Shown in pieces: positions 1 through 64,000 of a stretch of DNA of 64,000 nt. Both the position numbers and the translations under genes were made by a program. This DNA is from Escherichia coli (GTDB taxonomy: Bacteria > Pseudomonadota > Gammaproteobacteria > Enterobacterales > Enterobacteriaceae). The notes below the pieces were generated by a model. It saw only the letters and a list, made by a program, of their open reading frames with translations. It did not search any database and had not been told where the DNA came from. The stretch is taken from assembly GCA_032372955.1 (NCBI GenBank), contig GCA_032372955.1_4725.1, one strand, 5' to 3'. The first letter of the stretch is position 1. Each line of letters starts with the position of its first letter.

Positions 1-74
1 AAACGTACAATGCTGGGTCAAGCGATCCTCATGCTCCGTATTTCGATTGTCTTATCCACAGCTTCGCTAAGCTG

Positions 75-605
75 ATGGAACCGCTGAACCATCTCATCAA
101 ACTGTTTGGTGATAAGTACGACGGTAAAGAGAACGGTTATTGTGATGTTACCTGGGTCGAGGATTTTGAACCGATCAATCAACATCGTGGTCAGATTCCG
201 CCAGCGAAATACAACATGGGTGTAACGCTGAACAGTCGTCCACAGCCGACGGTTAAGCCAAACCCATCAGCAGCTGCACATGAAGGTATGCAACCGCGTC
301 CTGCTTCAACAGGCAGTGTGATCGATAACCTGTTGGGTAAAACCGCACCTGTCCAACCTAATCAGTGGGAAAGTGGTGGTAACCAACCGGCAGGTAATAG
401 TACGTTTGATGCGTTGATGAACCGTGTTGCGGAACGTAACGGTACGATGTTCAATAATGCTGCTTGGCCAGGCATGGGCATGCAACCTGCTGGGTGGGGG
501 ATGCCGCCAGCACCGCAGTCGCCAAACGGTTTACGTCGTCGTGCTGAGATGGAACGTAACAACATCCTGAGCGCGTGGACAGGACATACTGTAAATCGTT
601 TCTGA
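75..605 (+). CDS. hypothetical protein, Gly/Pro/Gln-rich low-complexity; may be 5'-truncated by the window edge
   Basis: 176-codon ORF from first ATG; the same frame stays open back to nt 3, so the true start may lie upstream of the window. Confidence 0.45.
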   Translation: MEPLNHLIKLFGDKYDGKENGYCDVTWVEDFEPINQHRGQIPPAKYNMGVTLNSRPQPTVKPNPSAAAHEGMQPRPASTGSVIDNLLGKTAPVQPNQWESGGNQPAGNSTFDALMNRVAERNGTMFNNAAWPGMGMQPAGWGMPPAPQSPNGLRRRAEMERNNILSAWTGHTVNRF

Positions 606-625
606 TGTATTAAGTCATCGAACGA

Positions 626-670
626 CGGCATAAATGCCCTCCCTACGCTTTACGCTGTGGGAGGGTTATC
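626..670. terminator. GC-rich stem-loop between convergent genes; TTTATGCC follows on the minus-strand side
   Basis: CCCTCCC(637-643)/GGGAGGG(659-665); minus-strand reading gives stem then CATTTATGCCG. Confidence 0.5.
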
Positions 671-1024
671 TTAAGCGCTGTAGTGGATTGTGCGGTACTG
701 TTGTTTTAATGTGTTGATTGCGCTTGTATCGACAATCTTCATGGTTAGAACATCGGCGGTGTATTCCGTAGGGTCGCGATAACCATTGAGTCTCATGGTT
801 ATCCAGTGCATTGGTTCACTGCCCTCACCGAGCAGAACACGGCACAATCCATAAAAGTTACCATCGAATTCGTAGGCGCGTTCGGGTGGTATGTCTATCG
901 TAGAGACCAGTCCGGCATTTTTGAAATATTCCAGATGCATCTCAACAACGTTCCTGAAATCAAGATCGTGGATGAGGTCATCGGGGTTTGTCTTAAGAAA
1001 GTCGTTCAGGGGCGTGTTAGACAT
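671..1024 (-). CDS. hypothetical protein
   Basis: Minus-strand ORF; track start at 1036 is TTG, first ATG is at 1024; ends just after the stem-loop at 637..665. Confidence 0.45.
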   Translation of the reverse strand: MSNTPLNDFLKTNPDDLIHDLDFRNVVEMHLEYFKNAGLVSTIDIPPERAYEFDGNFYGLCRVLLGEGSEPMHWITMRLNGYRDPTEYTADVLTMKIVDTSAINTLKQQYRTIHYSA

Positions 1025-1055
1025 GACGTACCTCAATTCGATAATAGGAAGTCCT

Positions 1056-3224
1056 ATGCATTATAAAGAAAAACCTCTTTATGAATCTGTGAAGCAGGCA
1101 ATCGCTGAAGGTAAAATCATTCCCATTAAACAGGAGTATACTGGCGTAGGGACTGGACTTAACGGGCTACTGCATTATAACTCAGCACAGCGCGCTGCGA
1201 TGTTTGGTGGACATCTTAGCCAAGCGTTGGTTATCAAAGATGCGAAACCGTCCCGACTGACGACGGGGATCGAATACCAGTACGGACAGAACACGTGGTC
1301 AGTAGAGTTTCCAGTCGAATCTCGCATCATAGATATCATCCCACGTTTCCAACCGGGGCATACAGCAAACAGCATCAAAACAAACACGATGCATTACGTG
1401 CTGTATGAAAACCAAGAGGATGGTAACCGTCACGAGCTACGCTTGCTTGAAGTGCCTGAGCATCACATCATGCATCAGCAGTACGGTTTCCGTTTTCGAC
1501 CAACCAACTTGTTCCATTCCCTTCGTCGAGGCCAGATCGTACCGCGATATTCTCGTTTGATGGAAAGCCCAGCGATCAATCAAGAAACGCGCGAGTGGGG
1601 TTACGGTCGCGATTGCAAAGTGTGTTTCGGTAGCTTCTATCAATGTATCGAGGATGGTGGTGTTGCCCGTCGTGGTGTATTGAAGCATTTCACCAGTACC
1701 GGCATTGAGAAGCGAACGATCACATCAGGTAAATCACGATACCCAATCAATCTCTACGGTGATGATGAGGTATATCAAGCAATACCCGAGAACGGTGAGC
1801 GTATTCGTAAGGATGGGTTGCTTGCCGCAACACGCGAAATCGATCCTATCCTTAGCGTTGTTGACATGATGACGTGTAACCTTCAGCGTGTGGATTATGT
1901 TTACGACGATCTCACTTACGCTGAACCGAATGCGCGTGTAACGGATATCGATGTTGTCAGTGATCGACATCGTCGTTCTGGACGTCAAGCCCGCGAGCGT
2001 GCGATTATGATGGAAGAGAAGATGCGTCCTCCGTATCGTCAATTCCTGAAATACGAGAACGCAATCGGTTTGCTTTACACCCGAATTCAGGATGCTGTTC
2101 GTAAGTACGAACGTGAACGCGTTGGTACGTCGATACGTCATCATCAAACGGTGATGTGGTGGTTGAACCTGGCTGATGCTGAACACGGTATTGATATCCG
2201 CAATCCTAACGGACAGCTACGTCATGTGTTACCAACCCGCGATTACCGTAAAGAGAATCTCGATGATTGGCGTGTGACCATCACGTACACGTATGACGTT
2301 GTTCCAGGTATCGGGTTTAAATTCACCGGTATGGCGGGTGATAAATTCGTTGTAACCGACATCATGGAAGACGATGAAATGCCGGTTGACCAATGGGGTA
2401 ACGTTGCGGACTTCATGTTCGACGATAGTACGGTAATCAAAAGGATGAGTTTAAGTCGTGTTAACGCACCGTACATCAACGGCGTTGGCGATCAGATCAT
2501 GCGTGAACTGAAACCGGTGATGGATGCAGGCGATCTGGAGACCGCTTGGAACACACTGATGCGCTACTACTATATCGTCAGTCCTGAATTCGTGGAACAG
2601 GTTGTTGAAAAATACTGTATCACGGATGAGGATAAATGGGATCATTTACGGTACGTACAACGCCACGGTACGGAAGTTTATATCCCGACGGACAGTATCG
2701 CAGCCGGTTCAGAACGTATGGAGAATCTGATTCGTGAGTTCCCGTTGAAGAAAGGTCCTGTACGGTATCGTGGACGTTCTGGGCAATGGCGGACAACCAA
2801 GAACGATATTGCGATCGGCGACACGTACATCATGATGTTGGAGAAGACGGCGAACGACTGGTCAGCTGTGGGTATTCCTAAACTGCAAGCGCACGGATTA
2901 CCGTCGAAACTCAGTAATAGCGATAAATACAGTTCTCCGGGTAAAGAGCAACCGACTCGTTACTGTGGTGAATCTGAACATCGTGAAGTTACCGCCTTTG
3001 CTGGCGGATGGTTCGCAAGCGTCTTTATGGATTATGCGAACAATCCAAAACAGGTGGATAGCATCACTGAAAGCATCTACGCGACCGATAAGCCGTCAGC
3101 GATTCCTATTGCGACCAACTTCGAGAAGTATCCCATTGGCGGTAACCGTGCGTTGAGGATTCTGTATCATCAGCTGAACGTTGCTGGCGGACAAATCATC
3201 GACGCAGATGACTGCGAAAGCTAA
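1056..3224 (+). CDS. divergent multisubunit RNA polymerase beta-like subunit (C-terminal module)
   Basis: 722 codons from ATG 1056 with AGGAAG RBS (track ORF 891..3224 overlaps the divergent gene). GMAGDKFVVTDIMEDDEMPVD, IAIGDTYIMMLEKTANDWS and GESEHREVTAFAGGWF align by eye to RpoB GDKxAGRHGNKGV..EDMP, GYMYMLKLNHLVDDK and GEMEVWALEAYGA. Confidence 0.6.
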   Translation: MHYKEKPLYESVKQAIAEGKIIPIKQEYTGVGTGLNGLLHYNSAQRAAMFGGHLSQALVIKDAKPSRLTTGIEYQYGQNTWSVEFPVESRIIDIIPRFQPGHTANSIKTNTMHYVLYENQEDGNRHELRLLEVPEHHIMHQQYGFRFRPTNLFHSLRRGQIVPRYSRLMESPAINQETREWGYGRDCKVCFGSFYQCIEDGGVARRGVLKHFTSTGIEKRTITSGKSRYPINLYGDDEVYQAIPENGERIRKDGLLAATREIDPILSVVDMMTCNLQRVDYVYDDLTYAEPNARVTDIDVVSDRHRRSGRQARERAIMMEEKMRPPYRQFLKYENAIGLLYTRIQDAVRKYERERVGTSIRHHQTVMWWLNLADAEHGIDIRNPNGQLRHVLPTRDYRKENLDDWRVTITYTYDVVPGIGFKFTGMAGDKFVVTDIMEDDEMPVDQWGNVADFMFDDSTVIKRMSLSRVNAPYINGVGDQIMRELKPVMDAGDLETAWNTLMRYYYIVSPEFVEQVVEKYCITDEDKWDHLRYVQRHGTEVYIPTDSIAAGSERMENLIREFPLKKGPVRYRGRSGQWRTTKNDIAIGDTYIMMLEKTANDWSAVGIPKLQAHGLPSKLSNSDKYSSPGKEQPTRYCGESEHREVTAFAGGWFASVFMDYANNPKQVDSITESIYATDKPSAIPIATNFEKYPIGGNRALRILYHQLNVAGGQIIDADDCES

Positions 3225-3235
3225 CGAGGTATACG

Positions 3236-3646
3236 ATGGATCATTCGGATAGCGTGATAGCAATGATTACGCCACATCTGTTGCGCAACCTTCCAGCACC
3301 GAACGTCAAAACGAAGAATCATAATCGTCTTCTTGGATTATATCGAGACTGGCGGGATTCTGAAGGATTGACACGGATCGCGAACATCGATGCGGCTTAT
3401 GATGCATTTCGTGACGAACACGATGAAAACGGCAATCTTAAGCCCATTGCAGCGCAGTTACGTAAAGATGTCGGTGATGATGAAGTTCGCGATCTCCGCA
3501 TCTGCGAAGAGGTTGCTACGAAGACCGCTCGGGGGTTAATGTTGCTGGAACTCTTCGGTGAACAAGGCCGTACCGAATTGCAGTCTGAACTTATCGCTTG
3601 CTTCGAAGACACGTTGTTAGAATTTAAAGATCGTCCTCCTTTCTGA
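3236..3646 (+). CDS. hypothetical acidic protein
   Basis: 136-codon ORF, GAGG RBS, followed by stem-loop 3658..3686. Confidence 0.55.
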   Translation: MDHSDSVIAMITPHLLRNLPAPNVKTKNHNRLLGLYRDWRDSEGLTRIANIDAAYDAFRDEHDENGNLKPIAAQLRKDVGDDEVRDLRICEEVATKTARGLMLLELFGEQGRTELQSELIACFEDTLLEFKDRPPF

Positions 3647-3657
3647 TGCATATTACG

Positions 3658-3698
3658 CCTCCTCCTGCCCATGTGGTGGGAGGAGGATGTTTATGCTG
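3658..3698 (+). terminator. stem-loop plus ATGTTTATGCTG (terminator or promoter punctuation)
   Basis: CCTCCTCC(3658-3665)/GGGAGGAGG(3678-3686). Confidence 0.5.
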
Positions 3699-4112
3699 AT
3701 TAAAGGGACGGTTTATTTTAACTGCTTAACACTAGAATGTGAAGACTTAAAGAGGATCCCTGGTATGAGTGATAACGAAAATCGTTCCGTAGCAGTGAAC
3801 TACGTCAACAATTTAATCTTGCAAGAACTTACTCGTGATGCAGTAAGGGCATCAAATAAGCTAGGTTTTATCAACCACCACGGACACATCATCGACATTA
3901 ACAATCCTGACTGCCAGATCGTCGACATACGCAGCCAGGTCGAACACGTCGCTAACGTCATGGTTAAAGCTGAATACTGGCTGGAAACCATGAAAGAGCA
4001 TGTTATCCAACCCCAACAATTAGATATCGACGTTGATGAAATTATTGAACAAGTTGAAGAGTCGTTCAATGAACTTGTCAACCACCGTATCGAAAAAGTT
4101 TTAAAGTTTTAA
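3693..4112 (+). CDS. hypothetical protein (start ambiguous: 3687, 3693 or 3765)
   Basis: ORF in frame with the ATG of the TTTATGCTG motif directly after the stem-loop; the GGGAGGAGG 3' arm could act as an SD; alternative start 3765 has AGAGGA RBS. Confidence 0.45.
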   Translation: MLIKGTVYFNCLTLECEDLKRIPGMSDNENRSVAVNYVNNLILQELTRDAVRASNKLGFINHHGHIIDINNPDCQIVDIRSQVEHVANVMVKAEYWLETMKEHVIQPQQLDIDVDEIIEQVEESFNELVNHRIEKVLKF

Positions 4113-4145
4113 ACGATTGCTAACATTCACCTGAGGAAAAACATA

Positions 4146-4508
4146 ATGAACTTAATTCGCAAATTAACACTGCAAGAACTGGCCCGTCCAATCGGTATTG
4201 AGGCAGCACTGCATGATGAAGATAGCAATGCGCTACAAGTCGCCGTGTTTACAGCAACCACGAACTACGCTGTTGATGTAGGTACCATTGAACCCGTACG
4301 TAGTTTTGAAGAAGATGCAACCGTTATTGATACCGTTGCTCAAAACGTCGCACAGGGTTTGGTTGTACTTGACCTGGCTGGTGATGCTGGTGAAGAAGCA
4401 CTGCGCGAAGCGATGGCTGATTACGCAGCTAACTGGGATACCACCGTCACAATGAAAACATTCGATGGTTCTGAAGAGGAAGATACGGAAGAAGACAGCG
4501 TAGAATAA
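4146..4508 (+). CDS. hypothetical acidic protein
   Basis: 120 codons, GAGGAAAAA RBS, C-terminal SEEEDTEEDSVE. Confidence 0.55.
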   Translation: MNLIRKLTLQELARPIGIEAALHDEDSNALQVAVFTATTNYAVDVGTIEPVRSFEEDATVIDTVAQNVAQGLVVLDLAGDAGEEALREAMADYAANWDTTVTMKTFDGSEEEDTEEDSVE

Positions 4509-4522
4509 TAAACACGAATAAC

Positions 4523-4561
4523 CCTCCCTCTCCCATGCGGAGGTGGGAGGGAATTATGTCG
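4523..4561 (+). terminator. stem-loop plus AATTATGTCG
   Basis: CCCTCCC(4523-4529)/GGGAGGG(4545-4551) with inner CTCC/GGAG pairing. Confidence 0.5.
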
Positions 4562-4665
4562 TTGTTTTTATTTTCCGTTATTTCTGACGGAAATAAAGCA
4601 ATATATGCAAAGGCAACGTATATCCAACATGTCATCTATTTCTACGTAGAAGAGGAAATGAGATT

Positions 4666-5151
4666 ATGGAGATAGCACACGCCAACATATACGGCGATGG
4701 GTTAACGGTATATGAAGAAACATGGGCGAATGAACGAATTGTTTGGCTTAACGGATTCAATGTCAAAACGATCGAGGATCCTTCGTTAGGCGTCGCATAT
4801 ACGTATCCTGTCGATACCTTAGAACAGCTATTTCAGGATATTCGTAACGACCTCATTGAAGTGGAGGGTGTGGATGGAACGGTTTATGGCCGAGTCGATA
4901 AGTTCGGACGTGACCTTCGAGGCGATCATCCAAACATCATTTCTATTGGTGTTTATCCGTATTCGACATTCCCGTTTGTTGATGGCGTTTATGTTATCCG
5001 ACCAAAGTTGGTTGGTGAAGAAAACGTATACCGTAACGATAAAGGATTGCGTGTGACCGAAGTGAGACAGATAAAGGGCTTCATTCTCACGGTTGTTTCG
5101 GATATATCAGACGCTATGGATCCGTACGCTCTACGACAGAAAGCCGGGTAA
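4666..5151 (+). CDS. hypothetical protein
   Basis: 161 codons, AGAGGAAATGAG RBS. Confidence 0.55.
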   Translation: MEIAHANIYGDGLTVYEETWANERIVWLNGFNVKTIEDPSLGVAYTYPVDTLEQLFQDIRNDLIEVEGVDGTVYGRVDKFGRDLRGDHPNIISIGVYPYSTFPFVDGVYVIRPKLVGEENVYRNDKGLRVTEVRQIKGFILTVVSDISDAMDPYALRQKAG

Positions 5152-5296
5152 TGTCGCCGACTTTTACTCCGGCAGTGGAGATATATTAACACCTACATAA
5201 CCTAAGAGAAGGGATTCCCGATGCTATCATGGCGATAGTAAATTCCAACGGAATTGGTAAACCGTATGATAAAACCATTTAAATCGGAAAGTAATA

Positions 5297-7303
5297 ATGA
5301 TTACAACACAGACAACCACCACGAAACGTCGTGTGAGGGCACGCGAGCTTATGCATTGGCCGGTTGATGAGGTGTTCGAATGGGCACAGCCTAATGACCG
5401 TGTGTATATCGAGATGGACGATGGCGTTCATGAATTGCGTGCACGACGCATTTTCTTTAGTTACATGCACTGGTCTGTGCATCGCATGTATCCTGAGACC
5501 CCACTAACAAAAGAGAACCTGGTTGATAAACGCAAGTTCACAGCGGGTTCATCGGTTGCGTTGCAAAGCGCAGCGTATCGTCAATGCATGTATGCTTATC
5601 CACAAGAGAATCGTGAGGTTCTCTGGAAAGCATTGTTCGATATGTTTAACAATGTGTATAACTTCTTTACGTATGCGTTGGAGGAATACGTAACAACGAT
5701 TTGCGCGGACGATTTTTATCAGATTACCGTACACCCCGAAGTTAAGAAAATCATCGCCGAAGCGGAACCCACCCGCGAAGGTATCGAAAGCGCATACAAG
5801 AAACTGACAAAGGTACTGAGCACCGATAAAACGTTACACGCAAACCCTATTGCACGTGCGGTAAGAACCGAACACGTTTCGATCGGACAGGTGCTGCAGT
5901 GTATTGGGATGCGTGGATTCTTGACTGATATTAACTCCGAGATATTCCGTGACCCAGTGATGCGGTCATACGCAGCTGGTTTGATCTCTCTTCCAGACAG
6001 CTTGAAAGAAAGTCGTTCTGCGGCAAAATCGTTGCTGTTCAACAAAGAGCAGATTAAAAAGTCTGAATATTTCGGTCGTGAACTTCAGATAGCGACAGCG
6101 GTTGTACAACGACTCCATCCTGGTGATTGTGGTAGTAAAGAGACCATCCCGATGCCAATCCGTGATGAGACCGACCTGCGTGGCTTCCACGGTCGATTCA
6201 TTATTCGTGACGACGGTTCGTTGGTAGCGATACAACCACACATGAAAGAATTGATCGGCACCACAGTGCGCATGCGCTCTGTTAACTATTGTCATCATCC
6301 CGATCCTGCTGGGGTATGTACGACGTGTTACGGTGAATTAAGTCATAACTTCGCATTGACTGATAATGTCGGCGACGGTGCAGCGCGTACCTGTTCGCAA
6401 CAGGTAACGCAGAACATTCTTTCTACCAAACACCACGATGGTTCGTCAACGGTATCCACAGCACCAATCCCACCGGAATATCAACATATCCTTCGCTACA
6501 GCCAGAACATGAACGACATCAAACTCGCACGTGAGCTGAAAGGTAAACACGTGTTGATTAAGATGAAGTTAGGTCTTGCGAACATGTTGTACGACGTAGC
6601 GGAAGCGGAAGAAATCAGTTCGCTGATACCGCAACGTCTGTTTAACATGACGCTTTGCGATATGGAGATTTACGACAGGAAAGATGAAAGCTATCGTAAG
6701 CTCAAAGTCAATTTCGATTTCTGTGGTCGTCCTGTTGTACCGAGTAAAGCGTTTATCCGGTATCTCAAACGCCATAGCTGGGAAGTGACGTCTGACGGGA
6801 TTGTGATTTTCGACTTGAAACATTGGGACAATTCACGTACGTTATTCCAGATGCCGTTAATCCACAAAAACATGATGGAATACGCAAAAGAAATCGAACG
6901 TGAATTCAAATTCGGGAAAGGTTCTTTCAGTGCCGGATTCCTCTCGGAAGACGAAGCAACACCGGAAGAAGTTGCAAACGTGCTGTACTATTGGCATCGC
7001 CTGTGTGCTCAGCGTCTGCGAATGAACCTTTCGCATCTCGACGTTATTCTCTACGCCAGCATGATTCGTTCACCGCACACGAAAGATTATCGCATGCCGA
7101 AACAGGGAACAACACGATACTTCAGTACCTTCAAGAAGAACATGAACATGCGCTCCTTGAGTATGAAGTTCGCTCACCAAGAGCAGCTGGATGCGTTCCA
7201 AAACCCGAACAGTTATATCCCAACCATGAAGCCGGATCATCCGATCGACTACATGCTGTTACCGCGTAAAGAACCTAAACCGGAGGATGTAATCACGTTA
7301 TGA
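5297..7303 (+). CDS. divergent multisubunit RNA polymerase beta-prime-like subunit (C-terminal module with bridge-helix and trigger-loop-like segments)
   Basis: 668 codons. SAAKSLLFNKEQIKKSEYFGRELQIATAVV resembles the RpoC bridge helix, RLHPGDCG the following DDCGT, VRMRSVNYCHHPDPAGVCTTCYGEL the C-terminal Cys cluster, and RTCSQQVTQNILSTKHHDGS the trigger loop GTQLTMRTFHIGG. Confidence 0.6.
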   Translation: MITTQTTTTKRRVRARELMHWPVDEVFEWAQPNDRVYIEMDDGVHELRARRIFFSYMHWSVHRMYPETPLTKENLVDKRKFTAGSSVALQSAAYRQCMYAYPQENREVLWKALFDMFNNVYNFFTYALEEYVTTICADDFYQITVHPEVKKIIAEAEPTREGIESAYKKLTKVLSTDKTLHANPIARAVRTEHVSIGQVLQCIGMRGFLTDINSEIFRDPVMRSYAAGLISLPDSLKESRSAAKSLLFNKEQIKKSEYFGRELQIATAVVQRLHPGDCGSKETIPMPIRDETDLRGFHGRFIIRDDGSLVAIQPHMKELIGTTVRMRSVNYCHHPDPAGVCTTCYGELSHNFALTDNVGDGAARTCSQQVTQNILSTKHHDGSSTVSTAPIPPEYQHILRYSQNMNDIKLARELKGKHVLIKMKLGLANMLYDVAEAEEISSLIPQRLFNMTLCDMEIYDRKDESYRKLKVNFDFCGRPVVPSKAFIRYLKRHSWEVTSDGIVIFDLKHWDNSRTLFQMPLIHKNMMEYAKEIEREFKFGKGSFSAGFLSEDEATPEEVANVLYYWHRLCAQRLRMNLSHLDVILYASMIRSPHTKDYRMPKQGTTRYFSTFKKNMNMRSLSMKFAHQEQLDAFQNPNSYIPTMKPDHPIDYMLLPRKEPKPEDVITL

Positions 7304-8874
7304 AGTTAGCTCGTATCGACGTCTTCTCGCATGGCATGAGGCTGAGCGGATACGGACTTCGATTTGCCCATCTTATCGGCCATTACCTTCGAGACCGTTG
7401 TTTGCATCTGAGGAAACGGCGTGACCCTCGTACACGGAGAATGGTTACCGATACCATAAACACGTATGCCGCGGCAAGAAGCGATTATAGCGAGGTATAC
7501 TTACTCCGCGAACAGTTGAAATCGTTTTTGGATTTTATCTTTTCCCGAGGGATACGAAAAGAGTGGTTGGAAATCGTCTATCACGATCCGGTACCAGGTA
7601 AGGAAGTGGAGTTCGTAAAGAAATGGAAGTTTCCATGGCGTGAAGATCAGCAAGAATGGTTGGAGTACATGGACGGGGGTAAGGATACCCCCTTCAGAAT
7701 GAGCCTAAACACCGCTCAAACGGGGTCGGGTAAAACAGCCATGTCTCAGGAGATTACCTTCCGACGCGGTGTACGGACGGGCATCATTCTGTCGCCGAGA
7801 TACATGCCAGGCTGGCGAAGCTCACTACTGAACTTCTTCGGAATGGAACCAGGGGACGTTATCGAGATACGCGGGAACGCTAAGGAGGATCCACCGCATC
7901 CCGACATTCCTCGTTACAGTATGTTGGAGTTTCAAACCTTGGTTGAACAAGGTGAACTCGACTTCAAAATCGCATTGTTCTCCTTGAACATGTTCCAACG
8001 TTATATTGCGGACTACGAGAAGAATAACTGCGTTGCGCCATATGCCTTTCATCCCGCTGAGTTTTGGGAAAAGACCGGCATAGGTTTGCTGATTCATGAC
8101 GAGTGTCACGAAGCATTGCATTTCTTGTTTAAGGTCAAGTGTTACGCCAATATTCCGGAAATCATTTATCTGTCGGCAACAGCGGTATCCGATGATCCGT
8201 TTATCGAACAGATGCTGTATTTGATGTATCCGAAAGAAGCCCGTTATGCGAAAGGCGAATACAAGAAATACATTGCGGTAAATGCGGTAACGTACCGACT
8301 ACGCAGTACAGATAAAGTCAGATACAAAGGGTTTGGTGGAGCTTATTCGCACACGATATTCGAACAGTCTATCATGAAGAACAAGCAACTCAAACTCGCG
8401 TATTTTAACTTCATCTATACCGTTATTATCAAGGGTTTCATGAACCAGTATCAGGAAGGTATGAAGATGCTGGTGTATTGTGCGACCGTTGATATGTGTA
8501 AGTCGTTGTCGCATTATCTCAGTGAACGTATTCCTGAGCTAGAGATCGGTCCTTATACTGCTGAAGAAGATTTCATGGTCTTGCTGGATAACGATATTAG
8601 CGTTACGACAGTGAAATCGGCAGGTACCGGTATCGACCTTCCTGACTTGGTGATGACGTTCATGACGTTAGCGATGGGGTCACGAACCGGCAACATTCAG
8701 GTGTTGGGACGACTGCGTCAGCTGAAAGGGAAGTTTGAAGGAATGACGCCAACGTTCTGGTATCTGGTATGTACTTCTATCGAAGCGCACCGTAAATACC
8801 ATCAGCGCAAGGTGGAGTTCTTCAGCGACAAAGTGCTTACCCAGCGTGTTATCGATGAAGATTTTGAATTGTAA
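7300..8874 (+). CDS. SF2 helicase (DExH-type)
   Basis: ATGA overlap with upstream stop; Walker A AQTGSGKT, motif II HDECHE, motif VI-like QVLGRLRQ. Confidence 0.6.
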   Translation: MKLARIDVFSHGMRLSGYGLRFAHLIGHYLRDRCLHLRKRRDPRTRRMVTDTINTYAAARSDYSEVYLLREQLKSFLDFIFSRGIRKEWLEIVYHDPVPGKEVEFVKKWKFPWREDQQEWLEYMDGGKDTPFRMSLNTAQTGSGKTAMSQEITFRRGVRTGIILSPRYMPGWRSSLLNFFGMEPGDVIEIRGNAKEDPPHPDIPRYSMLEFQTLVEQGELDFKIALFSLNMFQRYIADYEKNNCVAPYAFHPAEFWEKTGIGLLIHDECHEALHFLFKVKCYANIPEIIYLSATAVSDDPFIEQMLYLMYPKEARYAKGEYKKYIAVNAVTYRLRSTDKVRYKGFGGAYSHTIFEQSIMKNKQLKLAYFNFIYTVIIKGFMNQYQEGMKMLVYCATVDMCKSLSHYLSERIPELEIGPYTAEEDFMVLLDNDISVTTVKSAGTGIDLPDLVMTFMTLAMGSRTGNIQVLGRLRQLKGKFEGMTPTFWYLVCTSIEAHRKYHQRKVEFFSDKVLTQRVIDEDFEL

Positions 8875-8942
8875 CGATAGCGTTTGGTGGAATCAAAAAT
8901 CAATGAGGGGCCTCGAAGCAGGCCCTTATAACCGGAGCATGT

Positions 8943-9836
8943 ATGTCACAAGTAAGAGGCGTGAAACAAATCGCCAATTTAATGATGTTAAGTGGTGAGA
9001 CACAGCAGGAACGTGAGCTGGTCTTCTTTGGTAAACTGGCTGAAGACGGTGTTGAACGTCTTCGTCAAGTCGCATCAAAAATCGAACATATGGTGCAACA
9101 TCAATGGTTGTTTGATAACACAGCCGTTGGTGGTGTGAAAGGTCAGGTGCGCGCACGTGCGATACAGATCGATAACGAAGAACCGAAATACATCATGACT
9201 ACGAAGGTGTATCGCGGTCCAGGTGATGCAACGGAAAGCGAAGTCGAAATTCCGGTCGAGATGTTTGACGCGATCGAACGTATGGCTCCTGAAGGCCAAG
9301 CGAAAACACGTTACACCGTAGAAAGCGCTGATGGTCTGGCATGGGAAGTTGACGTCATCTATACACGAGACCACCAGGTTGTTGAGTGGACGAAGATCGA
9401 TATTGAAATTCCGGCTGGAACTTATCTTCGTGAAAATCCGACGTTGCCTGAAGCGTTGAGTGATGTGTTTGTGCAGATGATCGATCGTCCTCACGCAAAA
9501 CGTACGGATGAAGAGAACGCTATTCTTGACGATCTGTTCAAGAACAAATTCTACATCAAGAACGATAAGGTTGTGGTGAGCAAACTTCCTGAAGGGTTTG
9601 AACGCTTTGTTGATCCTAAGGTCGTCATTGAAATGCTGATGCCTGCCATCGAACCTCTCGTAAATATGATTCCAGCGTTAAGCTACAACGAGAAGTATTT
9701 TGATTTCGATGAAGAAGGTCAGCTGAAAAGCGCTTTACAAGAACTCAAGCATGCCGCACTCAGTGTCTTACGTTTAAGTAAGAAGAACAACGAAGAGTGT
9801 GATTGCGACCAAGATAAGAATGGAGAAAATGAATGA
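8943..9836 (+). CDS. hypothetical protein
   Basis: 297 codons, GGAG RBS. Confidence 0.55.
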   Translation: MSQVRGVKQIANLMMLSGETQQERELVFFGKLAEDGVERLRQVASKIEHMVQHQWLFDNTAVGGVKGQVRARAIQIDNEEPKYIMTTKVYRGPGDATESEVEIPVEMFDAIERMAPEGQAKTRYTVESADGLAWEVDVIYTRDHQVVEWTKIDIEIPAGTYLRENPTLPEALSDVFVQMIDRPHAKRTDEENAILDDLFKNKFYIKNDKVVVSKLPEGFERFVDPKVVIEMLMPAIEPLVNMIPALSYNEKYFDFDEEGQLKSALQELKHAALSVLRLSKKNNEECDCDQDKNGENE

Positions 9837-10171
9837 ACGTACAACAAATCTGTTTAATCGATGATCAGTTCAGTGAAATTAACGGTGAGCGTTACAATGT
9901 TGTAAGCTGGACGCTTTCGATGGTCCAGGCTGCTGAACAATTCCCGATGGACAAACACAGCCCTGAAGCGTTCCGCGATGTCTATAAACAAACCCAGCTG
10001 GTTGACCGTAAACTACCCGAAGGTTACGACGACGAGAAACTACTGAACGATATTAAGCGTGCGTTCGCCTTACACATGCTAACCTTAACCGAAGACGATC
10101 CTTTAGAAATCCCTGACGAGTGGCTTATCTACGATATGGAAGCCTACTTCATGAAAGAACTCTGGTTCTAA
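9833..10171 (+). CDS. hypothetical protein
   Basis: 112 codons, ATGA start/stop overlap with upstream gene. Confidence 0.55.
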   Translation: MNVQQICLIDDQFSEINGERYNVVSWTLSMVQAAEQFPMDKHSPEAFRDVYKQTQLVDRKLPEGYDDEKLLNDIKRAFALHMLTLTEDDPLEIPDEWLIYDMEAYFMKELWF

Positions 10172-10188
10172 ATTAAATTGACATAAAC

Positions 10189-10244
10189 CTTCCTCCCCGC
10201 CCGTTATGGGTAGGGAGGAAGATATGCTAACTATTTTTTTTTTT
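10189..10244. terminator. bidirectional intrinsic terminator between convergent genes
   Basis: CTTCCTCCC(10189-10197)/GGGAGGAAG(10213-10221); plus side ATATGCTAAC then T11 run (10234-10244); minus side stem then TTTATGTCA. Confidence 0.65.
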
Positions 10245-11694
10245 ACTCGGTGAAGTGTGGTTTATAACCAGCCTGCCATGCGGCGGTCATGGCGTCGTAG
10301 TTGATGTGTGAAGTGCCTGCCGGGAATGTCCAACCACTCAGATCCTGATTGAACGCGAAGCACCCAGACAACATATTGTTTGCATTCTTAACAGACGAAA
10401 CATCCCACGAACCGATCGGTTGGTTGAATGTAGCGCAACCGTAGAAGAGGTCCTTCATTGAAGTAATGTTGCGGGTGTTCCATTTGGTGATGTTCACGTC
10501 GTTAATAACGCTGCATCGCGTAAACATACCTTCTAACGATGTCCAGTATGCCGGGATATAATCGGGAACCTTAGTTAAACTGTTCGCCGCAAGGAATGAT
10601 GGGGCCTTAGGTAATCCGTTGTTCCAGTCAACGATTTCAGTGATGTTACCACCGGTGAAGCTTTGCTGTACCTCTGTATCTTCAACATTGGTAGGGGTAC
10701 CCGTAGCGACGATCGTACGTTCCGTAGTGTCCGCATAAGTGTGCCGATATTCATTATCGCCTGAGTCCTGCGTCGTCTTATTCCCATCACCCCAATCGAT
10801 ATTGACATTTGTCCAACCATCTAATGACAATATAATGCTGCCGCCTTTTGTTTTAAGAACGTATTGGATTGGTTTAGGTGAAGCGTGACCAACAACCATA
10901 GCACCCTTAAGGCTACCGATAACCCAATCTTTCTTGGTGGTTACCAGTAACTCGGCGTCACCGTATGACCGCACCTCTACTCTACGAGCGTCTTCGCTTC
11001 CGTTAATTGTCTGCATTGCTTGTTGCATTTGTTCGCTGGTAATATCACCATAACGAACCATGACGTTCAGGATATTCTGGAAGTACGCAGCGTCAAGGAC
11101 ACCTTCAGTTGTTTCGGCATTTCCGTTTTCGCCGATAACCGAGGTTGTTGCTAACAGTAACGAACCAGATGTGTCAGCTTCAACGCCATCCAGATAAACC
11201 AGATTCGTAAGATTGGTTTGCTTGATGATCGTAATCAAGCTCAACGTATCGTTAGCGATATTGAACTGAAGATTACCAGCCCAAACATAAGACGTGTTTG
11301 CAACCGGAACCGTAATGTCTTTAATACCGGTGTCTTCGAACGTAATCTGCTTATTCAGCTCGGATTCGAGGAAGTCGACGGTTGTGTCGAATACCAATCC
11401 GTAACGTTCAGCGATCGTGTTGATGATATCCCTTACGGCGGTATCATTTTTAACGATAACCCGTAACGGGATCCCAGTGAAGTTTTTAGCGATGTCTCGA
11501 CGGATATAGGTCAGGGACTGCTCGTTAAAGTAACGGCTAGCATCGTTCGGTTTGATCGTAACAACAACCGTTCCGGGCACTTCGCTTACCGGTTCAGTTA
11601 GTTCAAATTTTACGTCGTCTAATGTCAGCTGTAAGCTGTTTTTGCTATTTACTAACGCGAGAAGTTCGTCTTTCCAGCTTTGTTTGAGTTTCAT
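10243..11694 (-). CDS. putative receptor-binding/tail-fibre family protein: shared N-terminal anchor domain plus C-terminal DUF285/BspA-like repeats
   Basis: N-terminal ~130 aa paralogous to ORFs 53839..54366 and 60057..62669 (WKDELL..RRDIAKNFTGIPLRVIV..ERYGLVFD); C-terminal FYGCATFNQPIGSWDVSSV..MLSGCFAFNQDLSGWTF matches the DUF285 repeat pattern. Confidence 0.55.
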   Translation of the reverse strand: MKLKQSWKDELLALVNSKNSLQLTLDDVKFELTEPVSEVPGTVVVTIKPNDASRYFNEQSLTYIRRDIAKNFTGIPLRVIVKNDTAVRDIINTIAERYGLVFDTTVDFLESELNKQITFEDTGIKDITVPVANTSYVWAGNLQFNIANDTLSLITIIKQTNLTNLVYLDGVEADTSGSLLLATTSVIGENGNAETTEGVLDAAYFQNILNVMVRYGDITSEQMQQAMQTINGSEDARRVEVRSYGDAELLVTTKKDWVIGSLKGAMVVGHASPKPIQYVLKTKGGSIILSLDGWTNVNIDWGDGNKTTQDSGDNEYRHTYADTTERTIVATGTPTNVEDTEVQQSFTGGNITEIVDWNNGLPKAPSFLAANSLTKVPDYIPAYWTSLEGMFTRCSVINDVNITKWNTRNITSMKDLFYGCATFNQPIGSWDVSSVKNANNMLSGCFAFNQDLSGWTFPAGTSHINYDAMTAAWQAGYKPHFTE

Positions 11695-11793
11695 TTATTC
11701 TGCCTTATTAAATAAGTACAACGCATATACGTCATACGATCTTGCAACAAATACAGCATAAAGCTCTGCATGATGTCAGGTAGAGCTTCTTAA

Positions 11794-13875
11794 TCACCAT
11801 TCCAAGAACGCAGGTCGTGGTTTAATATCGTATTCCGTGGTGTTTACGGTAACGTATTGATCGTATCCTTCCATCGCCAACGTTTCTTGCAAGTTAACAT
11901 CATCTTGCTTGTTCACAACATATTTGACACCCGTGATTTCTTCAACAAGCTGTCGACTTAACTCCATGATTTCGTGGCTACGTGTAGAAACGTTACCCTC
12001 GCTTCCCGTATCTAACATGAAACGATAAATCCGAACAGGTTGCGTTTGCCCTACACGGTCAAGACGGCTGATGGCTTGGATTTCATCGGATGAACGCCAT
12101 GGGTTGTTCAGGAAAAGACCGACATTACACATCAGCATCGGAACCCCTTCAGCTAAGCTATCAAATGTTGCGATAGCGGGACCGCTGTCAGGATCATCGC
12201 GTAAGCGAGCAAGTATCTGGTTGATGTTCTTGTTGGTCTTCCCGTAAATGGGTTCAGGTAAGAAACCCGCATCACGAAGCATGTTGTCGACGCGCTCAAC
12301 CACCTGAACGTACGACGTGAAGATCAACACTTTGGCTTCAGCGTTGTTGATGTACCCTTCGAAGTCGATGTACTCCACCATGTCGACATGACACCGAATG
12401 CGGGCTGCACCTAGAACACGGGCCAACGCTTCACCCTGAATTTTCAACCCAACGTACTTGATGACACTCTTGGCGTCTTTGAAAGCAATCCTTAAATCGG
12501 AAGGAAGAACCGGCATGATAGAACGTTTTTCAAACGCATTGCAGAACATCGCATCTTCTTTGTCTCTGACGGGATCGTAACCTTTCTGGAAACGAGCGAC
12601 GATCGATTCGTATCGAGATAGCTCTTTACGTTCTCCGTCGGTACGAATAGTCTTACGATAGTAGTCCAAGGCGTCATCAAAAATCTTTCTGTAGTGTCCC
12701 CAGTTATCCTTGTAATACTTCGCCCGATCGCGTACAAATATCGCCATGTCGTCGCGGATACTCGAGATGGTATAATCGCTGCCGTTAGGGAGCTTCACGT
12801 AAACATCCTGAACTTCCGGTCGGGTTTTACGATAAGCTTCTTTAGGTACAACATGCATCATGAACCCAAGACGATGTCTGAGGATATCGTTAGCGCGACT
12901 GCTGGTTAAACCGTAAATCGCTTTGAAGCTATCGACCACCTGTCCTTGGAACATCGGGTCGATACAACCTAAACATGGGATCATCTCAGAACCCATCTGT
13001 TTAACGGGCGTACCCGACATAAACAAGACATGCACATCCGCATTCATGGTCTGACGCATCGTCTGTACGAGATCAACCAATCGTTGGGAACGTTGGCTGT
13101 TCTTGTCGTTGAAGTTATGGCTTTCGTCAACCACGATCAACACGCGCTTCGCTGTGCGTTTATGCTTGATCATTACATCGTTTAATAAACCCATCGACTC
13201 GTAATGCAGAAAATAATACTTATCGCTTTTCTGCAACTGTGATGGTGGCATTGTATCTGACCAGAACGCGGTTTCTGTTGCGGGGTCAACGATGGCTTTG
13301 TTTACATCGGATTGCCATGCTGAACGCATGGTGTTCTTAGGACAGCAGACCACAAATACATCGACGTTCATTGCGGCGCTTAAAGCCAATGCGGTGATTG
13401 TTTTACCGGCACCAGCACCCATCGCACACACGTATCCTTTCAGTCGGTATTTAGGTACGTTACGGTTATAGATGTCGATAAACTCATCTTGATAATCGAA
13501 CAGGGAGAGCGTTAGCATTTTGTTCATGCGTGCTTTATCGAGGATTGCAGGTTGTTCGATTGTGGTATTTTGCAGCCACGTTTCCTGCAGCAGTACCTCA
13601 ATAAGGTGTTTCAGCATGCGTTTGTTACTGCGGGTATTCTTTGCTTCGATGATCGTTTCGAGAATATAAACGAAATCGGGAAGGTAAAAGTTGTGGAGAC
13701 TGAGTCCACTAGAAGAGAAATTACGAAACATATGTTTCATAAATCGGGAGGTACCCCATATTCGCTGAATGTCATCTGAAAGACGCCAGGCATCGATACC
13801 CCCGATATGCACGGTGTTGTTACTCTGATTTTTAACCGCTATTCGGTTCATTAAACGATTGATTCTATCCAACAT
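11794..13875 (-). CDS. SNF2/DEAD-like SF2 helicase
   Basis: Walker A GAGAGKT, motif II VVDESHN, motif III FMSGTP, motif VI AISRLDRVGQTQPV; ATG at 13875 preferred over GTG at 13923, which lies inside stem-loop 13911..13939. Confidence 0.6.
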   Translation of the reverse strand: MLDRINRLMNRIAVKNQSNNTVHIGGIDAWRLSDDIQRIWGTSRFMKHMFRNFSSSGLSLHNFYLPDFVYILETIIEAKNTRSNKRMLKHLIEVLLQETWLQNTTIEQPAILDKARMNKMLTLSLFDYQDEFIDIYNRNVPKYRLKGYVCAMGAGAGKTITALALSAAMNVDVFVVCCPKNTMRSAWQSDVNKAIVDPATETAFWSDTMPPSQLQKSDKYYFLHYESMGLLNDVMIKHKRTAKRVLIVVDESHNFNDKNSQRSQRLVDLVQTMRQTMNADVHVLFMSGTPVKQMGSEMIPCLGCIDPMFQGQVVDSFKAIYGLTSSRANDILRHRLGFMMHVVPKEAYRKTRPEVQDVYVKLPNGSDYTISSIRDDMAIFVRDRAKYYKDNWGHYRKIFDDALDYYRKTIRTDGERKELSRYESIVARFQKGYDPVRDKEDAMFCNAFEKRSIMPVLPSDLRIAFKDAKSVIKYVGLKIQGEALARVLGAARIRCHVDMVEYIDFEGYINNAEAKVLIFTSYVQVVERVDNMLRDAGFLPEPIYGKTNKNINQILARLRDDPDSGPAIATFDSLAEGVPMLMCNVGLFLNNPWRSSDEIQAISRLDRVGQTQPVRIYRFMLDTGSEGNVSTRSHEIMELSRQLVEEITGVKYVVNKQDDVNLQETLAMEGYDQYVTVNTTEYDIKPRPAFLEW

Positions 13876-13910
13876 AATCGCGCTCGATTTAATAGAATGT
13901 ATGATAAAAA

Positions 13911-13939
13911 CTCCTCCCCACACCTTTCCTGGGGAGGAG
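13911..13939. promoter_or_regulatory. GC-rich stem-loop in a divergent intergenic region
   Basis: CTCCTCCCC(13911-13919)/GGGGAGGAG(13931-13939) between the start of minus gene 11794..13875 and plus gene 14084..14770. Confidence 0.4.
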
Positions 13940-14018
13940 GCCGGGGATGTCCCTTAAAATGACGTCATTCGACAATCCATAAAATACGATGGGCATCGAA
14001 ACGGACCAACACAAATCC

Positions 14019-14042
14019 TTTCACGGCTATATTACTTACGTG
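14019..14042 (+). promoter_or_regulatory. candidate phage promoter, TATATTAC-containing conserved motif (copy 1)
   Basis: TTTCACGGCTATATTACTTACGTG, 20/20 nt core identical to 43431..43450; about 45 nt upstream of ATG 14084. Confidence 0.45.
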
Positions 14043-14083
14043 GGTAAAGAAAATTTATTAATAGATTCAAAGAGGTACGTGCG

Positions 14084-14770
14084 ATGAAATCTTTATATTC
14101 GTTGGATTGTTTAAATTTCTTATCTCAGGAAACACGCGCTGAAGTAATTGAAAATATTCGGAAGAACGATCTTGCCCATCAAGAAGAACATGTGCTTGCT
14201 GTTGTTGAACTGGCAAATGAACTTGCTGATGTGGTTGGTATCATCAAGCCCACGGAACGTCGTCGTCTATTAACGGCTGCTTTTATGCATGATATCGCTT
14301 GCCACGAAAACAGAACATACCACCACCTTATCGGGGGTATTCGTGCGTCGGTTATACTGCTTCGTAACGAGCAGCATATTTTCACACCGGAAGACATCGA
14401 GGAGATACGCGTACTTATTGCTGAGCATCGTGCGTCGTATTCTGGTCCACGTAGCTCGGTTGCTTCTCAGGTGCTTCGTCTGGCGGATATGGGTCGTCTC
14501 GATAGCGAACGTTTTGGTATCCGTGCAATCGAACATCGTTACGGTCAGATGAGCAAAGAGTTCGCATTACAGGAAACCGCCGACTATCTTATTTCTAAAT
14601 TTGCGCCTGATGGCTACGCTTGGATTACGTATCCGGCGTTAGGTCAGCAACTTTATATGAAAGAGATTGCGGTGATTAAATCGCTCTGTGCGGATCGTGA
14701 TAAACTCATTGCTTATTTGGATGATGTTTATACGTATGTTGAAAAGAAACATGGTGAAATCATGTGTTAA
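14084..14770 (+). CDS. HD-domain phosphohydrolase
   Basis: H..HD..H..D pattern (EEHVLAV, AAFMHDIACHE, AEHRAS, LRLADMG); AGAGG RBS. Confidence 0.55.
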   Translation: MKSLYSLDCLNFLSQETRAEVIENIRKNDLAHQEEHVLAVVELANELADVVGIIKPTERRRLLTAAFMHDIACHENRTYHHLIGGIRASVILLRNEQHIFTPEDIEEIRVLIAEHRASYSGPRSSVASQVLRLADMGRLDSERFGIRAIEHRYGQMSKEFALQETADYLISKFAPDGYAWITYPALGQQLYMKEIAVIKSLCADRDKLIAYLDDVYTYVEKKHGEIMC

Positions 14771-14792
14771 ACATGAAAGCGGAGAATAATGA

Positions 14793-15275
14793 ATGAGTAT
14801 CGTTGATTTAACATTAACAGAAGTTGGTGATGGTATTGAGGTTTCGATGAAAACCTCCGACGATCGCACCGTTGTTGCTAAACTGGAAGAAACCCTGTAC
14901 GGCAATTACGTGGTGGGCGTTTCAGGGAAGGTGAGTATGTATCGCCTGGCTGGTATTTTAAGCGTCTTTGATGGGGGATTGCTGCCGTCCGACCAACTCG
15001 AGCTCCAGAACAAATTGATCGACAATGACTTCTACACGGAAAATGTGAAAGTCTTTGGTTACAGCATGATGGGTGGTGTATTTAGCGCCGCGACGAACAC
15101 GCTTAACTTCGGTACCCAACAACTGATTCAGTTCAGTATCGAAAAGGGTAAACTGAAAACGGCGTGGAAAGGCAGCGCTGCATTCACACCAACCGATCTT
15201 CTGCTTACTTCCGCAGAACAGCATTTAAAAGCAAGTAAATCGGGTCGTGCGTTTCTGGAGCAATTAAATCAATGA
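14793..15275 (+). CDS. hypothetical protein
   Basis: 160 codons, GGAG RBS. Confidence 0.5.
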   Translation: MSIVDLTLTEVGDGIEVSMKTSDDRTVVAKLEETLYGNYVVGVSGKVSMYRLAGILSVFDGGLLPSDQLELQNKLIDNDFYTENVKVFGYSMMGGVFSAATNTLNFGTQQLIQFSIEKGKLKTAWKGSAAFTPTDLLLTSAEQHLKASKSGRAFLEQLNQ

Positions 15276-15829
15276 CCCCGGCCATCTTCTTTATGTCGGA
15301 TACCCATTTTGATAGCGAGCGTACCTGGACGTATTCACGCCGTCCGTTCGCAAGCGTCGCTGATATGAACCAGCACATGCTGAAAGCCATCAACAAGCTT
15401 CCAAAGAACAGTGTGTTGTGGCATTTAGGTGATTGGGGTAAGTTCGAGTTCGTGGAAGCCATTCGTTCTGATATCCAGGTTCAATTGGTATTGGGGAATT
15501 GGGACGAAGACGCATACAAAGCAACAGGATTAAGCTTTGAAGCGTGGCGTGATAAATTGCTCGGTATGGGGTTTGCTGCGGTTTATGAACATCCGTTGGT
15601 ATTGCCGATTAGCAATGACGAATCCTACTGGCTATGCCATAAGCCCAGCGAAAGAAACCCAGGCTACTTTAATTTATTCGGTCATATTCATCGCTGTATG
15701 TTAGCGAAGGCTAACGGACTTAATGTCGGCGTTGATCAGCATTTCTATGCGCCGATTAGTTTGGACACCGTGCGTTTTTGGCGTAATGCGATAGAAAATC
15801 ATTACGACGAAGAAGTATGGATGGAGTGA
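15272..15829 (+). CDS. calcineurin-like metallophosphoesterase
   Basis: Motifs SDTHF (DxH), HLGDWG (GD), LGNWDED (GNHD/E-like), FGHIH (GHxH). Confidence 0.6.
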   Translation: MTPAIFFMSDTHFDSERTWTYSRRPFASVADMNQHMLKAINKLPKNSVLWHLGDWGKFEFVEAIRSDIQVQLVLGNWDEDAYKATGLSFEAWRDKLLGMGFAAVYEHPLVLPISNDESYWLCHKPSERNPGYFNLFGHIHRCMLAKANGLNVGVDQHFYAPISLDTVRFWRNAIENHYDEEVWME

Positions 15830-15839
15830 TCATTAACCA

Positions 15840-15866
15840 CCCTCCCTTCGGGGAGGGTTTATGCTG
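15840..15866 (+). terminator. stem-loop with UUCG tetraloop plus TTTATGCTG
   Basis: CCCTCCC(15840-15846) TTCG GGGAGGG(15851-15857) TTTATGCTG(15858-15866). Confidence 0.55.
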
Positions 15867-15895
15867 CGTTACCAGCACCTGTTAAGGAGATAAAG

Positions 15896-16171
15896 ATGTC
15901 TCGATCATCGACACACCCTGATCCCTGGAAACGATTTCTTAAGGAGCTTCATTATCATGTCGCAGCTCGACCCGGTTTGAGCGCACACCAAATGGAAATC
16001 GTTCTACAGGCGTTACTCATACGACACCCTCAAGTTACACGTATTAAATCATTCATTGGATCTGGAGAGTTCTATGCTTGCAAAAACTGTTTTAGCCGTC
16101 GTGACCATTACATCTACTTCTATTATCGCGCGGTTCCTTCGTCAATGACGGGTCGCGGTGTGGATTTTTAA
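15896..16171 (+). CDS. hypothetical protein
   Basis: 91 codons, AAGGAGA RBS; preceded by 10-codon uORF that starts in the TTTATGCTG motif. Confidence 0.5.
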   Translation: MSRSSTHPDPWKRFLKELHYHVAARPGLSAHQMEIVLQALLIRHPQVTRIKSFIGSGEFYACKNCFSRRDHYIYFYYRAVPSSMTGRGVDF

Positions 16172-16245
16172 CACATGACTACGGTAAAAATTAACGGTTT
16201 TTCATGTTCGTATAGGACATGAAAACAAACAATAAAGGCGTTAGA

Positions 16246-16680
16246 ATGAAGAATTCCATTGTTCGTCACGATTCGGATCGCGGGTTTTTTATCGATACGG
16301 ATATCCTTCACGATATTTATTTCAATGACGATCGTGAATTAGCTGAGCTTGTAGACCAACGCTCGGAGACAATCGTCGCTGCTGGAGGAATATTTAAACC
16401 TCAACGATGGGAGGGACTTGATGTTAGTATCCGTCCCATCATCAGCCGAGAAACGCCTTTTGAATTACTCTTTATTTTCTCACCCCGATCGTTACCTGAT
16501 GAACAACCGACAACGTTATCCTTAACGGCTGAAGTTGGTTATTGGTCGTACCATATCGAACAAAACGGCGTGGTACGTGAGGGTACGCTCGAACCTTTGG
16601 AATTAAAGAAGTTTCTTGGTACCATCAAAGACCAAGAACGTAAACGTAACCGTGCAATACGGAAACAAAACCGGAATTAA
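16246..16680 (+). CDS. hypothetical protein
   Basis: Track ATG 16219 lies inside an AT-rich hairpin; next in-frame ATG at 16246 used. Confidence 0.45.
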   Translation: MKNSIVRHDSDRGFFIDTDILHDIYFNDDRELAELVDQRSETIVAAGGIFKPQRWEGLDVSIRPIISRETPFELLFIFSPRSLPDEQPTTLSLTAEVGYWSYHIEQNGVVREGTLEPLELKKFLGTIKDQERKRNRAIRKQNRN

Positions 16681-16726
16681 TTTATTAGCAATCTCGACCA
16701 CAGAAATCGGTCACTTTTAATAGGAA

Positions 16727-17257
16727 TTGAAAAGAATGAAAAAGTTGTTTCTTGCGGCTTTATTTATTACGGCTTCAGCACATGCTTGGGATTATAGCGA
16801 ACTGGAAACCGGACACGCCAAACTAGGCACGATGTATACCTGGTCATCAGCAGAAGTCAGTGCACCAACCGCCCTGGAAGTTAACTGCTTGTCTACGGGA
16901 GGCGCGTGGGTAAAACTGGATACGGAAGATGAAGGTTATCAGGCACCTCTTCTTCGTGACTATCCGGGTATCGTTAAAATCACGATTGGAACCGTTGATG
17001 GAATCAGTTATTTCAATGGAGAAACCGATCTTAACTTCTGGTCGAAGGGTGGACAACAGCGTTTGGTGAACTTCGTTAGTGAATTGAATCAAGCGTTGAC
17101 CATTTCGGTGTTAACCGATGATGGTAAAACGTACCGCGTTCGTCCGATCGAACCGGAGATGCGAATCGATGTCCGTAAATGTCCAGCGGGTGTGCCAGCA
17201 ATGGTTGACCCCAACACGCGTACCGTACGCACACCTGAAGAAATGAACGCACTTTAA
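16727..17257 (+). CDS. secreted protein (signal peptide)
   Basis: N-terminal MKRMKKLFLAALFITASAHA signal-peptide-like segment. Confidence 0.55.
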   Translation: MKRMKKLFLAALFITASAHAWDYSELETGHAKLGTMYTWSSAEVSAPTALEVNCLSTGGAWVKLDTEDEGYQAPLLRDYPGIVKITIGTVDGISYFNGETDLNFWSKGGQQRLVNFVSELNQALTISVLTDDGKTYRVRPIEPEMRIDVRKCPAGVPAMVDPNTRTVRTPEEMNAL

Positions 17258-17264
17258 CATGGAG

Positions 17265-17308
17265 GAAGGTGGATGGGCGTACCCATCCACCTTCACGAGG
17301 CTATTATG
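17265..17308 (+). terminator. perfect 13-bp stem-loop followed by CTATTATGG
   Basis: GAAGGTGGATGGG(17265-17277) CGTA CCCATCCACCTTC(17282-17294). Confidence 0.5.
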
Positions 17309-17536
17309 GCGAAGAAACCAAAGAAACGTAATAAGAGATACAATCCGAATAAACGTTCGAAGTTTACGCTGGTTTACATGACGGACACTGAGTTCCAGGA
17401 AGCCAATCGACGTCATCGTTGTCTACGGGAAGCTTACCTCAATGAACATGGCTCTAAGGTTCTAACGGCTGCTGACGATGTTCCTGAAGAACAGTTTACC
17501 GATATTCAGTTATTCTTATCAAAAGGAATTCAATAA
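17306..17536 (+). CDS. small basic protein
   Basis: Track start 17273 lies inside perfect 13-bp stem 17265..17294; ATG 17306 follows ACGAGG RBS; N-terminus MAKKPKKRNKR. Confidence 0.45.
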   Translation: MAKKPKKRNKRYNPNKRSKFTLVYMTDTEFQEANRRHRCLREAYLNEHGSKVLTAADDVPEEQFTDIQLFLSKGIQ

Positions 17537-18492
17537 TGAAAACGCTTATTGATACGACATGCCCTCATTGCGGACACGACATTTCGCTGGCATCGATTCG
17601 TTACGATATGTTTTCGGATATGCCGTTGCCGAACACGTGCTATGTTTGTACTAGCTGTTTGAAAACCGTTAAGGTATTTGTTGTCGATAACAGCGCAGAA
17701 CGCCATATTTCGTTTTTACCATCGGATGAAAAACACGAAGCGATTTGGTCGATTATTTTCTCTAATACAACTCGCCCAGCCAATCCGTTTGTTTCCAGTA
17801 CATCGATGGCTGTTGATGTCGATTGTTTTATGTCTGAGTTAACCTTGGGTACCGTCGAACATATTAATGCGATCGCCGATCTTTATATTGGTCAGTCGTT
17901 GAATCAAGGGCATCTGTCACCAAACGGGACTCTCTGTATCGAAGGAGACAACTACGAAGAGGCGATGTCGCATTACCGCACGCATCTGACGATACCCATG
18001 CGCTACATCAGCGATATTCAAGAAGCCGCACTTTTCGCAACCGATCTTGCGTGGTTATTTAATGCGGTTATCCATCAAGCAAATGAGGGTACGTTGTTGC
18101 AGAAAGTTGATGGTAAGATCGGCTGGTGCCACAGCGTGCGTAGTGCGGTTGTGATCGATTACTTATTGCGTAATCGGTGGATTGCCCAACTGTTTAATTA
18201 TTGGTATCAATACGTCTTGGATTACGACGTTGAGCCGGTTCTTTACAGTGCTGATGGTAGCGTCTGGTTGTCGCATGGGTTTGTTAAAGGGCTGGATGTT
18301 GATGAACCCCTGTTCCTCTATCCACGAGGATTTCGGGAACTAACGTTTGATGAGGCAATGGAACTGTTAAAACAGGATAATCCTGTCAACCACCATGAAG
18401 AGAACGCTCGTCGATTCAGTCCTGATCGTAAAGCGACGGATCTGTCCGACAGCAATGCTTCGATAATTCCAGCAGATCGTGTCTTGCATTAA
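17536..18492 (+). CDS. hypothetical protein with N-terminal zinc-ribbon-like CxxC pairs
   Basis: CPHCGH ... CYVCTSC near N-terminus; 318 codons. Confidence 0.55.
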   Translation: MKTLIDTTCPHCGHDISLASIRYDMFSDMPLPNTCYVCTSCLKTVKVFVVDNSAERHISFLPSDEKHEAIWSIIFSNTTRPANPFVSSTSMAVDVDCFMSELTLGTVEHINAIADLYIGQSLNQGHLSPNGTLCIEGDNYEEAMSHYRTHLTIPMRYISDIQEAALFATDLAWLFNAVIHQANEGTLLQKVDGKIGWCHSVRSAVVIDYLLRNRWIAQLFNYWYQYVLDYDVEPVLYSADGSVWLSHGFVKGLDVDEPLFLYPRGFRELTFDEAMELLKQDNPVNHHEENARRFSPDRKATDLSDSNASIIPADRVLH

Positions 18493-18507
18493 CAAGGGGG
18501 TCTCGGT

Positions 18508-19350
18508 GTGAAAATCAGTTATCAGGAACAGGATCATCGCTGTAAACACTGTGATAAAGATCTTAGTAAACCGATGCTTGCAGCATACGGTCAACACGAA
18601 CCAACGGTGGTATGTGATGACTGCGCAAGCCGCTACTCACTTGTGCGTGAAGGTGATGATGAGGGTATCCAACTTAAGTTACGTGATACCCATGAATATC
18701 GACTTCGTGTTGTCGCGGTACTGGCTCCACCGTACCAGAAAGGGAAACCCCGTAAAGCAGCATGGACGTTCGCGGAGTTCGATGTGGCGATTGATAAACC
18801 GATTACGAAAGGTCTTTCACCGTTCAACGACATCGTTGAGTATAACAACATCAAGAACGCGGTTGCTGATTTGCTCCCATTATCACCACACAGTTGTGTC
18901 TATGGGGTTGGAACGTTACCGCAGGTGTGTTGTGTCTTACCACGAGAAACATATATATCGTTAGGTGCCCGACAACTGATTAAGTTCTTTGGGGTATATG
19001 ACGATATGCTGAGTAAGATCGGTGAGCTTCTGGTTACCATGTCGAAAACCAAAGACGTTAGCCGGAAGAACAAAGATGTGCGTATTAGTCATGCGGTTTG
19101 TGCGCATCTGATGGCGGGGTCGATGTGGTTGGGTGATTACGCTAACACGGTTATTAGCCAGCTCCCCATTTCGTACGAGGTTGTGTTTAAAGATGGCGTT
19201 TTCTACGGCGTGCGTCGTAAAGATACGGCTTTCCAGCTGAAGAATATCATTCTCGACTTACCTATCGATCATCTTATCGCCACTGTTATTTCTGATCCCT
19301 CACGCGTTGTCGACATGGTACGTGGAAAACTAAAAGGTAACCCAGCATGA
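18508..19350 (+). CDS. hypothetical protein with N-terminal zinc-ribbon-like CxxC pairs
   Basis: GTG start after GGGGG RBS; CKHCDK ... CDDCAS. Confidence 0.5.
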   Translation: MKISYQEQDHRCKHCDKDLSKPMLAAYGQHEPTVVCDDCASRYSLVREGDDEGIQLKLRDTHEYRLRVVAVLAPPYQKGKPRKAAWTFAEFDVAIDKPITKGLSPFNDIVEYNNIKNAVADLLPLSPHSCVYGVGTLPQVCCVLPRETYISLGARQLIKFFGVYDDMLSKIGELLVTMSKTKDVSRKNKDVRISHAVCAHLMAGSMWLGDYANTVISQLPISYEVVFKDGVFYGVRRKDTAFQLKNIILDLPIDHLIATVISDPSRVVDMVRGKLKGNPA

Positions 19351-19658
19351 AACGACTATCTGCAAGACAGGTGTCGTTGTGTTACTACGGAATGGAGTAC
19401 GATGCCTTAGCAAAATTGTTTCGTCAGTATCTTGAAGATCATCACCTTACCAACGATGATCTCTTTTCTTATTCTTATTTGAACTACCCGATTAACATGA
19501 TACGCTACTCGGAAGCCGAAGGCGAATACCTGGTGGTTGCTTCCGTTATGCGTTATCTGTTAGTTGATCTATACAAACGTCTGTACCTGCCGGAGAGACT
19601 GCGTATACAAGAAACATTAAGGAGACTTCATAGTGAGCGTTTTACGGGAAGCGTTTAA
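19347..19658 (+). CDS. hypothetical protein
   Basis: 103 codons, ATGA overlap. Confidence 0.5.
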   Translation: MKRLSARQVSLCYYGMEYDALAKLFRQYLEDHHLTNDDLFSYSYLNYPINMIRYSEAEGEYLVVASVMRYLLVDLYKRLYLPERLRIQETLRRLHSERFTGSV

Positions 19659-20229
19659 GTTCGTTGCTGGAGAACAGACCGACGATGATATTCGGCGATT
19701 CATGGCATATATCGCACCGCTGAGTCACGATGGGGTTCCGGGACATAATGTGTTCCTGCCGTTGCGGGGTGTTTCGACAACAGCCGCCTATGTCCGTCTG
19801 TTAACCGAGATGTTGCGGATTAGCGAGCACCCTGGTGGTACCAACCGTGTTAGCTTGAAAGGGCTTGCTGAGCAATTATCTTACATGCCTGTTATCCGTG
19901 AGAAACCATCATGGGCGGAAGAACGTCGCGCGTTAACCCTGATACGCAATCTGGATTCTGATGCTTGGCGTGAGAACCTCATCACGTATTTGTTGATCAT
20001 CAAACGTCGTCAGAAACCAGCGAAGAGTCTGCTCATTATTGACGACAACGACCCGAACGTTGATTTGGTTGAGATCACACGAGCAATAAGCGCGTTGACC
20101 GGTGAATCAATCAATCCTAAACTTGAACCGTTGGCCGCAATCCGTCAGATGGTCAGCAGGCTGTCTGATAATACGGCCTTTGTCAATATTTGCAGCGATT
20201 ACGATAAAGAAAAGGAGAGTATTCGATGA
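19633..20229 (+). CDS. hypothetical protein
   Basis: GTG start after AAGGAGA RBS; 198 codons. Confidence 0.5.
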   Translation: MSVLREAFKFVAGEQTDDDIRRFMAYIAPLSHDGVPGHNVFLPLRGVSTTAAYVRLLTEMLRISEHPGGTNRVSLKGLAEQLSYMPVIREKPSWAEERRALTLIRNLDSDAWRENLITYLLIIKRRQKPAKSLLIIDDNDPNVDLVEITRAISALTGESINPKLEPLAAIRQMVSRLSDNTAFVNICSDYDKEKESIR

Positions 20230-20561
20230 TAGACAGTATCGAACTTAATGAAGAGCAGCCGTTATCGGTCGTACAACAACTTTTAGCGCAGCATGAGCTT
20301 GTTTGGTCGGAAGAGCGTACGCCATGTGAAAACTGTCGCTATAACCATGTTGTCGCTGAGACCGTTTTTGGTTCTCTAACTATCGAGTGGAAAGGTTGGA
20401 AGGATTATACCAGCTACGACTGCGATTTACCTTTCCCAGTCAACGATGAGTTTCCACACATCAACGCTGATAGTTTAGATGAAGCGAAAGCGAAAGTAAA
20501 AGCTTGGTACGACTACGTGATATTGGCTGGACTCGGCCTGACAACAGATAAACCAGAATAA
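20226..20561 (+). CDS. hypothetical protein
   Basis: 111 codons, ATGA overlap. Confidence 0.5.
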   Translation: MIDSIELNEEQPLSVVQQLLAQHELVWSEERTPCENCRYNHVVAETVFGSLTIEWKGWKDYTSYDCDLPFPVNDEFPHINADSLDEAKAKVKAWYDYVILAGLGLTTDKPE

Positions 20562-20573
20562 TGAAAAGGTGTT

Positions 20574-21899
20574 ATGATGAGCAAACTACTGTTTGAAATT
20601 AACGGGAAAGAATATACACCGCCCCAGGCAGTTATCGGTGCGTTATTACGATACACTGCATACCGGCGTCAAGGATGGTTGTTTGATATTGATGGACCGG
20701 CGTTTATTACAGCGATACAGGATGCTATCGCCCCGAAGAAATTATGCGATAATTACAATACTGAACTGTCGTACAAATTATCGCCTATGGTTCCATATGC
20801 GTCCTATAAGGAACTTTTGACGGGTATATGTTCGTATGAACAAGGTGGGTCCACATCGTACACGCGTGCGCTGGAATTCGTAGAAGAAATAGTGCGTCGA
20901 TTGAAAGTTGATCCGTATAACACGCGTAAGGGAATAATACAACTAATGGTGTACGATTTCTCGGCTAGCCAAGAAATCATCGCGGAGTATAATCCTTACT
21001 TACTTATACGTGCTTTCTTCTGGATCGATGCAGCGCTAGATGATCGTTCCGGACCATGCCGTTTAGCGATTCATGCCGGTGAACGCCAGTTGAAGCAATG
21101 GTTGGAAGATTGCGATATCAATTTGCATGGCATGACGATACCCGATTTCTTCGAAGACTATTTTTCGTTATCGGGACTCGATGATGCTGTAGTAGAACTG
21201 AAACCTACGGATACCGATCCGGTTGTCGTCGAACTTAAAACCGAATCGGATACCAGCAACCATTCGTTCGAGCCGTTAGCGGTAGAGAAGCCTGCATTTT
21301 GTTTAGATGTTGAAAACCTTAGTTTGGAAAAGAATGGAGTATTGCTGGAAATCGGTATCGTGTTCTTCGATCTGGCTAATCCAGAATCCATTGTTAACGG
21401 TCCGCGTATAGATATCTTCCCTGACGTTCATGGTCAAATCGCTGACGGCGGTCGTATCAGTGAATCAACAGTAGAATGGTGGCAAACCAAAGCACCAAAG
21501 GAAGCGCGCGACTATTGTTTTCAACATTGTAAGGCAATGGGTTATAAAGAAGCCATCGCCGAAGTAAATGCGTTCGTCAACAGTATTCGTGACAGAATGA
21601 CTGAATACTACGGTAAAGATACCTTCTATTATCTTGCTCGTGGTGAAACAGATTGGCCTCAATTAGAGCATTGGTTCCGTAAAGCGGGCTTTAAGCCAGT
21701 TTGTCGTTATAACCAGGTTCAGGATATCCGTTCGATGATTGCTGCGTATCAAGACAAACCGGTATCCATCTTAGGCACCAAAGAGTATCCAGACATGGGT
21801 ATTCCGCTGATCCGTCATACCGCTATCGGTGACGCAATCATGGATGCGTACGACGTTGCGTTAGCGCGAAGCATGGCGACGTCTAAGCTACTGAAGTGA
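20574..21899 (+). CDS. protein with C-terminal DEDDh-type 3'-5' exonuclease-like domain
   Basis: FCLDVENLS (Exo I D-x-E-like) and HTAIGDAIMDAYD (Exo III H-x4-D-like) in the C-terminal half. Confidence 0.45.
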   Translation: MMSKLLFEINGKEYTPPQAVIGALLRYTAYRRQGWLFDIDGPAFITAIQDAIAPKKLCDNYNTELSYKLSPMVPYASYKELLTGICSYEQGGSTSYTRALEFVEEIVRRLKVDPYNTRKGIIQLMVYDFSASQEIIAEYNPYLLIRAFFWIDAALDDRSGPCRLAIHAGERQLKQWLEDCDINLHGMTIPDFFEDYFSLSGLDDAVVELKPTDTDPVVVELKTESDTSNHSFEPLAVEKPAFCLDVENLSLEKNGVLLEIGIVFFDLANPESIVNGPRIDIFPDVHGQIADGGRISESTVEWWQTKAPKEARDYCFQHCKAMGYKEAIAEVNAFVNSIRDRMTEYYGKDTFYYLARGETDWPQLEHWFRKAGFKPVCRYNQVQDIRSMIAAYQDKPVSILGTKEYPDMGIPLIRHTAIGDAIMDAYDVALARSMATSKLLK

Positions 21900-21950
21900 T
21901 AGCACCCTGCGCAATGAATATGACGATGATCGTTTAATAAAGGAAAGAAG

Positions 21951-22265
21951 ATGTCTGAAAAGCATATTGAAATTCTTGATGCCGCTATCGCTTCGAAAGA
22001 TAGCGGTACATTCATCAAAGCGGTATTTGCAGAACAGCGTAATAACCCAGCAACGCTGAATAAAGTTCGTGATGCAATTGCATTCCGTCTTACCAAGTCA
22101 GATATTTCTGATGTGGATAAAACAACGATGCGTAAATTACGCGACGATCTTAATGCATACATCGCTCGTGGTTGTACGGATAAAACCGTTCGTGAGGTTC
22201 TCGATTCTAACGTGAAATACGAATCAGACTTCAAGAAGAACGGTTCAACACCGAAAACAGAATAA
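21951..22265 (+). CDS. hypothetical protein
   Basis: 104 codons, AAGGAAAGAAG RBS. Confidence 0.5.
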   Translation: MSEKHIEILDAAIASKDSGTFIKAVFAEQRNNPATLNKVRDAIAFRLTKSDISDVDKTTMRKLRDDLNAYIARGCTDKTVREVLDSNVKYESDFKKNGSTPKTE

Positions 22266-22274
22266 CAGCATATT

Positions 22275-22315
22275 CCCTCCTCCTTCCCTGATGGGTTGGA
22301 GGAGGGTTATGTTCG
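22275..22315 (+). terminator. stem-loop plus TTATGTTCG
   Basis: CCCTCCTCC(22275-22283)/GGAGGAGGG(22298-22306) with inner CCC-TGAT-GGG. Confidence 0.5.
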
Positions 22316-22328
22316 TATTGAGGTTAAC

Positions 22329-22628
22329 ATGCTCGATCGTGAACGATTGAAGAAAACGACAAAGCTCCTCGATGAGTTCAGAACCGCGGGTCAATTCGAG
22401 AGCTTCACTAAGAACCGAGCTATTGTTCGATTCCTTCTTTATTTGTGTTGCGTTGATTCGTCAGAGCGGGTTAGCCATACGTGTCCTCTGCTCAACGAAA
22501 ATCGTATTCCGTTATACAAAGCCGAAGAGTTATGTGAGTTCTTGATGAAATTCGGCGTTTTCTGTAACAGATATCGTGGCGATAGATCCGATGGGTATCT
22601 TGTCGAATTTAATGTCTTATTTCATTAA
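22329..22628 (+). CDS. hypothetical protein
   Basis: Track TTG start 22296 lies in the stem-loop; ATG 22329 has GAGG RBS. Confidence 0.4.
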   Translation: MLDRERLKKTTKLLDEFRTAGQFESFTKNRAIVRFLLYLCCVDSSERVSHTCPLLNENRIPLYKAEELCEFLMKFGVFCNRYRGDRSDGYLVEFNVLFH

Positions 22629-22675
22629 AACATTACTGAAATAGGATATCTAATGAGGTGAAATTCCTCGCTACT

Positions 22676-22700
22676 ACTTACTTACTATAATTACTTATTT
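22676..22700 (+). promoter_or_regulatory. possible variant of the TATATTAC motif upstream of paralog family A
   Basis: ACTTACTATAATTACTTATTTAC about 15 nt upstream of ATG 22714; one extra A relative to CTATATTACTTA. Confidence 0.25.
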
Positions 22701-22713
22701 ACCGAGGTATCAA

Positions 22714-23316
22714 ATGACTGTTTATTTGAAAATGATTAACGGGCATTCCAATGAAATTGCCGACGCTAATCGTCCTTTCAATTTATATCCCGTTCCTGAC
22801 GGAGCTTGTATTGAATTCAATCGTGATCCTACAGGGAATCCGTTCATTAATGTCGTCATGAGCGATAAAACAAAAAGATCGTTTTATCCGACAGGTAATA
22901 CCTATGTCGTTGAGGATAAAACGACGGTATCCAAGTTTGAGTTCGAAGAAAAATTTAGCGCTGAAGATCGTAAAGAGACGTTAGATTTTCTTCAGAGTTT
23001 GGATTCATATCAGAATTTACCGGCGGATATTAAATGCTTAAAAATCGAAGATATGCTGTTAGCATTAAAACATACACCTCTTAAATGTTCAGAGAAAACG
23101 CCACGCGTGTTTAATATCCGTCTATTGAAATACTGTACACAACCGGTTAGAGTGAAAGAGAGTCAAACTCCATTGCTGGAAAAGTTATTCAGCGATTGTG
23201 GTTATCCCCACGTTGGATTTATTTACCCGGAACCAGAAAAATCATCAACCGAAAGAACGGTAATGCACATTGTTGTTAAATTACCTTCGGCGGAGAATAT
23301 CCTGTCGGGTTGGTGA
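22714..23316 (+). CDS. hypothetical protein, paralog family A (member 1)
   Basis: N-terminus MxVxLKMxxG..NAxPFxLxxVPD..IEFNRD..G shared with the next two genes. Confidence 0.55.
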   Translation: MTVYLKMINGHSNEIADANRPFNLYPVPDGACIEFNRDPTGNPFINVVMSDKTKRSFYPTGNTYVVEDKTTVSKFEFEEKFSAEDRKETLDFLQSLDSYQNLPADIKCLKIEDMLLALKHTPLKCSEKTPRVFNIRLLKYCTQPVRVKESQTPLLEKLFSDCGYPHVGFIYPEPEKSSTERTVMHIVVKLPSAENILSGW

Positions 23317-23330
23317 TATACCTCAACCCT

Positions 23331-23356
23331 TGAAGGGGAGGGTTAAATCCCCTTCA
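23331..23356 (+). terminator. GC-rich stem-loop (G-arm first)
   Basis: TGAAGGGGA(23331-23339)/TCCCCTTCA(23348-23356). Confidence 0.45.
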
Positions 23357-23388
23357 TTACTACTACTAGGACTACTAAGGAATAAAAC

Positions 23389-23922
23389 ATGAGCGTTATT
23401 GTAAAAGTAATGGGCAACTGCGATACTAGCGATCGTAACAACGCAAAACCGTTTACATTGCATGTGGTACCAGATCGCTTGACCACAATTGAATTCAACC
23501 GCGATTCGATGGGTAGACCGACACTGGAATTCGTCGCCCATGGTGATAAGGATCAACGATTTATCGATTACCCAGGTGGTAACGTTTATGTGATGGACAA
23601 TGGTAACACCATCGCAACGTATGCCTATTCCTGTGGTTTTGGGAAGGATGATGTTGACCGTATGTACGCGTACGTCCGTGCTACGAAGTATGGGGAAGTG
23701 CTGGATGCGAGTGGTAAACTTGACGATCGCCTTATTTGTGCGTTGTTGGAAATCCGTTTAATCGATCGTGATATAAAACAAACGCGCAATATCGAGTTTG
23801 TAAAATCAGACAATCCTAACTTTGTTAGTCACGTAAATCGTCTTTTACAAGAGTTGTTTACTGGTGAATTAACGGCATATTACGCCGGTGCGAACGGCAA
23901 AATCATCGCGATCGTTAAGTAG
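23389..23922 (+). CDS. hypothetical protein, paralog family A (member 2)
   Basis: Paralogous to 22714..23316 and 24009..24557. Confidence 0.55.
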   Translation: MSVIVKVMGNCDTSDRNNAKPFTLHVVPDRLTTIEFNRDSMGRPTLEFVAHGDKDQRFIDYPGGNVYVMDNGNTIATYAYSCGFGKDDVDRMYAYVRATKYGEVLDASGKLDDRLICALLEIRLIDRDIKQTRNIEFVKSDNPNFVSHVNRLLQELFTGELTAYYAGANGKIIAIVK

Positions 23923-23931
23923 TAATCCCTA

Positions 23932-23955
23932 CGAGGGGGTGGGATAATACCCCCT
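23932..23955 (+). terminator. GC-rich stem-loop (G-arm first)
   Basis: GAGGGGGT(23932-23939)/ACCCCCTC(23948-23955). Confidence 0.45.
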
Positions 23956-24008
23956 CAATTTGTTGTACTATCTATCATTTCTATTATCTATTATCATGAG
24001 GTTCTATT

Positions 24009-24557
24009 ATGTCTATGTTTTTGAAAATGATGAGCGGTTACAATCTCCCCGATGAGAACAATGCGAAGCCTTGTACGGTTCTACCGCTTTCGGATAAATG
24101 TAAGATCGAATTCGGTCGCGACGAGTACGGCGCACCTGTTGTAACCGTCGCCTATGAAGACGGAACAATCGAGAGCTATCATCCTGATGGGAATACTTAC
24201 CTCACCGAAGATCGTCGTACGATCGCAGCGTATGCGTACTCTGAATACGTAGCGCCAGGTCGTCGTATGGCTGTCGAGGTCACGATGAAAGACCTTAAGC
24301 GCTACGACGATTATGCACAGTTCGCAACCAATAACCAGATTGCGCATTTCCTAACTGTGTTATCTTGCGTTCCTCGCGGATGCGGCATAACCCGTAAATG
24401 TCGTCTGTCTGTTGACGATCGTATCAATGTAGGCGATATTGATAAACTTAGCGATTTTATCGCGGATATGGGTTATCAATTTGCTGGCTATACCACAACA
24501 AATCCGATGGATGACGAAATTATTTACGTTCTCGAATTCGCTGTTCTCGTGAAATAA
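24009..24557 (+). CDS. hypothetical protein, paralog family A (member 3)
   Basis: Paralogous to the two preceding genes. Confidence 0.55.
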   Translation: MSMFLKMMSGYNLPDENNAKPCTVLPLSDKCKIEFGRDEYGAPVVTVAYEDGTIESYHPDGNTYLTEDRRTIAAYAYSEYVAPGRRMAVEVTMKDLKRYDDYAQFATNNQIAHFLTVLSCVPRGCGITRKCRLSVDDRINVGDIDKLSDFIADMGYQFAGYTTTNPMDDEIIYVLEFAVLVK

Positions 24558-24570
24558 GTTGATTGATGGA

Positions 24571-24599
24571 GCCTCCCGTAATGGGAGGCTTTTATGCTG
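24571..24599 (+). terminator. stem-loop plus TTTTATGCTG
   Basis: GCCTCCC(24571-24577) GTAAT GGGAGGC(24583-24589). Confidence 0.55.
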
Positions 24600-24721
24600 C
24601 CATATCCCGTCCATCAAAACTAACGGATTTTAAGAATTCTCTGAAGCCAGGAGAACCGACGTTGTAAGTAATTAGGGCGTCTCGACAAAACTCTATTTAC
24701 TTTTACGACGAGGTGAAAACG

Positions 24722-24925
24722 ATGTTAACGAAGGAATCCAAGAAGAACATTGAAGCATGGATTTTTGATAATGCGCCGTTGAATCTATCATTGGATCCGA
24801 AGGTTCGTGGTTTACAAGCTGATTTTGCGTATAACGTGTTACATGGTTGCTGTTACACGTTAAGCAATCCTAAATATCGTTATAAATTTCAGGAACTACT
24901 CGAAACACTTAGAGGATTAAAATGA
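24722..24925 (+). CDS. hypothetical small protein
   Basis: ATG after GAGGTG RBS; ATGA-coupled to thyA. Confidence 0.4.
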
Positions 24926-25941
24926 AACAGTATTTGGACCTTTTGCAAGACATCATGGATAACGGTCGCGATAAAGCCGATCGCACAGGTACCGGAACCC
25001 GTTCCGTATTCGGGCGTCAAATGCGTTTTGACTTGAAGAAAGGATTCCCGCTGGTAACCACCAAGAAGATTCACCTTAAGAGCGTTATCCACGAACTGCT
25101 CTGGTTTCTTAACGGTGATACGAACGTTGCTTATCTTCAAGATAACGGTGTTCGTATCTGGAATGAATGGGCTGACGAAGAAGGGAATCTAGGACCGATT
25201 TACGGCAAACAATGGCGGGAATGGATCGACTATAAAGTGGTTGTTCCGCACGATACAGAACGTACTCGTGAGTTGATGCAACGCGGCTATGAGTATTGCG
25301 GCATCCTTGACGCCGGTATGCTAAAACACCTCGTGTATGTTAAACCTCACGATCAGATTGCAAACGTAATGCGTCAGCTTAAAGAAGATCCTGATTCTCG
25401 ACGGATCATCGTTAGCGCGTGGAACGTAGGCGATTTAGACGATATGCATCTCGCTCCGTGCCATTCATTTTATCAGTTCTATACCCACGAGCTCACGATC
25501 GATGAACGCGTTGATTATGTTCAACGCAATGACGTATTAAGAACCCAATGGGTTACGGATGACGTACGGCATAGTGAAACGGAACTTTGGTTGAACGCGC
25601 ATAACGTACCAACACGTGCTTTATCCTGTCAGCTTTATCAGCGATCGTGCGACGCAGTGCTTGGGAAACCGTTCAACATCGCATCGTATTCGTTGTTAAC
25701 GCATATGCTTGCCCAACAGCTGAATATGGACGTTGGTGAGTTCGTGTGGACGGGTGGAGATTGCCACATCTATCACAACCACTTCGAACAGGTTAAAGAG
25801 CAGCTCAGTCGTGAGCCGTACCCATTACCGAAGCTAACAATCGTACGTAAACCGGAAAGTATTACGGATTACCGTTACGAAGACTTTGTGTTTGTTGGAT
25901 ATCAATCACATCCGGCTATCAAGGCTAAGGTGGCGGTGTAA
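24922..25941 (+). CDS. thyA: thymidylate synthase (ThyA) with two internal insertions
   Basis: [63 protein letters not shown] closely match E. coli ThyA; 339 aa versus about 264 aa. Confidence 0.9.
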
Positions 25942-25952
25942 ATTAACAACTG

Positions 25953-25972
25953 AGGGTGGGTACGCCCACCCT
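25953..25972 (+). terminator. GC-rich stem-loop after thyA
   Basis: AGGGTGGG(25953-25960) TACG CCCACCCT(25965-25972). Confidence 0.45.
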
Positions 25973-25988
25973 AATACGGAGAACTATC

Positions 25989-26282
25989 GTGGATGAAGTA
26001 AGTTCTGAACTGTTAGAAGCAATGGATGAGCGAGTAACCACTATCGGTTTTTATCTCACTGGTGTTACTGAAGCATTACCCATACCGAAAAATAGTTACG
26101 AGATGGAGGCTGATAGCATACTTACACAAACCCTTCCTATACAGCTTAAAGCAGAAATTAACGAACGTCTACGCGTCGATATGCTTACGAAAGAACAGCG
26201 TGAATCCTTGCTGGAAGCATTAGATACCATCGACAAGAGAATGACGCTTCTTAAATTAGGTTTTAAGAAGCAATTGCATTAA
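25989..26282 (+). CDS. hypothetical protein
   Basis: GTG start after GGAG RBS; track start 25956 lies inside stem-loop. Confidence 0.45.
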   Translation: MDEVSSELLEAMDERVTTIGFYLTGVTEALPIPKNSYEMEADSILTQTLPIQLKAEINERLRVDMLTKEQRESLLEALDTIDKRMTLLKLGFKKQLH

Positions 26283-26312
26283 GAATATCGAGATTTATTT
26301 TAGGAGTTTAGA

Positions 26313-26453
26313 ATGGCCTGGTCATACCCCTATCGTATTCTGATAGGTGTTAAAAATAAGAAAGGTCCCCGTAAAGGTAAATGGAGATACACCTGGTTAT
26401 GCGGACAGATAGAACTAAAACCAAGGATCTTCTCTGCCTGGAGTAAAAAGTGA
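26313..26453 (+). CDS. small basic protein with KKGPRKGK motif (46 aa)
   Basis: Not in ORF track (<60 aa); TAGGAG RBS; stop overlaps next start. Confidence 0.35.
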   Translation: MAWSYPYRILIGVKNKKGPRKGKWRYTWLCGQIELKPRIFSAWSKK

Positions 26454-26656
26454 TGATTAATTCTCTACAGCGCCACATACTAAATCATGTTATCAACGAC
26501 ATGATTGGTGTTCGTTTAGTCAAAGGAAAACACAAGAAAGGTTGCAATAAAGGAAAACGGTTCGTGGCGTATGTGGTACCAACGACTGAACGAAGGATCG
26601 CAAATGCTGCGGTGGATTCTATCGCGAAAGCGATGCCGTGGCTTATGTTGGACTGA
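26453..26656 (+). CDS. small basic protein
   Basis: 67 codons; KGKHKKGCNKGKRF motif. Confidence 0.4.
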   Translation: MINSLQRHILNHVINDMIGVRLVKGKHKKGCNKGKRFVAYVVPTTERRIANAAVDSIAKAMPWLMLD

Positions 26657-26682
26657 CTTTTTAGAGGAAAGAGAGGTTACGC

Positions 26683-26874
26683 ATGCAATGTCTCGAAGTG
26701 ACAGAAGCAGGTACGCTAGAATATATCGACCCGATGTATTCATCCCGATTTATCGCCACTCGATATTTGGATCGTGTTTATAACAAACGCGTTAAACGAG
26801 GCCCAGGTAAAGGCAGACAGAAGAAAGTAAGTATTTATAAATGCCATAAAGCGCCTAATCCGGTGTATTATTGA
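26683..26874 (+). CDS. small basic protein with KRGPGKGR motif
   Basis: 63 codons, GAGAGG RBS. Confidence 0.4.
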   Translation: MQCLEVTEAGTLEYIDPMYSSRFIATRYLDRVYNKRVKRGPGKGRQKKVSIYKCHKAPNPVYY

Positions 26875-27218
26875 AGATAGCGTTGAAGAGGATCTACCCT
26901 ATGCTTAGCATCACTTATTTTCGTCGATGCTGGTATATTCATCAGTACCGCAAAAACAGGAATCAGATTATCGATATAAAGTTTCATATTGACTCTTTAC
27001 TCAAACTAGAGAAGGTGAAAGAACAACCGTTGGTTGTCGTTCGGTTGAGGTCTTTATTAGAACGTTTACGTATAGCGTCGCAGGTGAATGAACAGCTTCA
27101 TCAGGCGAATAAAGCGCGTGCGCCAAGGGTTGTACGGAAATGTTATCGTTCCGGATTTAACCATCGATTGAAAAGTATACGTAACAGTTTAAAGCATATA
27201 ACGGAGAATATGGCATGA
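26871..27218 (+). CDS. hypothetical basic protein
   Basis: 115 codons, ATGA overlap. Confidence 0.45.
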   Translation: MKIALKRIYPMLSITYFRRCWYIHQYRKNRNQIIDIKFHIDSLLKLEKVKEQPLVVVRLRSLLERLRIASQVNEQLHQANKARAPRVVRKCYRSGFNHRLKSIRNSLKHITENMA

Positions 27219-27859
27219 AAGATATCGCGGAAACAAAAGAAGAGAAATACACCCAACTGAAGAAGAAACTGGAGAAACAAGGTTTTCTAGCGAAACGTTT
27301 AATCCGTGTTATGCGTTATAAATACAAATGCTATTTCGGTACGGAGCTATCGAACGGTGATGCGTTTGTTAACGAGTGTCGTCGGACAATATCTCGCATT
27401 AATGACTTACAAGCGCGTAATGATTGGTGGTACAAAGAATCGGAAAACTTCACTGATACCGACCGCCGTACCGTATCCCACTTAGAAAAACAGTTGAAGG
27501 AGTTAATGGAAGACAGAGCCGACTTACAACGTCGAATCCATCAGCGATTTGATGAGTGGGAGAAGGGGGCTTTTATTAACGGTGATGAGATACGTATCGA
27601 TAACATCATTAGACGTCTTATCGCTAAAGATGATGAGGAAGACTTACCGTTACCGGACGATCACGATACCGCGAAACAGGTTCTCGAACAAGCGGTACGT
27701 TGCATGGGTGCTTTGCTCTCCCTGGGTCATATCGAACGCAAAAAGATCGTTCAATGTAAATTCGAAAAGCTTCTCGTTCAGTTCCACCGCAAGTTCTTTT
27801 ATAGCACCGAAAAAGAAGTTGCTGTACAACTAATAGAAGGTATCAATGAAGTTAAATAG
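27215..27859 (+). CDS. hypothetical protein
   Basis: 214 codons, ATGA overlap. Confidence 0.5.
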   Translation: MKDIAETKEEKYTQLKKKLEKQGFLAKRLIRVMRYKYKCYFGTELSNGDAFVNECRRTISRINDLQARNDWWYKESENFTDTDRRTVSHLEKQLKELMEDRADLQRRIHQRFDEWEKGAFINGDEIRIDNIIRRLIAKDDEEDLPLPDDHDTAKQVLEQAVRCMGALLSLGHIERKKIVQCKFEKLLVQFHRKFFYSTEKEVAVQLIEGINEVK

Positions 27860-28214
27860 AACTGTTCGGAGTATACAGTCATTTTGGTATCGATATTGGT
27901 TTAATCGTAATTTACGTGACTTCGTTCGGCTTATCCGTTATGTGAAGCTCATGATAAATTGTCGTGAGTTAAATAGAGAGTTGGGGATAGGTAGTGCGAG
28001 GAAATATACGTACGATACAGACCCGTTTATCGAGTACTGCAATTCGTATATAAGAGATATCGTGGTTCTGATGAAATCGAGCCATGAGTTGTTTATGTAT
28101 TGCGATTCTTGCTACAAGTCCTTTCTCGGACGCCGTGTTCGTGCAAATCGAATAAGAAATGCGATCTCTATGTTACATTGGCGATTTTACTATTTTCCAG
28201 ACCCCGATAAATAA
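27846..28214 (+). CDS. hypothetical basic protein
   Basis: 122 codons. Confidence 0.45.
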   Translation: MKLNRTVRSIQSFWYRYWFNRNLRDFVRLIRYVKLMINCRELNRELGIGSARKYTYDTDPFIEYCNSYIRDIVVLMKSSHELFMYCDSCYKSFLGRRVRANRIRNAISMLHWRFYYFPDPDK

Positions 28215-28225
28215 ACAACGTGTAT

Positions 28226-28552
28226 ATGAATCAGACAGCTATAATTGATATTTATAACTATCGTAAATACACATCCATGCTCGATGCTGCGACTTCGCTG
28301 TTAGAGCACAAGTTACGCGAATGCAACGTACAGACCGCTACAGAAGAAGTTCTGGAAATCGCGCAGTTGTTACTTGATCGTTTAAAAGAACTTCGAATTT
28401 ACGTGGCGAGCATGTATGGGAATGGTCCCGATGCTGTAAGTATTGCTTACAACAAACCAAGATTGATGGTGGAGAAGATTATCGAGCAAACCGGTAACAT
28501 CGACAATGAAATCAGCGCCTTTATAAGCGGCGTCAATACGTTAAAACTTTAA
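28226..28552 (+). CDS. hypothetical protein
   Basis: ATG 28226 (track GTG 28220). Confidence 0.45.
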   Translation: MNQTAIIDIYNYRKYTSMLDAATSLLEHKLRECNVQTATEEVLEIAQLLLDRLKELRIYVASMYGNGPDAVSIAYNKPRLMVEKIIEQTGNIDNEISAFISGVNTLKL

Positions 28553-28557
28553 GAGAG

Positions 28558-28866
28558 ATGATAAAAATGAACGAAAACAATTGTGAACTGGTTCCAGAAG
28601 AAAGGTTGGTTGCGATTCGTGATTACTTCTTGGCTGATGAAGAGAACAAACCATTCTTCGTCTTTTCGGATAATAAACATCAAGCAACCTGTGAACTCGC
28701 TGCAGCCGAGGGTATGCGTGATGCGTTAGTGTATCGATTGGAAGCGAAACGATCTGTTGTATCAGACACGACAGAGATCGATAATGCAATCAAGGCGGTC
28801 GATCGTCGATATGACGAGTTACTTACCGAGTATGAGAAAGGGTCGCAAACGGTAATTCTTCACTAA
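28558..28866 (+). CDS. hypothetical protein
   Basis: 102 codons, AAGAGAG RBS. Confidence 0.45.
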   Translation: MIKMNENNCELVPEERLVAIRDYFLADEENKPFFVFSDNKHQATCELAAAEGMRDALVYRLEAKRSVVSDTTEIDNAIKAVDRRYDELLTEYEKGSQTVILH

Positions 28867-28896
28867 TCCGCCCCATCCATTTGCACGGAGACGCAG

Positions 28897-29178
28897 ATGT
28901 TCAACAGTTCGATGGTGTATTACGGTAGTATCGTTCAGGTATTGGTACCTTTCATCGATGATCGTACCTGTTTAGCAGCAGACGCACGGTATATTCAACG
29001 CTGGGTAAAACTTGGGCGATTAACACGAAAACATTTACAGCATGCGATGACTTCAACCCATGCTGCGATTCATCTTATCGACCCTAACTTTCGCGACGGT
29101 AAAAGACACATTCACCTTTATCGTGAAAGTTATGTCCGCTGGTTAGAAAACGCATTAAAGGATAAAGAACATGAGTAA
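28897..29178 (+). CDS. hypothetical protein
   Basis: 93 codons, GGAGACG RBS. Confidence 0.45.
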   Translation: MFNSSMVYYGSIVQVLVPFIDDRTCLAADARYIQRWVKLGRLTRKHLQHAMTSTHAAIHLIDPNFRDGKRHIHLYRESYVRWLENALKDKEHE

Positions 29179-29656
29179 CACAGTTAAACTTAATGAAAAC
29201 AATTTTTCAAAACTGGACGATTTTATCGAAGAATATATCGAGAAAAAGCAATGGGCTATTATCAGTGTCGCTCCTGATGAGGGAAGCGACGAGCCTGGCT
29301 TTATGTATACTGTTGGTCTAACCGAACACGGAATGCCGGAAATCTTCGTATCCGGTTACTGCCCTGCCCTTGGTTCAGCAATCAACAAACTGGGTAACTT
29401 CATGGTGAAGGCAAAGACCATCCCGTTAGGCGCGTTCGATGGTAATCTGATTTTGAAGGGTACGGGTGAAACCTTGCGTCTCGACGTACGCGAAATTGAG
29501 GATATTGAATCCTTCAACGAAGTGTATGCGATAGCGGCTTTCGCTCGATACGGTAAAAAAGTTGCAGGTATTCAGCTTGTTTGGCCTGACACCAGCAATA
29601 CGTTACCACATGAAGGTGGTTACGAATCATGCTGCTGTCCGCAGATCCTGCTTTAA
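29171..29656 (+). CDS. hypothetical protein
   Basis: 161 codons. Confidence 0.5.
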   Translation: MSNTVKLNENNFSKLDDFIEEYIEKKQWAIISVAPDEGSDEPGFMYTVGLTEHGMPEIFVSGYCPALGSAINKLGNFMVKAKTIPLGAFDGNLILKGTGETLRLDVREIEDIESFNEVYAIAAFARYGKKVAGIQLVWPDTSNTLPHEGGYESCCCPQILL

Positions 29657-29694
29657 TCTTAATACCAATAATTAAATTGTTTATAGGAGTTTTT

Positions 29695-29883
29695 GTGAAA
29701 TCGACCATCAACCGCACCGATTTTCATCCCGATCGTATTGCGGAGACCTTTGCTCGTATGGATAATAACACGTTCGCCATGTTGTTCAACAGCGGATTTG
29801 ATTCTACCCACGAGACCAGTCGTTCTACCGGTGTGATTATCGATGCGGAATGTGTCCATGTTAAGGAAACAAACGCGGAATAA
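29695..29883 (+). CDS. hypothetical small protein
   Basis: GTG after TAGGAG RBS; weak. Confidence 0.3.
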   Translation: MKSTINRTDFHPDRIAETFARMDNNTFAMLFNSGFDSTHETSRSTGVIIDAECVHVKETNAE

Positions 29884-29889
29884 GACGCA

Positions 29890-30264
29890 ATGTACGTTAT
29901 TATCGATGATGTTGAAGGACGACAGCTAACGCCAGTTCAATCGTTACGATTGCGTAATGCCGCATTGATGTACGCTGTGTTATGGTGGGACTGTAAAACA
30001 CGCTTACCTAGCGATGCAAAATCGATGCGGCGCTATTCAGAAGCATTAGTGTCGTGTGAACATGATGAGATTTTTCAACGACTCTTTGACCGGCTATCAG
30101 GTTATCAAGCAATCATTCGGAAGGGTTTGTTTGTCTCTATTGAATGGTTCGGTACTGAGTTACGGTTAATCGTTGACCGCAAGGGTATGACATTACGCCC
30201 TAACGCATTCGAGTCGACACGAGCGATTGCTTGGTGGGACGAGGAAGGTAATCGTCTCTGGTGA
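29890..30264 (+). CDS. hypothetical protein
   Basis: 124 codons; followed by stem-loop 30271..30289. Confidence 0.5.
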   Translation: MYVIIDDVEGRQLTPVQSLRLRNAALMYAVLWWDCKTRLPSDAKSMRRYSEALVSCEHDEIFQRLFDRLSGYQAIIRKGLFVSIEWFGTELRLIVDRKGMTLRPNAFESTRAIAWWDEEGNRLW

Positions 30265-30270
30265 TAAGCA

Positions 30271-30289
30271 CCCCGTCTTAATGACGGGG
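30271..30289 (+). terminator. GC-rich stem-loop
   Basis: CCCCGTC(30271-30277) TTAAT GACGGGG(30283-30289). Confidence 0.4.
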
Positions 30290-30341
30290 GATACGCTTAA
30301 GTAAAGGTATGAGATCAGACAACAACCGAACGAGGTGAAAC

Positions 30342-30458
30342 ATGGTGAATAATGACGAGCTTACGGAAATAAAATCTTGGGTTGCTAAAGCGCTGCTTGC
30401 GTATAGCGCCGTCGGCGTACTGTTTGCCGTAATTGGCATGGTAGGTATGCTACGATGA
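30342..30458 (+). CDS. possible small single-pass membrane peptide (38 aa)
   Basis: Not in track; GAGGTG RBS; hydrophobic core AKALLAYSAVGVLFAVIGMVGML; stop overlaps next start. Confidence 0.3.
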   Translation: MVNNDELTEIKSWVAKALLAYSAVGVLFAVIGMVGMLR

Positions 30459-30721
30459 GCATCGAGGATGACTTTTTACGGAACGCACTTGACTTTTATT
30501 CTAAACCATTAACACCCGGTGGGTTGGAATTGGGTGTGGTCGATCCTGATAAATTGCATCCAATTGCTAAATGGTTGAATCAACATCGAGAAGGGCTGTA
30601 TTCCGTTGACCAACCGGAACTGGTGGCACGTTGGCATATTAAGAAAAGCGGTCTCAATATGTCGTTACAAGCGCGTGCGAACAAAGACCATATTGCCCTA
30701 TCGATCATGGGTACTTTTTAA
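30455..30721 (+). CDS. hypothetical protein
   Basis: 88 codons. Confidence 0.45.
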   Translation: MSIEDDFLRNALDFYSKPLTPGGLELGVVDPDKLHPIAKWLNQHREGLYSVDQPELVARWHIKKSGLNMSLQARANKDHIALSIMGTF

Positions 30722-30735
30722 CGAGGATAATTTAC

Positions 30736-31713
30736 ATGGCTTCTGTTGGCCCAATCGATAAGACACGCGATGCGGTAAAGGCGTTGCTCGAAAGAATTTA
30801 TTTTGAGCTTGCGAATGCCGAACATCCAAGCGTGAGTCTTTTCGATGATAAACTCACAGCGATTAATAACGTTCATCCAATGCTGTATCAGGATCTCCTT
30901 ACGTCGTGGAAACCGATGGGTGTTTTCGCGAACGCTTTTTCAGATACCGTCGTAGCCAGCGGCTTTGAAAAACCGAAGCTACCTTTTGTCTATGAGCCGT
31001 CGGTCGATCCAAGACGGGAGCGTCTGGGTGTTTTAACGCACGCTCTGATTGACAGTATTGGTTATTATCTTTCCTCTGAATGGACAGCTAAATATACCGA
31101 GCTGTTAGACGAATACGAGCTGTGGCGTAATCAGATCTTAACGGATGCGGAGAAGAAAGCATACGCGATCGCGTTGGCGGAGAAAACCCGCGGGGACGTT
31201 GGTCGCTTAATCCACGATTTTTACGCGGTTTTGAAACCAACCTACTACGAAACAAAACGTCAACTGACCTGGGAAGAAGCACAGGCGTTGATGCAGAGCG
31301 CAGAAACAGCGGATGATATTTCGGGTATAATCCACGATTACTGTATGTCAAGAATCCTGCTGGATAAAGGCAATCAGAAATACGTTCGTGAGGTTCCGCT
31401 TCCCAATAACGCGATGGGGATCGCAAACGAGATTTTCGAGTTCCTGAACGAATGGAATCCGCCGTTACTTGCGATTACGTATATCTGCGATGATATTCTT
31501 ACCGAGGATCTGTTCCTTCCATTGTTAGGTGAAGCGTCGCTGCGACGTTATTCCCAGACGTTCAAGAACAGCGCAACGATGGCATCGACCGTACCGGTTA
31601 GTTTACCACGTCGTCGTAAAATGCTTACGGTATCCGCTGGCAAGATTAACCTCTTAGTGTTGTATTATGCTGTAAGAAACGGCCTGCCAACATTAATTTT
31701 CAGGAAAAAGTAA
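30736..31713 (+). CDS. hypothetical protein
   Basis: 325 codons, GAGGATAA RBS. Confidence 0.55.
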   Translation: MASVGPIDKTRDAVKALLERIYFELANAEHPSVSLFDDKLTAINNVHPMLYQDLLTSWKPMGVFANAFSDTVVASGFEKPKLPFVYEPSVDPRRERLGVLTHALIDSIGYYLSSEWTAKYTELLDEYELWRNQILTDAEKKAYAIALAEKTRGDVGRLIHDFYAVLKPTYYETKRQLTWEEAQALMQSAETADDISGIIHDYCMSRILLDKGNQKYVREVPLPNNAMGIANEIFEFLNEWNPPLLAITYICDDILTEDLFLPLLGEASLRRYSQTFKNSATMASTVPVSLPRRRKMLTVSAGKINLLVLYYAVRNGLPTLIFRKK

Positions 31714-32130
31714 ATGGCTGAAGCGACTGTACAAAACCCCCTTTCATTGATTCAGCAAATAAACATACAGATTTCTCCAAAATGCTGTTCTCTTGAACTT
31801 GCATTATCCCACGTCGAAAGCTGGGTAACCTTTCGCCGCACGGTGCATCCGCGTTTCCCGGTAAATATCAGTCCTGTCATCGTGGTGGCATTAGAAAACG
31901 AAGACCTTACTCAAGACATGTGGCAACGCATCCGTGGACGCATACCGCAATACGTAAATGTGATGGGTGTTCTGTTAGTAAGTGACACCGAAGCATTCGA
32001 AAGCCATCCGTTGTGTTACGCCGATGTGGTGGTTACGGATAACCCGATGATGCTTGAACGTATGCGTGCTGTGCTGACTAATCCGGTTCGAACGGAAATA
32101 CTCATCGACATTAAACAGGATGCTTCTTAA
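31714..32130 (+). CDS. hypothetical protein
   Basis: 138 codons. Confidence 0.5.
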   Translation: MAEATVQNPLSLIQQINIQISPKCCSLELALSHVESWVTFRRTVHPRFPVNISPVIVVALENEDLTQDMWQRIRGRIPQYVNVMGVLLVSDTEAFESHPLCYADVVVTDNPMMLERMRAVLTNPVRTEILIDIKQDAS

Positions 32131-32440
32131 CAGTTTGGGTGATAACATGCGTTATTGGAAACTTTCAGCTTATCAAATTGCGTTATTGGGTATCGACACC
32201 AAAGAGAAAGAATTGTTGCACGGTGAACTCGACACCGCTTACCTTTCAGAAAACAACATGGTTGTATGTAAATTTGTTGGGTTAACGACGCGACGTAATA
32301 CGGTACATGAAACCTATGCGTTGAAGGGTAAAGGCATGCAGGAAGTTGCTGCCGTGATTCGTACCGGTATCGTGGTACCGCCAGGTGTAAGTGATAATCT
32401 TGATGAGGTGTTACATGGAACTCGTAAAGCAACCCGTTAA
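32120..32440 (+). CDS. hypothetical protein
   Basis: 106 codons; start uncertain (32120 or 32147). Confidence 0.4.
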   Translation: MLLNSLGDNMRYWKLSAYQIALLGIDTKEKELLHGELDTAYLSENNMVVCKFVGLTTRRNTVHETYALKGKGMQEVAAVIRTGIVVPPGVSDNLDEVLHGTRKATR

Positions 32441-33023
32441 TGCGTGGACGATCATGCCGGATGAAGCTGTTCGCTATGGCTTCCTGAAGAAGCACGCGCC
32501 GAAGCTCATCGATGGTACCATCGGACCGGAACAGGATTTGTTGTATGCCGTGCTGTTTGATGACTATCGTGCGATGGCGGTTTATGGTGAGTCAGGAAAA
32601 GCACACGTCGTAAGCATCGAACGTTACGTGTTTAATGAGCCGGGTGTTAAGGAACAGCTTGATGCCATCATGATGAACACGAAACCCGTACCTGAACATA
32701 TCAAGCTTCAGTTCCTCGAGATGCTGAATCCAGATGAACGGACGGTGCGGCTTATTCGTAACGATCCTGCCACCCAGGAACTCACGGAAGTATTACTGGA
32801 CCTGAAACTGCATGTCGCCCTCGAACGTGCTGAAGGGGGTAAGGTTAATACCTGTATCCGTCAATTCTGTAAATCCCGTGAAGCGAAGGTTAAACACCAT
32901 CAAACACGGAATATCCTGAAAGCGATTCGTTCCGTCGCGTTACCTGAAATTAAAATGAAGGAAGTGCTGTCGTTATACGAAGCTTATATGAACGACGAAG
33001 TCGAATGCGTCGTGAAGTCGTGA
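32415..33023 (+). CDS. hypothetical protein
   Basis: ATG 32415 after GAGGTG RBS; overlaps preceding gene in another frame. Confidence 0.45.
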   Translation: MELVKQPVNAWTIMPDEAVRYGFLKKHAPKLIDGTIGPEQDLLYAVLFDDYRAMAVYGESGKAHVVSIERYVFNEPGVKEQLDAIMMNTKPVPEHIKLQFLEMLNPDERTVRLIRNDPATQELTEVLLDLKLHVALERAEGGKVNTCIRQFCKSREAKVKHHQTRNILKAIRSVALPEIKMKEVLSLYEAYMNDEVECVVKS

Positions 33024-33044
33024 CGAAATAAAAGCATATTGCCT

Positions 33045-33083
33045 GTGTCCCTCCCATCATGGGCGGGCACGGGCGTTATGCTG
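33045..33083 (+). terminator. imperfect GC-rich stem-loop plus GTTATGCTG
   Basis: GTCCCTCCC/GGGCGGGCAC imperfect pairing; TTATGCTG at 33076-33083. Confidence 0.4.
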
Positions 33084-33130
33084 ATGTACATTTTGACAAT
33101 TTTTTGGTTTCGTATGGAGGAAACGACAAC

Positions 33131-36181
<3,051 letters not shown>

Positions 36182-36185
36182 GAAA

Positions 36186-36506
36186 ATGGGTAAATGTTGG
36201 ACGGATAAAGAAGATGAAGCGTTGCTGCTTATTCTTAGCACGTCACCAAAAGCGAGTTATAAAGAAGTAGCACGTTGCATGAATCGAACACCATGTTCTA
36301 TTCGCGCACGTTACATCAGGTTGAGGAAACGACGTGGTGATCTACCGCCTCGCGGGGGAGCTTACACACCCGAAGAAAGGGTTAGGATTACCATGCTTGC
36401 AAAGAAACATACCCTAAAAGAAATTGCTGAAATAATGAATCGTAGCGTACACGCCATCCGGTGTTATTGTTTTCGAAACAAGATATCGCTTAAAGTAAGA
36501 CGTTGA
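36186..36506 (+). CDS. tandem-HTH (Myb/SANT-like or sigma-r4-like) protein, paralog 1 of 6
   Basis: WTDKEDEALLLIL..YKEVARCMNRTPCSIRARY and YTPEERVRI..LKEIAEIMNRSVHAIRCY. Confidence 0.55.
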   Translation: MGKCWTDKEDEALLLILSTSPKASYKEVARCMNRTPCSIRARYIRLRKRRGDLPPRGGAYTPEERVRITMLAKKHTLKEIAEIMNRSVHAIRCYCFRNKISLKVRR

Positions 36507-36518
36507 TGGGGTGGCACT

Positions 36519-36986
36519 ATGGTCAAGGACTGGACACCCGAAGAAGACGCGATATTGATTACCCTGTACCGAAACGGTATCCCGATGCAAGAGATTGCGG
36601 CACGGCTTGACCGAACAGAAGGTTCGGTTCAAGGTCGAATTAACCGTAATCGCAAGCGCTGGAAACTCATGTCGCGTCACCGCTATTGTTGTTTCGAAGA
36701 ACGCGTGATGTTAGCCGATTATCTTAAGACGCATAGCGTAAAAGAAGCTGCAGCGATGTTCAACCGTAGCGTGGACGCAATCGCTAAACTCTGCTACCGT
36801 TACGGTATTGTTGCATGCAAAGCGCAACGTCGAGAGATGATTTATTATCGAATACATACGCTTAGAAAAGAGAATAACACCTGGGAGAGAATACGGAATA
36901 TCATCAATAACGAATTTAACACCCATTACACGTTAAGCGGTGTTCATAGCCTCTACTACACTCAAGCATTAAAACGCGTAGAATAG
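36519..36986 (+). CDS. tandem-HTH protein, paralog 2 of 6
   Basis: WTPEEDAILITLY..MQEIAARLDRTEGSVQGR plus second HTH-like repeat. Confidence 0.55.
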   Translation: MVKDWTPEEDAILITLYRNGIPMQEIAARLDRTEGSVQGRINRNRKRWKLMSRHRYCCFEERVMLADYLKTHSVKEAAAMFNRSVDAIAKLCYRYGIVACKAQRREMIYYRIHTLRKENNTWERIRNIINNEFNTHYTLSGVHSLYYTQALKRVE

Positions 36987-36999
36987 GAGAAATCTCGTT

Positions 37000-37503
37000 G
37001 TGAAACCTCCAGTACGACGATGGAATCGTAAGGATGATGAACAGTTGCTGGAATTGTACTATCGTCACCCGAAATTAAAAATCCGTGAAATCGCAGAAAT
37101 CATGGAAACAACGTACGGTGCAATTAAATCGAGGTTGATATACTTAAATGTTGAACGTCGTAAACCGCATAAACGTTTCAGTGTCGATGAGTTGGAATAC
37201 ATCAGAGTGCACTGCAAACACAAAAGTTACAAACAACTCGCACGCGATTTAAACAGGGATCCAAACAGTATTAGAACGATTGCACACCGTCATGGTTTCA
37301 AGCGGTTAAGCGAGGCTGATACTAAGATCTTCATAGCCTTCGTTGATACATTGTTAGAAGAAACACAGGATTGGCACCACATTGCTGAACGGGTTAATGC
37401 GCATTTCGGTATAACACGTACGAAGCAGGCTGTCTATCAGCGTTGGTGGCATCATAGAAAGAAAAGAGGGATACAAGATGGGACGATCTCGACCGTGGCG
37501 TGA
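37000..37503 (+). CDS. tandem-HTH protein, paralog 3 of 6
   Basis: GTG start after AGGAGA RBS; WNRKDDEQLLELY..IREIAEIMETTYGAIKSR; FSVDELEYI..YKQLARDLNRDPNSIRT. Confidence 0.55.
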   Translation: MKPPVRRWNRKDDEQLLELYYRHPKLKIREIAEIMETTYGAIKSRLIYLNVERRKPHKRFSVDELEYIRVHCKHKSYKQLARDLNRDPNSIRTIAHRHGFKRLSEADTKIFIAFVDTLLEETQDWHHIAERVNAHFGITRTKQAVYQRWWHHRKKRGIQDGTISTVA

Positions 37504-37981
37504 CGACGAGCTGAAAGATGTTACGCATCTGTATTTGAACACATCGATGACGATTGATGAAATCGCGCAACGGACAGGGCGAACACGCGCCAGCGTCGAC
37601 GCGCGTCTGGGGCGTTTGGGAATACGTCAACGTCAAAAGCATCGGCCGTATACGGAAGAAGAACGCACATACATCAAGTCGGTAATCAAACAAAAATCGC
37701 TGAGGGAGATTGCGTACGATTTAAACCGTTCGTATGACTCGGTTCGTCAGTTTATACGGCTTAATAGAATTCGTCGTGCGCTAACCAAGCAAGAACGGGA
37801 AGCGATTATCGCGTTTATCGCGGAACGACTTAACGTTACCCAAAATTGGAATGTTATCACATACGACGTTGTTGTTAAATTTGGGATTACAACGAATAAA
37901 CATGCGTTGTATCAACGTTGGTGTTACTACACGAAAAACAAAGGAGCTGCCTATGCGCAAATACCGTCGCTGGACAGATGA
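37478..37981 (+). CDS. tandem-HTH protein, paralog 4 of 6
   Basis: WRDDELKDVTHLY..IDEIAQRTGRTRASVDAR; YTEEERTYI..LREIAYDLNRSYDSVRQ. Confidence 0.55.
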   Translation: MGRSRPWRDDELKDVTHLYLNTSMTIDEIAQRTGRTRASVDARLGRLGIRQRQKHRPYTEEERTYIKSVIKQKSLREIAYDLNRSYDSVRQFIRLNRIRRALTKQEREAIIAFIAERLNVTQNWNVITYDVVVKFGITTNKHALYQRWCYYTKNKGAAYAQIPSLDR

Positions 37982-38483
37982 GGAACTCTCACGCCTCGAG
38001 AATTACGCGGACCAGATACCCAGACCACCGGTTAGTGAGCTGGCTGCTGTATTTCAACGCACAGAAAGCGCGATTAAGAATAAGTTGTATATGTTGTTCC
38101 CTTCGATGAGAACCAATGAGGCATATACAGACAACGAGATTTCCTATATTCGCGACAATATCCACAGATACTCGGTTAAACAACTGTCAAATCATCTTGG
38201 CCGATCGAGAGCGAGTGTCGCCTCCGTAATACGACGACTTAAGCTACGTCGATACGACCCAGATGAATGGTGCAAAATTTCAGACCGTATTACAGCACTT
38301 CGACGTGAAGGAGTTAACTGGAGGGAAGTTGCTCGCATTATCAGCGTCGAGTTCAAACGGGAGTATCGTCACACACATCTTTGTCAGCGTTACTATTATA
38401 ACACACGTGGTAAGAAATGGCAGCAGGTAAAGAATACACAACAACCGAAATCGCATTCATACGCCGAAACGCGGGCGTCATGA
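37953..38483 (+). CDS. tandem-HTH protein, paralog 5 of 6
   Basis: ATG 37953 after AAAGGAG RBS (track 37851 start is upstream in-frame); WTDEELSRLENY..VSELAAVFQRTESAIKNK; YTDNEISYI..VKQLSNHLGRSRASV. Confidence 0.55.
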   Translation: MRKYRRWTDEELSRLENYADQIPRPPVSELAAVFQRTESAIKNKLYMLFPSMRTNEAYTDNEISYIRDNIHRYSVKQLSNHLGRSRASVASVIRRLKLRRYDPDEWCKISDRITALRREGVNWREVARIISVEFKREYRHTHLCQRYYYNTRGKKWQQVKNTQQPKSHSYAETRAS

Positions 38484-38923
38484 CATCGAAAGAAATAGGT
38501 GAAGCGTTAGGACGGAGTCAGAGAGCAATTAGCGCGATTGCTTCAATGCTTAACATCAAACTGAGTCATCGTAATCGGAACGATATTTTATCGCGGGTTG
38601 TCCATTTACGTGATGGCGAGAACCGTCGATGGCGGGAGATCATTACCATCATTCAGGATGAGTTTGATGTCACGTATTCCGAATCGGGACTACAGCGTGG
38701 ATATCAACGCGTGAAGCTCACGACGATAAAGAACACCGATCCTACTCGTCTTCGTATGTTAAATGAAATCCATCGTTATCGGCAATACGATAAACTTCCA
38801 TGGAAAGAGGTGCAAAAACGTATCGAGGTGCGTTACAACAAACATTATCAAATCACAACACTTTGTCAAATGTACCGACGTCATCGTAATCGACTGTTAG
38901 GTAATGAGGGAATTTTAGCATGA
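38417..38923 (+). CDS. tandem-HTH protein, paralog 6 of 6
   Basis: YTTTEIAFI..SKEIGEALGRSQRAISAI; overlaps the previous gene by 67 nt in another frame; alternative start 38480. Confidence 0.5.
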   Translation: MAAGKEYTTTEIAFIRRNAGVMTSKEIGEALGRSQRAISAIASMLNIKLSHRNRNDILSRVVHLRDGENRRWREIITIIQDEFDVTYSESGLQRGYQRVKLTTIKNTDPTRLRMLNEIHRYRQYDKLPWKEVQKRIEVRYNKHYQITTLCQMYRRHRNRLLGNEGILA

Positions 38924-39453
38924 GCATCAAAACAGTAGTTATTAATGAACGGCCGTTCTATTGCGTTATCGCCTCAACGGCCGCCGATCCACACCTTTAC
39001 CCACATAAACGACAGATTCGTGAGCTGTACCGTATTCTCGACGACGTAGAATCAGAGGCATGGGCTACCACGTTTATGTTTGAGAATATCCCCGATTTAA
39101 AACGCGAGTACGATGCCTTAGAACTAGAAAAGCGTTTACCAGACACCGCAAAGTTGGTCGTTATGATCGACGCCATCGCTTCGATGCCGGTAGGCCTCTT
39201 GGAAGTGAATATAGAGAGCCATATGGGTATTCATGACGTTACATCGATTATTGTAAAACCCGAATATCGCGGACGTGGTATCGGCCACGCCTTGATGAAC
39301 GAAGCACGTAACATCGCTTACCAGTGCGGTGGGCATTCTATTGGCCTGGATGTTCGTGCCGATAACGCTGAAGCCCAGGCGTTCTATGAGTCTGAGGGTT
39401 TCACGGTAAGATCGTCCTGGTTAACATCGTCCGTAAAACAGAAAGGAGCTTAA
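38920..39453 (+). CDS. GNAT-family N-acetyltransferase
   Basis: IVKPEYRGRGIGHALMNEA..GLDVRADNAEAQAFYESEGF acetyl-CoA-binding pattern. Confidence 0.65.
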   Translation: MSIKTVVINERPFYCVIASTAADPHLYPHKRQIRELYRILDDVESEAWATTFMFENIPDLKREYDALELEKRLPDTAKLVVMIDAIASMPVGLLEVNIESHMGIHDVTSIIVKPEYRGRGIGHALMNEARNIAYQCGGHSIGLDVRADNAEAQAFYESEGFTVRSSWLTSSVKQKGA

Positions 39454-39454
39454 C

Positions 39455-39883
39455 ATGAGCTGGTTCGATCGTAAATTCTTCACGTTGGAAGAAGTCTTGA
39501 ACCTACCTTGCGACGCGAATAAGGAAAAGATCGCCGACATGCAACGAATCGCATTAACTCACGCGATTAATGATGTCTCACAGTTCTCTATCGGTGATCG
39601 TGTTGAGCTTCCGTTCGGAACCGGCGAAGAAGGAGATAACACAGCGGTTAAATTCGTTCCCGCTGTTGTCGTGGGTGTCCATTTCACGGCATCACAAGTC
39701 AGTTACGACCTTGCGATACCTATCGACGGTTGTGACTTGTTTATGGTCTTCAACAATTTCCGTGGTGATATGCGCACGATAGACGGAAGCAATGCGACCG
39801 ATTTCATCGAGAAACGTGTTGCCGAGGCGTTGGTGAAGAAAACGCTCGGTACGCCGAATCTTAAAGTTATTGAAAATGAATAA
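39455..39883 (+). CDS. hypothetical protein
   Basis: 142 codons. Confidence 0.5.
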   Translation: MSWFDRKFFTLEEVLNLPCDANKEKIADMQRIALTHAINDVSQFSIGDRVELPFGTGEEGDNTAVKFVPAVVVGVHFTASQVSYDLAIPIDGCDLFMVFNNFRGDMRTIDGSNATDFIEKRVAEALVKKTLGTPNLKVIENE

Positions 39884-39888
39884 TTGTA

Positions 39889-39916
39889 CCCTCCCGGCAT
39901 GGGAGGGCTTATGCCG
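39889..39916 (+). terminator. stem-loop plus CTTATGCCG
   Basis: CCCTCCC(39889-39895) GGCAT GGGAGGG(39901-39907). Confidence 0.55.
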
Positions 39917-39932
39917 ATAAAAAGGAAACAAA

Positions 39933-40583
39933 ATGAACGACGTTATTGCATTAGTCACGCAAGGCGAAACCAAAATGCCGTTGCCGTACCAGCAGCTTGC
40001 TGCTATCTTAGAACCAATGACGCACCATCAACAATGGATCGTGCGTGAAGAATATACCCAGCGCATCGGGTGGTCATTGTTAACCATGGATACCGCGCTC
40101 CAGTTAGCGAGCATCTGTTACGGGCGACGCGTCGCTGACCTGGGTTGTGGGACGGGTTACCTGACTTACGTGTTACGTAAACTCGGTGTTGAGGATATTA
40201 CCGCGTACGACATCGCAATACATCCCCATCCGTTTATTGATGATATCCAGCAAGCGGACTACACAAACATCGATCTTTCACAGTACGACGTTATTTTACT
40301 GTCGTGGCCACCTTACGACAAACCACAAGCGGCATTGGTTGCCGCACGTATTCAACCTCACCAGCTTTTGGTCTATCAGGGTGAAGGATACGGAGGCTGC
40401 ACTGGAGATGACACCTTCCATTCGATGCTTCGTTCGGATTTTGCCTCTGTGGAAGAATTCACCGTTAACTTAAATGCACGTCATTTGAACTTTTACGGTA
40501 TATACGACTCATGGACGGTTTATCGCAAGCAATCAGAATTTACAAAACAAAAGGATGATTTGGAAGATATGCGTCATGAATGA
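39933..40583 (+). CDS. SAM-dependent methyltransferase (motif I then PPY motif)
   Basis: VADLGCGTGYLTY (motif I) followed about 55 aa later by LLSWPPYD (NPPY/DPPY-like). Confidence 0.55.
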   Translation: MNDVIALVTQGETKMPLPYQQLAAILEPMTHHQQWIVREEYTQRIGWSLLTMDTALQLASICYGRRVADLGCGTGYLTYVLRKLGVEDITAYDIAIHPHPFIDDIQQADYTNIDLSQYDVILLSWPPYDKPQAALVAARIQPHQLLVYQGEGYGGCTGDDTFHSMLRSDFASVEEFTVNLNARHLNFYGIYDSWTVYRKQSEFTKQKDDLEDMRHE

Positions 40584-40593
40584 AGGAAAAGAA

Positions 40594-41280
40594 ATGGAGG
40601 ACCGTTTTATGTTAATCGTAACCAGCAGGCAGGAAGTATCCGATTGGCTTAACATTCATCTTAACGCTAACGCCTCCCCAGGGGGCGTTGTGATCAATCC
40701 CGTTTATAATGGGCTGCCGTTCAAAGCTCGATATGAACGAGGTGCGTTGGTATCTGCGAAAGTGAATGACGTCTCATTAAATCCGGAACATGCTTTACGC
40801 GTATTTCGTATTCCGTTAACGATCAATTATCGTGGTTTAGCAAAAGTGATGGTCGTTTCTGGTACGGTATGTAAATACGCTGAAGCGTCTATCGATGATT
40901 TTCATAATGGGGTAAGGCACTTTAGTGCGGTTGCTGTAGGTTATCCTGAAGCGGATCGGGTTGAGGTTATCGAACAGGGATCTACAGCTATTCCGTCCGA
41001 CGTGTTTAAACTGCGTTGTTTGTTCGAGACTTGGCGCTTAGCCAGCTTCAAACAGTCGCGAATCGTTCCACATCGAACAGTATCGGACGCGCTACGACAG
41101 CTTGATGTGATCGTCGCAACGTTAAATCGGACAAAAGGTATTTCTGCGTTGTTGTTTTCGTTGAACAGTCCAGAAGACCGTTCACGAACGCAGAATCCAG
41201 ACTGTGTGTTCTTAACCCCGGAAGGAGTTATCCATGGTTTACCGAAGAAGTCTCTGGAAGGTAAGATGGCAACGTCTTAA
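40594..41280 (+). CDS. hypothetical protein
   Basis: ATG 40594 after GAAGGA RBS (alternative 40576). Confidence 0.45.
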   Translation: MEDRFMLIVTSRQEVSDWLNIHLNANASPGGVVINPVYNGLPFKARYERGALVSAKVNDVSLNPEHALRVFRIPLTINYRGLAKVMVVSGTVCKYAEASIDDFHNGVRHFSAVAVGYPEADRVEVIEQGSTAIPSDVFKLRCLFETWRLASFKQSRIVPHRTVSDALRQLDVIVATLNRTKGISALLFSLNSPEDRSRTQNPDCVFLTPEGVIHGLPKKSLEGKMATS

Positions 41281-41324
41281 GTGGTTATGTAAAGAGAAAT
41301 GGAAAAAGATAAAGAGGGCTTTAA

Positions 41325-41924
41325 ATGACAGTGGTGAGTATTACTGAGCCGCGGTTTATCCGCGAAGTTATCGACCGTCGTCGATCGGTGATCGTTGCTT
41401 ACGGACGAATGGAAAGTACCGCACCTCAAGAACTTTGCGTGCTATTCCAGGGGTGTTTCGTACACCGACAGGAAGGCCATAAGGGTAAAATCGTTCCTGG
41501 TGATTTGATTAAAGCGATGCGTAAGATCGATGTTGAACAACGCAAGCTGAATCTGTCGCATCGTCTGCCTCCCCTCGATGAGGCCGAAGCCAAAGACTTC
41601 GCCGATCGGGTTATGAAATCAGCTATCGTTCAGTACTTCGGAAACATGCCAAGCAAACGTAATAAAGCCTTACATGTTGAATCCGATCAGCTGCTTCATT
41701 GGAATTCGAAAGCGTTCCGATTCGAAGAGGTGTTCTTACCCACTTTCGGTAAACGGTTGGCGTGGGACTTTTCAACAGAGTATGTTTACAGCGGAGACAT
41801 CCCGCCAGAAATACAACATAAGAAAGGGAAAGTACTAGAAGAGCAAACAGAAGCTGCAGTCATCGAACAGGTTTACCAGCGTCTGACATTCTGGTTGTTC
41901 GGACCAATACTGGAACCTAAGTAA
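41325..41924 (+). CDS. hypothetical protein
   Basis: 199 codons, AGAGGG RBS. Confidence 0.5.
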   Translation: MTVVSITEPRFIREVIDRRRSVIVAYGRMESTAPQELCVLFQGCFVHRQEGHKGKIVPGDLIKAMRKIDVEQRKLNLSHRLPPLDEAEAKDFADRVMKSAIVQYFGNMPSKRNKALHVESDQLLHWNSKAFRFEEVFLPTFGKRLAWDFSTEYVYSGDIPPEIQHKKGKVLEEQTEAAVIEQVYQRLTFWLFGPILEPK

Positions 41925-42002
41925 AACATTACATACACCAAATAACTTTTTAATACCGGGTAAATCCTCCTTATCTAAACATATTTCAAAAGGACAGTAA
42001 TC

Positions 42003-42449
42003 ATGCAAATTACAAAAGCAGAACGTATCGAAATTTTCAAAACCACAAAAACCAACGAACAGAATCGAATCGCTAACAATACTCGACTGGTTGCTCGAAT
42101 GTTGCGTGCGGGCTACGAGCAAGCCTCTCGATTTACCAGCCATTTAAAGCAGACTGGCATTGCTTATTACGACGAAGATAAAGACATTCTGATTTACACC
42201 GGATGGATCGAAAACCATTGCTGGTGCGATCACGGACATGCGATAATGCACCTGCTCCCAAGCGGTAACGTTAGCGTAACGTTTACATTAACGCCGTTGA
42301 TGGTGCGTCGTGCGTTCCGTATGAATAACTTCATGGAACTGCAGGCGTACGTCCCAATAGCAGCAAAGATGGTATTACCGACCATCCACGATTGCACGGA
42401 TATTGTATTCGATGGAAAAGACCTATCCATCACGTACTATTTAGATTGA
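42003..42449 (+). CDS. hypothetical protein
   Basis: 148 codons, AAAGGA RBS. Confidence 0.5.
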   Translation: MQITKAERIEIFKTTKTNEQNRIANNTRLVARMLRAGYEQASRFTSHLKQTGIAYYDEDKDILIYTGWIENHCWCDHGHAIMHLLPSGNVSVTFTLTPLMVRRAFRMNNFMELQAYVPIAAKMVLPTIHDCTDIVFDGKDLSITYYLD

Positions 42450-42456
42450 GGGAAAG

Positions 42457-43413
42457 ATGATGGCTGTGCTAACGCCCAGATACTTCACCTTCGTTTGCGG
42501 TAATAAACCGAAATTTAGTTACAGTGATGATATCCATCGCATGCTACGTAACCGCGTAGCAAAAGCGTTGATTGCACTCATTTCGGAGCGTTACGGGTTT
42601 GGTCTCGATTACCCCAAAGAAGGAGGTCGGCTGGTTGCTCCGTTACCACCGAATGATCATCCGATACACCCGTTATTGGATACGGTGATTCTTCCCCTGT
42701 TCACTGAACAGACGCCCCTAACAAAAAGTTTATGTCGCCATTTGCTCTATGATTACAGTGTGCTGTGGGAGCCATTACGTACGATGCAACCACCGCGTAA
42801 TTTAGGCGTATTTGACAAGTATGAAGTGTCAACCATTGTTAATCTGCTTGGCGGCGAACATGCTTTAGGTTGGCGCGTTGCCGATGAACTTACGATAAGT
42901 TGGGGGGTGAGTAACGTCACAGATTACGATATAGACCGTAAACAAATCTGTCTTTGGGAGCATACCGGCCCGACAGTGCAAGAACTGCTTGATATGCCCA
43001 ATCTCTTCTACACGGGAGTGATACTGGGTTATCGGCCAGGGGATAAGGACTTCTACCTCGAAAATCATCGATGGTTAACGCAATATGGGCACACTTTAAC
43101 CTACCCAAAACTTGAAGAAATGGGGAATAATGTTTGGTGTATCCGTAATTTAGCCATTCTTCCCGATAACGAGCATTTTGCGAAAATACTTGCCGATAAA
43201 GGAGGCATGGAAGATATTTACAGCGTGTGTTTTGATTTAGGCATCGCCTGTGTCTTTCGTATCGCTGACGTCGGAGGGAGTCCGCGCATCGAGATGGTTG
43301 AACGCTATCGTTGGGCAGAAGGTACGATACCACCTGATGAAATACTCAAACTTTTCCCTGAGGTTGTGGTTAAACGGATTAATGAGATCCAACCCTACTT
43401 AGCAAAAGCGTGA
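42457..43413 (+). CDS. hypothetical protein
   Basis: 318 codons, GAGGGAAAG RBS. Confidence 0.55.
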   Translation: MMAVLTPRYFTFVCGNKPKFSYSDDIHRMLRNRVAKALIALISERYGFGLDYPKEGGRLVAPLPPNDHPIHPLLDTVILPLFTEQTPLTKSLCRHLLYDYSVLWEPLRTMQPPRNLGVFDKYEVSTIVNLLGGEHALGWRVADELTISWGVSNVTDYDIDRKQICLWEHTGPTVQELLDMPNLFYTGVILGYRPGDKDFYLENHRWLTQYGHTLTYPKLEEMGNNVWCIRNLAILPDNEHFAKILADKGGMEDIYSVCFDLGIACVFRIADVGGSPRIEMVERYRWAEGTIPPDEILKLFPEVVVKRINEIQPYLAKA

Positions 43414-43430
43414 ATGGGTTAATACATTAA

Positions 43431-43480
43431 TTTTCACGGCTATATTACTTAGGTGAAGCAATGCAGTAATCAGCTTCACC
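43431..43480 (+). promoter_or_regulatory. candidate phage promoter, TATATTAC motif (copy 2), followed by a 5' hairpin
   Basis: TTTTCACGGCTATATTACTTAGGTG then GGTGAAGC(43452-43459)/GCTTCACC(43473-43480). Confidence 0.45.
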
Positions 43481-43521
43481 TTGAATTATTAGCAACCAAT
43501 CCAATATAAAAGGATGTCAAG

Positions 43522-43839
43522 ATGAGTATGTTTAAAATGGCTGTATTCGCTATTCGTAATAATCGCGATATCTTAGGTCATTTGGAAGCCGACGCGGAAG
43601 GAACATTGATTCGTTTCATGCGTCGTGTTAAAGAAGCCTTTGATAATCGCGAGTATCTCGTGGAAGTTGTTGAGGACCTTCCACCGAACTCGATGCGTTT
43701 TGTCGCTATCGATGGGTCCGCAACCGACATCCGTTTCATCACCGTTAACGGAACAATGATGATGTTTTCGGGCGATGATACTGTTACAGGGCTGTTTCCA
43801 ATCGTAACGGTTCTGGGTCATTTCTTACGTGCAAACTAA
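43522..43839 (+). CDS. hypothetical protein
   Basis: 105 codons, AAAGGA RBS; downstream of TATATTAC motif and 5' hairpin. Confidence 0.5.
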   Translation: MSMFKMAVFAIRNNRDILGHLEADAEGTLIRFMRRVKEAFDNREYLVEVVEDLPPNSMRFVAIDGSATDIRFITVNGTMMMFSGDDTVTGLFPIVTVLGHFLRAN

Positions 43840-43841
43840 TC

Positions 43842-43874
43842 AGGCCCCCCTAAATGGGGGGGCCTTTATACCGA
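43842..43874 (+). terminator. stem-loop plus TTTATACCG
   Basis: AGGCCCCCC(43842-43850) TAAAT GGGGGGCCT(43857-43865). Confidence 0.5.
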
Positions 43875-43899
43875 TTTTATTTCAACGAGGATCTTTATC

Positions 43900-44322
43900 A
43901 TGAAACTGTTCAAAAATATCGCATTCGCTATCGTCACCACTCTGGCTTTTGTTAGCACGCAAGCACAGGCTAACTGGATGGCTCGTGGGAATAACTGTTA
44001 CGCCTACAGCGAAGACGGTCGTTATCAGATTGGTATCTCCGATCGTTCGCTTGTTGTCATGGGTCAATTTCAATGCCGTGCGCACTATCCGATGTCTGAT
44101 ACCGTAGGAATCAATGGACGTGTATACCAAGCATTGAATATCTGCAGTCCGGACATGCGTTTGATCCCGGTTATTAGCCTTGCGAATACAGATCAAGCTG
44201 CTAGCGCAATCGCCAGCCTTAAAGAAGCACGTCGTGCGCGTATTCGTGCGTTTAACGAAACCATCATCGTAAATACCGATGATATTCAGGCATGCGCTAA
44301 CAGTGTAGCGGCCGTACGTTAA
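43900..44322 (+). CDS. secreted protein (signal peptide)
   Basis: MKLFKNIAFAIVTTLAFVSTQAQA signal-peptide-like N-terminus. Confidence 0.5.
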   Translation: MKLFKNIAFAIVTTLAFVSTQAQANWMARGNNCYAYSEDGRYQIGISDRSLVVMGQFQCRAHYPMSDTVGINGRVYQALNICSPDMRLIPVISLANTDQAASAIASLKEARRARIRAFNETIIVNTDDIQACANSVAAVR

Positions 44323-44358
44323 TAGGTATTGTAACATTTTACTTTCGAGGAAAATATC

Positions 44359-44709
44359 ATGAAAACGTTAACTAAATTGTTTGTTGCTGTTGCTATTCTG
44401 TTCGGTAGTGTTGTCGGTTCAGCACAGGCTGGATTGCTGGATAGCCCAGAGGTTTACGATAAAGCAAAAGCAATCTACATGGCCATGGAGAGCATGACGC
44501 CAGCAGACCTTGAAGAATGTGGTGTTGATTTCGGTACCCCGAAAGAACTTCCCGGAGTTAAGAACCCTACCAACCCCAGCGTGAAATTGAAAGTGGCAGA
44601 CTTCGAAGTTTTCAACCCCTCTTTCAAGACCTACGCGCGGGTTCGTATACTTGTTGATCCAGCAACCGGTGTTGTTCAGGGCGGTGAATATCTCTATCTG
44701 GGTAAATAA
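44359..44709 (+). CDS. secreted protein (signal peptide)
   Basis: MKTLTKLFVAVAILFGSVVGSAQA signal-peptide-like N-terminus. Confidence 0.5.
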   Translation: MKTLTKLFVAVAILFGSVVGSAQAGLLDSPEVYDKAKAIYMAMESMTPADLEECGVDFGTPKELPGVKNPTNPSVKLKVADFEVFNPSFKTYARVRILVDPATGVVQGGEYLYLGK

Positions 44710-44727
44710 TTGAGTAAGGACAATACG

Positions 44728-44937
44728 ATGATTCCAGCTAACCCTCTTTTAAGTATCAATCCTTTCCACAGCAATCCTGGTGTCGATCAGATACAACCTG
44801 CTTTTTTATCACAGTTCCGGGCTGATTATGATGGCGACACCGTAACTGGAAACAGTATCCGTCTGTTGAATCGCCGCAAGAAAGGTCCAGGTAAAGGCAA
44901 AGTAAAAATCATTCAACGTTTAATCTCTTATGTATAA
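44728..44937 (+). CDS. small basic protein with RADYDGD and KKGPGKGK motifs
   Basis: ATG 44728 after AAGGA RBS (track TTG 44710); QIQPAFLSQFRADYDGDTV resembles the RNAP beta-prime NADFDGD loop; followed by stem-loop 44955..44980. Confidence 0.4.
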   Translation: MIPANPLLSINPFHSNPGVDQIQPAFLSQFRADYDGDTVTGNSIRLLNRRKKGPGKGKVKIIQRLISYV

Positions 44938-44954
44938 ACCAACACTGTTTGATA

Positions 44955-44980
44955 AGTGCCGCCTACATATGGGCGGCACT
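44955..44980 (+). terminator. GC-rich stem-loop
   Basis: AGTGCCGCC(44955-44963)/GGCGGCACT(44972-44980); TCTTTATGTTG about 10 nt downstream. Confidence 0.45.
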
Positions 44981-45110
44981 GCTCTGGTCTTTATGTTGTA
45001 CAACAGTTGTCAAGGAGGTATGTGGGTACGTGCGTTGTTACTCGCATTCGCGTTAGTGATGTTTCTAAAATTTGAATCATCGCTTTATCAGAAAAAGTAA
45101 GAAGGAGTTC

Positions 45111-45305
45111 ATGATGGGACATATGCTACTACGGGGATTAACGGGGATGGTTCTAGCATGGATGGTCATTGGGTTTTGTGGGATGATGTTCTTCATGGTC
45201 GATGAACCTGCTGCCCGAATTAACGTAGGGTTATGGTTCGTCTTCTTGATGATAGCGGTATTCGTTATCGTTACCTTGTTAAGGAATGTAGGAAAGCGCA
45301 AATAA
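45111..45305 (+). CDS. small two-TM membrane protein (holin-like candidate)
   Basis: AAGGAG RBS; two hydrophobic helices, basic C-terminus NVGKRK. Confidence 0.45.
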   Translation: MMGHMLLRGLTGMVLAWMVIGFCGMMFFMVDEPAARINVGLWFVFLMIAVFVIVTLLRNVGKRK

Positions 45306-45321
45306 ACGAACGGGAAAAGCC

Positions 45322-45693
45322 ATGGGTTTAAAGACATACGCAAAAATCTATTTCATTTTCACTTTTATAATGATTGGGATTTCTGCAGCGAATATCGATT
45401 TTGAAACAACGACGGAACGCGTTTATTACGTTATCCGAACCATCGTTTGTGTTATAGGGCAGCTTCCCCTTTTGTATATTTGTACATGGTCGACGCGTAA
45501 CATCAGACGGTTTGTCGTGTATGGGTTCGCGTACGTTCTTTTTATGCTTGTTATGTGGCAGGTCGATGCTCGACTGAGCGATATCGCAAATATCATCGCA
45601 ACGGCGATTCTCAGTGCAACAAGCTGGTGTTTATTTTTACCGATGTGTCGACGTGTCGAGGATGAAGGTTATGGGTATCATGGAGAATCTTAA
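45322..45693 (+). CDS. multi-pass membrane protein
   Basis: Three to four hydrophobic segments. Confidence 0.45.
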   Translation: MGLKTYAKIYFIFTFIMIGISAANIDFETTTERVYYVIRTIVCVIGQLPLLYICTWSTRNIRRFVVYGFAYVLFMLVMWQVDARLSDIANIIATAILSATSWCLFLPMCRRVEDEGYGYHGES

Positions 45694-45982
45694 GTTAACT
45701 AATCGCATCCTTGTCGATAGAGAAGTTGTTTTACGCGAGATACGAAGCGTGATGGCGATCTTTAATCTGGATCATCGATCTGCCATTATGTCTATTCTCT
45801 TGAATAAAACAACCTTTAATATCCGGGAGATACGTCGTATTCACAACGGTATGGAACGACGGCATAAATTAAGCGACGAACTCGTACATTGCGAGTTTAT
45901 ACCGCATCAAGTCTATCGACGTATTTATCGTGATCCATGCCTTCGGGATAAATACAACCTATGGCTCGACGGTAGAGGTTAA
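45671..45982 (+). CDS. hypothetical protein
   Basis: Start uncertain (45662/45671/45680); overlaps upstream gene. Confidence 0.35.
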   Translation: MGIMENLKLTNRILVDREVVLREIRSVMAIFNLDHRSAIMSILLNKTTFNIREIRRIHNGMERRHKLSDELVHCEFIPHQVYRRIYRDPCLRDKYNLWLDGRG

Positions 45983-46234
45983 CATCTTTGAGAAACTATA
46001 TGAATTCAAACGATGTACACCTTTACCGCGTTGGATGCGGGAAATGGGTTCTGTTATCCAACGTTATGTTTATTGCCAAACCAGAGGAGACCGTAATTTC
46101 AGTACCGTTTATTTCTGTCGTGGATGTCGGGCAAACATCTGACGCTAACCTGCTGCCCGCTGAATAGAACAACCCGATGACGGGATGCGTTATCAAGACG
46201 CCAGTGGACAGCACCTTATCGTGAGGTTATTAAG

Positions 46235-46732
46235 ATGCAAGGTATTTTACACACGTTGATTTTAGGGCTTGTTATGTTGCTTATCACACCGTTCAGTCAA
46301 GCATCGGTGAACGCAGGACCTAGAATCGATTGCCGGAAAGAGATCGTCGCATGCGCTGTGTATATGGAAGCCAGAGGCGAATCTGTAAAAGGGCAATACT
46401 CCGTGGCGTTTTTAATACATAATCGATCTATGGACTACCGATTCCCTACGAACGTCAAAGACGTCGTACTGCAAAGAGGTCAATTCCCCTGGACAAAACA
46501 AAGGCGTATTGTCATACGCGATCACGCTGCTTTTGAGCGAGCAAGAGCAATAGCACGAGAGGTCGCAACATTACGTTACACTGACATTGCGGCTTACCAT
46601 AAAGCCGACCCAACACGAGGAGCCGTATTCTTTAACGCGAAACATCTTCGCCCTAAACATTTCAGAAAACATGCTACCAATATCACCGTGGTAGACAGCC
46701 ACATTTTCTTTGGTAAACGACGTCACACGTAA
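46235..46732 (+). CDS. SleB/CwlJ-like cell-wall hydrolase (endolysin candidate) with N-terminal signal or anchor
   Basis: CAVYMEARGES..GQYSVAFLIHNR..FP..VKDVVLQRGQFPW matches the Hydrolase_2 pattern; hydrophobic N-terminus. Confidence 0.65.
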   Translation: MQGILHTLILGLVMLLITPFSQASVNAGPRIDCRKEIVACAVYMEARGESVKGQYSVAFLIHNRSMDYRFPTNVKDVVLQRGQFPWTKQRRIVIRDHAAFERARAIAREVATLRYTDIAAYHKADPTRGAVFFNAKHLRPKHFRKHATNITVVDSHIFFGKRRHT

Positions 46733-46746
46733 AACAAATCCGTATG

Positions 46747-46780
46747 CCCTTCCTGCGTAATGCAGGAAGGGTTTATGCTG
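46747..46780 (+). terminator. stem-loop plus TTTATGCTG
   Basis: CCCTTCCTGC(46747-46756) GTAAT GCAGGAAGGG(46762-46771) TTTATGCTG(46772-46780). Confidence 0.55.
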
Positions 46781-46825
46781 TTAAACTGACTAAATGTAAT
46801 CATCCTAATAAAGAAGGAAATCATC

Positions 46826-47083
46826 ATGAAAACGATCAAAGCAACTAAATCCGTTAAAACAAATAAAACTAACGTTCAGCCGCTGCACCATATCACGGTT
46901 TACCGTAACAAAGATAACGCCATCACCAAGTTCCGCGTTCGTGTAAAAGCGGCTGAATCCGTATTAGAGAAATTGGTTGATATGACGGTTTCTGTCGATG
47001 CCTATGATTCGTATCAGAAAGCAATGCTGGCAGCAATTCAAATCCGCGATAAAGCGCTGAACAACCCAATCAACGCATTTTAA
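46826..47083 (+). CDS. hypothetical basic protein
   Basis: 85 codons, AAGGAAA RBS. Confidence 0.45.
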   Translation: MKTIKATKSVKTNKTNVQPLHHITVYRNKDNAITKFRVRVKAAESVLEKLVDMTVSVDAYDSYQKAMLAAIQIRDKALNNPINAF

Positions 47084-47212
47084 TTACTTAGCAACTTAGC
47101 AAACGGTTCTTCTCTTCCTGAAGCTGTGGAGGGGAAGAACCAGAAAGGAGTAATTATGTTTTCTTTTGTTGTCAGCGAAGAACAATTAGCGAAATTCAAA
47201 TAACGTGCATGG

Positions 47213-47656
47213 ATGGCTATCAAGGAAGGAGTCATTGAACCCGGAATATTACCCGCGTGCCAGGCGTTGTTAGATGCGCCTGGTGTTGCACCGATGTGGT
47301 CATGCGAAGGACACGATAATGTAACCCGTAAAGTGGTCGTTGATGGGAAAACAAGCACAAAGGTTGTTCGTAAGCACCCGCACGTTATCGTCGCTGTAAC
47401 GACCGAAGGGTTGTCTTATATAGACGCTATAGGTGAATGCTTACGACGCCAACCCGCTGATTATATTTGGCGAATTGGGGTTAACAGATTGAGCGATCCC
47501 ACCAAAGAAGATGACACGTCGGAGACACTCTATTGGGCTTGGGATATCCACTCGGTTAATTTCAAACATCGCGATGGCGGGACAATGGAGGAACGCGGTC
47601 AACGATTAAACGCTGCTATTCTGGAAGCGGTAGAGTTCGTAAAGAACAAGAATTAA
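47213..47656 (+). CDS. hypothetical protein
   Basis: 147 codons; weak RBS. Confidence 0.45.
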   Translation: MAIKEGVIEPGILPACQALLDAPGVAPMWSCEGHDNVTRKVVVDGKTSTKVVRKHPHVIVAVTTEGLSYIDAIGECLRRQPADYIWRIGVNRLSDPTKEDDTSETLYWAWDIHSVNFKHRDGGTMEERGQRLNAAILEAVEFVKNKN

Positions 47657-47733
47657 CTTTTACAGAAATTCAGTAACCTGTGTACTTGTAATCATGTCGC
47701 GTAAAAGACAATCTTTTGTTTGAGGAATAGAAA

Positions 47734-48483
47734 ATGCAAGAAGCACGTTATCAAGGAAGCATCATGCTTTCCTGTGGTTTTGTTATCGAACACCCAACGC
47801 TTGGTAAATTGTTCATCAAAGAAGAAATACGTAAACCAGGACAATCGAAGAACTTTTCGCCGCTTTTAGCCGCTAAAGCCTTATTAGAATCGTTCGAGGA
47901 TATTAACGTCGTCACTTATCACACAACGTTATATCAAGCTGATGGGTACAGATGGTTCGACGGATGGATTCGTGTTCATCACGATCAGATCGAGGTCGCT
48001 GTGGGAAACCTAGACGCTCTTCCGTTTACCCGTCATGATATCGATGCTGTTAAAATCGATCATAGTGACGCGGTGATCAAACTGCAGGACGATGAGTTGA
48101 TCCAAGATGTACGTCGTTTCTGGTCGAACTATCAGGATAACATTTTGATTCCGGTACCTGACGAACTCTCTAAAGTTTATGATGGACTGGTTAGCGAGAA
48201 GGGGGACGTATGGCGCACGTGCGAAGATCCCTATCGCTTCTTTACACGTAAACAAAAAGAACGTTTGATGGTACGCGGCTGGATTGAGAATCCTCTCGGC
48301 GATGTTTACCATTACGTTGATGCGGAAGCTGTGGTAAGTGACGAACGGCATAAATTTGATATTCGTGATGAACAGTTAATATGGACAGCGCAGCGTTCAG
48401 TAGAGCAAGATGATGTGATTACTATGTTCTATGATCCTGAAATCAAATTGACTCTGTTTGTAGAAGGGGATATTGACGAATGA
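47734..48483 (+). CDS. hypothetical protein
   Basis: 249 codons, GAGGAATAG RBS. Confidence 0.5.
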   Translation: MQEARYQGSIMLSCGFVIEHPTLGKLFIKEEIRKPGQSKNFSPLLAAKALLESFEDINVVTYHTTLYQADGYRWFDGWIRVHHDQIEVAVGNLDALPFTRHDIDAVKIDHSDAVIKLQDDELIQDVRRFWSNYQDNILIPVPDELSKVYDGLVSEKGDVWRTCEDPYRFFTRKQKERLMVRGWIENPLGDVYHYVDAEAVVSDERHKFDIRDEQLIWTAQRSVEQDDVITMFYDPEIKLTLFVEGDIDE

Positions 48484-49055
48484 ATTGGATTAAGGTAGTG
48501 TTGTTTATTATACTTGTTGCTGTATCTATCGGACTATTCTTTTACACACGTCGGAAAGAACAGAAACGTAAACCGAGCAGACCGTTGGTTACCGGTGTTG
48601 TAACACCCGCAAAACAGTCTGAATTACCTAAATCGCTTTATATGACGGAAGTGACTTTAGATGCATCTAAAGGCAATGAGCTTGTGCTCGAAATGTTAAT
48701 GCAGAAACATTATAAAGATGCTGTATTGACTGCCGAGTATTGGGTTGATCCTAACAGGCCAGGCAAACGCTGGCGCGCATGGTATCCTTTACATGTGCCG
48801 TGCACAAACACCTGGATTGAGTGGCCTGCATTGGTTAGCTATCGTTCAACCGATAAAGCGAACAAAGCAGCGTTCTTCTTAGACACCAATCGTTTCAAAT
48901 GGTATCCCGATAAGGTAACGAATGAGCCGGTATGGATGCCTAAGAAAGGTGGTACGTGCTTTACTGTTGGACAAGTCCTGTTAACAGATTTGGACGACCA
49001 GAACAACTTCTTTGTCATTGAAGAAGAAAAGCTTAACGATCTGATTCCTTACTAA
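48480..49055 (+). CDS. membrane-anchored protein (N-terminal TM helix)
   Basis: WIKVVLFIILVAVSIGLFFY followed by RRKEQKRK; followed by strong intrinsic terminator. Confidence 0.5.
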   Translation: MNWIKVVLFIILVAVSIGLFFYTRRKEQKRKPSRPLVTGVVTPAKQSELPKSLYMTEVTLDASKGNELVLEMLMQKHYKDAVLTAEYWVDPNRPGKRWRAWYPLHVPCTNTWIEWPALVSYRSTDKANKAAFFLDTNRFKWYPDKVTNEPVWMPKKGGTCFTVGQVLLTDLDDQNNFFVIEEEKLNDLIPY

Positions 49056-49075
49056 TCGTTCGATATAACGGTACA

Positions 49076-49134
49076 CGGTGTTCATCCCTAAAAAGGATGA
49101 ACACCGTTTTCCTATTTTTCGTTTTTTTTTTTTG
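49076..49134 (+). terminator. strong Rho-independent terminator (12-bp stem plus long T tract)
   Basis: CGGTGTTCATCC(49076-49087)/GGATGAACACCG(49095-49106) then TTTTCCTATTTTTCGTTTTTTTTTTTT. Confidence 0.75.
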
Positions 49135-49192
49135 AGGTTCCCATGGTATGAATTAGGTTTCTTTCCTATCAACGATCATCTATGAGGTCAGT

Positions 49193-50023
49193 ATGTATCC
49201 TGAAGCATCGTGGCAGGAAGAAGCGTTATCTAAAATAAACGCTTATCTCCAGCATCCGTTGTCTCTGTCAGACATTACGTTAACGCCAGCCTGGTATGGT
49301 GCATCAGGTCGGTTACGCCTTTCTATAGCCCCCACACCACAATCGGTTTACTACGTCGAAGACCCCGTACAGGTTTATCTTCAACGTCGCGATATTAATA
49401 AGCTCTTTATCAAACACCAACCTTTTATTGTCGTTGCTGATATGACGACGACAGCAGACTGCTTAACGCAGCTGTTTAAGAAGTATGGGTTGAAGATCGA
49501 TTTAACGATCTTTGATTCTTCAGCGTTAGCGTTACCGGTTAAATTTGAAAGCGGTGAGAAAACCATATCTGTTCCCGTTCTTTCTGACGCATCAGCATCG
49601 TGGTACGGTACGTTTCAATTCCTCGCACGAAAAGATGTAAGTGCCGATATTAGCGAACTGATTACGGTACGAGAACCGCTAACCTCGTATTATCCAGAAG
49701 ATAGTAAACAAGGGGATTTCCACACATTCAGTACATACGGCATCAAGCTAAATATACCGCCGCAAGATGCGATACGTTCGATGTCGGTTGGAGATACTCC
49801 CGAAGGATACAACGCATTCCGTTTAGCCTCATCGCTGATTTCAATGAGTTATACCTCAGCTTGGGAACTCATCACAACAGCCAGTGTCGTTTATAATGGA
49901 AAAGTTGCCGATGCGAACGATTTAGATGTTCCAATACTTCCGTCGTTCGGAAGCTCTGTTCTGGTGTTAAAACCTCATTCCGATAGCGGCGTCAGCAGCA
50001 AACTTTATTTTAGTTACGATTAA
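49193..50023 (+). CDS. hypothetical protein (possible virion/tail component by position)
   Basis: 276 codons, GAGGT RBS; first gene after terminator 49076..49134. Confidence 0.5.
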   Translation: MYPEASWQEEALSKINAYLQHPLSLSDITLTPAWYGASGRLRLSIAPTPQSVYYVEDPVQVYLQRRDINKLFIKHQPFIVVADMTTTADCLTQLFKKYGLKIDLTIFDSSALALPVKFESGEKTISVPVLSDASASWYGTFQFLARKDVSADISELITVREPLTSYYPEDSKQGDFHTFSTYGIKLNIPPQDAIRSMSVGDTPEGYNAFRLASSLISMSYTSAWELITTASVVYNGKVADANDLDVPILPSFGSSVLVLKPHSDSGVSSKLYFSYD

Positions 50024-50036
50024 GGTGGAGTAAATA

Positions 50037-53000
50037 ATGGCGACATTCTTACCTGACGATAAGCAGGATCTGGTTGACCAACTCAATATACTAAATAAAA
50101 CAGATATCCCGGTTGATGGTATCGCAGTCACTGCTGTTGGCGATAGTCAAAAACTTGATGGTGTTGGAAAATACACGGGGACGGTTACGGTTAATAAACC
50201 AAAACGGTCATTCGCGACATTGTTTCCGTTCGGCGCGATCATGAAAAAAGAAACCGGTGATGAGGATGTTACTGGTCGCGCTGCGCTCGCGTTGTTGAAC
50301 GAGCAGTTCCATCTGACGATTGCAGAAAGTTACTTCACAGAAGAATCTTTAAATGCGACATACCAGTTAGGGACATGGAACAGCATCTTCGCACAAATCG
50401 CTTTAGAACCAACCGAGGATAACCCGTACTGGAAAGATACGCTGTTCATCTCAATGTATCGGTCAACGCTAGGTGCTTTGGAGACATATAGTGCAAGCGC
50501 ATCATCGAGTATTTATGTTGATTTAGGATCGGCTAGAAAAGCGTTCGATCTGAATCGTACTGGCGTATACAAGTTACCTTTACCAACAACGTCCGGTAGT
50601 GTACCGAACCGTTATGAATGGTGTCAGTTATTAGAGATTACCCCATCGGTGGTTGGTGGACAGATTGATTGGAGCAACTACTTAACGCTGGAGCCGTTAA
50701 CGCCGACGTTCCCAGTGATGGAAATCAATACAACCTATTACTTCTTGCTCTGGACATTTAACCGTAAAGATTGGCACGTGAAACAAATCACCGCATCGGA
50801 GCGTTATAACGATGTTGCTCAACTTATCGGTAAATGGGTGCTTACGGCGTCGCCGGTTAATTTCGTTGGTTATGGTCATGCAAGATTCTTAACCCGAAAT
50901 ACGGGAACGTTTACCAATCCAGAAACCGATCATTACGTGTTAAATGAAAGCGGGGTCATGGTAAACAACCGTCATTTCATTGCAGCGACACGACAAGAAG
51001 CGCAACCGGATGGTGACGCAACAACAGAAGGACAGTCGCTGTTAATTCTGGGTGCTGGTATATTCAGTCATACAACGGATGATACCAAGCTTAAAGCGCA
51101 CTATCTCACATTAGCAGAGTCATCGTTCGATGCGTATATAAAAGCGTTCTATGCGGACCTTGAACCACCGGATACACCGGCACGCTGGATCGCTAACTGG
51201 ATTGTTAATGGTAAACAACCCGTGCTGGCCCATTATCCTCTTGCAAAAGACGATTACCCAACACACGGTGGTTTCCATGACACCGCGGTTACATTTACCA
51301 ACGGTATTGGAAAAATAACACACGGCGCACCCACGTTCGGGGAATACATGGATCTTGTTGTTCAGGTCTATGAGGGTAAACTCGGCTGGCAGAATTTGAA
51401 CGCGGATGTGTTCAAAACCAATGATGATGGGACAATTGACTGGGATACAAAGGGTACGGTGTTTCCTATCGAGAAAGTTGCGTTACGCACAAAACGTTAC
51501 GTAAGTGCGGACGGGGACGATCTTGAAGCGTGTACTGACGATGAAGTAGGTACCATCGTACTCAAAGATAAATCCGTCAACGGCTCTTACTTGGTTGCAT
51601 GGGCACCCCGTGTTCCTGTTGAATACGGTGGATACCTCATCAAAACAAACGAGTGTCAGCATAACCGACCGATCCAGGTGCCGGTCACCAGAGACTACAT
51701 GGGAAACGCGTCAGACGCTGAACAGTGGTTTTGTGAAGCAGCCTACACCTTATACCGTTTAACGCAGCAGGAGCGTTATCAGAAAGCGTACAAGGCATCG
51801 TTGTTTACGATTGAAGAATATACCCGTATCGACGCCAATGATAAGTTCTTCCGTCAGGTAAAAGGAACCGATCGTTACGACACCGACGGTATCGCTTACA
51901 CGTATACATACCCATCGAAAGCACCGTTTACAATCACGCGTGATACCGATGGCTGGATCGTGATTCAAGCATCTTCAGCACAAATTTACCTTGAGCAGCA
52001 GGCCATTCCGTTCCGCGTCAATCGTGATTCAATTCTTCGTGTAACCTGCGGAGGTAAAGATACAGCAGGTGTTGCAATTCCGGTTGAGATCTCATTATCG
52101 CTTTCTTTGGACAAAACCGAAGCGAACGCCAAAACGTACAAGCTGGTTTTACCTTCCAGCGTTGAACCGAAAGGATGGGATTTCAAAATAGGCTCGTTGA
52201 TTCCTGCTGACGCGGTTGATGAAGCTTCAACACCAACCGGTGATGCTGTTACAGGTTCTGTGTTGATATCGGCTGATAAAGTCGGCTGGAAAGATGATGT
52301 CGCCATCACAACAGAATTCAGCGAAGCGGTGGAAGATTCCTGGGATGGGTTGTTCCTAAAAGCGCAGCTTACTGCAGCAGGCGGGCAATTTGAATTCAAT
52401 CCAACCGCAAAACAGATCGTAAGGCAGGTCAGTTATTTCGCGTCGATTGACTACAACGTTCGTGTAGAAGATGCAAATGGTTGGCGATGGTGGTATATGC
52501 TACCGGCTACCACAGCAAGAAATACATTGACGCTTTCGGCGAACGGATGGACGCTCTCAGGGTATCAACCCGGACACGCTGATACTGACCCTAGACCTTC
52601 CGCACCCGTGTGGGGCGATGGCTCAACTGAAATTCTGTTCTTGCCTGACGACAGCGATATCGCTGAAGGGGTATTTAAGCTTTACGCCATCAACAATCCA
52701 CCGTCAACATACACCACCGATGACGGATATACCATGTTGTTTACGTTAAAAGCAACCTTTGAGGCAGAGGGAACATTACGTGTTGGTGATTGCACGATTG
52801 TCAACCAACGTCTCGATCCGTTGCCTTATACTCCGGGTATTATTCCGTTCTCGAACAACTATATCCCTAACGCACCGACGTTCGACAGTTGGCGTGGTCA
52901 GCCTTATCCCGGCTACCAGCATCCATGGGTTTTCCTGGATATGGACGTACCGGCTGAACGACGTGACCTCATGATTCAGAACGTTGTGAATTTCTGGTAT

Positions 53001-53633
53001 GATTCACAGCAGTGGTATTATCAGAAATTCGGGGTTTTAGGGCCGGGTGCGAGTGCGTACGTGTGGGATCGTTGGGATGCGCCAAGCGGATCAAAAGTTA
53101 ATGATTTTACGATGTACCACTTCGGCGATCAGACGGCATGGTCTGGTTATCAGCCGAGGGCTTTCTTTTCAGCGGTGAGGCTTTATGCTGGACTGCTCGA
53201 TCGTGGTTTGGCTGTCCCTGAGAAGTTATCCACTTACATCAGTCACTGGATCGATTTCTTGTTTACGTATCAACAGGAAAACGCTTATCAATCTCCTACG
53301 GATTTTCCGATGGATAAACCTCCTGCTTTTATTCCTAATGACTTTACTGGTCACATGGCAGGATTATGGTTGGCGGGTGCGTCGTTAGCAATGTTGTACG
53401 GACATCCCAACGATAAAGGTTATTCTGTTGCTGTTAATGCTTATAACGAAATCGTTGGGAACTACATCAACCATTACACCGTTGACGACGTAATGAATGG
53501 TGGGTGGAGTCCTGCACCAGATAGCGCTAATCTCGGTAGAGACGGAATGTATTTTGGTTTCTGGAGTGGGGAGATCCTCCGAGGATTAGGCTATTATATT
53601 GCCTTATTACGTGATGTAAAACCAACAATTTAA
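50037..53633 (+). CDS. large putative virion structural protein (tail/baseplate-associated)
   Basis: 1198 codons, AAGGTGGAG RBS; immediately upstream of fibre genes; no enzymatic motif identified with confidence. Confidence 0.55.
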   Translation: MATFLPDDKQDLVDQLNILNKTDIPVDGIAVTAVGDSQKLDGVGKYTGTVTVNKPKRSFATLFPFGAIMKKETGDEDVTGRAALALLNEQFHLTIAESYFTEESLNATYQLGTWNSIFAQIALEPTEDNPYWKDTLFISMYRSTLGALETYSASASSSIYVDLGSARKAFDLNRTGVYKLPLPTTSGSVPNRYEWCQLLEITPSVVGGQIDWSNYLTLEPLTPTFPVMEINTTYYFLLWTFNRKDWHVKQITASERYNDVAQLIGKWVLTASPVNFVGYGHARFLTRNTGTFTNPETDHYVLNESGVMVNNRHFIAATRQEAQPDGDATTEGQSLLILGAGIFSHTTDDTKLKAHYLTLAESSFDAYIKAFYADLEPPDTPARWIANWIVNGKQPVLAHYPLAKDDYPTHGGFHDTAVTFTNGIGKITHGAPTFGEYMDLVVQVYEGKLGWQNLNADVFKTNDDGTIDWDTKGTVFPIEKVALRTKRYVSADGDDLEACTDDEVGTIVLKDKSVNGSYLVAWAPRVPVEYGGYLIKTNECQHNRPIQVPVTRDYMGNASDAEQWFCEAAYTLYRLTQQERYQKAYKASLFTIEEYTRIDANDKFFRQVKGTDRYDTDGIAYTYTYPSKAPFTITRDTDGWIVIQASSAQIYLEQQAIPFRVNRDSILRVTCGGKDTAGVAIPVEISLSLSLDKTEANAKTYKLVLPSSVEPKGWDFKIGSLIPADAVDEASTPTGDAVTGSVLISADKVGWKDDVAITTEFSEAVEDSWDGLFLKAQLTAAGGQFEFNPTAKQIVRQVSYFASIDYNVRVEDANGWRWWYMLPATTARNTLTLSANGWTLSGYQPGHADTDPRPSAPVWGDGSTEILFLPDDSDIAEGVFKLYAINNPPSTYTTDDGYTMLFTLKATFEAEGTLRVGDCTIVNQRLDPLPYTPGIIPFSNNYIPNAPTFDSWRGQPYPGYQHPWVFLDMDVPAERRDLMIQNVVNFWYDSQQWYYQKFGVLGPGASAYVWDRWDAPSGSKVNDFTMYHFGDQTAWSGYQPRAFFSAVRLYAGLLDRGLAVPEKLSTYISHWIDFLFTYQQENAYQSPTDFPMDKPPAFIPNDFTGHMAGLWLAGASLAMLYGHPNDKGYSVAVNAYNEIVGNYINHYTVDDVMNGGWSPAPDSANLGRDGMYFGFWSGEILRGLGYYIALLRDVKPTI

Positions 53634-53637
53634 CCGA

Positions 53638-53658
53638 TGGGGTGGTTACCACCCCATG
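53638..53658 (+). terminator. GC-rich stem-loop after the 1198-aa structural gene
   Basis: GGGGTGG(53640-53646)/CCACCCC(53650-53656). Confidence 0.45.
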
Positions 53659-53694
53659 AACTTTGGAGTCCAGCAGTATAATCGTATTATCTTC

Positions 53695-53734
53695 CCCTCT
53701 ATCTCGCTTTGTCGGGGTAGAGGGGCAATATGCG
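53695..53734 (+). promoter_or_regulatory. stem-loop plus CAATATGCG
   Basis: CCCCTCTA(53695-53702)/TAGAGGGG(53719-53726); TTTTATGCGG about 12 nt further downstream. Confidence 0.4.
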
Positions 53735-53838
53735 CGGAATTTTATGCGGTCGTCTGGACTGTTTACGCTTACCTCGAATCGCACTTTGGTTTCGAGGAGT
53801 TATATATCTTAATTTGATTGTTGGAGGAGGGTGCGCTT

Positions 53839-54366
53839 ATGCGTTCACTTTACCCGCCATGGAAAGACGAACTGATTACGTTGATAAACAGACGTAACAG
53901 TAGCGTGTTCAGCAGCTCCGATCTTACATTAACCTTGGATGGGAGTTCTGGTGCTAACAGGGCAAAAGTGATCGTCACAGCAAATGAAGGAACAAAGTGG
54001 TGTGGTGAAAGTTTTATCGTTTACGCCCGACGCGATATCGCGAAGGCATTTTTAGGAATACCGGTAAAAATCGTTTTAGAGTCCGTTGAGACAACAACTA
54101 TACATGCGATTATTCGGGCGATTTCAGATCAATACGGGTTCGTCTTTGACCCCGACGTTGATTTTGATGCGGTTACCCTTGCCACTGTTATTGATTTTCG
54201 TGACGATATATCCAAAAAGATTTCTATCCCCATCGCGAATACCTCCATGGTTTGGCGTGGTCGATTGGATCTTACTGTGACAAACCAACACGATGTATCT
54301 CCGGCTCATCTTTACGCCGGTGCCACAACCGTCATTGGTGATATCATCACTATTTATCCAGGATAA
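53839..54366 (+). CDS. short protein carrying the shared receptor-binding-protein N-terminal anchor domain
   Basis: ATG 53839 after GGAGGAGGG RBS; WKDELITLIN..ARRDIAKAFLGIPVKIVLE..DQYGFVFDPDVDF paralogous to N-termini of 10243..11694 and 60057..62669. Confidence 0.5.
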   Translation: MRSLYPPWKDELITLINRRNSSVFSSSDLTLTLDGSSGANRAKVIVTANEGTKWCGESFIVYARRDIAKAFLGIPVKIVLESVETTTIHAIIRAISDQYGFVFDPDVDFDAVTLATVIDFRDDISKKISIPIANTSMVWRGRLDLTVTNQHDVSPAHLYAGATTVIGDIITIYPG

Positions 54367-54372
54367 AACACC

Positions 54373-57300
54373 ATGAGTACAGCATATATAACGGTAGTTA
54401 CCGATAAAGGAGCAGAACGTATCACCGCTGCGTTACTTCCCGACGGTGAGAAACTAAAAATCACACACTTTGCCGTTGGTGATGGTAACGGCTCGATCCC
54501 AACCCCGAACGCCAGCCAAACAGCGCTTGTTCACGAAGTTTATCGTGGGGAAGTTTCTAATATCCACGCGGATGGCGATAGCACAACCAGGATTATCGTT
54601 GAGGGTATTATTCCTGCTGGTCAAGGTGGGTTCTGGGTACGTGAGATCGGTCTGTACGATGACCAAGGTGTTCTGATTGCCGTCTGCAGTGCACCAGAAA
54701 GATATAAGCCTACGCCTACCGAAGGCGCAACCAGCGTTCTTAACTGCCAGGTGCATGTCGTTGTTAGTAATACGAGTGCGATACAGCTTAAGGTGTTGGA
54801 TAACGCATTTCTTCCTGATGCAACGACTGCTACACGCGGTTTAACTATTCTAAGTAATGAAACCGATAGCGACGACGAGACAAAATCGGCCACGCCTAAA
54901 GCTGTTAATGCCGTTCGTAAACAATTGCCCGTTGTTGTAACAGATATTCGTGACCGTACCAGCGGACGAGTGGCTCTACCCGGTATGTTCGGTTATGGGG
55001 CAATACTTACCGACGTTAAGAATTTTAGCGGCACCGCTGGAGTAACAGAATTCTTAACATGGGTTAAAGCCGCAACCCCGGGGATTTACCAGGTATCACA
55101 GTCAGCTGGAGACAATAAAATAATTCCAGGAGTGACGTTTACCGGTCTTATTGAAATCAATTACATCAGCTCGTCACGGAACAGTTCTGGCCCACAAAAC
55201 GAAGAGAAGGGAATATTCTTTTTAGGCGTTAACGGTGACTTCTGGTATAACCGTTATCATGCCAGCAGTGGTGGTTCTCTCATCGGGTGGGAAAACCTGA
55301 AAGTCGATGTCGACGCACTTAAACGTCTCATCGCGCTCAAGGCAGATCTTAATAGCCCTGTGTTCACCGGTATCCCGGCAGCGCCCACCGCAGCAGTTAA
55401 CAATAGCAGTCGACAGATTGCCAACACGGAATTTGTGATGCGCGCGATCGCAGCGCTGATCGACTCGTCACCAGCGACGCTAAATACGCTTAATAAGCTG
55501 GCTCGAGCTATAGGAAGTGATCCTAATTTCGCAACGACGGTAACAAATGCGTTAGCTGGGAAGCAGCCCCTTAACGCATTACTGACCGCCTTTTCAGGTT
55601 TAGCAACATCAGCAAACAAATTCCCGTATTTTACCGATACGAATAAGGTTGATTTAGCGACGATCACACCGACAGCACGGACGTTACTACAGCAATCTAG
55701 CATTGAAAGCATGCAAGCATTGTTGCGGTTATCGGCAACACTATTCCAGCGTTTTCGAGGACAGCTCCCCACCGACGCAAATCTGAATACCTACGGTCCG
55801 GTTGAAGCGTCTGTGGGTATTTGGTCTAAACCAGTATCAACGAACGCGGACGTCGCCCACAATTTCCCTGAAGCAAATGCCGCAGGTTACATTGAAGTGC
55901 TCCCAACTGGGCAATTCGGTGGAACGCAACGTTACACTGTATGTACAGGCAATATTTACGTACGTAGTTTAACGGCAGCATGGAACGGCCAGGATGGTCC
56001 ATGGGATGATTGGCTGAAAGTGGGTAATAATGCAGCCACAGCAGCTAAACTTGCTACCGCAAGAACGATAGGTGGCGTCAGCTTCGATGGTTCTGCTAAC
56101 ATCGATCTCCCCGGTGTTAACAAAGCTGGCACCCAGAATACCAGCGGTAACGCTGCTAGTGCAACCAAGCTACAAACTGCACGTAGAATCGGTGGCGTTG
56201 CCTTTGACGGAACAGCGGATATTGCATTACCGGGTGTGAATGCGACAGGTAACCAAAACACCACGGGGAATGCGGCAACCGCCACGAAATTGAAAACCGC
56301 TGTTACGATCGGCGGTGTGAGTTTCGATGGTTCGGCCAGCATCAGTCTACCGGGTGTTAACGCCGCGGGAAACCAAGACACCAGCGGAAACGCAGGAAGC
56401 GCAACCAAAATTCAGACCGCGAGAACCATCGGGGGTGTTTCTTTTGATGGTACTGCGAACATTGATTTACCAGGCGTAAATAAAGCGGGCACGCAAAATA
56501 CCAGCGGCAACGCGGCTACAGCGACAAAGCTACAGACCGCCCGTAAAATCGGTGGTGTTGCGTTCGATGGTACGGCCGATATCGCATTACCAGGCGTTAA
56601 TGCGGTTGGCAATCAGAATACGACGGGTAACGCCGCGACAGCCACGAAATTGAAAACACCGATCACGATCGGCGGAGTTTCTTTTGATGGCTCTGCTAGC
56701 ATTAACCTACCAGGTGTCAACGCGGCAGGTAATCAAAGCACTTCCGGAAACGCTGGTTCAGCAACAAAACTTCAGACGGCGAGAACCATAGGGGGCGTGT
56801 CCTTTGATGGTACTGCCAACATTGATTTACCGGGTGTGAACAAAGCAGGTAATCAGAGTACCTCTGGTAATGCGGCTACTGCCACGAAACTCCAAACAGC
56901 ACGGAAGATTAATGGGGTCGCCTTTGACGGTACAACTGATATTAGCTTTAGCATTAACGTGCTCGCTTCCAAGGGACGGGTCACCGCTTTAGCTAATGCG
57001 ACCCAGGGCAGCAGTACGGGTATTCAGATGTATGAAGCGTACAATAACGGATACCCTACAGCCTACGGTAACATTGTTCATCTTAAAGGTGCTTCATCGG
57101 TTGGTGAAGGTGAAATCCTCATTGGGTGGTCGGGTACCTCGGGCGCGCACGCTCCAGCTTATTTACGTTCGCGTCGGGATGCAACCGATGCGAAATGGTC
57201 GGAATGGGCGCAGATCTACACATCTAAGGATAGTATCCCGGGTGTGAATACAACAGGTAACCAAAACACCACGGGGAATGCGGCAACCGCCACGAGGTTG

Positions 57301-58251
57301 CAAACGGCAAGGACGATTGGTGGTGTCTCATTTAACGGGACGGCAAATATCAACCTGCCTGGGGTAAACACCACCGGTAACCAAGACACGACCGGTAATG
57401 CTGCCACGGCGACAAAACTGAAGACAGCCCGCACCATTGGTGGGGTGTCTTTCGACGGTAGTGCGAACATCAATCTGCCTGGTGTTAACGCCGCGGGAAA
57501 CCAGAATACATCAGGAAACGCAGCAACGGCAACGAAGTTGCAGACCGCGCGCACGATTAACGGTAAACCTTTCGATGGTACAGCTAATATCACGTTAGCA
57601 GCTAAAGATCTTGGTTTAGCCGATTCTAGTGGATATGTCGGGCGTTTACTGAATATGCGGGTTTTCACATCGTCAGGGACGTACACCCCAACACAAGGAA
57701 CAAAACGGATTAGAGTAACGATAACCGGTGGTGGCGGTGGCGGTGGCGGTTGTCAGGCTTATTCCAACAGCGAAACGTTTTTTGGCGCTGGAGGAGGAGC
57801 TGGCGGAACAGTAATTTCGGTTATAACGGTAGCAGCTGCTAGTTATTCTGTTATAATTGGTTCTGGTGGTTCCGGTGGCTCTGGGGCGACGAATGGGAAC
57901 GGGGGTGGAGATAGTAAATTTGCATCCCTGCTAACTGCTCCCGGCGGGCAAGGCGCAGGAAAAACAACTGTCACAAACACTGGCGGTGGCTATGGGGGCG
58001 CACCTACTACCGGGGATATACGCATTCCGGGTGGAGACGGTAGCGATGGACAAGCCGGTACTCTTGCCGCCGGTGGATGTGGGGGTGCGTCATATTGGGG
58101 CGGTGGCGGTCGCGCTGGTGTTGGCACCGCCCATAACGGCCTCGCGCCTGGTTCGGGTGGTGGTGGTGCTTACGATAACTCTTACTCAGGAACCGCTAAG
58201 CCTGGTGGGCGTGGCGCTAATGGGATTTGCATCATCGAGGAGTTTATGTAA
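54373..58251 (+). CDS. long tail fibre protein (P2 gpH-like N-terminus, tandem 37-aa fibre repeats, Gly-rich C-terminal tip)
   Basis: N-terminus [42 protein letters not shown] resembles phage tail-collar fibre domain; 13 repeats of [40 protein letters not shown]; C-terminus rich in GG/GGxGG. Confidence 0.85.
56028..57600 (+). repeat. in-frame tandem repeats (111 nt / 37 aa) inside the tail-fibre gene; boundaries approximate
   Basis: Nine consecutive units then four more after a non-repeat spacer; protein near-identical, DNA mostly diverged at synonymous sites, but an identical ~40-nt stretch (CAGGTAACCAAAACACCACGGGGAATGCGGCAACCGCCACGA) recurs near 56247 and 57252. Confidence 0.8.
57727..57750 (+). 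repeat. (GGT/GGC)8 glycine-codon microsatellite in the fibre tip
   Basis: GGTGGTGGCGGTGGCGGTGGCGGT encodes an 8-Gly run. Confidence 0.6.
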
Positions 58252-58667
58252 TGAGTACATTATACGCTGTTATTGAAAATGGAGTGGTAGTAAACACGAT
58301 TGTTTACGACGGTGAAGCAGAGCTCGATATATTCGACAATCAGCAGTTGGTTCATATCGACGATAAGGAGGCTGTGTCACCTGGAATAGGTTGGTCATAC
58401 TCAAATGGTGAGTTTACCGCACCTCCGGAACCCGAGCGGCAACACGAAGATCTCGTCGCCGAGGCAGAACAGATAAAACAATCTTTGATTGATTCTGCGC
58501 TGGCTTCCATCGATCTTATTCAGTTAAAATTACGGGCTGGGCGAAAACTGACTCCGGAAGAAACGACCCGACTTAATGCTGTTTTGGATTACACTGATGC
58601 GGTGACTGCTGTCGATACCGATGCTGCACCAAATATCGATTGGCCGGAATTTCCTACAACTGTGTAA
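58251..58667 (+). CDS. tail fibre assembly chaperone (Tfa-like)
   Basis: ATG overlaps fibre stop (TAATG); [21 protein letters not shown] ... DAAPNIDWPEFP typical of lambda/P2-type Tfa. Confidence 0.75.
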   Translation: MSTLYAVIENGVVVNTIVYDGEAELDIFDNQQLVHIDDKEAVSPGIGWSYSNGEFTAPPEPERQHEDLVAEAEQIKQSLIDSALASIDLIQLKLRAGRKLTPEETTRLNAVLDYTDAVTAVDTDAAPNIDWPEFPTTV

Positions 58668-58708
58668 TTACTATGGAAATCACTCCCGTTAACACATGAG
58701 GAAATCCG

Positions 58709-59215
58709 ATGACAAAGAAACTTTGCGCGATCGTTCTTGGTATGCTGATGGTGCTTTCTCTGGGTGGGTGTGCTACGCTGGAAGGTTTACCGAACCTGGA
58801 TAAAGACCTGACGCAACTGGTGGGGTTAAAACCTGTTGAGAAGAACAGCAATCTCGCTGTGTATTCTTGCTGGGGTGCAACCCAGGAATTCGAACATTGG
58901 AAACCGAAGTTCTCAACCACTGAAATCTGGAACGATAAGGTTCTGGTTGTGGATGAAGGTAGTCAATTTACCGTTGACTCTCCGGTAACCGTTTTCGAGT
59001 CCACCCAGTTGTATACCACGGTGAAAGACTACGTTGACCTGGGGTTCAATACCGCAACCAGCGAACGCTTCTACCGCATGAACAAACCAACATTGTCTTA
59101 CGCAAGTTCAACCCTGAACTCGAACGGCGATGGTGTTGGGATGGTCTTCTTCAATTGTTCTACCGACCGTGCATTGATCGCTGATCCCAACTCCATTGAG
59201 GTTATCAGTAAGTAA
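58709..59215 (+). CDS. lipoprotein (signal peptide with lipobox-like LGGC)
   Basis: MTKKLCAIVLGMLMVLSLGGC N-terminus. Confidence 0.55.
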   Translation: MTKKLCAIVLGMLMVLSLGGCATLEGLPNLDKDLTQLVGLKPVEKNSNLAVYSCWGATQEFEHWKPKFSTTEIWNDKVLVVDEGSQFTVDSPVTVFESTQLYTTVKDYVDLGFNTATSERFYRMNKPTLSYASSTLNSNGDGVGMVFFNCSTDRALIADPNSIEVISK

Positions 59216-59223
59216 TTAAGTAC

Positions 59224-59263
59224 GCTCCTCCAACCCGTCAGGGAAGGAGGAGCTGCTATGGCG
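59224..59263 (+). terminator. stem-loop with 14-nt loop AACCCGTCAGGGAA plus GCTATGGCG
   Basis: GCTCCTCC(59224-59231)/GGAGGAGC(59246-59253). Confidence 0.5.
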
Positions 59264-59392
59264 TCATCGTATGAAATTTCCTTTTTGAGAATAGAAACGA
59301 GGTAGAAAATGGCGATAGCGCGAACTATAGGGTTCACGTCCAGCACACATCCGATATCCGCCACTTCAACCACCAACGTATAGGACAAGACC

Positions 59393-60034
59393 ATGGCTAT
59401 AAGTACAGATAAAACACCGAATAGCGGCGCACGTTTACAAGATGGTAACTCATGGCACGATAACACCGACGCTTACTACAACACCATGATCTGCTGGACG
59501 TTCGACGTTCGTGATATTGCGACACAAGTCCAGAACAATTATCCTGGTACCAAATACCTCGAATCGATAAACGGCTATGTGAACACAAAAGAAAAGAAAC
59601 ACGGACAAGGTACCAACCCCGTTATCATTCCGAATATTCCACCGCAGCAATTTACCTCACTTAAGAACATGAGTCCGTCGCTATGGTGGAACGCGGGCGG
59701 ACGCGGTAGCAACGGCAATGTGTATTGCGACTCGCGTAGTCACACTTGGCATCCATGGAACGCGAATGCGAACTGGTCAGCCGTCCCTGTGACCGAATTG
59801 TTATCGTCGCCTTTACCCGTTGCGTTTGTCTTTAAGGCGGTTTCTGGTAAACATAACGTTGCGGTATGGAATTGCCATCTCCACAATTTAACTTTCTATT
59901 ACATCCGTCCCGGATTCCCTGGTTGGTGTGGTAACATCATGAGCCAGAATGGTAGAGCTGTTCCAGGCTGGGTATCACAACTCGTCAGCGGGAACTGGTT
60001 AACTTCCTTCGTGGGCGGTAAGCAGTACATCTAA
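59393..60034 (+). CDS. hypothetical Trp-rich protein
   Basis: 213 codons. Confidence 0.5.
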   Translation: MAISTDKTPNSGARLQDGNSWHDNTDAYYNTMICWTFDVRDIATQVQNNYPGTKYLESINGYVNTKEKKHGQGTNPVIIPNIPPQQFTSLKNMSPSLWWNAGGRGSNGNVYCDSRSHTWHPWNANANWSAVPVTELLSSPLPVAFVFKAVSGKHNVAVWNCHLHNLTFYYIRPGFPGWCGNIMSQNGRAVPGWVSQLVSGNWLTSFVGGKQYI

Positions 60035-60056
60035 TTCTAAAGGGCTGAGGTTTTTA

Positions 60057-62669
60057 ATGAAGTTACATGAAACCGCGCAAAATGAAATACTAAGATTGGT
60101 CAACGAGAAAAACGGACTTTCTCTTACTTCCGACGATGTTGTATTTGCACGTGTTCTATCGGCACCCGAAACAACCTCCATTCTTTTTAAAGGGAAAGAT
60201 GGAAGCCGGTATTACAAATCCGTATTCGTCTCGTTGGTTAAACGAGACCTCGCTAAAGCGTTCTTGGGAATACCTGTCAAGATTATCATTGAAGAAGATA
60301 CCCAGTTACGTGAAATCATGCAAGAGGTCGCTGACCGTTACGGTATTGCCTTTGATCTCGCAACCGACTTCCTACAAGGACAATTAAATAAAACGACAAC
60401 AACGTCTACCACAGGCCGCCAATCCGTTAAAGTAACAGCGGATGAGGGAAGTTTGGTTTGGGCGGGCGATCTTGTACTAACCGTTGAAAACCGTAAATAC
60501 AACCTGTTGTCGCTTATTCAGCATCTTGACCTTACCGGACTGAAATATCTTAACGACGATAGAACGAAGGGTGACGTCGAGTTATTGATTGCTGGCATCG
60601 ACCCCGTTCGCTTTGTAGGTCTCGCAAACTTACAACAGGGTGAGGTCATTTACCCCGCCTTAGCCCACCGCATCGCGGATGCGATTCATCGAGAAAACGC
60701 GCCGGAAGATATCGGTTTACCCGCGCTACGTGGGTTATTTGAAAACGCAACAGTCACGAAGGTCGAACGTACGGACCTCGGCGATGCGTACAGTGTTCCG
60801 ATTAATACGAACGACCATTATCAAGGTACTGCCGTATTCCATCTCAATAATGGCAACCCTAAAGGCGCACCAACCTACCGCTACGCAAAAGGTACGCGTA
60901 ACCTCTGGCAACCGATGTATTGGATTATCAACGGTCAGTCAACAGAGAACTTCGCGGTTGTCAGTGAAGACATGGTACTTAATGCGTATATGCGATGCCA
61001 TACCGCTAACGGGTTGGTCGGGATAGAATGGCGGACAACGGATACGCTGGATCACGGCTGTATTGCGTATGATCCCATGACGTCGTTGCTTGGTTTGATC
61101 TTTAAAGCGAAGATCACGTTTACTGGCGATCAGCGTAACTTTGCAGATACCGAACACCCGCCGGTTTTAACCGTTGTACACAAAGACGATAGCCGTCAGT
61201 ATATCTCATTAACCCGATACGCGACAGATGTCTCTGAAGACGGTAGAAGCGCAATCGTAACGATCGATTTCAACGACGCAATGGCGGGGTTCTATGCTGA
61301 CGAACCTATCGAACTCGAATCGGTAACGTCGTTGATGTTCAGCATGAGTTCTCGACATTATAAGGAAGATGCGACTGAAACGACCTATCTGGAAACACCG
61401 ATCGACCTCGGCTTAACCATCGAGATTCTTCCTATCGATGGGGTGTATCAGGAAATGACGGTTAGTCGCCACCACTGTACGCCACACGAACTTCGTGCGA
61501 TAACCGCTTATGATGACCATTACAACATCACGCCGGAGCGTGTATTTGAGAACCTGGTGTATGCGGGATATCAAGATGAATTAGTGCATTATGTTGGGAT
61601 GTCGCATTTCTACGATACTGTCTGGACACCAAGTGCGGGTAAGTTACTGGTGAACACCACGGATGTATTAAATCCGCCCTGTATTGCGTGGCATGAAGCG
61701 TTCGCCGCATATGCTGCAAAACACCATTTCTCTGTCACCATCAGTTTAAGTTACGAATTGATGAGTACAGCATGCCCGTTCGAGTGGGCGCAGCAGGATT
61801 GGGAAGGAAACATCGCAGCAACCGGATATACGCCACCGTCTTGGTTGTTGTCTCCATGCAACCAACAGGCGATGGCGTGGTTAGGGGATGTGTTAACCGC
61901 GTTTGCCGATATCATCTACCCTCATGTCCAGGACATTTGTGTGCAGGTAGGTGAACCTTGGTGGTGGATCAACACGGCGAACAACAAACCGTGTATCTAC
62001 GATTACCAAACCAAACTGGCTTTCAATAACCGATATCCCAACAAATATGCCGCAGACATCGGTGATATCAACAACCCATTATCCGGCGGTGACTACGATC
62101 TCTACGTTGAGTTTTGTAACGACCAGTTAGGATACAGTTGCTGGAATCTCGTTAACCGGGTAAAATCGAAATACACGCAGATCAAAACCGGTATTCTTCC
62201 GTTCTTACCGACGATCATGTCGAATGCGTTCACGGAGAAACTCAATCTTCCCAAAGCATGGTATAATCCAGAGAAATTCGATCGGTTCTATTCGGAGTGT
62301 TACGACTGGATTATTGAGACGCATGTCACCAAGGCTGAGCAAGCGATCACCATTCCGCGAGATACGCTTGGTTTCCCGGTTAGTCAGATCCACTATTACC
62401 TGGGATTTGTTCCTGGTGAAGATCTCGCACCGCTTTATGGATTCGATGTTAAAACGCCGTATAAACGCGAACTCTGGAAACGTATCATGGGTAACCACGC
62501 AAATAACCTGGATATGTTCGAAGGACTCACTCAGTACATCTGGGCGTATCCGCAGTTCATCGGTGATAGCATCATTCCAGGCCAGGTTCCCGAAGAGTTT
62601 TATTTCCTCGGAAAACGTTATGATATCATTCGTACGGACATTCCTTTTGATTTTACGCCGGACGCTTAA
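60057..62669 (+). CDS. putative receptor-binding protein / tailspike with shared N-terminal anchor domain
   Basis: GAGG RBS; N-terminus NEILRLVNEKNGLSLT..VKRDLAKAFLGIPVKIIIE..DRYGIAFDLATDF paralogous to 10243..11694 and 53839..54366; large unrelated C-terminal domain. Confidence 0.55.
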   Translation: MKLHETAQNEILRLVNEKNGLSLTSDDVVFARVLSAPETTSILFKGKDGSRYYKSVFVSLVKRDLAKAFLGIPVKIIIEEDTQLREIMQEVADRYGIAFDLATDFLQGQLNKTTTTSTTGRQSVKVTADEGSLVWAGDLVLTVENRKYNLLSLIQHLDLTGLKYLNDDRTKGDVELLIAGIDPVRFVGLANLQQGEVIYPALAHRIADAIHRENAPEDIGLPALRGLFENATVTKVERTDLGDAYSVPINTNDHYQGTAVFHLNNGNPKGAPTYRYAKGTRNLWQPMYWIINGQSTENFAVVSEDMVLNAYMRCHTANGLVGIEWRTTDTLDHGCIAYDPMTSLLGLIFKAKITFTGDQRNFADTEHPPVLTVVHKDDSRQYISLTRYATDVSEDGRSAIVTIDFNDAMAGFYADEPIELESVTSLMFSMSSRHYKEDATETTYLETPIDLGLTIEILPIDGVYQEMTVSRHHCTPHELRAITAYDDHYNITPERVFENLVYAGYQDELVHYVGMSHFYDTVWTPSAGKLLVNTTDVLNPPCIAWHEAFAAYAAKHHFSVTISLSYELMSTACPFEWAQQDWEGNIAATGYTPPSWLLSPCNQQAMAWLGDVLTAFADIIYPHVQDICVQVGEPWWWINTANNKPCIYDYQTKLAFNNRYPNKYAADIGDINNPLSGGDYDLYVEFCNDQLGYSCWNLVNRVKSKYTQIKTGILPFLPTIMSNAFTEKLNLPKAWYNPEKFDRFYSECYDWIIETHVTKAEQAITIPRDTLGFPVSQIHYYLGFVPGEDLAPLYGFDVKTPYKRELWKRIMGNHANNLDMFEGLTQYIWAYPQFIGDSIIPGQVPEEFYFLGKRYDIIRTDIPFDFTPDA

Positions 62670-62690
62670 CACGTTGGAGGTGGTGTCTAC

Positions 62691-63260
62691 ATGAAAGTAA
62701 AAGACCTTTACAAAATAAAACCGCAAACGATGGGTACTGCGAGCTTGGTTCTCGTTGATGGGCGCTCCCTGGTTGATGCGCTTAATAGTTACGACAACAT
62801 CAACATTCCTGTCGGTCAACGATTAAGCATACAGCGGTTAAAAAACTATCTCGATGATGCTGGATTAGCTCCTGACACACGAAAAGAAATCGAAGAATTG
62901 GAAATCGATGAAACGAGTTCCGTTGAAGGTAATCTTCCTGATCTTACCGCTATTCACGATAAGGCTAATCAACCCGCTGTCCAAAACTTCGTTGTGGTCA
63001 TTGCAACAATCTCTCTCTTTTTGGTGACGTTAGTATACACCGGTATCTGGGCATGGCTTGCGTTCGTCGCGCAAACCAAACCGAGCATTAACCATCTGTT
63101 CGTTCTGGCTGCTTGCTGGACGATGGTGATCTGGAAATCACAAGGCATCATCAGTCGCGAACGTCGTGATTTGATGTCGGTTATCGTCGGCGATGCGCCA
63201 AGTAAAAATCGCTTTTGGGATAATATCGAAAGCCTAGGTAAAGTGATGAAGAATCGTTGA
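62691..63260 (+). CDS. membrane protein
   Basis: GGAGGTGG RBS; two or three hydrophobic helices in the C-terminal half. Confidence 0.5.
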   Translation: MKVKDLYKIKPQTMGTASLVLVDGRSLVDALNSYDNINIPVGQRLSIQRLKNYLDDAGLAPDTRKEIEELEIDETSSVEGNLPDLTAIHDKANQPAVQNFVVVIATISLFLVTLVYTGIWAWLAFVAQTKPSINHLFVLAACWTMVIWKSQGIISRERRDLMSVIVGDAPSKNRFWDNIESLGKVMKNR

Positions 63261-63269
63261 GGGTAACAC

Positions 63270-63644
63270 ATGGCTGATACCACCCCACCATGGATCGATC
63301 TGAATGTGCATCTTGTCTGGCGTTACGCTGGACGTTACACCCACGCGCACGATTTTAACGACGGTAAACTTAGTTATTACAGCATCGCTTTTACCGAAGC
63401 ACAAATACGTGCGTGGTTCGCTCAACTGAATTATCCCAATTTGATTGCAAAGAAAAGCTATTCAATGTCAAGAACACGATTAACTGTGACATTGGAGCTG
63501 TTCAATAAATCAACGTGGGTTGACGCGTACCGGCTTCGTGAGGTTATTGATAGGCAGTTCCGTAAGCATCGTCATGAAGTGCCATCAATGCCGAAGAAAG
63601 ATCCTATTGTTCCACCGGAAGATGCCATCTGGAACGAACATTAA
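63270..63644 (+). CDS. hypothetical protein
   Basis: 124 codons. Confidence 0.5.
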   Translation: MADTTPPWIDLNVHLVWRYAGRYTHAHDFNDGKLSYYSIAFTEAQIRAWFAQLNYPNLIAKKSYSMSRTRLTVTLELFNKSTWVDAYRLREVIDRQFRKHRHEVPSMPKKDPIVPPEDAIWNEH

Positions 63645-63659
63645 TAACATAACAGCATA

Positions 63660-63698
63660 AGCCCTCTCCCAACCCGTAAGGGAAGGGAGAGGGCTATG
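63660..63698. terminator. stem-loop with 14-nt loop AACCCGTAAGGGAA between convergent genes; CTATG follows
   Basis: AGCCCTCTCCC(63660-63670)/GGGAGAGGGCT(63685-63695). Confidence 0.55.
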
Positions 63699-63709
63699 TT
63701 ACCTTTACA

Positions 63710-63994
63710 TTAGAACAAGTAGAAATGAACGTTTGGTACGGTGGCAAGATACTGTTTGATTTGTGCGCGTACCCATTGAGGCTGGATTGTCTCGGATTGT
63801 CCGTAACCGATATTACCGCAACCAGAACCGACCGGAGGAATTGCAACGATCAGCGGTTCAGCCGGACGCCGATATGAGAAGCCGTCTCTTTCGAACTGAA
63901 GCTCCAATAACCACGCTTTTAACGCCAGTAAACCGTTAACGATATACTCGCGTCGTGTTCTTTCGCGCCAATCCGATTTTGATGGAAACAACAC
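63710..63994 (-). CDS. hypothetical protein (near window edge)
   Basis: Minus-strand ORF converging on stem-loop 63660..63695. Confidence 0.4.
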   Translation of the reverse strand: MLFPSKSDWRERTRREYIVNGLLALKAWLLELQFERDGFSYRRPAEPLIVAIPPVGSGCGNIGYGQSETIQPQWVRAQIKQYLATVPNVHFYLF

Positions 63995-64000
63995 GTAGGT

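Follow-up and report, generated by a model that had tools for sequence, protein, structure and literature searches.

A predicted Sec-exported SleB-like hydrolase behind a conserved structured RNA leader: a candidate lysis module of Goslar-like jumbo phages

In the SAR-endolysin/pinholin systems, such as R21/S21 of phage 21 and Lyz of P1, and likewise for Lys44 of Oenococcus phage fOg44, the Sec pathway brings the endolysin to the periplasm without a large-hole holin, and in the SAR/pinholin systems a small, depolarising holin with two TM helices is the matching trigger. A different layer of control is known from the lysozyme gene e of T4, where a hairpin in the early mRNAs hides the ribosome-binding site. 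SleB-like genes are present in T5-like and PVP-SE1-like phages besides a separate endolysin that is holin-linked or characterised, and in T5-like phages and in Arash the SleB-like gene has no membrane-protein neighbour. For the Vequintavirinae, a SleB-like protein with a signal peptide was reported to be toxic in E. coli (PMC7344957).

The window analysed here, a stretch of 64,000 nucleotides given as one strand, shows ~94% nucleotide identity and the same gene order as Escherichia phage Goslar, and by its sequence it comes from an E. coli jumbo phage of the Goslar-like, nucleus-forming kind. In NC_048170 / MK327938 (Escherichia phage vB_EcoM_Goslar), gp098 to gp104 are the same genes in the same order as in the window, with 94% DNA identity over the region and 99% protein identity for the hydrolase gp098. 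The Goslar annotation already designates gp098 as 'endolysin' or 'putative cell wall hydrolase', labels all of its neighbours hypothetical, lacks a small gene that we refer to as orf56 and leaves the gap in front of the hydrolase unannotated. A published function for gp098-gp104 was not found in the literature. All features described below are on the plus strand and are given in window coordinates (w).

The gp098-like protein (165 aa, w46235-46732) aligns to the entire PF07486 Hydrolase_2 profile (positions 1-100/100) with E = 4.2e-16 and 59.8 bits, the gathering score being 27 bits, and it also matches PHROG 'endolysin' families. With its AlphaFold model (pLDDT 89.9), the sole significant PDB matches in Foldseek were 4F55 and 4FET, both SleB catalytic domains (prob 1.00, target TM 0.71-0.73). 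The VYMEARGE segment of gp098 aligns to YGESRGE of SleB and belongs to a motif class, Y-x-E-[AS]-R-G-E, that is found in 131 of 150 Hydrolase_2 family representatives. Residues E45, R47, R64, F84 and H156 are invariant across 40 diverse homologues, and the conserved glutamate of the motif, E45 in gp098, we take to be the catalytic residue. As judged from profile and model, gp098 is a genuine member of the SleB-fold murein hydrolase family with predicted muralytic activity, as the initial annotation had proposed for this SleB-like protein with a hydrophobic N-terminus. It shares the catalytic-domain fold and the Glu motif with the Bacillus spore-cortex lytic transglycosylase SleB (4F55, 4FET) and with CwlJ, but identity to Bacillus SleB is only 22-24%, the N-terminal peptidoglycan-binding domain is missing, and its host E. 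coli offers neither a spore cortex nor muramic-delta-lactam as a substrate. Against the SleB equivalog TIGR02869 (NCBIfam), gp098 scored 41.5 bits versus a cut-off of 236.5, with the C-terminal domain alone aligning, and an assignment as Bacillus SleB proper was rejected, the N-terminus being signal-peptide-like instead of a PG-binding domain. The notion that a SleB fold is unusual for phages of Gram-negative hosts did not hold: tblastn retrieved homologues from 1,043 phage records, the majority with enterobacterial hosts (Escherichia 380, Salmonella 285, Klebsiella 122), and the family consists mostly of exported single-domain proteins that are spread well outside phages. Taken by itself, gp098 is a common, ordinary and already annotated enzyme.

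Hydropathy and reading of the sequence suggest a cleavable-looking Sec signal peptide in residues 1-23 (MQGILHTLILGLVMLLITPFSQA, followed by S; w46235-46303), with a Leu/Ile-rich h-region, Pro at -6 and S-Q-A at -3 to -1 in line with the -3/-1 rule, and an n-region without Lys or Arg. The mature form is predicted to comprise 142 aa with a pI of 10.6. A matching classical layout was present in all five phage homologues inspected and in 137 of the 150 family representatives. The possibility of a SAR endolysin was considered and dropped: residues 3-21 are 12/19 L/I/V/M/F and 5/19 G/A/S/T, the site is SPase I-like, and orthologues and homologues have a cleavable-type N-terminus and not a SAR anchor. 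Here the locus differs from the SAR systems, in which the uncleaved anchor is Gly/Ala-rich and the enzyme family is another one; no homology to S21-type pinholins was found.

The signal peptide also bears on the question of whether gp098 might be an entry lysin carried in the virion and breaching the cell wall at genome injection. Such a role would fit the presence of two products of the same cluster, gp104 (~39 copies) and gp103 (~29 copies), in purified Goslar virions. The same preparation, however, held chimallin and PhuZ, which represent carry-over, while gp098 is absent from an MS table that includes trace contaminants down to ~0.1 copy per virion, and a Sec signal peptide would route gp098 to the periplasm, whereas virions assemble in the cytoplasm. 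The virion proteome does not list gp098 as a structural lysin, and we consider this reading highly improbable.

The locus is best read, from its sequence, as an envelope-directed module enclosed by two terminator-like hairpins. It opens with a GC-rich hairpin followed by TTTATACCG (w43842-43865; sequence reading and the list of intergenic regions) that is kept in Goslar-type relatives and at which we infer termination, and it closes with a terminator hairpin followed by TTTATGCTG (w46748-46777), a hairpin-TATG junction read from the sequence that is kept in eight relatives with compensatory changes in the stem. The unit would run in the order gp104, gp103, gp102, orf56, gp101, the optional gp100, gp099, the leader of ~270 nt and the hydrolase. 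A scan for sigma-70 promoters and terminators was uninformative for this phage. Six of ten consecutive products have a TM or signal segment versus ~12% of the ORFs window-wide, a clustering signal of envelope-directed products that is modest. The core order of secreted proteins, small membrane proteins, leader and hydrolase persists down to the relative L020 with 51% hydrolase identity, where synteny is not confined to gp104-gp098 and extends over the whole neighbourhood as far as the tail genes. The grouping might be coincidental, a set of unrelated accessory 'moron' genes in a variable region whose products reach the envelope by chance and share no common pathway. Gain and loss of genes in the region (gp100, gp096, an additional 102-aa gene in L012-L014) fit with this, the hydrolase alone has a family assignment and no other component does, and the extended synteny with L020 means that conserved order is not specific to the cluster. 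The enrichment of exported and membrane products over the background, the bracketing by terminator hairpins and the core order kept to 51% hydrolase identity nevertheless argue against coincidence, as does a gene fusion described below, and we regard it as improbable.

At the upstream end, hydropathy assigns Sec signal peptides to the gp104-like protein (140 aa, w43900-44322, cut between ...TQAQA and NW) and to the gp103-like protein (116 aa, w44359-44709, cut between ...GSAQA and GL), confirming the two secreted proteins noted initially, whose signal peptides end in AQA. The two genes have dN/dS of 0.15 and 0.22, respectively, and their products would be Sec-exported periplasmic proteins. In L020 the two are fused, with gp103 as the C-terminal half, and because of this fusion at least gp104 and gp103 can be expected to work together. 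The following gp102-like protein (69 aa, w44728-44937, dN/dS 0.32) reads as soluble with a cationic C-terminus, RRKKGPGKGKVKIIQRLISYV, a motif that recurs in other ORFs. A disruptin-like cationic peptide was considered for it and dropped; despite a net charge of +6, it has a hydrophobic moment of at most 0.46, and a GPG breaks the helix. Sequence and AlphaFold point to a basic, all-helical protein of 103 aa for the gp099-like product (w45671-45982), which like orf56 had been overlooked in the initial annotation. Its model is too weak (pLDDT only 61) to recognise an RNA- or DNA-binding fold, and a CaiF-like match with E = 0.037 was rejected as noise. All ORFs of at least 40 aa were scanned for a lipobox; no lipoprotein or spanin turned up in w43800-47100, and the signal sites of gp104 and gp103 are SPase-I-type without Cys. 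The lone ORF with a good lipobox in the window, w58709-59215, has no C-terminal TM helix, and spanins near gp024 were rejected, the adjoining gp027 and gp028 being without TM segment.

Two small membrane proteins stand between the secreted proteins and the hydrolase. The 64-aa gp101-like protein (w45111-45305) has, by hydropathy, helices at residues ~9-30 (KD 2.16) and 39-57 (KD 2.91) and the basic tail RNVGKRK, as described previously for a two-helix membrane protein at this place. It is under purifying selection (dN/dS 0.13), and its homologues are confined to Goslar-like phages. Directly upstream, orf56 (56 aa, w44930-45100) encodes a further small membrane protein, recognised by hydropathy and conservation, with a hydrophobic segment at residues 30-48 and a charged C-terminus, YQKK. 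Gene callers pick it up in L011 and L012; like gp101 it shows purifying selection (dN/dS 0.18 over eight relatives) and has homologues in this phage group alone. In L020 a 36% identical orf56 homologue keeps its position, and a two-TM ORF of 66 aa occupies that of gp101. The pair appear to be conserved small inner-membrane proteins, holin-like by architecture only; no holin family match was obtained for the membrane proteins of the cluster in Pfam, PHROG or NCBIfam. The third membrane protein, the gp100-like product (123 aa, w45322-45693), has the four hydrophobic segments expected of the multi-pass protein reported initially, but it is variable and dispensable: it is absent from L006, L009 and L010 and present in L011-L014. 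Its weak FtsW/RodA matches (E = 0.04-0.08) were treated as hydrophobic noise. gp101 sits 0.93 kb and two to three genes upstream of the hydrolase, on the same strand and apparently in the same hairpin-bounded unit, an arrangement that is conserved in L020.

A comparison with Vequintavirinae, comprising CB7_83 and the putative class II holin CB7_82 of Pectobacterium phage CB7, Cronobacter CR3_087 and A73_73/74 of an Escherichia phage, revealed common traits. In both groups the hydrolase is a single-domain Hydrolase_2 protein with a predicted signal peptide, 30-36% identical between them, with Cys-x6-Cys and YxEARGE in common; in the Vequintavirinae a 65-70-aa two-TM ORF with a basic tail adjoins it, and the same genomes carry a further enzyme, of the lysozyme type, at another place. 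There, however, the two-TM ORF and the 3' end of the hydrolase gene overlap, whereas the Goslar-like gp101 is 0.9 kb upstream, and the upstream gaps of 12-65 nt hold no long structured leader. The two-TM proteins have no sequence similarity to gp101. None was found with A73_74 or with the two-TM ORF of L020, and homology of gp101 to the two-TM ORFs that adjoin SleB-like genes elsewhere was rejected.

The most constrained sequence of the locus is the leader of the hydrolase. The gap of 252 nt in front of gp098 has two mismatches to Goslar and is near-invariant in ten relatives, and in L007 the leader block is 98-100% identical while its flanks are at 66-92%. A recombination artefact was considered as a source of this conservation and dismissed: other blocks of at least 98% identity exist versus L006, but the leader block stands out versus L007, with pS = 0. 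The leader folds with z = -4.82 on the sense strand versus -2.85 on the antisense strand, within the top 0.5% of windows. Its domain I (w45964-46132), on which MFE and RNAalifold agree, consists of a closing helix P0 and the hairpins H1, H2 and H3; with z ~ -5.9 it ranks third of 752 windows. The 5' strand of P0 is formed by the final ~18 nt of the gp099 gene, and in L020 six of its seven pairs are kept, one change being compensatory. Hairpin H2 (15 bp, apical GGGAAAUGGG, w46028-46064) shows, between Goslar-type copies and L020, six compensatory double and four compatible single changes without a break in 14 bp of a hand alignment. Immediately 3' of H2 follows a conserved single-stranded motif, TATGTTTATTGCCAAACCAGAGGAG (w46064-46088), that does not vary among the Goslar-type copies, has two positions changed in L020 and contains TATG, the core of the phiKZ late promoter. 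Domain II (w46137-46228; z = -3.3, three compensatory changes in L020) is a long hairpin whose 3' arm, in the consensus fold, pairs the hydrolase SD (GAGG, w46223-46226, 8 nt before the ATG). Its arms are essentially invariant in ten relatives, whereas L007 and L014 have another apical part in place of the usual one. Altogether the leader shows ten compensatory pair changes versus L020, hand-aligned and from two lineages only. By the generic features of the class it is a structured, putatively cis-regulatory mRNA leader of ~270 nt.

A repeated element was rejected, nhmmer finding one copy of the leader in the window and no other in the ~220 kb of Goslar sequence searched, and motif scans for more distant copies yielded only Goslar-like genomes and contigs; P0034 and P0035 lie on short contigs without a leader. 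No tRNA or tmRNA was detected in it, and cmscan against Rfam 15 (E <= 10, w45600-46900) gave two chance-level matches, both outside the leader.

The gap had been described as 250 nt of non-coding sequence, and indeed Goslar has no CDS annotated there, but it is far from empty: besides the conserved structured RNA, gene finders call a 55-codon ORF (w46000-46167). This raises the question of whether the gap is a small protein-coding gene missed in Goslar and not an RNA element at all. The ORF is intact in all ten Goslar-type copies and preceded by an SD-like GAG, and in L020 an ATG at the equivalent place opens 72 codons, with MF(I/V)AKP and DANLL common to both. These shared peptide stretches, however, fall on nucleotide-identical segments in which third codon positions are unchanged as well, and the product has no protein family match. 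Synonymous differences are zero against 21 summed nonsynonymous ones, all eight variable sites being nonsynonymous, and pS is 0 where neighbouring genes reach 0.23-0.41. Together with the strong sense-strand fold and its covariation, this makes a coding gene quite improbable as an explanation of the gap. The ORF is probably not constrained as a protein, as far as its substitution pattern tells, and its translation as a coupling device is possible.

As to the mechanism, the leader might act as an attenuator or a terminator-promoter junction at H2, as a ribosome standby or SD-masking device, or as a binding site for a phage factor such as the adjoining basic protein gp099. The likeness to T4 gene e lies in a lysis-enzyme gene placed behind an RNA structure that pairs its SD; the difference is that the Goslar-like leader is ~270 nt long and multi-domain. 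An unusually masked ribosome-binding site was rejected, the predicted accessibility of the hydrolase RBS ranking 15th of 76 genes and being no outlier. SD/AUG accessibility was 0.15-0.32 and similar whether the transcript was assumed to begin upstream, at one or the other TATG, or within the apical loop; as it is independent of the transcript start and unexceptional among phage genes, a switch of the T4 type is unsupported. That w45964-46234 represents an undescribed class of phage cis-regulatory RNA, present in at least two Goslar-related lineages, that gates a Sec-exported murein hydrolase and sets the timing of lysis, in a phage where the mRNAs have to get out of a proteinaceous nucleus beforehand, is a proposal that we put forward as tentative and more doubtful than not.

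Our preferred reading of the locus, to which we assign a probability of about 0.45, is an endolysin module in which the enzyme is exported via Sec, its partners are pinholin-like and an RNA leader acts in cis; the module may act alongside gp024. gp098 would leave the cytoplasm ahead of lysis and, as a basic 16-kDa enzyme cleaving glycan strands in the periplasm, serve as a secretory endolysin. The leader would throttle or time its output, through translation initiation and/or the hairpin-TATG terminator-promoter junction at H2, and orf56 and gp101 would form a pinholin-type trigger, depolarisation of the membrane setting the periplasmic enzyme free, as happens with endolysins of the SAR or signal-peptide type. 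The cytoplasmic GH108 enzyme gp024, in Goslar a canonical soluble endolysin candidate (GH108 + PG_binding_3) in a late or structural region, may open another path to lysis. The lysis cluster proposed initially stands in part: the SleB fold is genuine, the N-terminus looks like a cleavable Sec signal peptide, the enzyme is absent from the virion and the holin-like gp101/orf56 are conserved, but there is no holin family match, gp100 is dispensable, no spanin was found and gp024 is a rival endolysin candidate. Also counted against a role in lysis were the distance between gp101 and the hydrolase, the restriction of gp101 and orf56 homologues to this phage group, the separate endolysin and the missing membrane-protein neighbour noted above for other phages with a SleB-like gene, and the lack of an evident latch on a freely secreted gp098.

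In the main rival reading gp098 is an accessory periplasmic enzyme of peptidoglycan remodelling, and lysis is left to the soluble GH108 enzyme gp024 and some other holin. gp098 could then loosen or reshape the sacculus during the long cycle of a jumbo phage, or condition the wall for faster lysis, while the membrane and periplasmic proteins nearby would serve the envelope in other ways, for example in superinfection exclusion. The classic endolysin architecture of gp024 agrees with this, although gp024 is likewise a candidate only. A layout with two hydrolases recurs in PVP-SE1-like, BME3 and T5-like phages, where the other enzyme adjoins the holin or structural module; the SleB-like family, as noted, is mostly exported, single-domain and common beyond phages; gp098 stands among small accessory genes outside the structural block, and the content of the cluster differs between relatives (gp100, gp096). 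On the other hand, a strongly basic secreted murein hydrolase, of a kind reported toxic in E. coli, would be hard to keep harmless, orf56 and gp101, with their holin-like build, are kept together with gp098 even in L020, and the tight conservation of the leader suggests a critical dose or timing, as expected of a lysis enzyme. We consider the accessory role a serious possibility that falls short of being probable.

For the hydrolase, the value of the analysis is to correct the idea of an exotic enzyme. orf56 is a newly recovered, unannotated conserved membrane gene, and the leader RNA is the new part, an ultraconserved and covarying sense-strand structure that leads directly into the gene of a secreted, potentially lethal enzyme; it is a concrete candidate for control of lysis at the RNA level and a new RNA motif for family databases. 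For nucleus-forming jumbo phages the genes of lysis have hardly been characterised, none being named in the reviews and Goslar papers searched. Goslar-type phages encode two unrelated wall hydrolases, one soluble (gp024) and one secreted (gp098), and as Goslar is genetically tractable through RNA-targeting knock-down (PMC10541120), the question of which of the two lyses the cell is directly testable.

The 44000-47500 part of the window aligns over all its length with Escherichia phage vB_EcoM_Goslar at 94.2% identity, and the gene order across the region is identical in both. Goslar is a nucleus-forming jumbo phage of the Chimalliviridae with a 237 kb genome. Named after their Goslar homologues, the genes encode gp104 (43900-44322) and gp103 (44359-44709), each with a signal peptide, gp102 (44728-44937) with a cationic C-terminus, gp101 (45111-45305; 64 aa, two TM segments), gp100 (45322-45693; 123 aa, four TM segments), the helical, basic gp099 (45671-45982) and gp098, the hydrolase (46235-46732), labelled 'endolysin' in RefSeq and 'putative cell wall hydrolase' in GenBank. 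An unannotated ORF of 56 codons, orf56, lies at 44930-45100. The initial annotation, which proposed a lysis cluster here, overlooked gp099 and orf56, but the anatomy it described is real: by hydropathy the 64-aa protein has two helices and the tail RNVGKRK, the 123-aa protein is multi-pass with four hydrophobic segments, and the N-termini of gp104 and gp103, its two secreted proteins, are signal-peptide-like. Judged from the sequence, a lysis role is a reasonable proposal.

Comparably hydrophobic segments are found in 6/10 adjacent products of the cluster vs ~12% of window ORFs, a moderate enrichment of membrane and exported products. In the distant relative L020, a 180 kb metagenomic contig with a 51% identical hydrolase, the region is syntenic with the window and runs from a gp104-gp103 fusion through an 80-aa two-TM ORF, an orf56 homologue, a 66-aa two-TM ORF with a basic tail and three unrelated ORFs to a long gap and the hydrolase. 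The core gene order outlasts large divergence. The downstream tail-gene region is likewise syntenic in L020, so that order conservation is not specific to the cluster. We consider a coincidental grouping of these genes unlikely.

Gene content also varies around the cluster. No gene of the region diverges more from Goslar than the gp096 homologue (47156-47656), with 83% nucleotide identity. It is missing from the Goslar-type relatives L006, L007 and L012, which marks its site, immediately 3' of the hydrolase, as a hotspot of gene turnover. L012-L014 carry an additional 102-aa gene (2382-2690 in their own numbering) between gp105 and gp104, preceded by a hairpin and GTTATGTTG; the window equivalent is a hairpin with TTTATACCG. 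Note that Goslar-like contigs of genome size (239-248 kb; proteins P0005, P0011 and P0027) occur within NCBI assemblies labelled Salmonella enterica or Escherichia coli, suggesting that isolates carried such phages, or that their sequencing was contaminated, and that Salmonella belongs to the host range.

The assignment as a SleB-type hydrolase with a hydrophobic N-terminus was borne out by a match to PF07486 (E = 4e-16, exceeding the gathering score) and by signal-peptide-like hydropathy. The protein also matches PHROG 'endolysin' families, and phmmer aligns the Bacillus SleB catalytic domains (4F55, 4FET) with residues 36-97, placing VYMEARGE opposite YGESRGE of SleB. Residues E45, R47, R64, F84 and H156 are invariant among 40 homologues of 27-90% identity, and the AlphaFold model built from this alignment (pLDDT 89.9) finds SleB catalytic domains as its only significant PDB matches (probability 1.00, target-normalised TM 0.71-0.73). 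As a SleB equivalog it was rejected (TIGR02869, 41.5 bits vs 236.5). Where Bacillus SleB has an N-terminal PG-binding domain, the phage protein carries a signal sequence, MQGILHTLILGLVMLLITPFSQA followed by S, that is Leu/Ile-rich, with small residues at -1 and -3 and Pro at -6. Judged from the sequence, these features fit a cleavable Sec signal peptide better than a SAR anchor, which would be rich in Gly/Ala. The predicted mature enzyme has 142 aa and a pI of 10.6. Directly before the catalytic motif lies a Cys-x6-Cys pair (residues 31-40; 46327-46354), a possible periplasmic disulfide close to the active site; the Arash, rV5-like and L020 homologues share it, and T5-like ones have a single Cys.

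The initial annotation called this fold unusual for phages of Gram-negative hosts. This is wrong, as tblastn returned homologues in 1,043 phage records, mainly from enterobacterial-host phages, with those of Escherichia, Salmonella and Klebsiella predominating. A full HMMER scan yielded 3,244 cluster representatives; an N-terminal hydrophobic leader is present in 137 of the top 150 and the Glu motif in 131, and textbook signal peptides were present in all five phage homologues inspected (Arash, A73, PcCB7V, DevonBitter and KEY). Signal-peptide SleB-like proteins occur throughout the Vequintavirinae, where they are toxic on expression in E. coli and their gene adjoins a putative class II holin of 65 aa with two TM segments (PMC7344957). 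Phage A73 has the matching arrangement, a SleB-like gene beside a two-TM ORF. In T5-like Salmonella phages the M15 peptidase adjoins the holin and the SleB-domain protein is encoded elsewhere (PMC11180984), and no membrane-protein neighbour was found at the SleB-like gene in the T5-like loci inspected; the family thus often supplies a second hydrolase. That the present enzyme is an accessory one, remodelling the cell wall, is possible, and we give this reading somewhat lower credence than a role in lysis.

As for the small membrane proteins, orf56 behaves as a real gene, because it has a dN/dS of 0.18 over eight relatives, is called by gene finders in L011 and L012 and has a 36% identical homologue in L020; its predicted product is a small membrane protein with a charged C-terminus. 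With a dN/dS of 0.13, gp101 is under purifying selection. Its homologues are confined to Goslar-like phages (19 clusters, 76-98% identity), and it matched no holin family in Pfam, PHROGs or NCBIfam. Helix 1 is Gly/Met-rich and moderately hydrophobic, helix 2 strongly hydrophobic, a likeness to pinholins in architecture only. The absence of gp100 from L006, L009 and L010 is evidence that it is dispensable and so not a core component. Neither a lipobox protein nor a spanin pair was found within the cluster. Outside it, the gp088 homologue (58709-59215), reported at >200 copies per virion, has an N-terminal lipoprotein-type signal, MTKKLCAIVLGMLMVLSLGGC; lacking a C-terminal TM helix, it was rejected as a u-spanin. 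A cationic motif, [KR][KR]GP[GR]KG[KR] with hydrophobic residues after it, is shared by several small ORFs, close to the C-terminus of each (26358-26381, 26794-26817 and 44878-44901; L020 ORFs 3341-4249 and 4452-4736), among them gp102 and two leader-adjacent L020 ORFs. In the published Goslar virion proteome gp104 and gp103 were detected at ~39 and ~29 copies per virion, and their fusion into one 232-aa ORF in L020 (2010-2708) indicates that the two act together.

A second endolysin candidate of Goslar, gp024 (211 aa, GH108 and PG_binding_3), lies outside the window as the last gene of a tail-fibre operon and is devoid of a hydrophobic segment. Neither gp098 nor gp024 is among the Goslar virion proteins, listed down to ~0.1 copy per virion. 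For the hydrolase this argues against a structural lysin acting at entry, one of the outcomes that the initial annotation had set against its proposal and one that we regard as highly improbable. Our preferred reading, held at a probability of about 0.45, is a secretory-endolysin module with pinholin-like partners, possibly acting together with gp024.

The gap of about 250 nt between gp099 and the hydrolase had been described as non-coding. The constraint on it is indeed not on protein, but the gap holds a conserved, folded RNA structure. This leader differs from Goslar at 2 of 252 nt, as against 94-96% identity in the flanking genes; in L007, whose overall identity is 85%, positions 45965-46164 are 98-100% identical and the flanks 66-92%. 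Over ten relatives, only 8 sites vary in ~200 nt of leader vs ~20 in the preceding 50 nt. Gene finders place a 55-codon ORF here whose variable sites are all nonsynonymous (0 synonymous and 21 nonsynonymous differences summed over nine comparisons); with pS at 0.23-0.41 in neighbouring genes, the constraint therefore acts on nucleotides. The sense strand folds at -96.6 kcal/mol (z = -4.82, 0/200 shuffles; antisense z = -2.85), and among 752 windows of the 64 kb the 170-nt core comes third, an approximate rank from 14 shuffles per window. Other 170-nt windows with z <= -5 are 48964-49133, 22189-22358, 63584-63753, 3574-3743 and 32984-33153, several of which overlap intergenic hairpins.

In the consensus structure, domain I (45964-46132) has three hairpins, H1-H3, closed by helix P0, which begins within the final codons of gp099, and domain II (46137-46228) is an interrupted 21-bp hairpin whose 3' arm pairs with the Shine-Dalgarno of the hydrolase. 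The domain II arms are essentially invariant in 10/10 relatives, the apical part being replaced in L007 and L014. A homologous leader lies inside the 264-nt gap of L020. By hand alignment with it, H2 (14 bp) has six compensatory double changes without a break, domain II (21 bp) three doubles and two breaks, and P0 (7 bp) one double and one break; directly 3' of H2 is the invariant motif UAUGUUUnUUGCCAAACCAnAGGAG. The leader is single-copy in the window and the ~220 kb of Goslar sequence searched, has no Rfam match and, in motif scans of public collections, appeared in Goslar-like genomes only.

At seven intergenic + strand sites (4555, 5350, 15860, 24593, 39910, 46774 and 53729) a GC-rich hairpin is immediately followed by T(T)TATGC; the site that follows the hydrolase gene without a break is conserved, its stem showing compensatory changes. 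The late promoter core of phiKZ is TATG, whose G is the transcription start (PMC4666361), and the seven sites may be combined terminators and late promoters of this type. H2 and the TATG behind it are arranged likewise, so the hydrolase may form a separate late unit that starts near 46067, and H2 would then terminate or attenuate transcription arriving from upstream. A further element, TTCACGGCTATATTACTTA, is common to 14019-14040 and 43432-43452, upstream of genes including the gp105 homologue, and is similar to the AT-rich core of early promoters in phiKZ-like phages; GCTATATTAC alone showed no enrichment over chance.

Alternatively, the leader would act on translation. A switch of the T4 gene e type is not supported, since both accessibility predictions failed: the hydrolase ribosome-binding site ranks only 15th lowest among 76 genes and its accessibility barely shifts whichever 5' end is assumed. 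The 3' end of the 55-codon ORF overlaps the 5' arm of domain II, and translation of this ORF may provide coupling; another possibility is binding of the leader by the adjacent basic gp099, for which AlphaFold modelling gave low confidence.

The hydrolase and its annotation were already known, and its family is abundant. What is new is the leader, both conserved and structured, together with orf56, which lacks an annotation, and the evidence for gp100 being dispensable; the interest of the locus is moderate and rests on the leader RNA.

Follow-up and report, generated by a model that had tools for sequence, protein, structure and literature searches.

A modular tail fibre with an exchangeable glycine-rich tip and a paired assembly chaperone in a Goslar-like jumbo phage of Escherichia coli

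What kind of protein is encoded by a long, internally repetitive gene that overlaps a small partner gene, and from what phage does the pair come? These questions are raised by a locus in a 64,000-nucleotide stretch of DNA (the window) from Escherichia coli assembly GCA_032372955.1. Judged by sequence, the source of the window is a Goslar-like jumbo phage, closely related to the jumbo phage Goslar of E. coli: the flanks share 95% DNA identity with Goslar, and the fibre is 90% identical in nucleotides and 83% in amino acids to gp090 (YP_009820775). gp090 and gp089, annotated in Goslar as tail fiber protein and tail fiber assembly protein, are orthologs of the window pair and agree with it in genomic position, neighbours, domain order and the one-base overlap of the Tfa gene. 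The window protein is a real but ordinary modular tail fibre, the Goslar counterpart of which has already been annotated. The locus would provide a jumbo myovirus of the Goslar type (family Chimalliviridae) with its long tail fibre and with a chaperone that folds the fibre tip. This explanation as a whole, a Goslar-like modular fibre with a tip-folding chaperone and an exchangeable cassette, is very probably correct.

The open reading frames agree with an initial annotation made from the letters of this DNA, which had described a mosaic long tail fibre of 1292 residues followed, with a one-base overlap, by a lambda/P2-type Tfa chaperone. Its mosaicism is also confirmed, with modules shared with P2 gpH, P1-like S fibres and other E. 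coli phages (Table 1). AGGA lies about 9 nt 5′ of the fibre ATG. The fibre stop codon (TAA, 58249-58251) and the Tfa ATG at 58251 share one base (TAATG), and a GAGGAG Shine-Dalgarno sequence lies just upstream of the Tfa start; the overlap probably couples translation of the Tfa gene to that of the fibre gene. Three Pfam families on the fibre (PF12571, PF03406 and PF21722) and one on the downstream protein (PF02413) all score well above their curated cut-offs. The fibre matches 51 PHROG families, the majority of those listed being tail or tail fibre families by annotation. The Tfa assignment is carried by PF02413 Caudo_TAP (72.5 bits, E = 5e-20, cut-off 22.1) and by three families with the annotation tail fibre assembly protein, phrog_188, phrog_3792 and phrog_105; the C-terminus resembles gpG of L-413C (E = 1e-5).

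Table 1. Features of the fibre and chaperone locus (positions in the window; aa, residues of the fibre unless stated otherwise)
Feature	Position	Strand	Basis or remark
Tail fibre gene, 1292 aa	54373..58251	+	ORF; Goslar gp090 ortholog
N-terminal tail-collar fibre domain, P2 gpH type, aa 1-141	54373..54795	+	PF12571
Phage_fiber_2 repeat, aa 151-182	54823..54918	+	PF03406, E 3e-8; aligned to gpH residues 168-199
Central shaft segment, P1 S-like, aa 313-453	55309..55731	+	57% identity to p91 fibre residues 323-456
Knob A, aa 458-552	55744..56028	+	Shared with P2-type gpH
Repeat array 1, one partial and seven full 40-aa units, aa 553-859	56029..56949	+	TRF, unit table, self-HMM
Exact 43-nt duplicate, first copy (unit 3)	56245..56287	+
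Knob B, non-repeat beta domain of 96 aa, aa 860-955	56950..57237	+	Splits the repeats in two
Repeat array 2, three 40-aa units, aa 956-1075	57238..57597	+	Unit table, self-HMM
Exact 43-nt duplicate, second copy (unit 9)	57253..57295	+
Tip, aa 1076-1292: beta-strand segment, then Gly-rich domain	57598..58248	+	Presumed receptor-binding end
Exchangeable tip and chaperone cassette	57616..58671	+	Homology breakpoints against L004, a relative with a Peptidase_S74 tip
Gly_rich_2 domain, aa 1100-1289	57670-58239	+	PF21722
Tfa assembly chaperone, 138 aa	58251..58667	+	PF02413 Caudo_TAP, phrog_188; Goslar gp089 ortholog

The N-terminus is of the P2 gpH type, as had been proposed. PF12571 is matched at 140.4 bits (E = 6e-41, cut-off 23) over profile positions 1-140 of 150, and the region is 40% identical to residues 1-199 of L-413C gpH over 199 columns (E = 2e-39); against gpH of P2 and Wphi, identity is 40-42% (E = 1e-37 to 9e-44). 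This domain presumably anchors a fibre trimer to the baseplate, which is of the phiKZ-type peripheral kind. In the shaft that follows, the P1 S-like segment would be combined with two knob domains and with 40-aa units, eleven in all, whose number would set the shaft length. The motif SPxxLxTLNxLAxAxGxDPNF sits in the P1 S-like segment, part of which (residues 355-413) aligns with a solved structure, chain 9d93 "Tail collar fibers gp4" (E = 1e-8). Knob A, which has no match in a Pfam search, resembles two tandem domains of L-413C gpH, 234-323 and 333-420, at 38-43% identity (E = 8e-21 and 8e-16). Fragments of knob B are found at 65-82% identity in E. coli phage tail proteins; its AF2 model has six strands (pLDDT 70.7), and the best matches in a fold search are T4 gp34 (E = 0.11) and R-pyocin fibres, none of them significant. 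Common to the window and the gpH/gpG pairs of the P2 family (P2, Wphi and L-413C) are the PF12571 N-terminus, the PF03406 repeat and the knob domain, and in both a Tfa gene lies downstream whose product is related in its C-terminal helix region. gpH contains one copy of the 40-aa motif, just before its variable C-terminus, where the window fibre has eleven; it ends in a different receptor-binding region without Gly_rich_2, and its source is a temperate myovirus of 30 kb whose baseplate is simple.

The repeats number eleven, ten full copies and a partial one, arranged 8 + 3 around knob B. Their period is 120 nt, with a second period of 360 nt (TRF score 927) that bears out the three-unit super-repeat of the initial annotation. 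By contrast, its 37-aa unit and its count of 13 have to be corrected to 40 aa (by TRF, unit table and HMM) and 11; a self-built repeat HMM, which matches array 1 at E = 1e-27 to 1e-28, finds no further copy in the fibre. Units described as identical in protein are in fact 68-95% identical to one another. Nor is the motif specifically T4-type, being common to P2 gpH, P1-like S and T-even gp37. In T-even gp37 (T6, RB14 and others) it occurs only once (64.5% over 31 aa) and is the sole sequence shared with the window fibre. The gp34/gp37 trimerisation domains PF21446 and PF20744 are absent among the three Pfam matches of the fibre at E ≤ 0.01, whereas T6 gp37, the positive control, matches PF21446.

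Synonymous recoding between the units had been correctly described. Where two units have the same residue, they also have the same codon 33.3% of the time, whereas codon usage predicts 34-37%; mean nucleotide identity among the units is 66.6%, against 67.3% under random back-translation. Even units three positions apart, which are 95% identical in protein, share codons at the random expectation (0.38), and the units of Goslar and L004 are likewise at chance (0.33-0.34). The single exact duplicate, first given as about 40 nt, extends over 43 nt; a run of at least this length appeared in 0 of 2000 codon-randomised simulations, and the duplicate is probably a gene-conversion patch between the two arrays.

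Repeat number and tip type both vary among 120 related fibres, many of them from 234-244 kb contigs. The fibres carry 5 to 11 units, and protein lengths change in 40-aa steps. Mapping of the units reveals the loss or gain of single units and also of one whole 360-nt super-repeat. Goslar has 7 + 4 units where the window has 8 + 3, its unit 4 is a hybrid between units 4 and 5 of the window, and gp090 has 32 extra residues after aa 457. Four tip types are present, each beginning directly after the last repeat, which forms the left junction of the exchanged segment. Homology between the window and L004, which has a Peptidase_S74 tip, ends at 57615 and returns at 58672 with 96.9% identity. The Gly_rich_2 tip is paired with the same Tfa in the window and in Goslar; the L004-type tip, which has its own intramolecular chaperone domain, and a 152-aa tip type come with no Tfa gene, and the Collar tip is followed by a different, lambda-Tfa-like ORF that likewise overlaps the fibre stop codon. 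The cassette of tip and chaperone is passed on and swapped as one piece, and the specific pairing of Tfa with tip type is evident from their co-variation and from cassette boundaries that enclose both. This Tfa would be required for the folding and trimerisation of this particular tip. No inverted repeats were found flanking the window tip; the cassette is therefore not an invertible switch.

Outside the jumbo phages, the same combination is found in p91, a P1-like phage-plasmid of E. coli (NZ_CP023381). Its S-type fibre has the same 40-aa tandem repeat followed by the same Gly_rich_2 tip, with 76% amino acid identity to the window over 337 residues (the last three repeats and the tip), and the two fibres also share the central segment (SPxxLxTLNELA in p91). 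The U-type Tfa of p91 is related to that of the window, with 68% nucleotide identity across tip and Tfa. p91 differs in having five units, of which three have 100% identical DNA, against eleven at chance-level codon sharing in the window. A degenerate fragment of a recombinase gene adjoins the p91 fibre genes. The classical P1 record is absent from the tip matches.

The tip itself is glycine-rich, as first described: Gly makes up 30% of the last 217 residues, which contain 11 G-rich motifs. PF21722 Gly_rich_2 matches at 46.5-48.2 bits (cut-off 24.3) over profile positions 2-224 of 226 and is present in 120/120 tip homologues listed. The Goslar tip is 97.7% identical, and many E. coli prophage fibres carry tips that are 66-72% identical. 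The AF2 model of the tip (mean pLDDT 44.6, below 50 over residues 104-224) is too poor for a fold search, and a tip profile search of PDB sequences returned nothing. The only solved chain aligned over the whole tip (aa 1099-1291) is that of gp24, the fibre of cyanophage Pam3, whose chaperone is gp25 (PDB 7YFW, 7YPX). A gp24 fragment (chain residues 85-275) matches PF21722 at 25.7 bits (E = 1.4e-5), barely above the threshold of 24.3, and its direct similarity to the window tip is very weak (phmmer E = 0.28; hhalign probability 2.5%). Pam3 gp24 forms a glycine-motif lattice with variable distal loops, which is held by a TfaMu-like chaperone and is considered by its authors to be architecturally similar to S16 gp38 (PMC9608196). 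Both proteins have a glycine-rich tip with a Tfa-like chaperone, although gp24, at 280 aa, is a minimal fibre whose shaft is helical and whose chaperone is presumably released. Pfam membership is the one link through which a similar fold may be predicted for the window tip, and the Gly_rich_2 domain presumably contacts the host surface via variable loops that end a glycine-rich strand lattice.

A gp38-type tip had been suggested initially, and in the strict sense of a gp38-type adhesin (T2/T6/S16 family) fused to the fibre end this is very improbable. T-even gp38 (T6, T2 and S16) does alternate glycine-rich motifs with variable segments. Nevertheless, the GP38 (PF05268) and Gp38_N (PF21721) profiles do not match the tip at E ≤ 1, while the T6 gp38 control matches PF05268 at 1e-70; hhalign of the tip with T6 gp38 gives 1% probability and aligns only an 11-column poly-G run; and no homology to gp38 is detectable in the fibre. 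Moreover, in T-even phages the adhesin docks on gp37 as a small protein of its own, whereas the window domain is part of a fibre chain that lacks gp34, gp37 and gp38 Pfam domains and comes with a Tfa. The tip is assigned to PF21722 instead, and the part of the suggestion that may hold, by analogy through Pam3 gp24, is a likeness to gp38 at the fold level. The recoding of the repeats likewise admits an adaptive reading, in which synonymous diversification is selected and guards the long array against recombinational collapse, as opposed to mere old divergence. Its attraction is that codon sharing falls to chance even between nearly identical units, and does so in Goslar and L004 as well; recoding is also not intrinsic to the motif, because the P1-like fibre has DNA-identical units. 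The arrays are not stabilised, however, given how widely their length varies among relatives, and the 43-nt patch implies that conversion is still ongoing. Orthologous units are 77-98% identical between phages and paralogous units 57-84%, values that fit old duplications, or unequal crossover of diverged alleles, under purifying selection. Selection for recoding is improbable.

Two further alternatives concern the mature virion. Tfa may remain bound to the tip, and Mu- and P2-type Tfa proteins are reported to stay on the fibre, a precedent that speaks against a transient chaperone. In virion mass spectrometry of Goslar, gp090, the annotated tail fibre, was detected at about 43 copies per virion (range 29-68) and gp089 at about 52 (range 35-82), close to the fibre estimate in CsCl-purified virions. 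The presence of gp089 in the virion is tentative, because it was identified by only 2 peptides and the preparation, according to its authors, also captured non-virion assemblies. Release before virion maturation, with Tfa forming no part of the mature tip, has been proposed for Pam3 gp25, an inference drawn by the authors because, in the Pam3 complex, the presumed receptor-binding distal loops lie beneath the chaperone (PMC9608196); for the window Tfa the same fate is a real possibility, at somewhat less than even odds. It has also to be considered whether the fibre is accessory or secondary, only orienting the baseplate or triggering contraction while a DUF7941 "fibre cloud" or collar filaments recognise the host. 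DUF7941 proteins with carbohydrate-binding or hydrolase domains are encoded on both sides of the fibre gene, and the Goslar preprint, which estimates more than 2500 of them in each virion, suggests them as the first point of contact. On E. coli BW25113, Goslar depends on LPS that carries the outer-core glucose GluII. Published work gives the Goslar receptor-binding protein as unknown, and the fibres are not resolved in cryoEM maps. The LPS dependence is not assignable to the tip, because Goslar has many other candidate host-recognition proteins, including DUF7941. Tip swaps and repeat-number variation in otherwise 92-97% identical genomes are, on the other hand, the usual signature of a host-range determinant, and the copy number of gp090 is of the order expected for a few trimeric fibres. 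An accessory fibre is fairly unlikely, and the accessory and host-recognition roles are compatible with each other. A more ambitious proposal casts the Goslar-type fibre as the first tractable E. coli adhesin with a fibre-fused Gly_rich_2 domain: a glycine-strand lattice analogous to gp38 but of another family, capped by equimolar Tfa in the virion and reading GluII, on a shaft of length-tunable, codon-scrambled 40-aa units whose synonymous diversification was selected so that long arrays persist. Taken in full, this proposal is unlikely.

The preferred reading remains a modular fibre with an exchangeable tip and chaperone, assembled from modules widespread among enterobacterial phages. A phiKZ-like lytic jumbo phage takes its receptor-binding module from the pool that also serves the temperate phages of its host, whether P2, P1-like or lambdoid. 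Such a shared pool is already predicted by classical studies of fibre mosaicism, and for this reason the finding is confirmatory rather than surprising. The analysis supplies a domain map of the fibre, the exact boundaries of the tip and chaperone cassette, and a catalogue of natural variants, with four tips and 5-11 units. Among nucleus-forming jumbo phages, Goslar serves as the E. coli model, and the map, the boundaries and the variants offer a direct design for host-range engineering and for tests of which protein is the reader of LPS GluII.

The 1292-aa fibre encoded here, made of well-known modules, is an allele of a fibre that has been annotated before. Its ortholog is gp090 (1324 aa) of Escherichia phage vB_EcoM_Goslar, a nucleus-forming jumbo phage of 237 kb, where it is annotated as tail fiber protein; the Tfa chaperone downstream corresponds to gp089, annotated as tail fiber assembly protein. 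The region is 90% identical to Goslar DNA, rising to 95% in the 24 kb upstream flank, and the fibre proteins share 83% identity. Compared with gp090, the window fibre is without 32 residues directly before knob A, a domain at aa 458-552 (55741-55744, aa 457/458), and both forms occur among relatives (1324 versus 1292 aa; 1244 versus 1212 aa). The finding of the initial annotation is real and mostly well read; what needs correcting is the repeat period, the number of copies, the label 'T4-type' and a proposed link to gp38.

Fibre and chaperone genes overlap by one base, as had been noticed: the last base of the fibre TAA (58249-58251) is the first base of the Tfa ATG. AGGA lies ~9 nt 5' of the fibre ATG and GAGGAG 8-13 nt 5' of the Tfa ATG. 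A mechanical ORF list starts Tfa at TTG 58227; the start at ATG 58251 agrees with the Goslar gene annotation. A promoter scan returned as many promoter-like sites as expected from shuffled sequence. Terminator-like sites exceeded the shuffled expectation, the majority on the minus strand within the fibre gene, and none was interpreted. Two minus-strand ORFs within the repeats (55956-56408, 150 aa; 57216-57686, 156 aa) were set aside as apparent by-products of repetitive, stop-poor sequence, nothing having pointed to their being genes.

Features of the fibre locus and tip types among relatives (aa positions refer to the fibre protein)
Feature	Position	Strand	Details
DUF7941 gene, gp093 counterpart	49193-50023	+	
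DUF7941 gene	50037-53633	+	1198 aa, weak match
DUF7941 gene	53818-54366	+	182 aa
Fibre gene	54373-58251	+	ORF, 1292 aa
PF03406 repeat	aa 151-182	+	Pfam
Repeat array 1	aa 553-859	+	eight units
Repeat array 2	aa 956-1075	+	three units
PF21722 Gly_rich_2	aa 1100-1289	+	Pfam, E 6e-12
Tfa gene	58251-58667	+	ORF, 138 aa, PF02413
gp088 ortholog	58709-59215	+	168-aa ORF, directly after Tfa
DUF7941 gene	60057-62669	+	870 aa
Tip type 1			Gly_rich_2, 217 aa
Tip type 2			no family assigned, 152 aa
Tip type 3			Peptidase_S74, 310-314 aa
Tip type 4			Collar, 246 aa

Pfam bears out the P2 gpH-like N-terminus proposed earlier (PF12571, tail-collar fibre, aa 1-141, E 6e-41) and the identity of the downstream protein as Tfa (PF02413 Caudo_TAP, E 5e-20). 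Among the PHROG families listed as matching the fibre, most bear tail or tail fibre annotations, in agreement with Pfam; an NCBIfam search gave no useful match, and Tfa searched against the PDB gave none. In the phage collection, the best non-Goslar matches to the fibre N-terminus are the gpH proteins of P2 and Wphi. This N-terminus (40% identity, E 2e-39) and the PF03406 repeat recur in the P2-like gpH of Yersinia phage L-413C, which also carries two tandem knobs that match knob A (38-43%) and, directly before its variable C-terminus, a single copy of the repeat motif (640-671). The fibre of the P1-like phage-plasmid p91 of E. coli has a central segment 57% identical to that of the window fibre; it also carries the 40-aa unit in tandem, with the same tip after the array (76% over 337 residues). 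Judged by these similarities, the window fibre is a mosaic that combines parts like P2 gpH with parts like P1 S. At the p91 locus (NZ_CP023381, 2628-6399), the P1-like fibre with its Gly_rich_2 tip has two neighbours, a Tfa pseudogene that is truncated and a recombinase fragment with a frameshift; together these resemble a decayed invertible tip switch. An invertible switch of the P1/Mu type was also considered for the window and rejected, as 57300-59400 holds no inverted repeats and no recombinase gene lies nearby.

The repeats had been described as 13 protein-identical copies with a 37-aa period. TRF gives a period of 120 nt (40 aa), together with one of 360 nt that confirms the three-unit super-repeat, and both a scan for the motif and a custom HMM count 11 copies (ten full 40-aa units and one partial) and find no further copies in the fibre. 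A 96-aa domain, knob B (aa 860-955), separates the two arrays. Identity between units is 68-95% at the protein level and 57-80% at the DNA level. The synonymous recoding holds: identical residues share a codon in 33.3% of cases, against 34-37% expected from the codon usage of the gene, and mean DNA identity between units is 66.6%, against 67.3% for random back-translation. Synonymous sites between units are thus fully randomised, and even super-repeat partners with 95% identical protein share codons at a rate of only 0.38. The sole exception is the exact duplicate, a 43-nt run common to units 3 and 9 that was reached in 0 of 2000 simulations and is most simply a gene-conversion patch. Unlike the window units, three of the five units in the p91 fibre are 100% identical in DNA, so the recoding belongs to Goslar-like arrays rather than to the motif. 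Nor is 'T4-type' an apt label, since the motif has a wide distribution: single copies are present in T-even gp37, P2-type gpH and PAK_P-like fibres of Pseudomonas phages, and arrays in Goslar, in some cyanophages, and in phages of Shewanella and Acinetobacter.

An AF2 model of knob B shows a six-stranded beta domain at moderate confidence (pLDDT 70.7). Foldseek with this model returned nothing at E <= 0.001; its best fold matches, non-significant and suggestive only, are to the C-terminal region of T4 gp34 and to the fibres of R1 and R2 pyocins. By BLASTP, knobs A and B have only a short 'Y.RS...W..W' motif in common, and paralogy is not supported.

The tip (aa 1076-1292) is indeed glycine-rich, with 30% glycine and 11 G-rich motifs in the last 217 residues, and matches PF21722 over almost the entire profile. 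Its proposed kinship with gp38 fails on sequence, with no PF05268 match and 1% probability in a profile comparison with T6 gp38. Fibres of E. coli prophages commonly end in tips 66-72% identical to this one and often bear the wrong name 'carbohydrate kinase'; the 308-aa homologues from prophages that NCBI so names have PF21722 and PF03406 as their sole recorded Pfam families, and the name was rejected as a misannotation. Of 5426 complete E. coli genomes, 2084 contain DNA resembling tip plus Tfa, with at least 80% of it covered in 262. Among solved chains, cyanophage Pam3 gp24 alone aligns over the full length of the tip (E 0.28), and a fragment of it scores 25.7 bits against PF21722 (threshold 24.3); hhalign of the tip profile with gp24 gives a full-length alignment at a probability of only 2.5%, and the tip alignment used as a profile against PDB sequences finds nothing at E <= 10. 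The AF2 model of the tip (32 homologues, 64-71% identity) has a mean pLDDT of 44.6, too low for use in a fold search or as a direct test of this kinship.

With the whole fibre protein as query, 120 close relatives were obtained, and contigs of 234-244 kb carry many of them; Goslar-like phages are thus common in public assemblies. The relatives carry 5-11 repeats (array 1 with 3-8 units; array 2 with none, 1, 3 or 4), and their fibre lengths form a 40-aa ladder of 956, 996, 1132, 1172, 1212, 1252 and 1292. By unit mapping, Goslar is missing one window unit, as a single hybrid stands there in place of window units 4 and 5, and a 5 + 3 variant is without units 3-5, exactly one 360-nt super-repeat. 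Each of four tip types follows the last repeat, and the chaperone varies with the tip. In the S74 and 152-aa variants the next conserved gene comes directly after the fibre gene, without Tfa; in the Collar variant the ORF that overlaps the fibre stop codon is a different one, with an N-terminus presumably lambda Tfa-like. Between the window and the S74 variant, DNA homology stops at 57615 and restarts at 58672, so tip and chaperone are swapped as a single cassette whose left junction is the last repeat. Goslar-like fibres on contigs of this size are present in numerous assemblies under the labels E. coli, Salmonella enterica and Shigella. This suggests that lytic Goslar-like jumbo phages often accompany the isolates that are sequenced, whether in a carrier state or as contaminants, and that Salmonella or Shigella may be hosts for some of them.

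Plus-strand DUF7941 genes lie on both sides of the fibre gene (49193-54366 and 60057-62669) and correspond to gp91, gp92, gp93 and gp86 of the Goslar 'fibre cloud'. The 870-aa protein combines DUF7941 with the N-terminal domain and the TIM barrel of the N4-type non-contractile tail sheath (PF23844, PF23845). In one relative, an extra 584-aa DUF7941 + DUF285 gene is inserted upstream of the fibre. The gp088 ortholog is 96.9% conserved at the nucleotide level irrespective of tip type and matches only phrog_9559, a family with no assigned function. Its N-terminus, MTKKLCAIVLGMLMVLSLGGC, resembles a signal peptide with a lipobox-like LGGC after it. Goslar gp088, at ~737 copies by mass spectrometry, is among the most abundant unexplained virion proteins, an odd number for a lipoprotein-like protein.

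From the named families, the N-terminus would dock the fibre trimer on the baseplate, repeat number would set fibre reach, and the glycine-rich tip would bind the host; Tfa, made by coupled translation, would fold and trimerise the tip. Published Goslar data fit this mechanism. Virion estimates are ~43 copies of gp090 and ~52 of gp089, the latter detected by two peptides in a preparation that also held non-virion assemblies; the similar numbers hint that Tfa stays on the fibre in the virion. On BW25113, Goslar requires LPS with GluII. The fibre gene lies among 'fibre cloud' genes that perhaps also recognise the host, and the receptor is therefore not assignable to the tip. What the present analysis adds to this annotated fibre is a map of the cassette and a catalogue of its natural variants.
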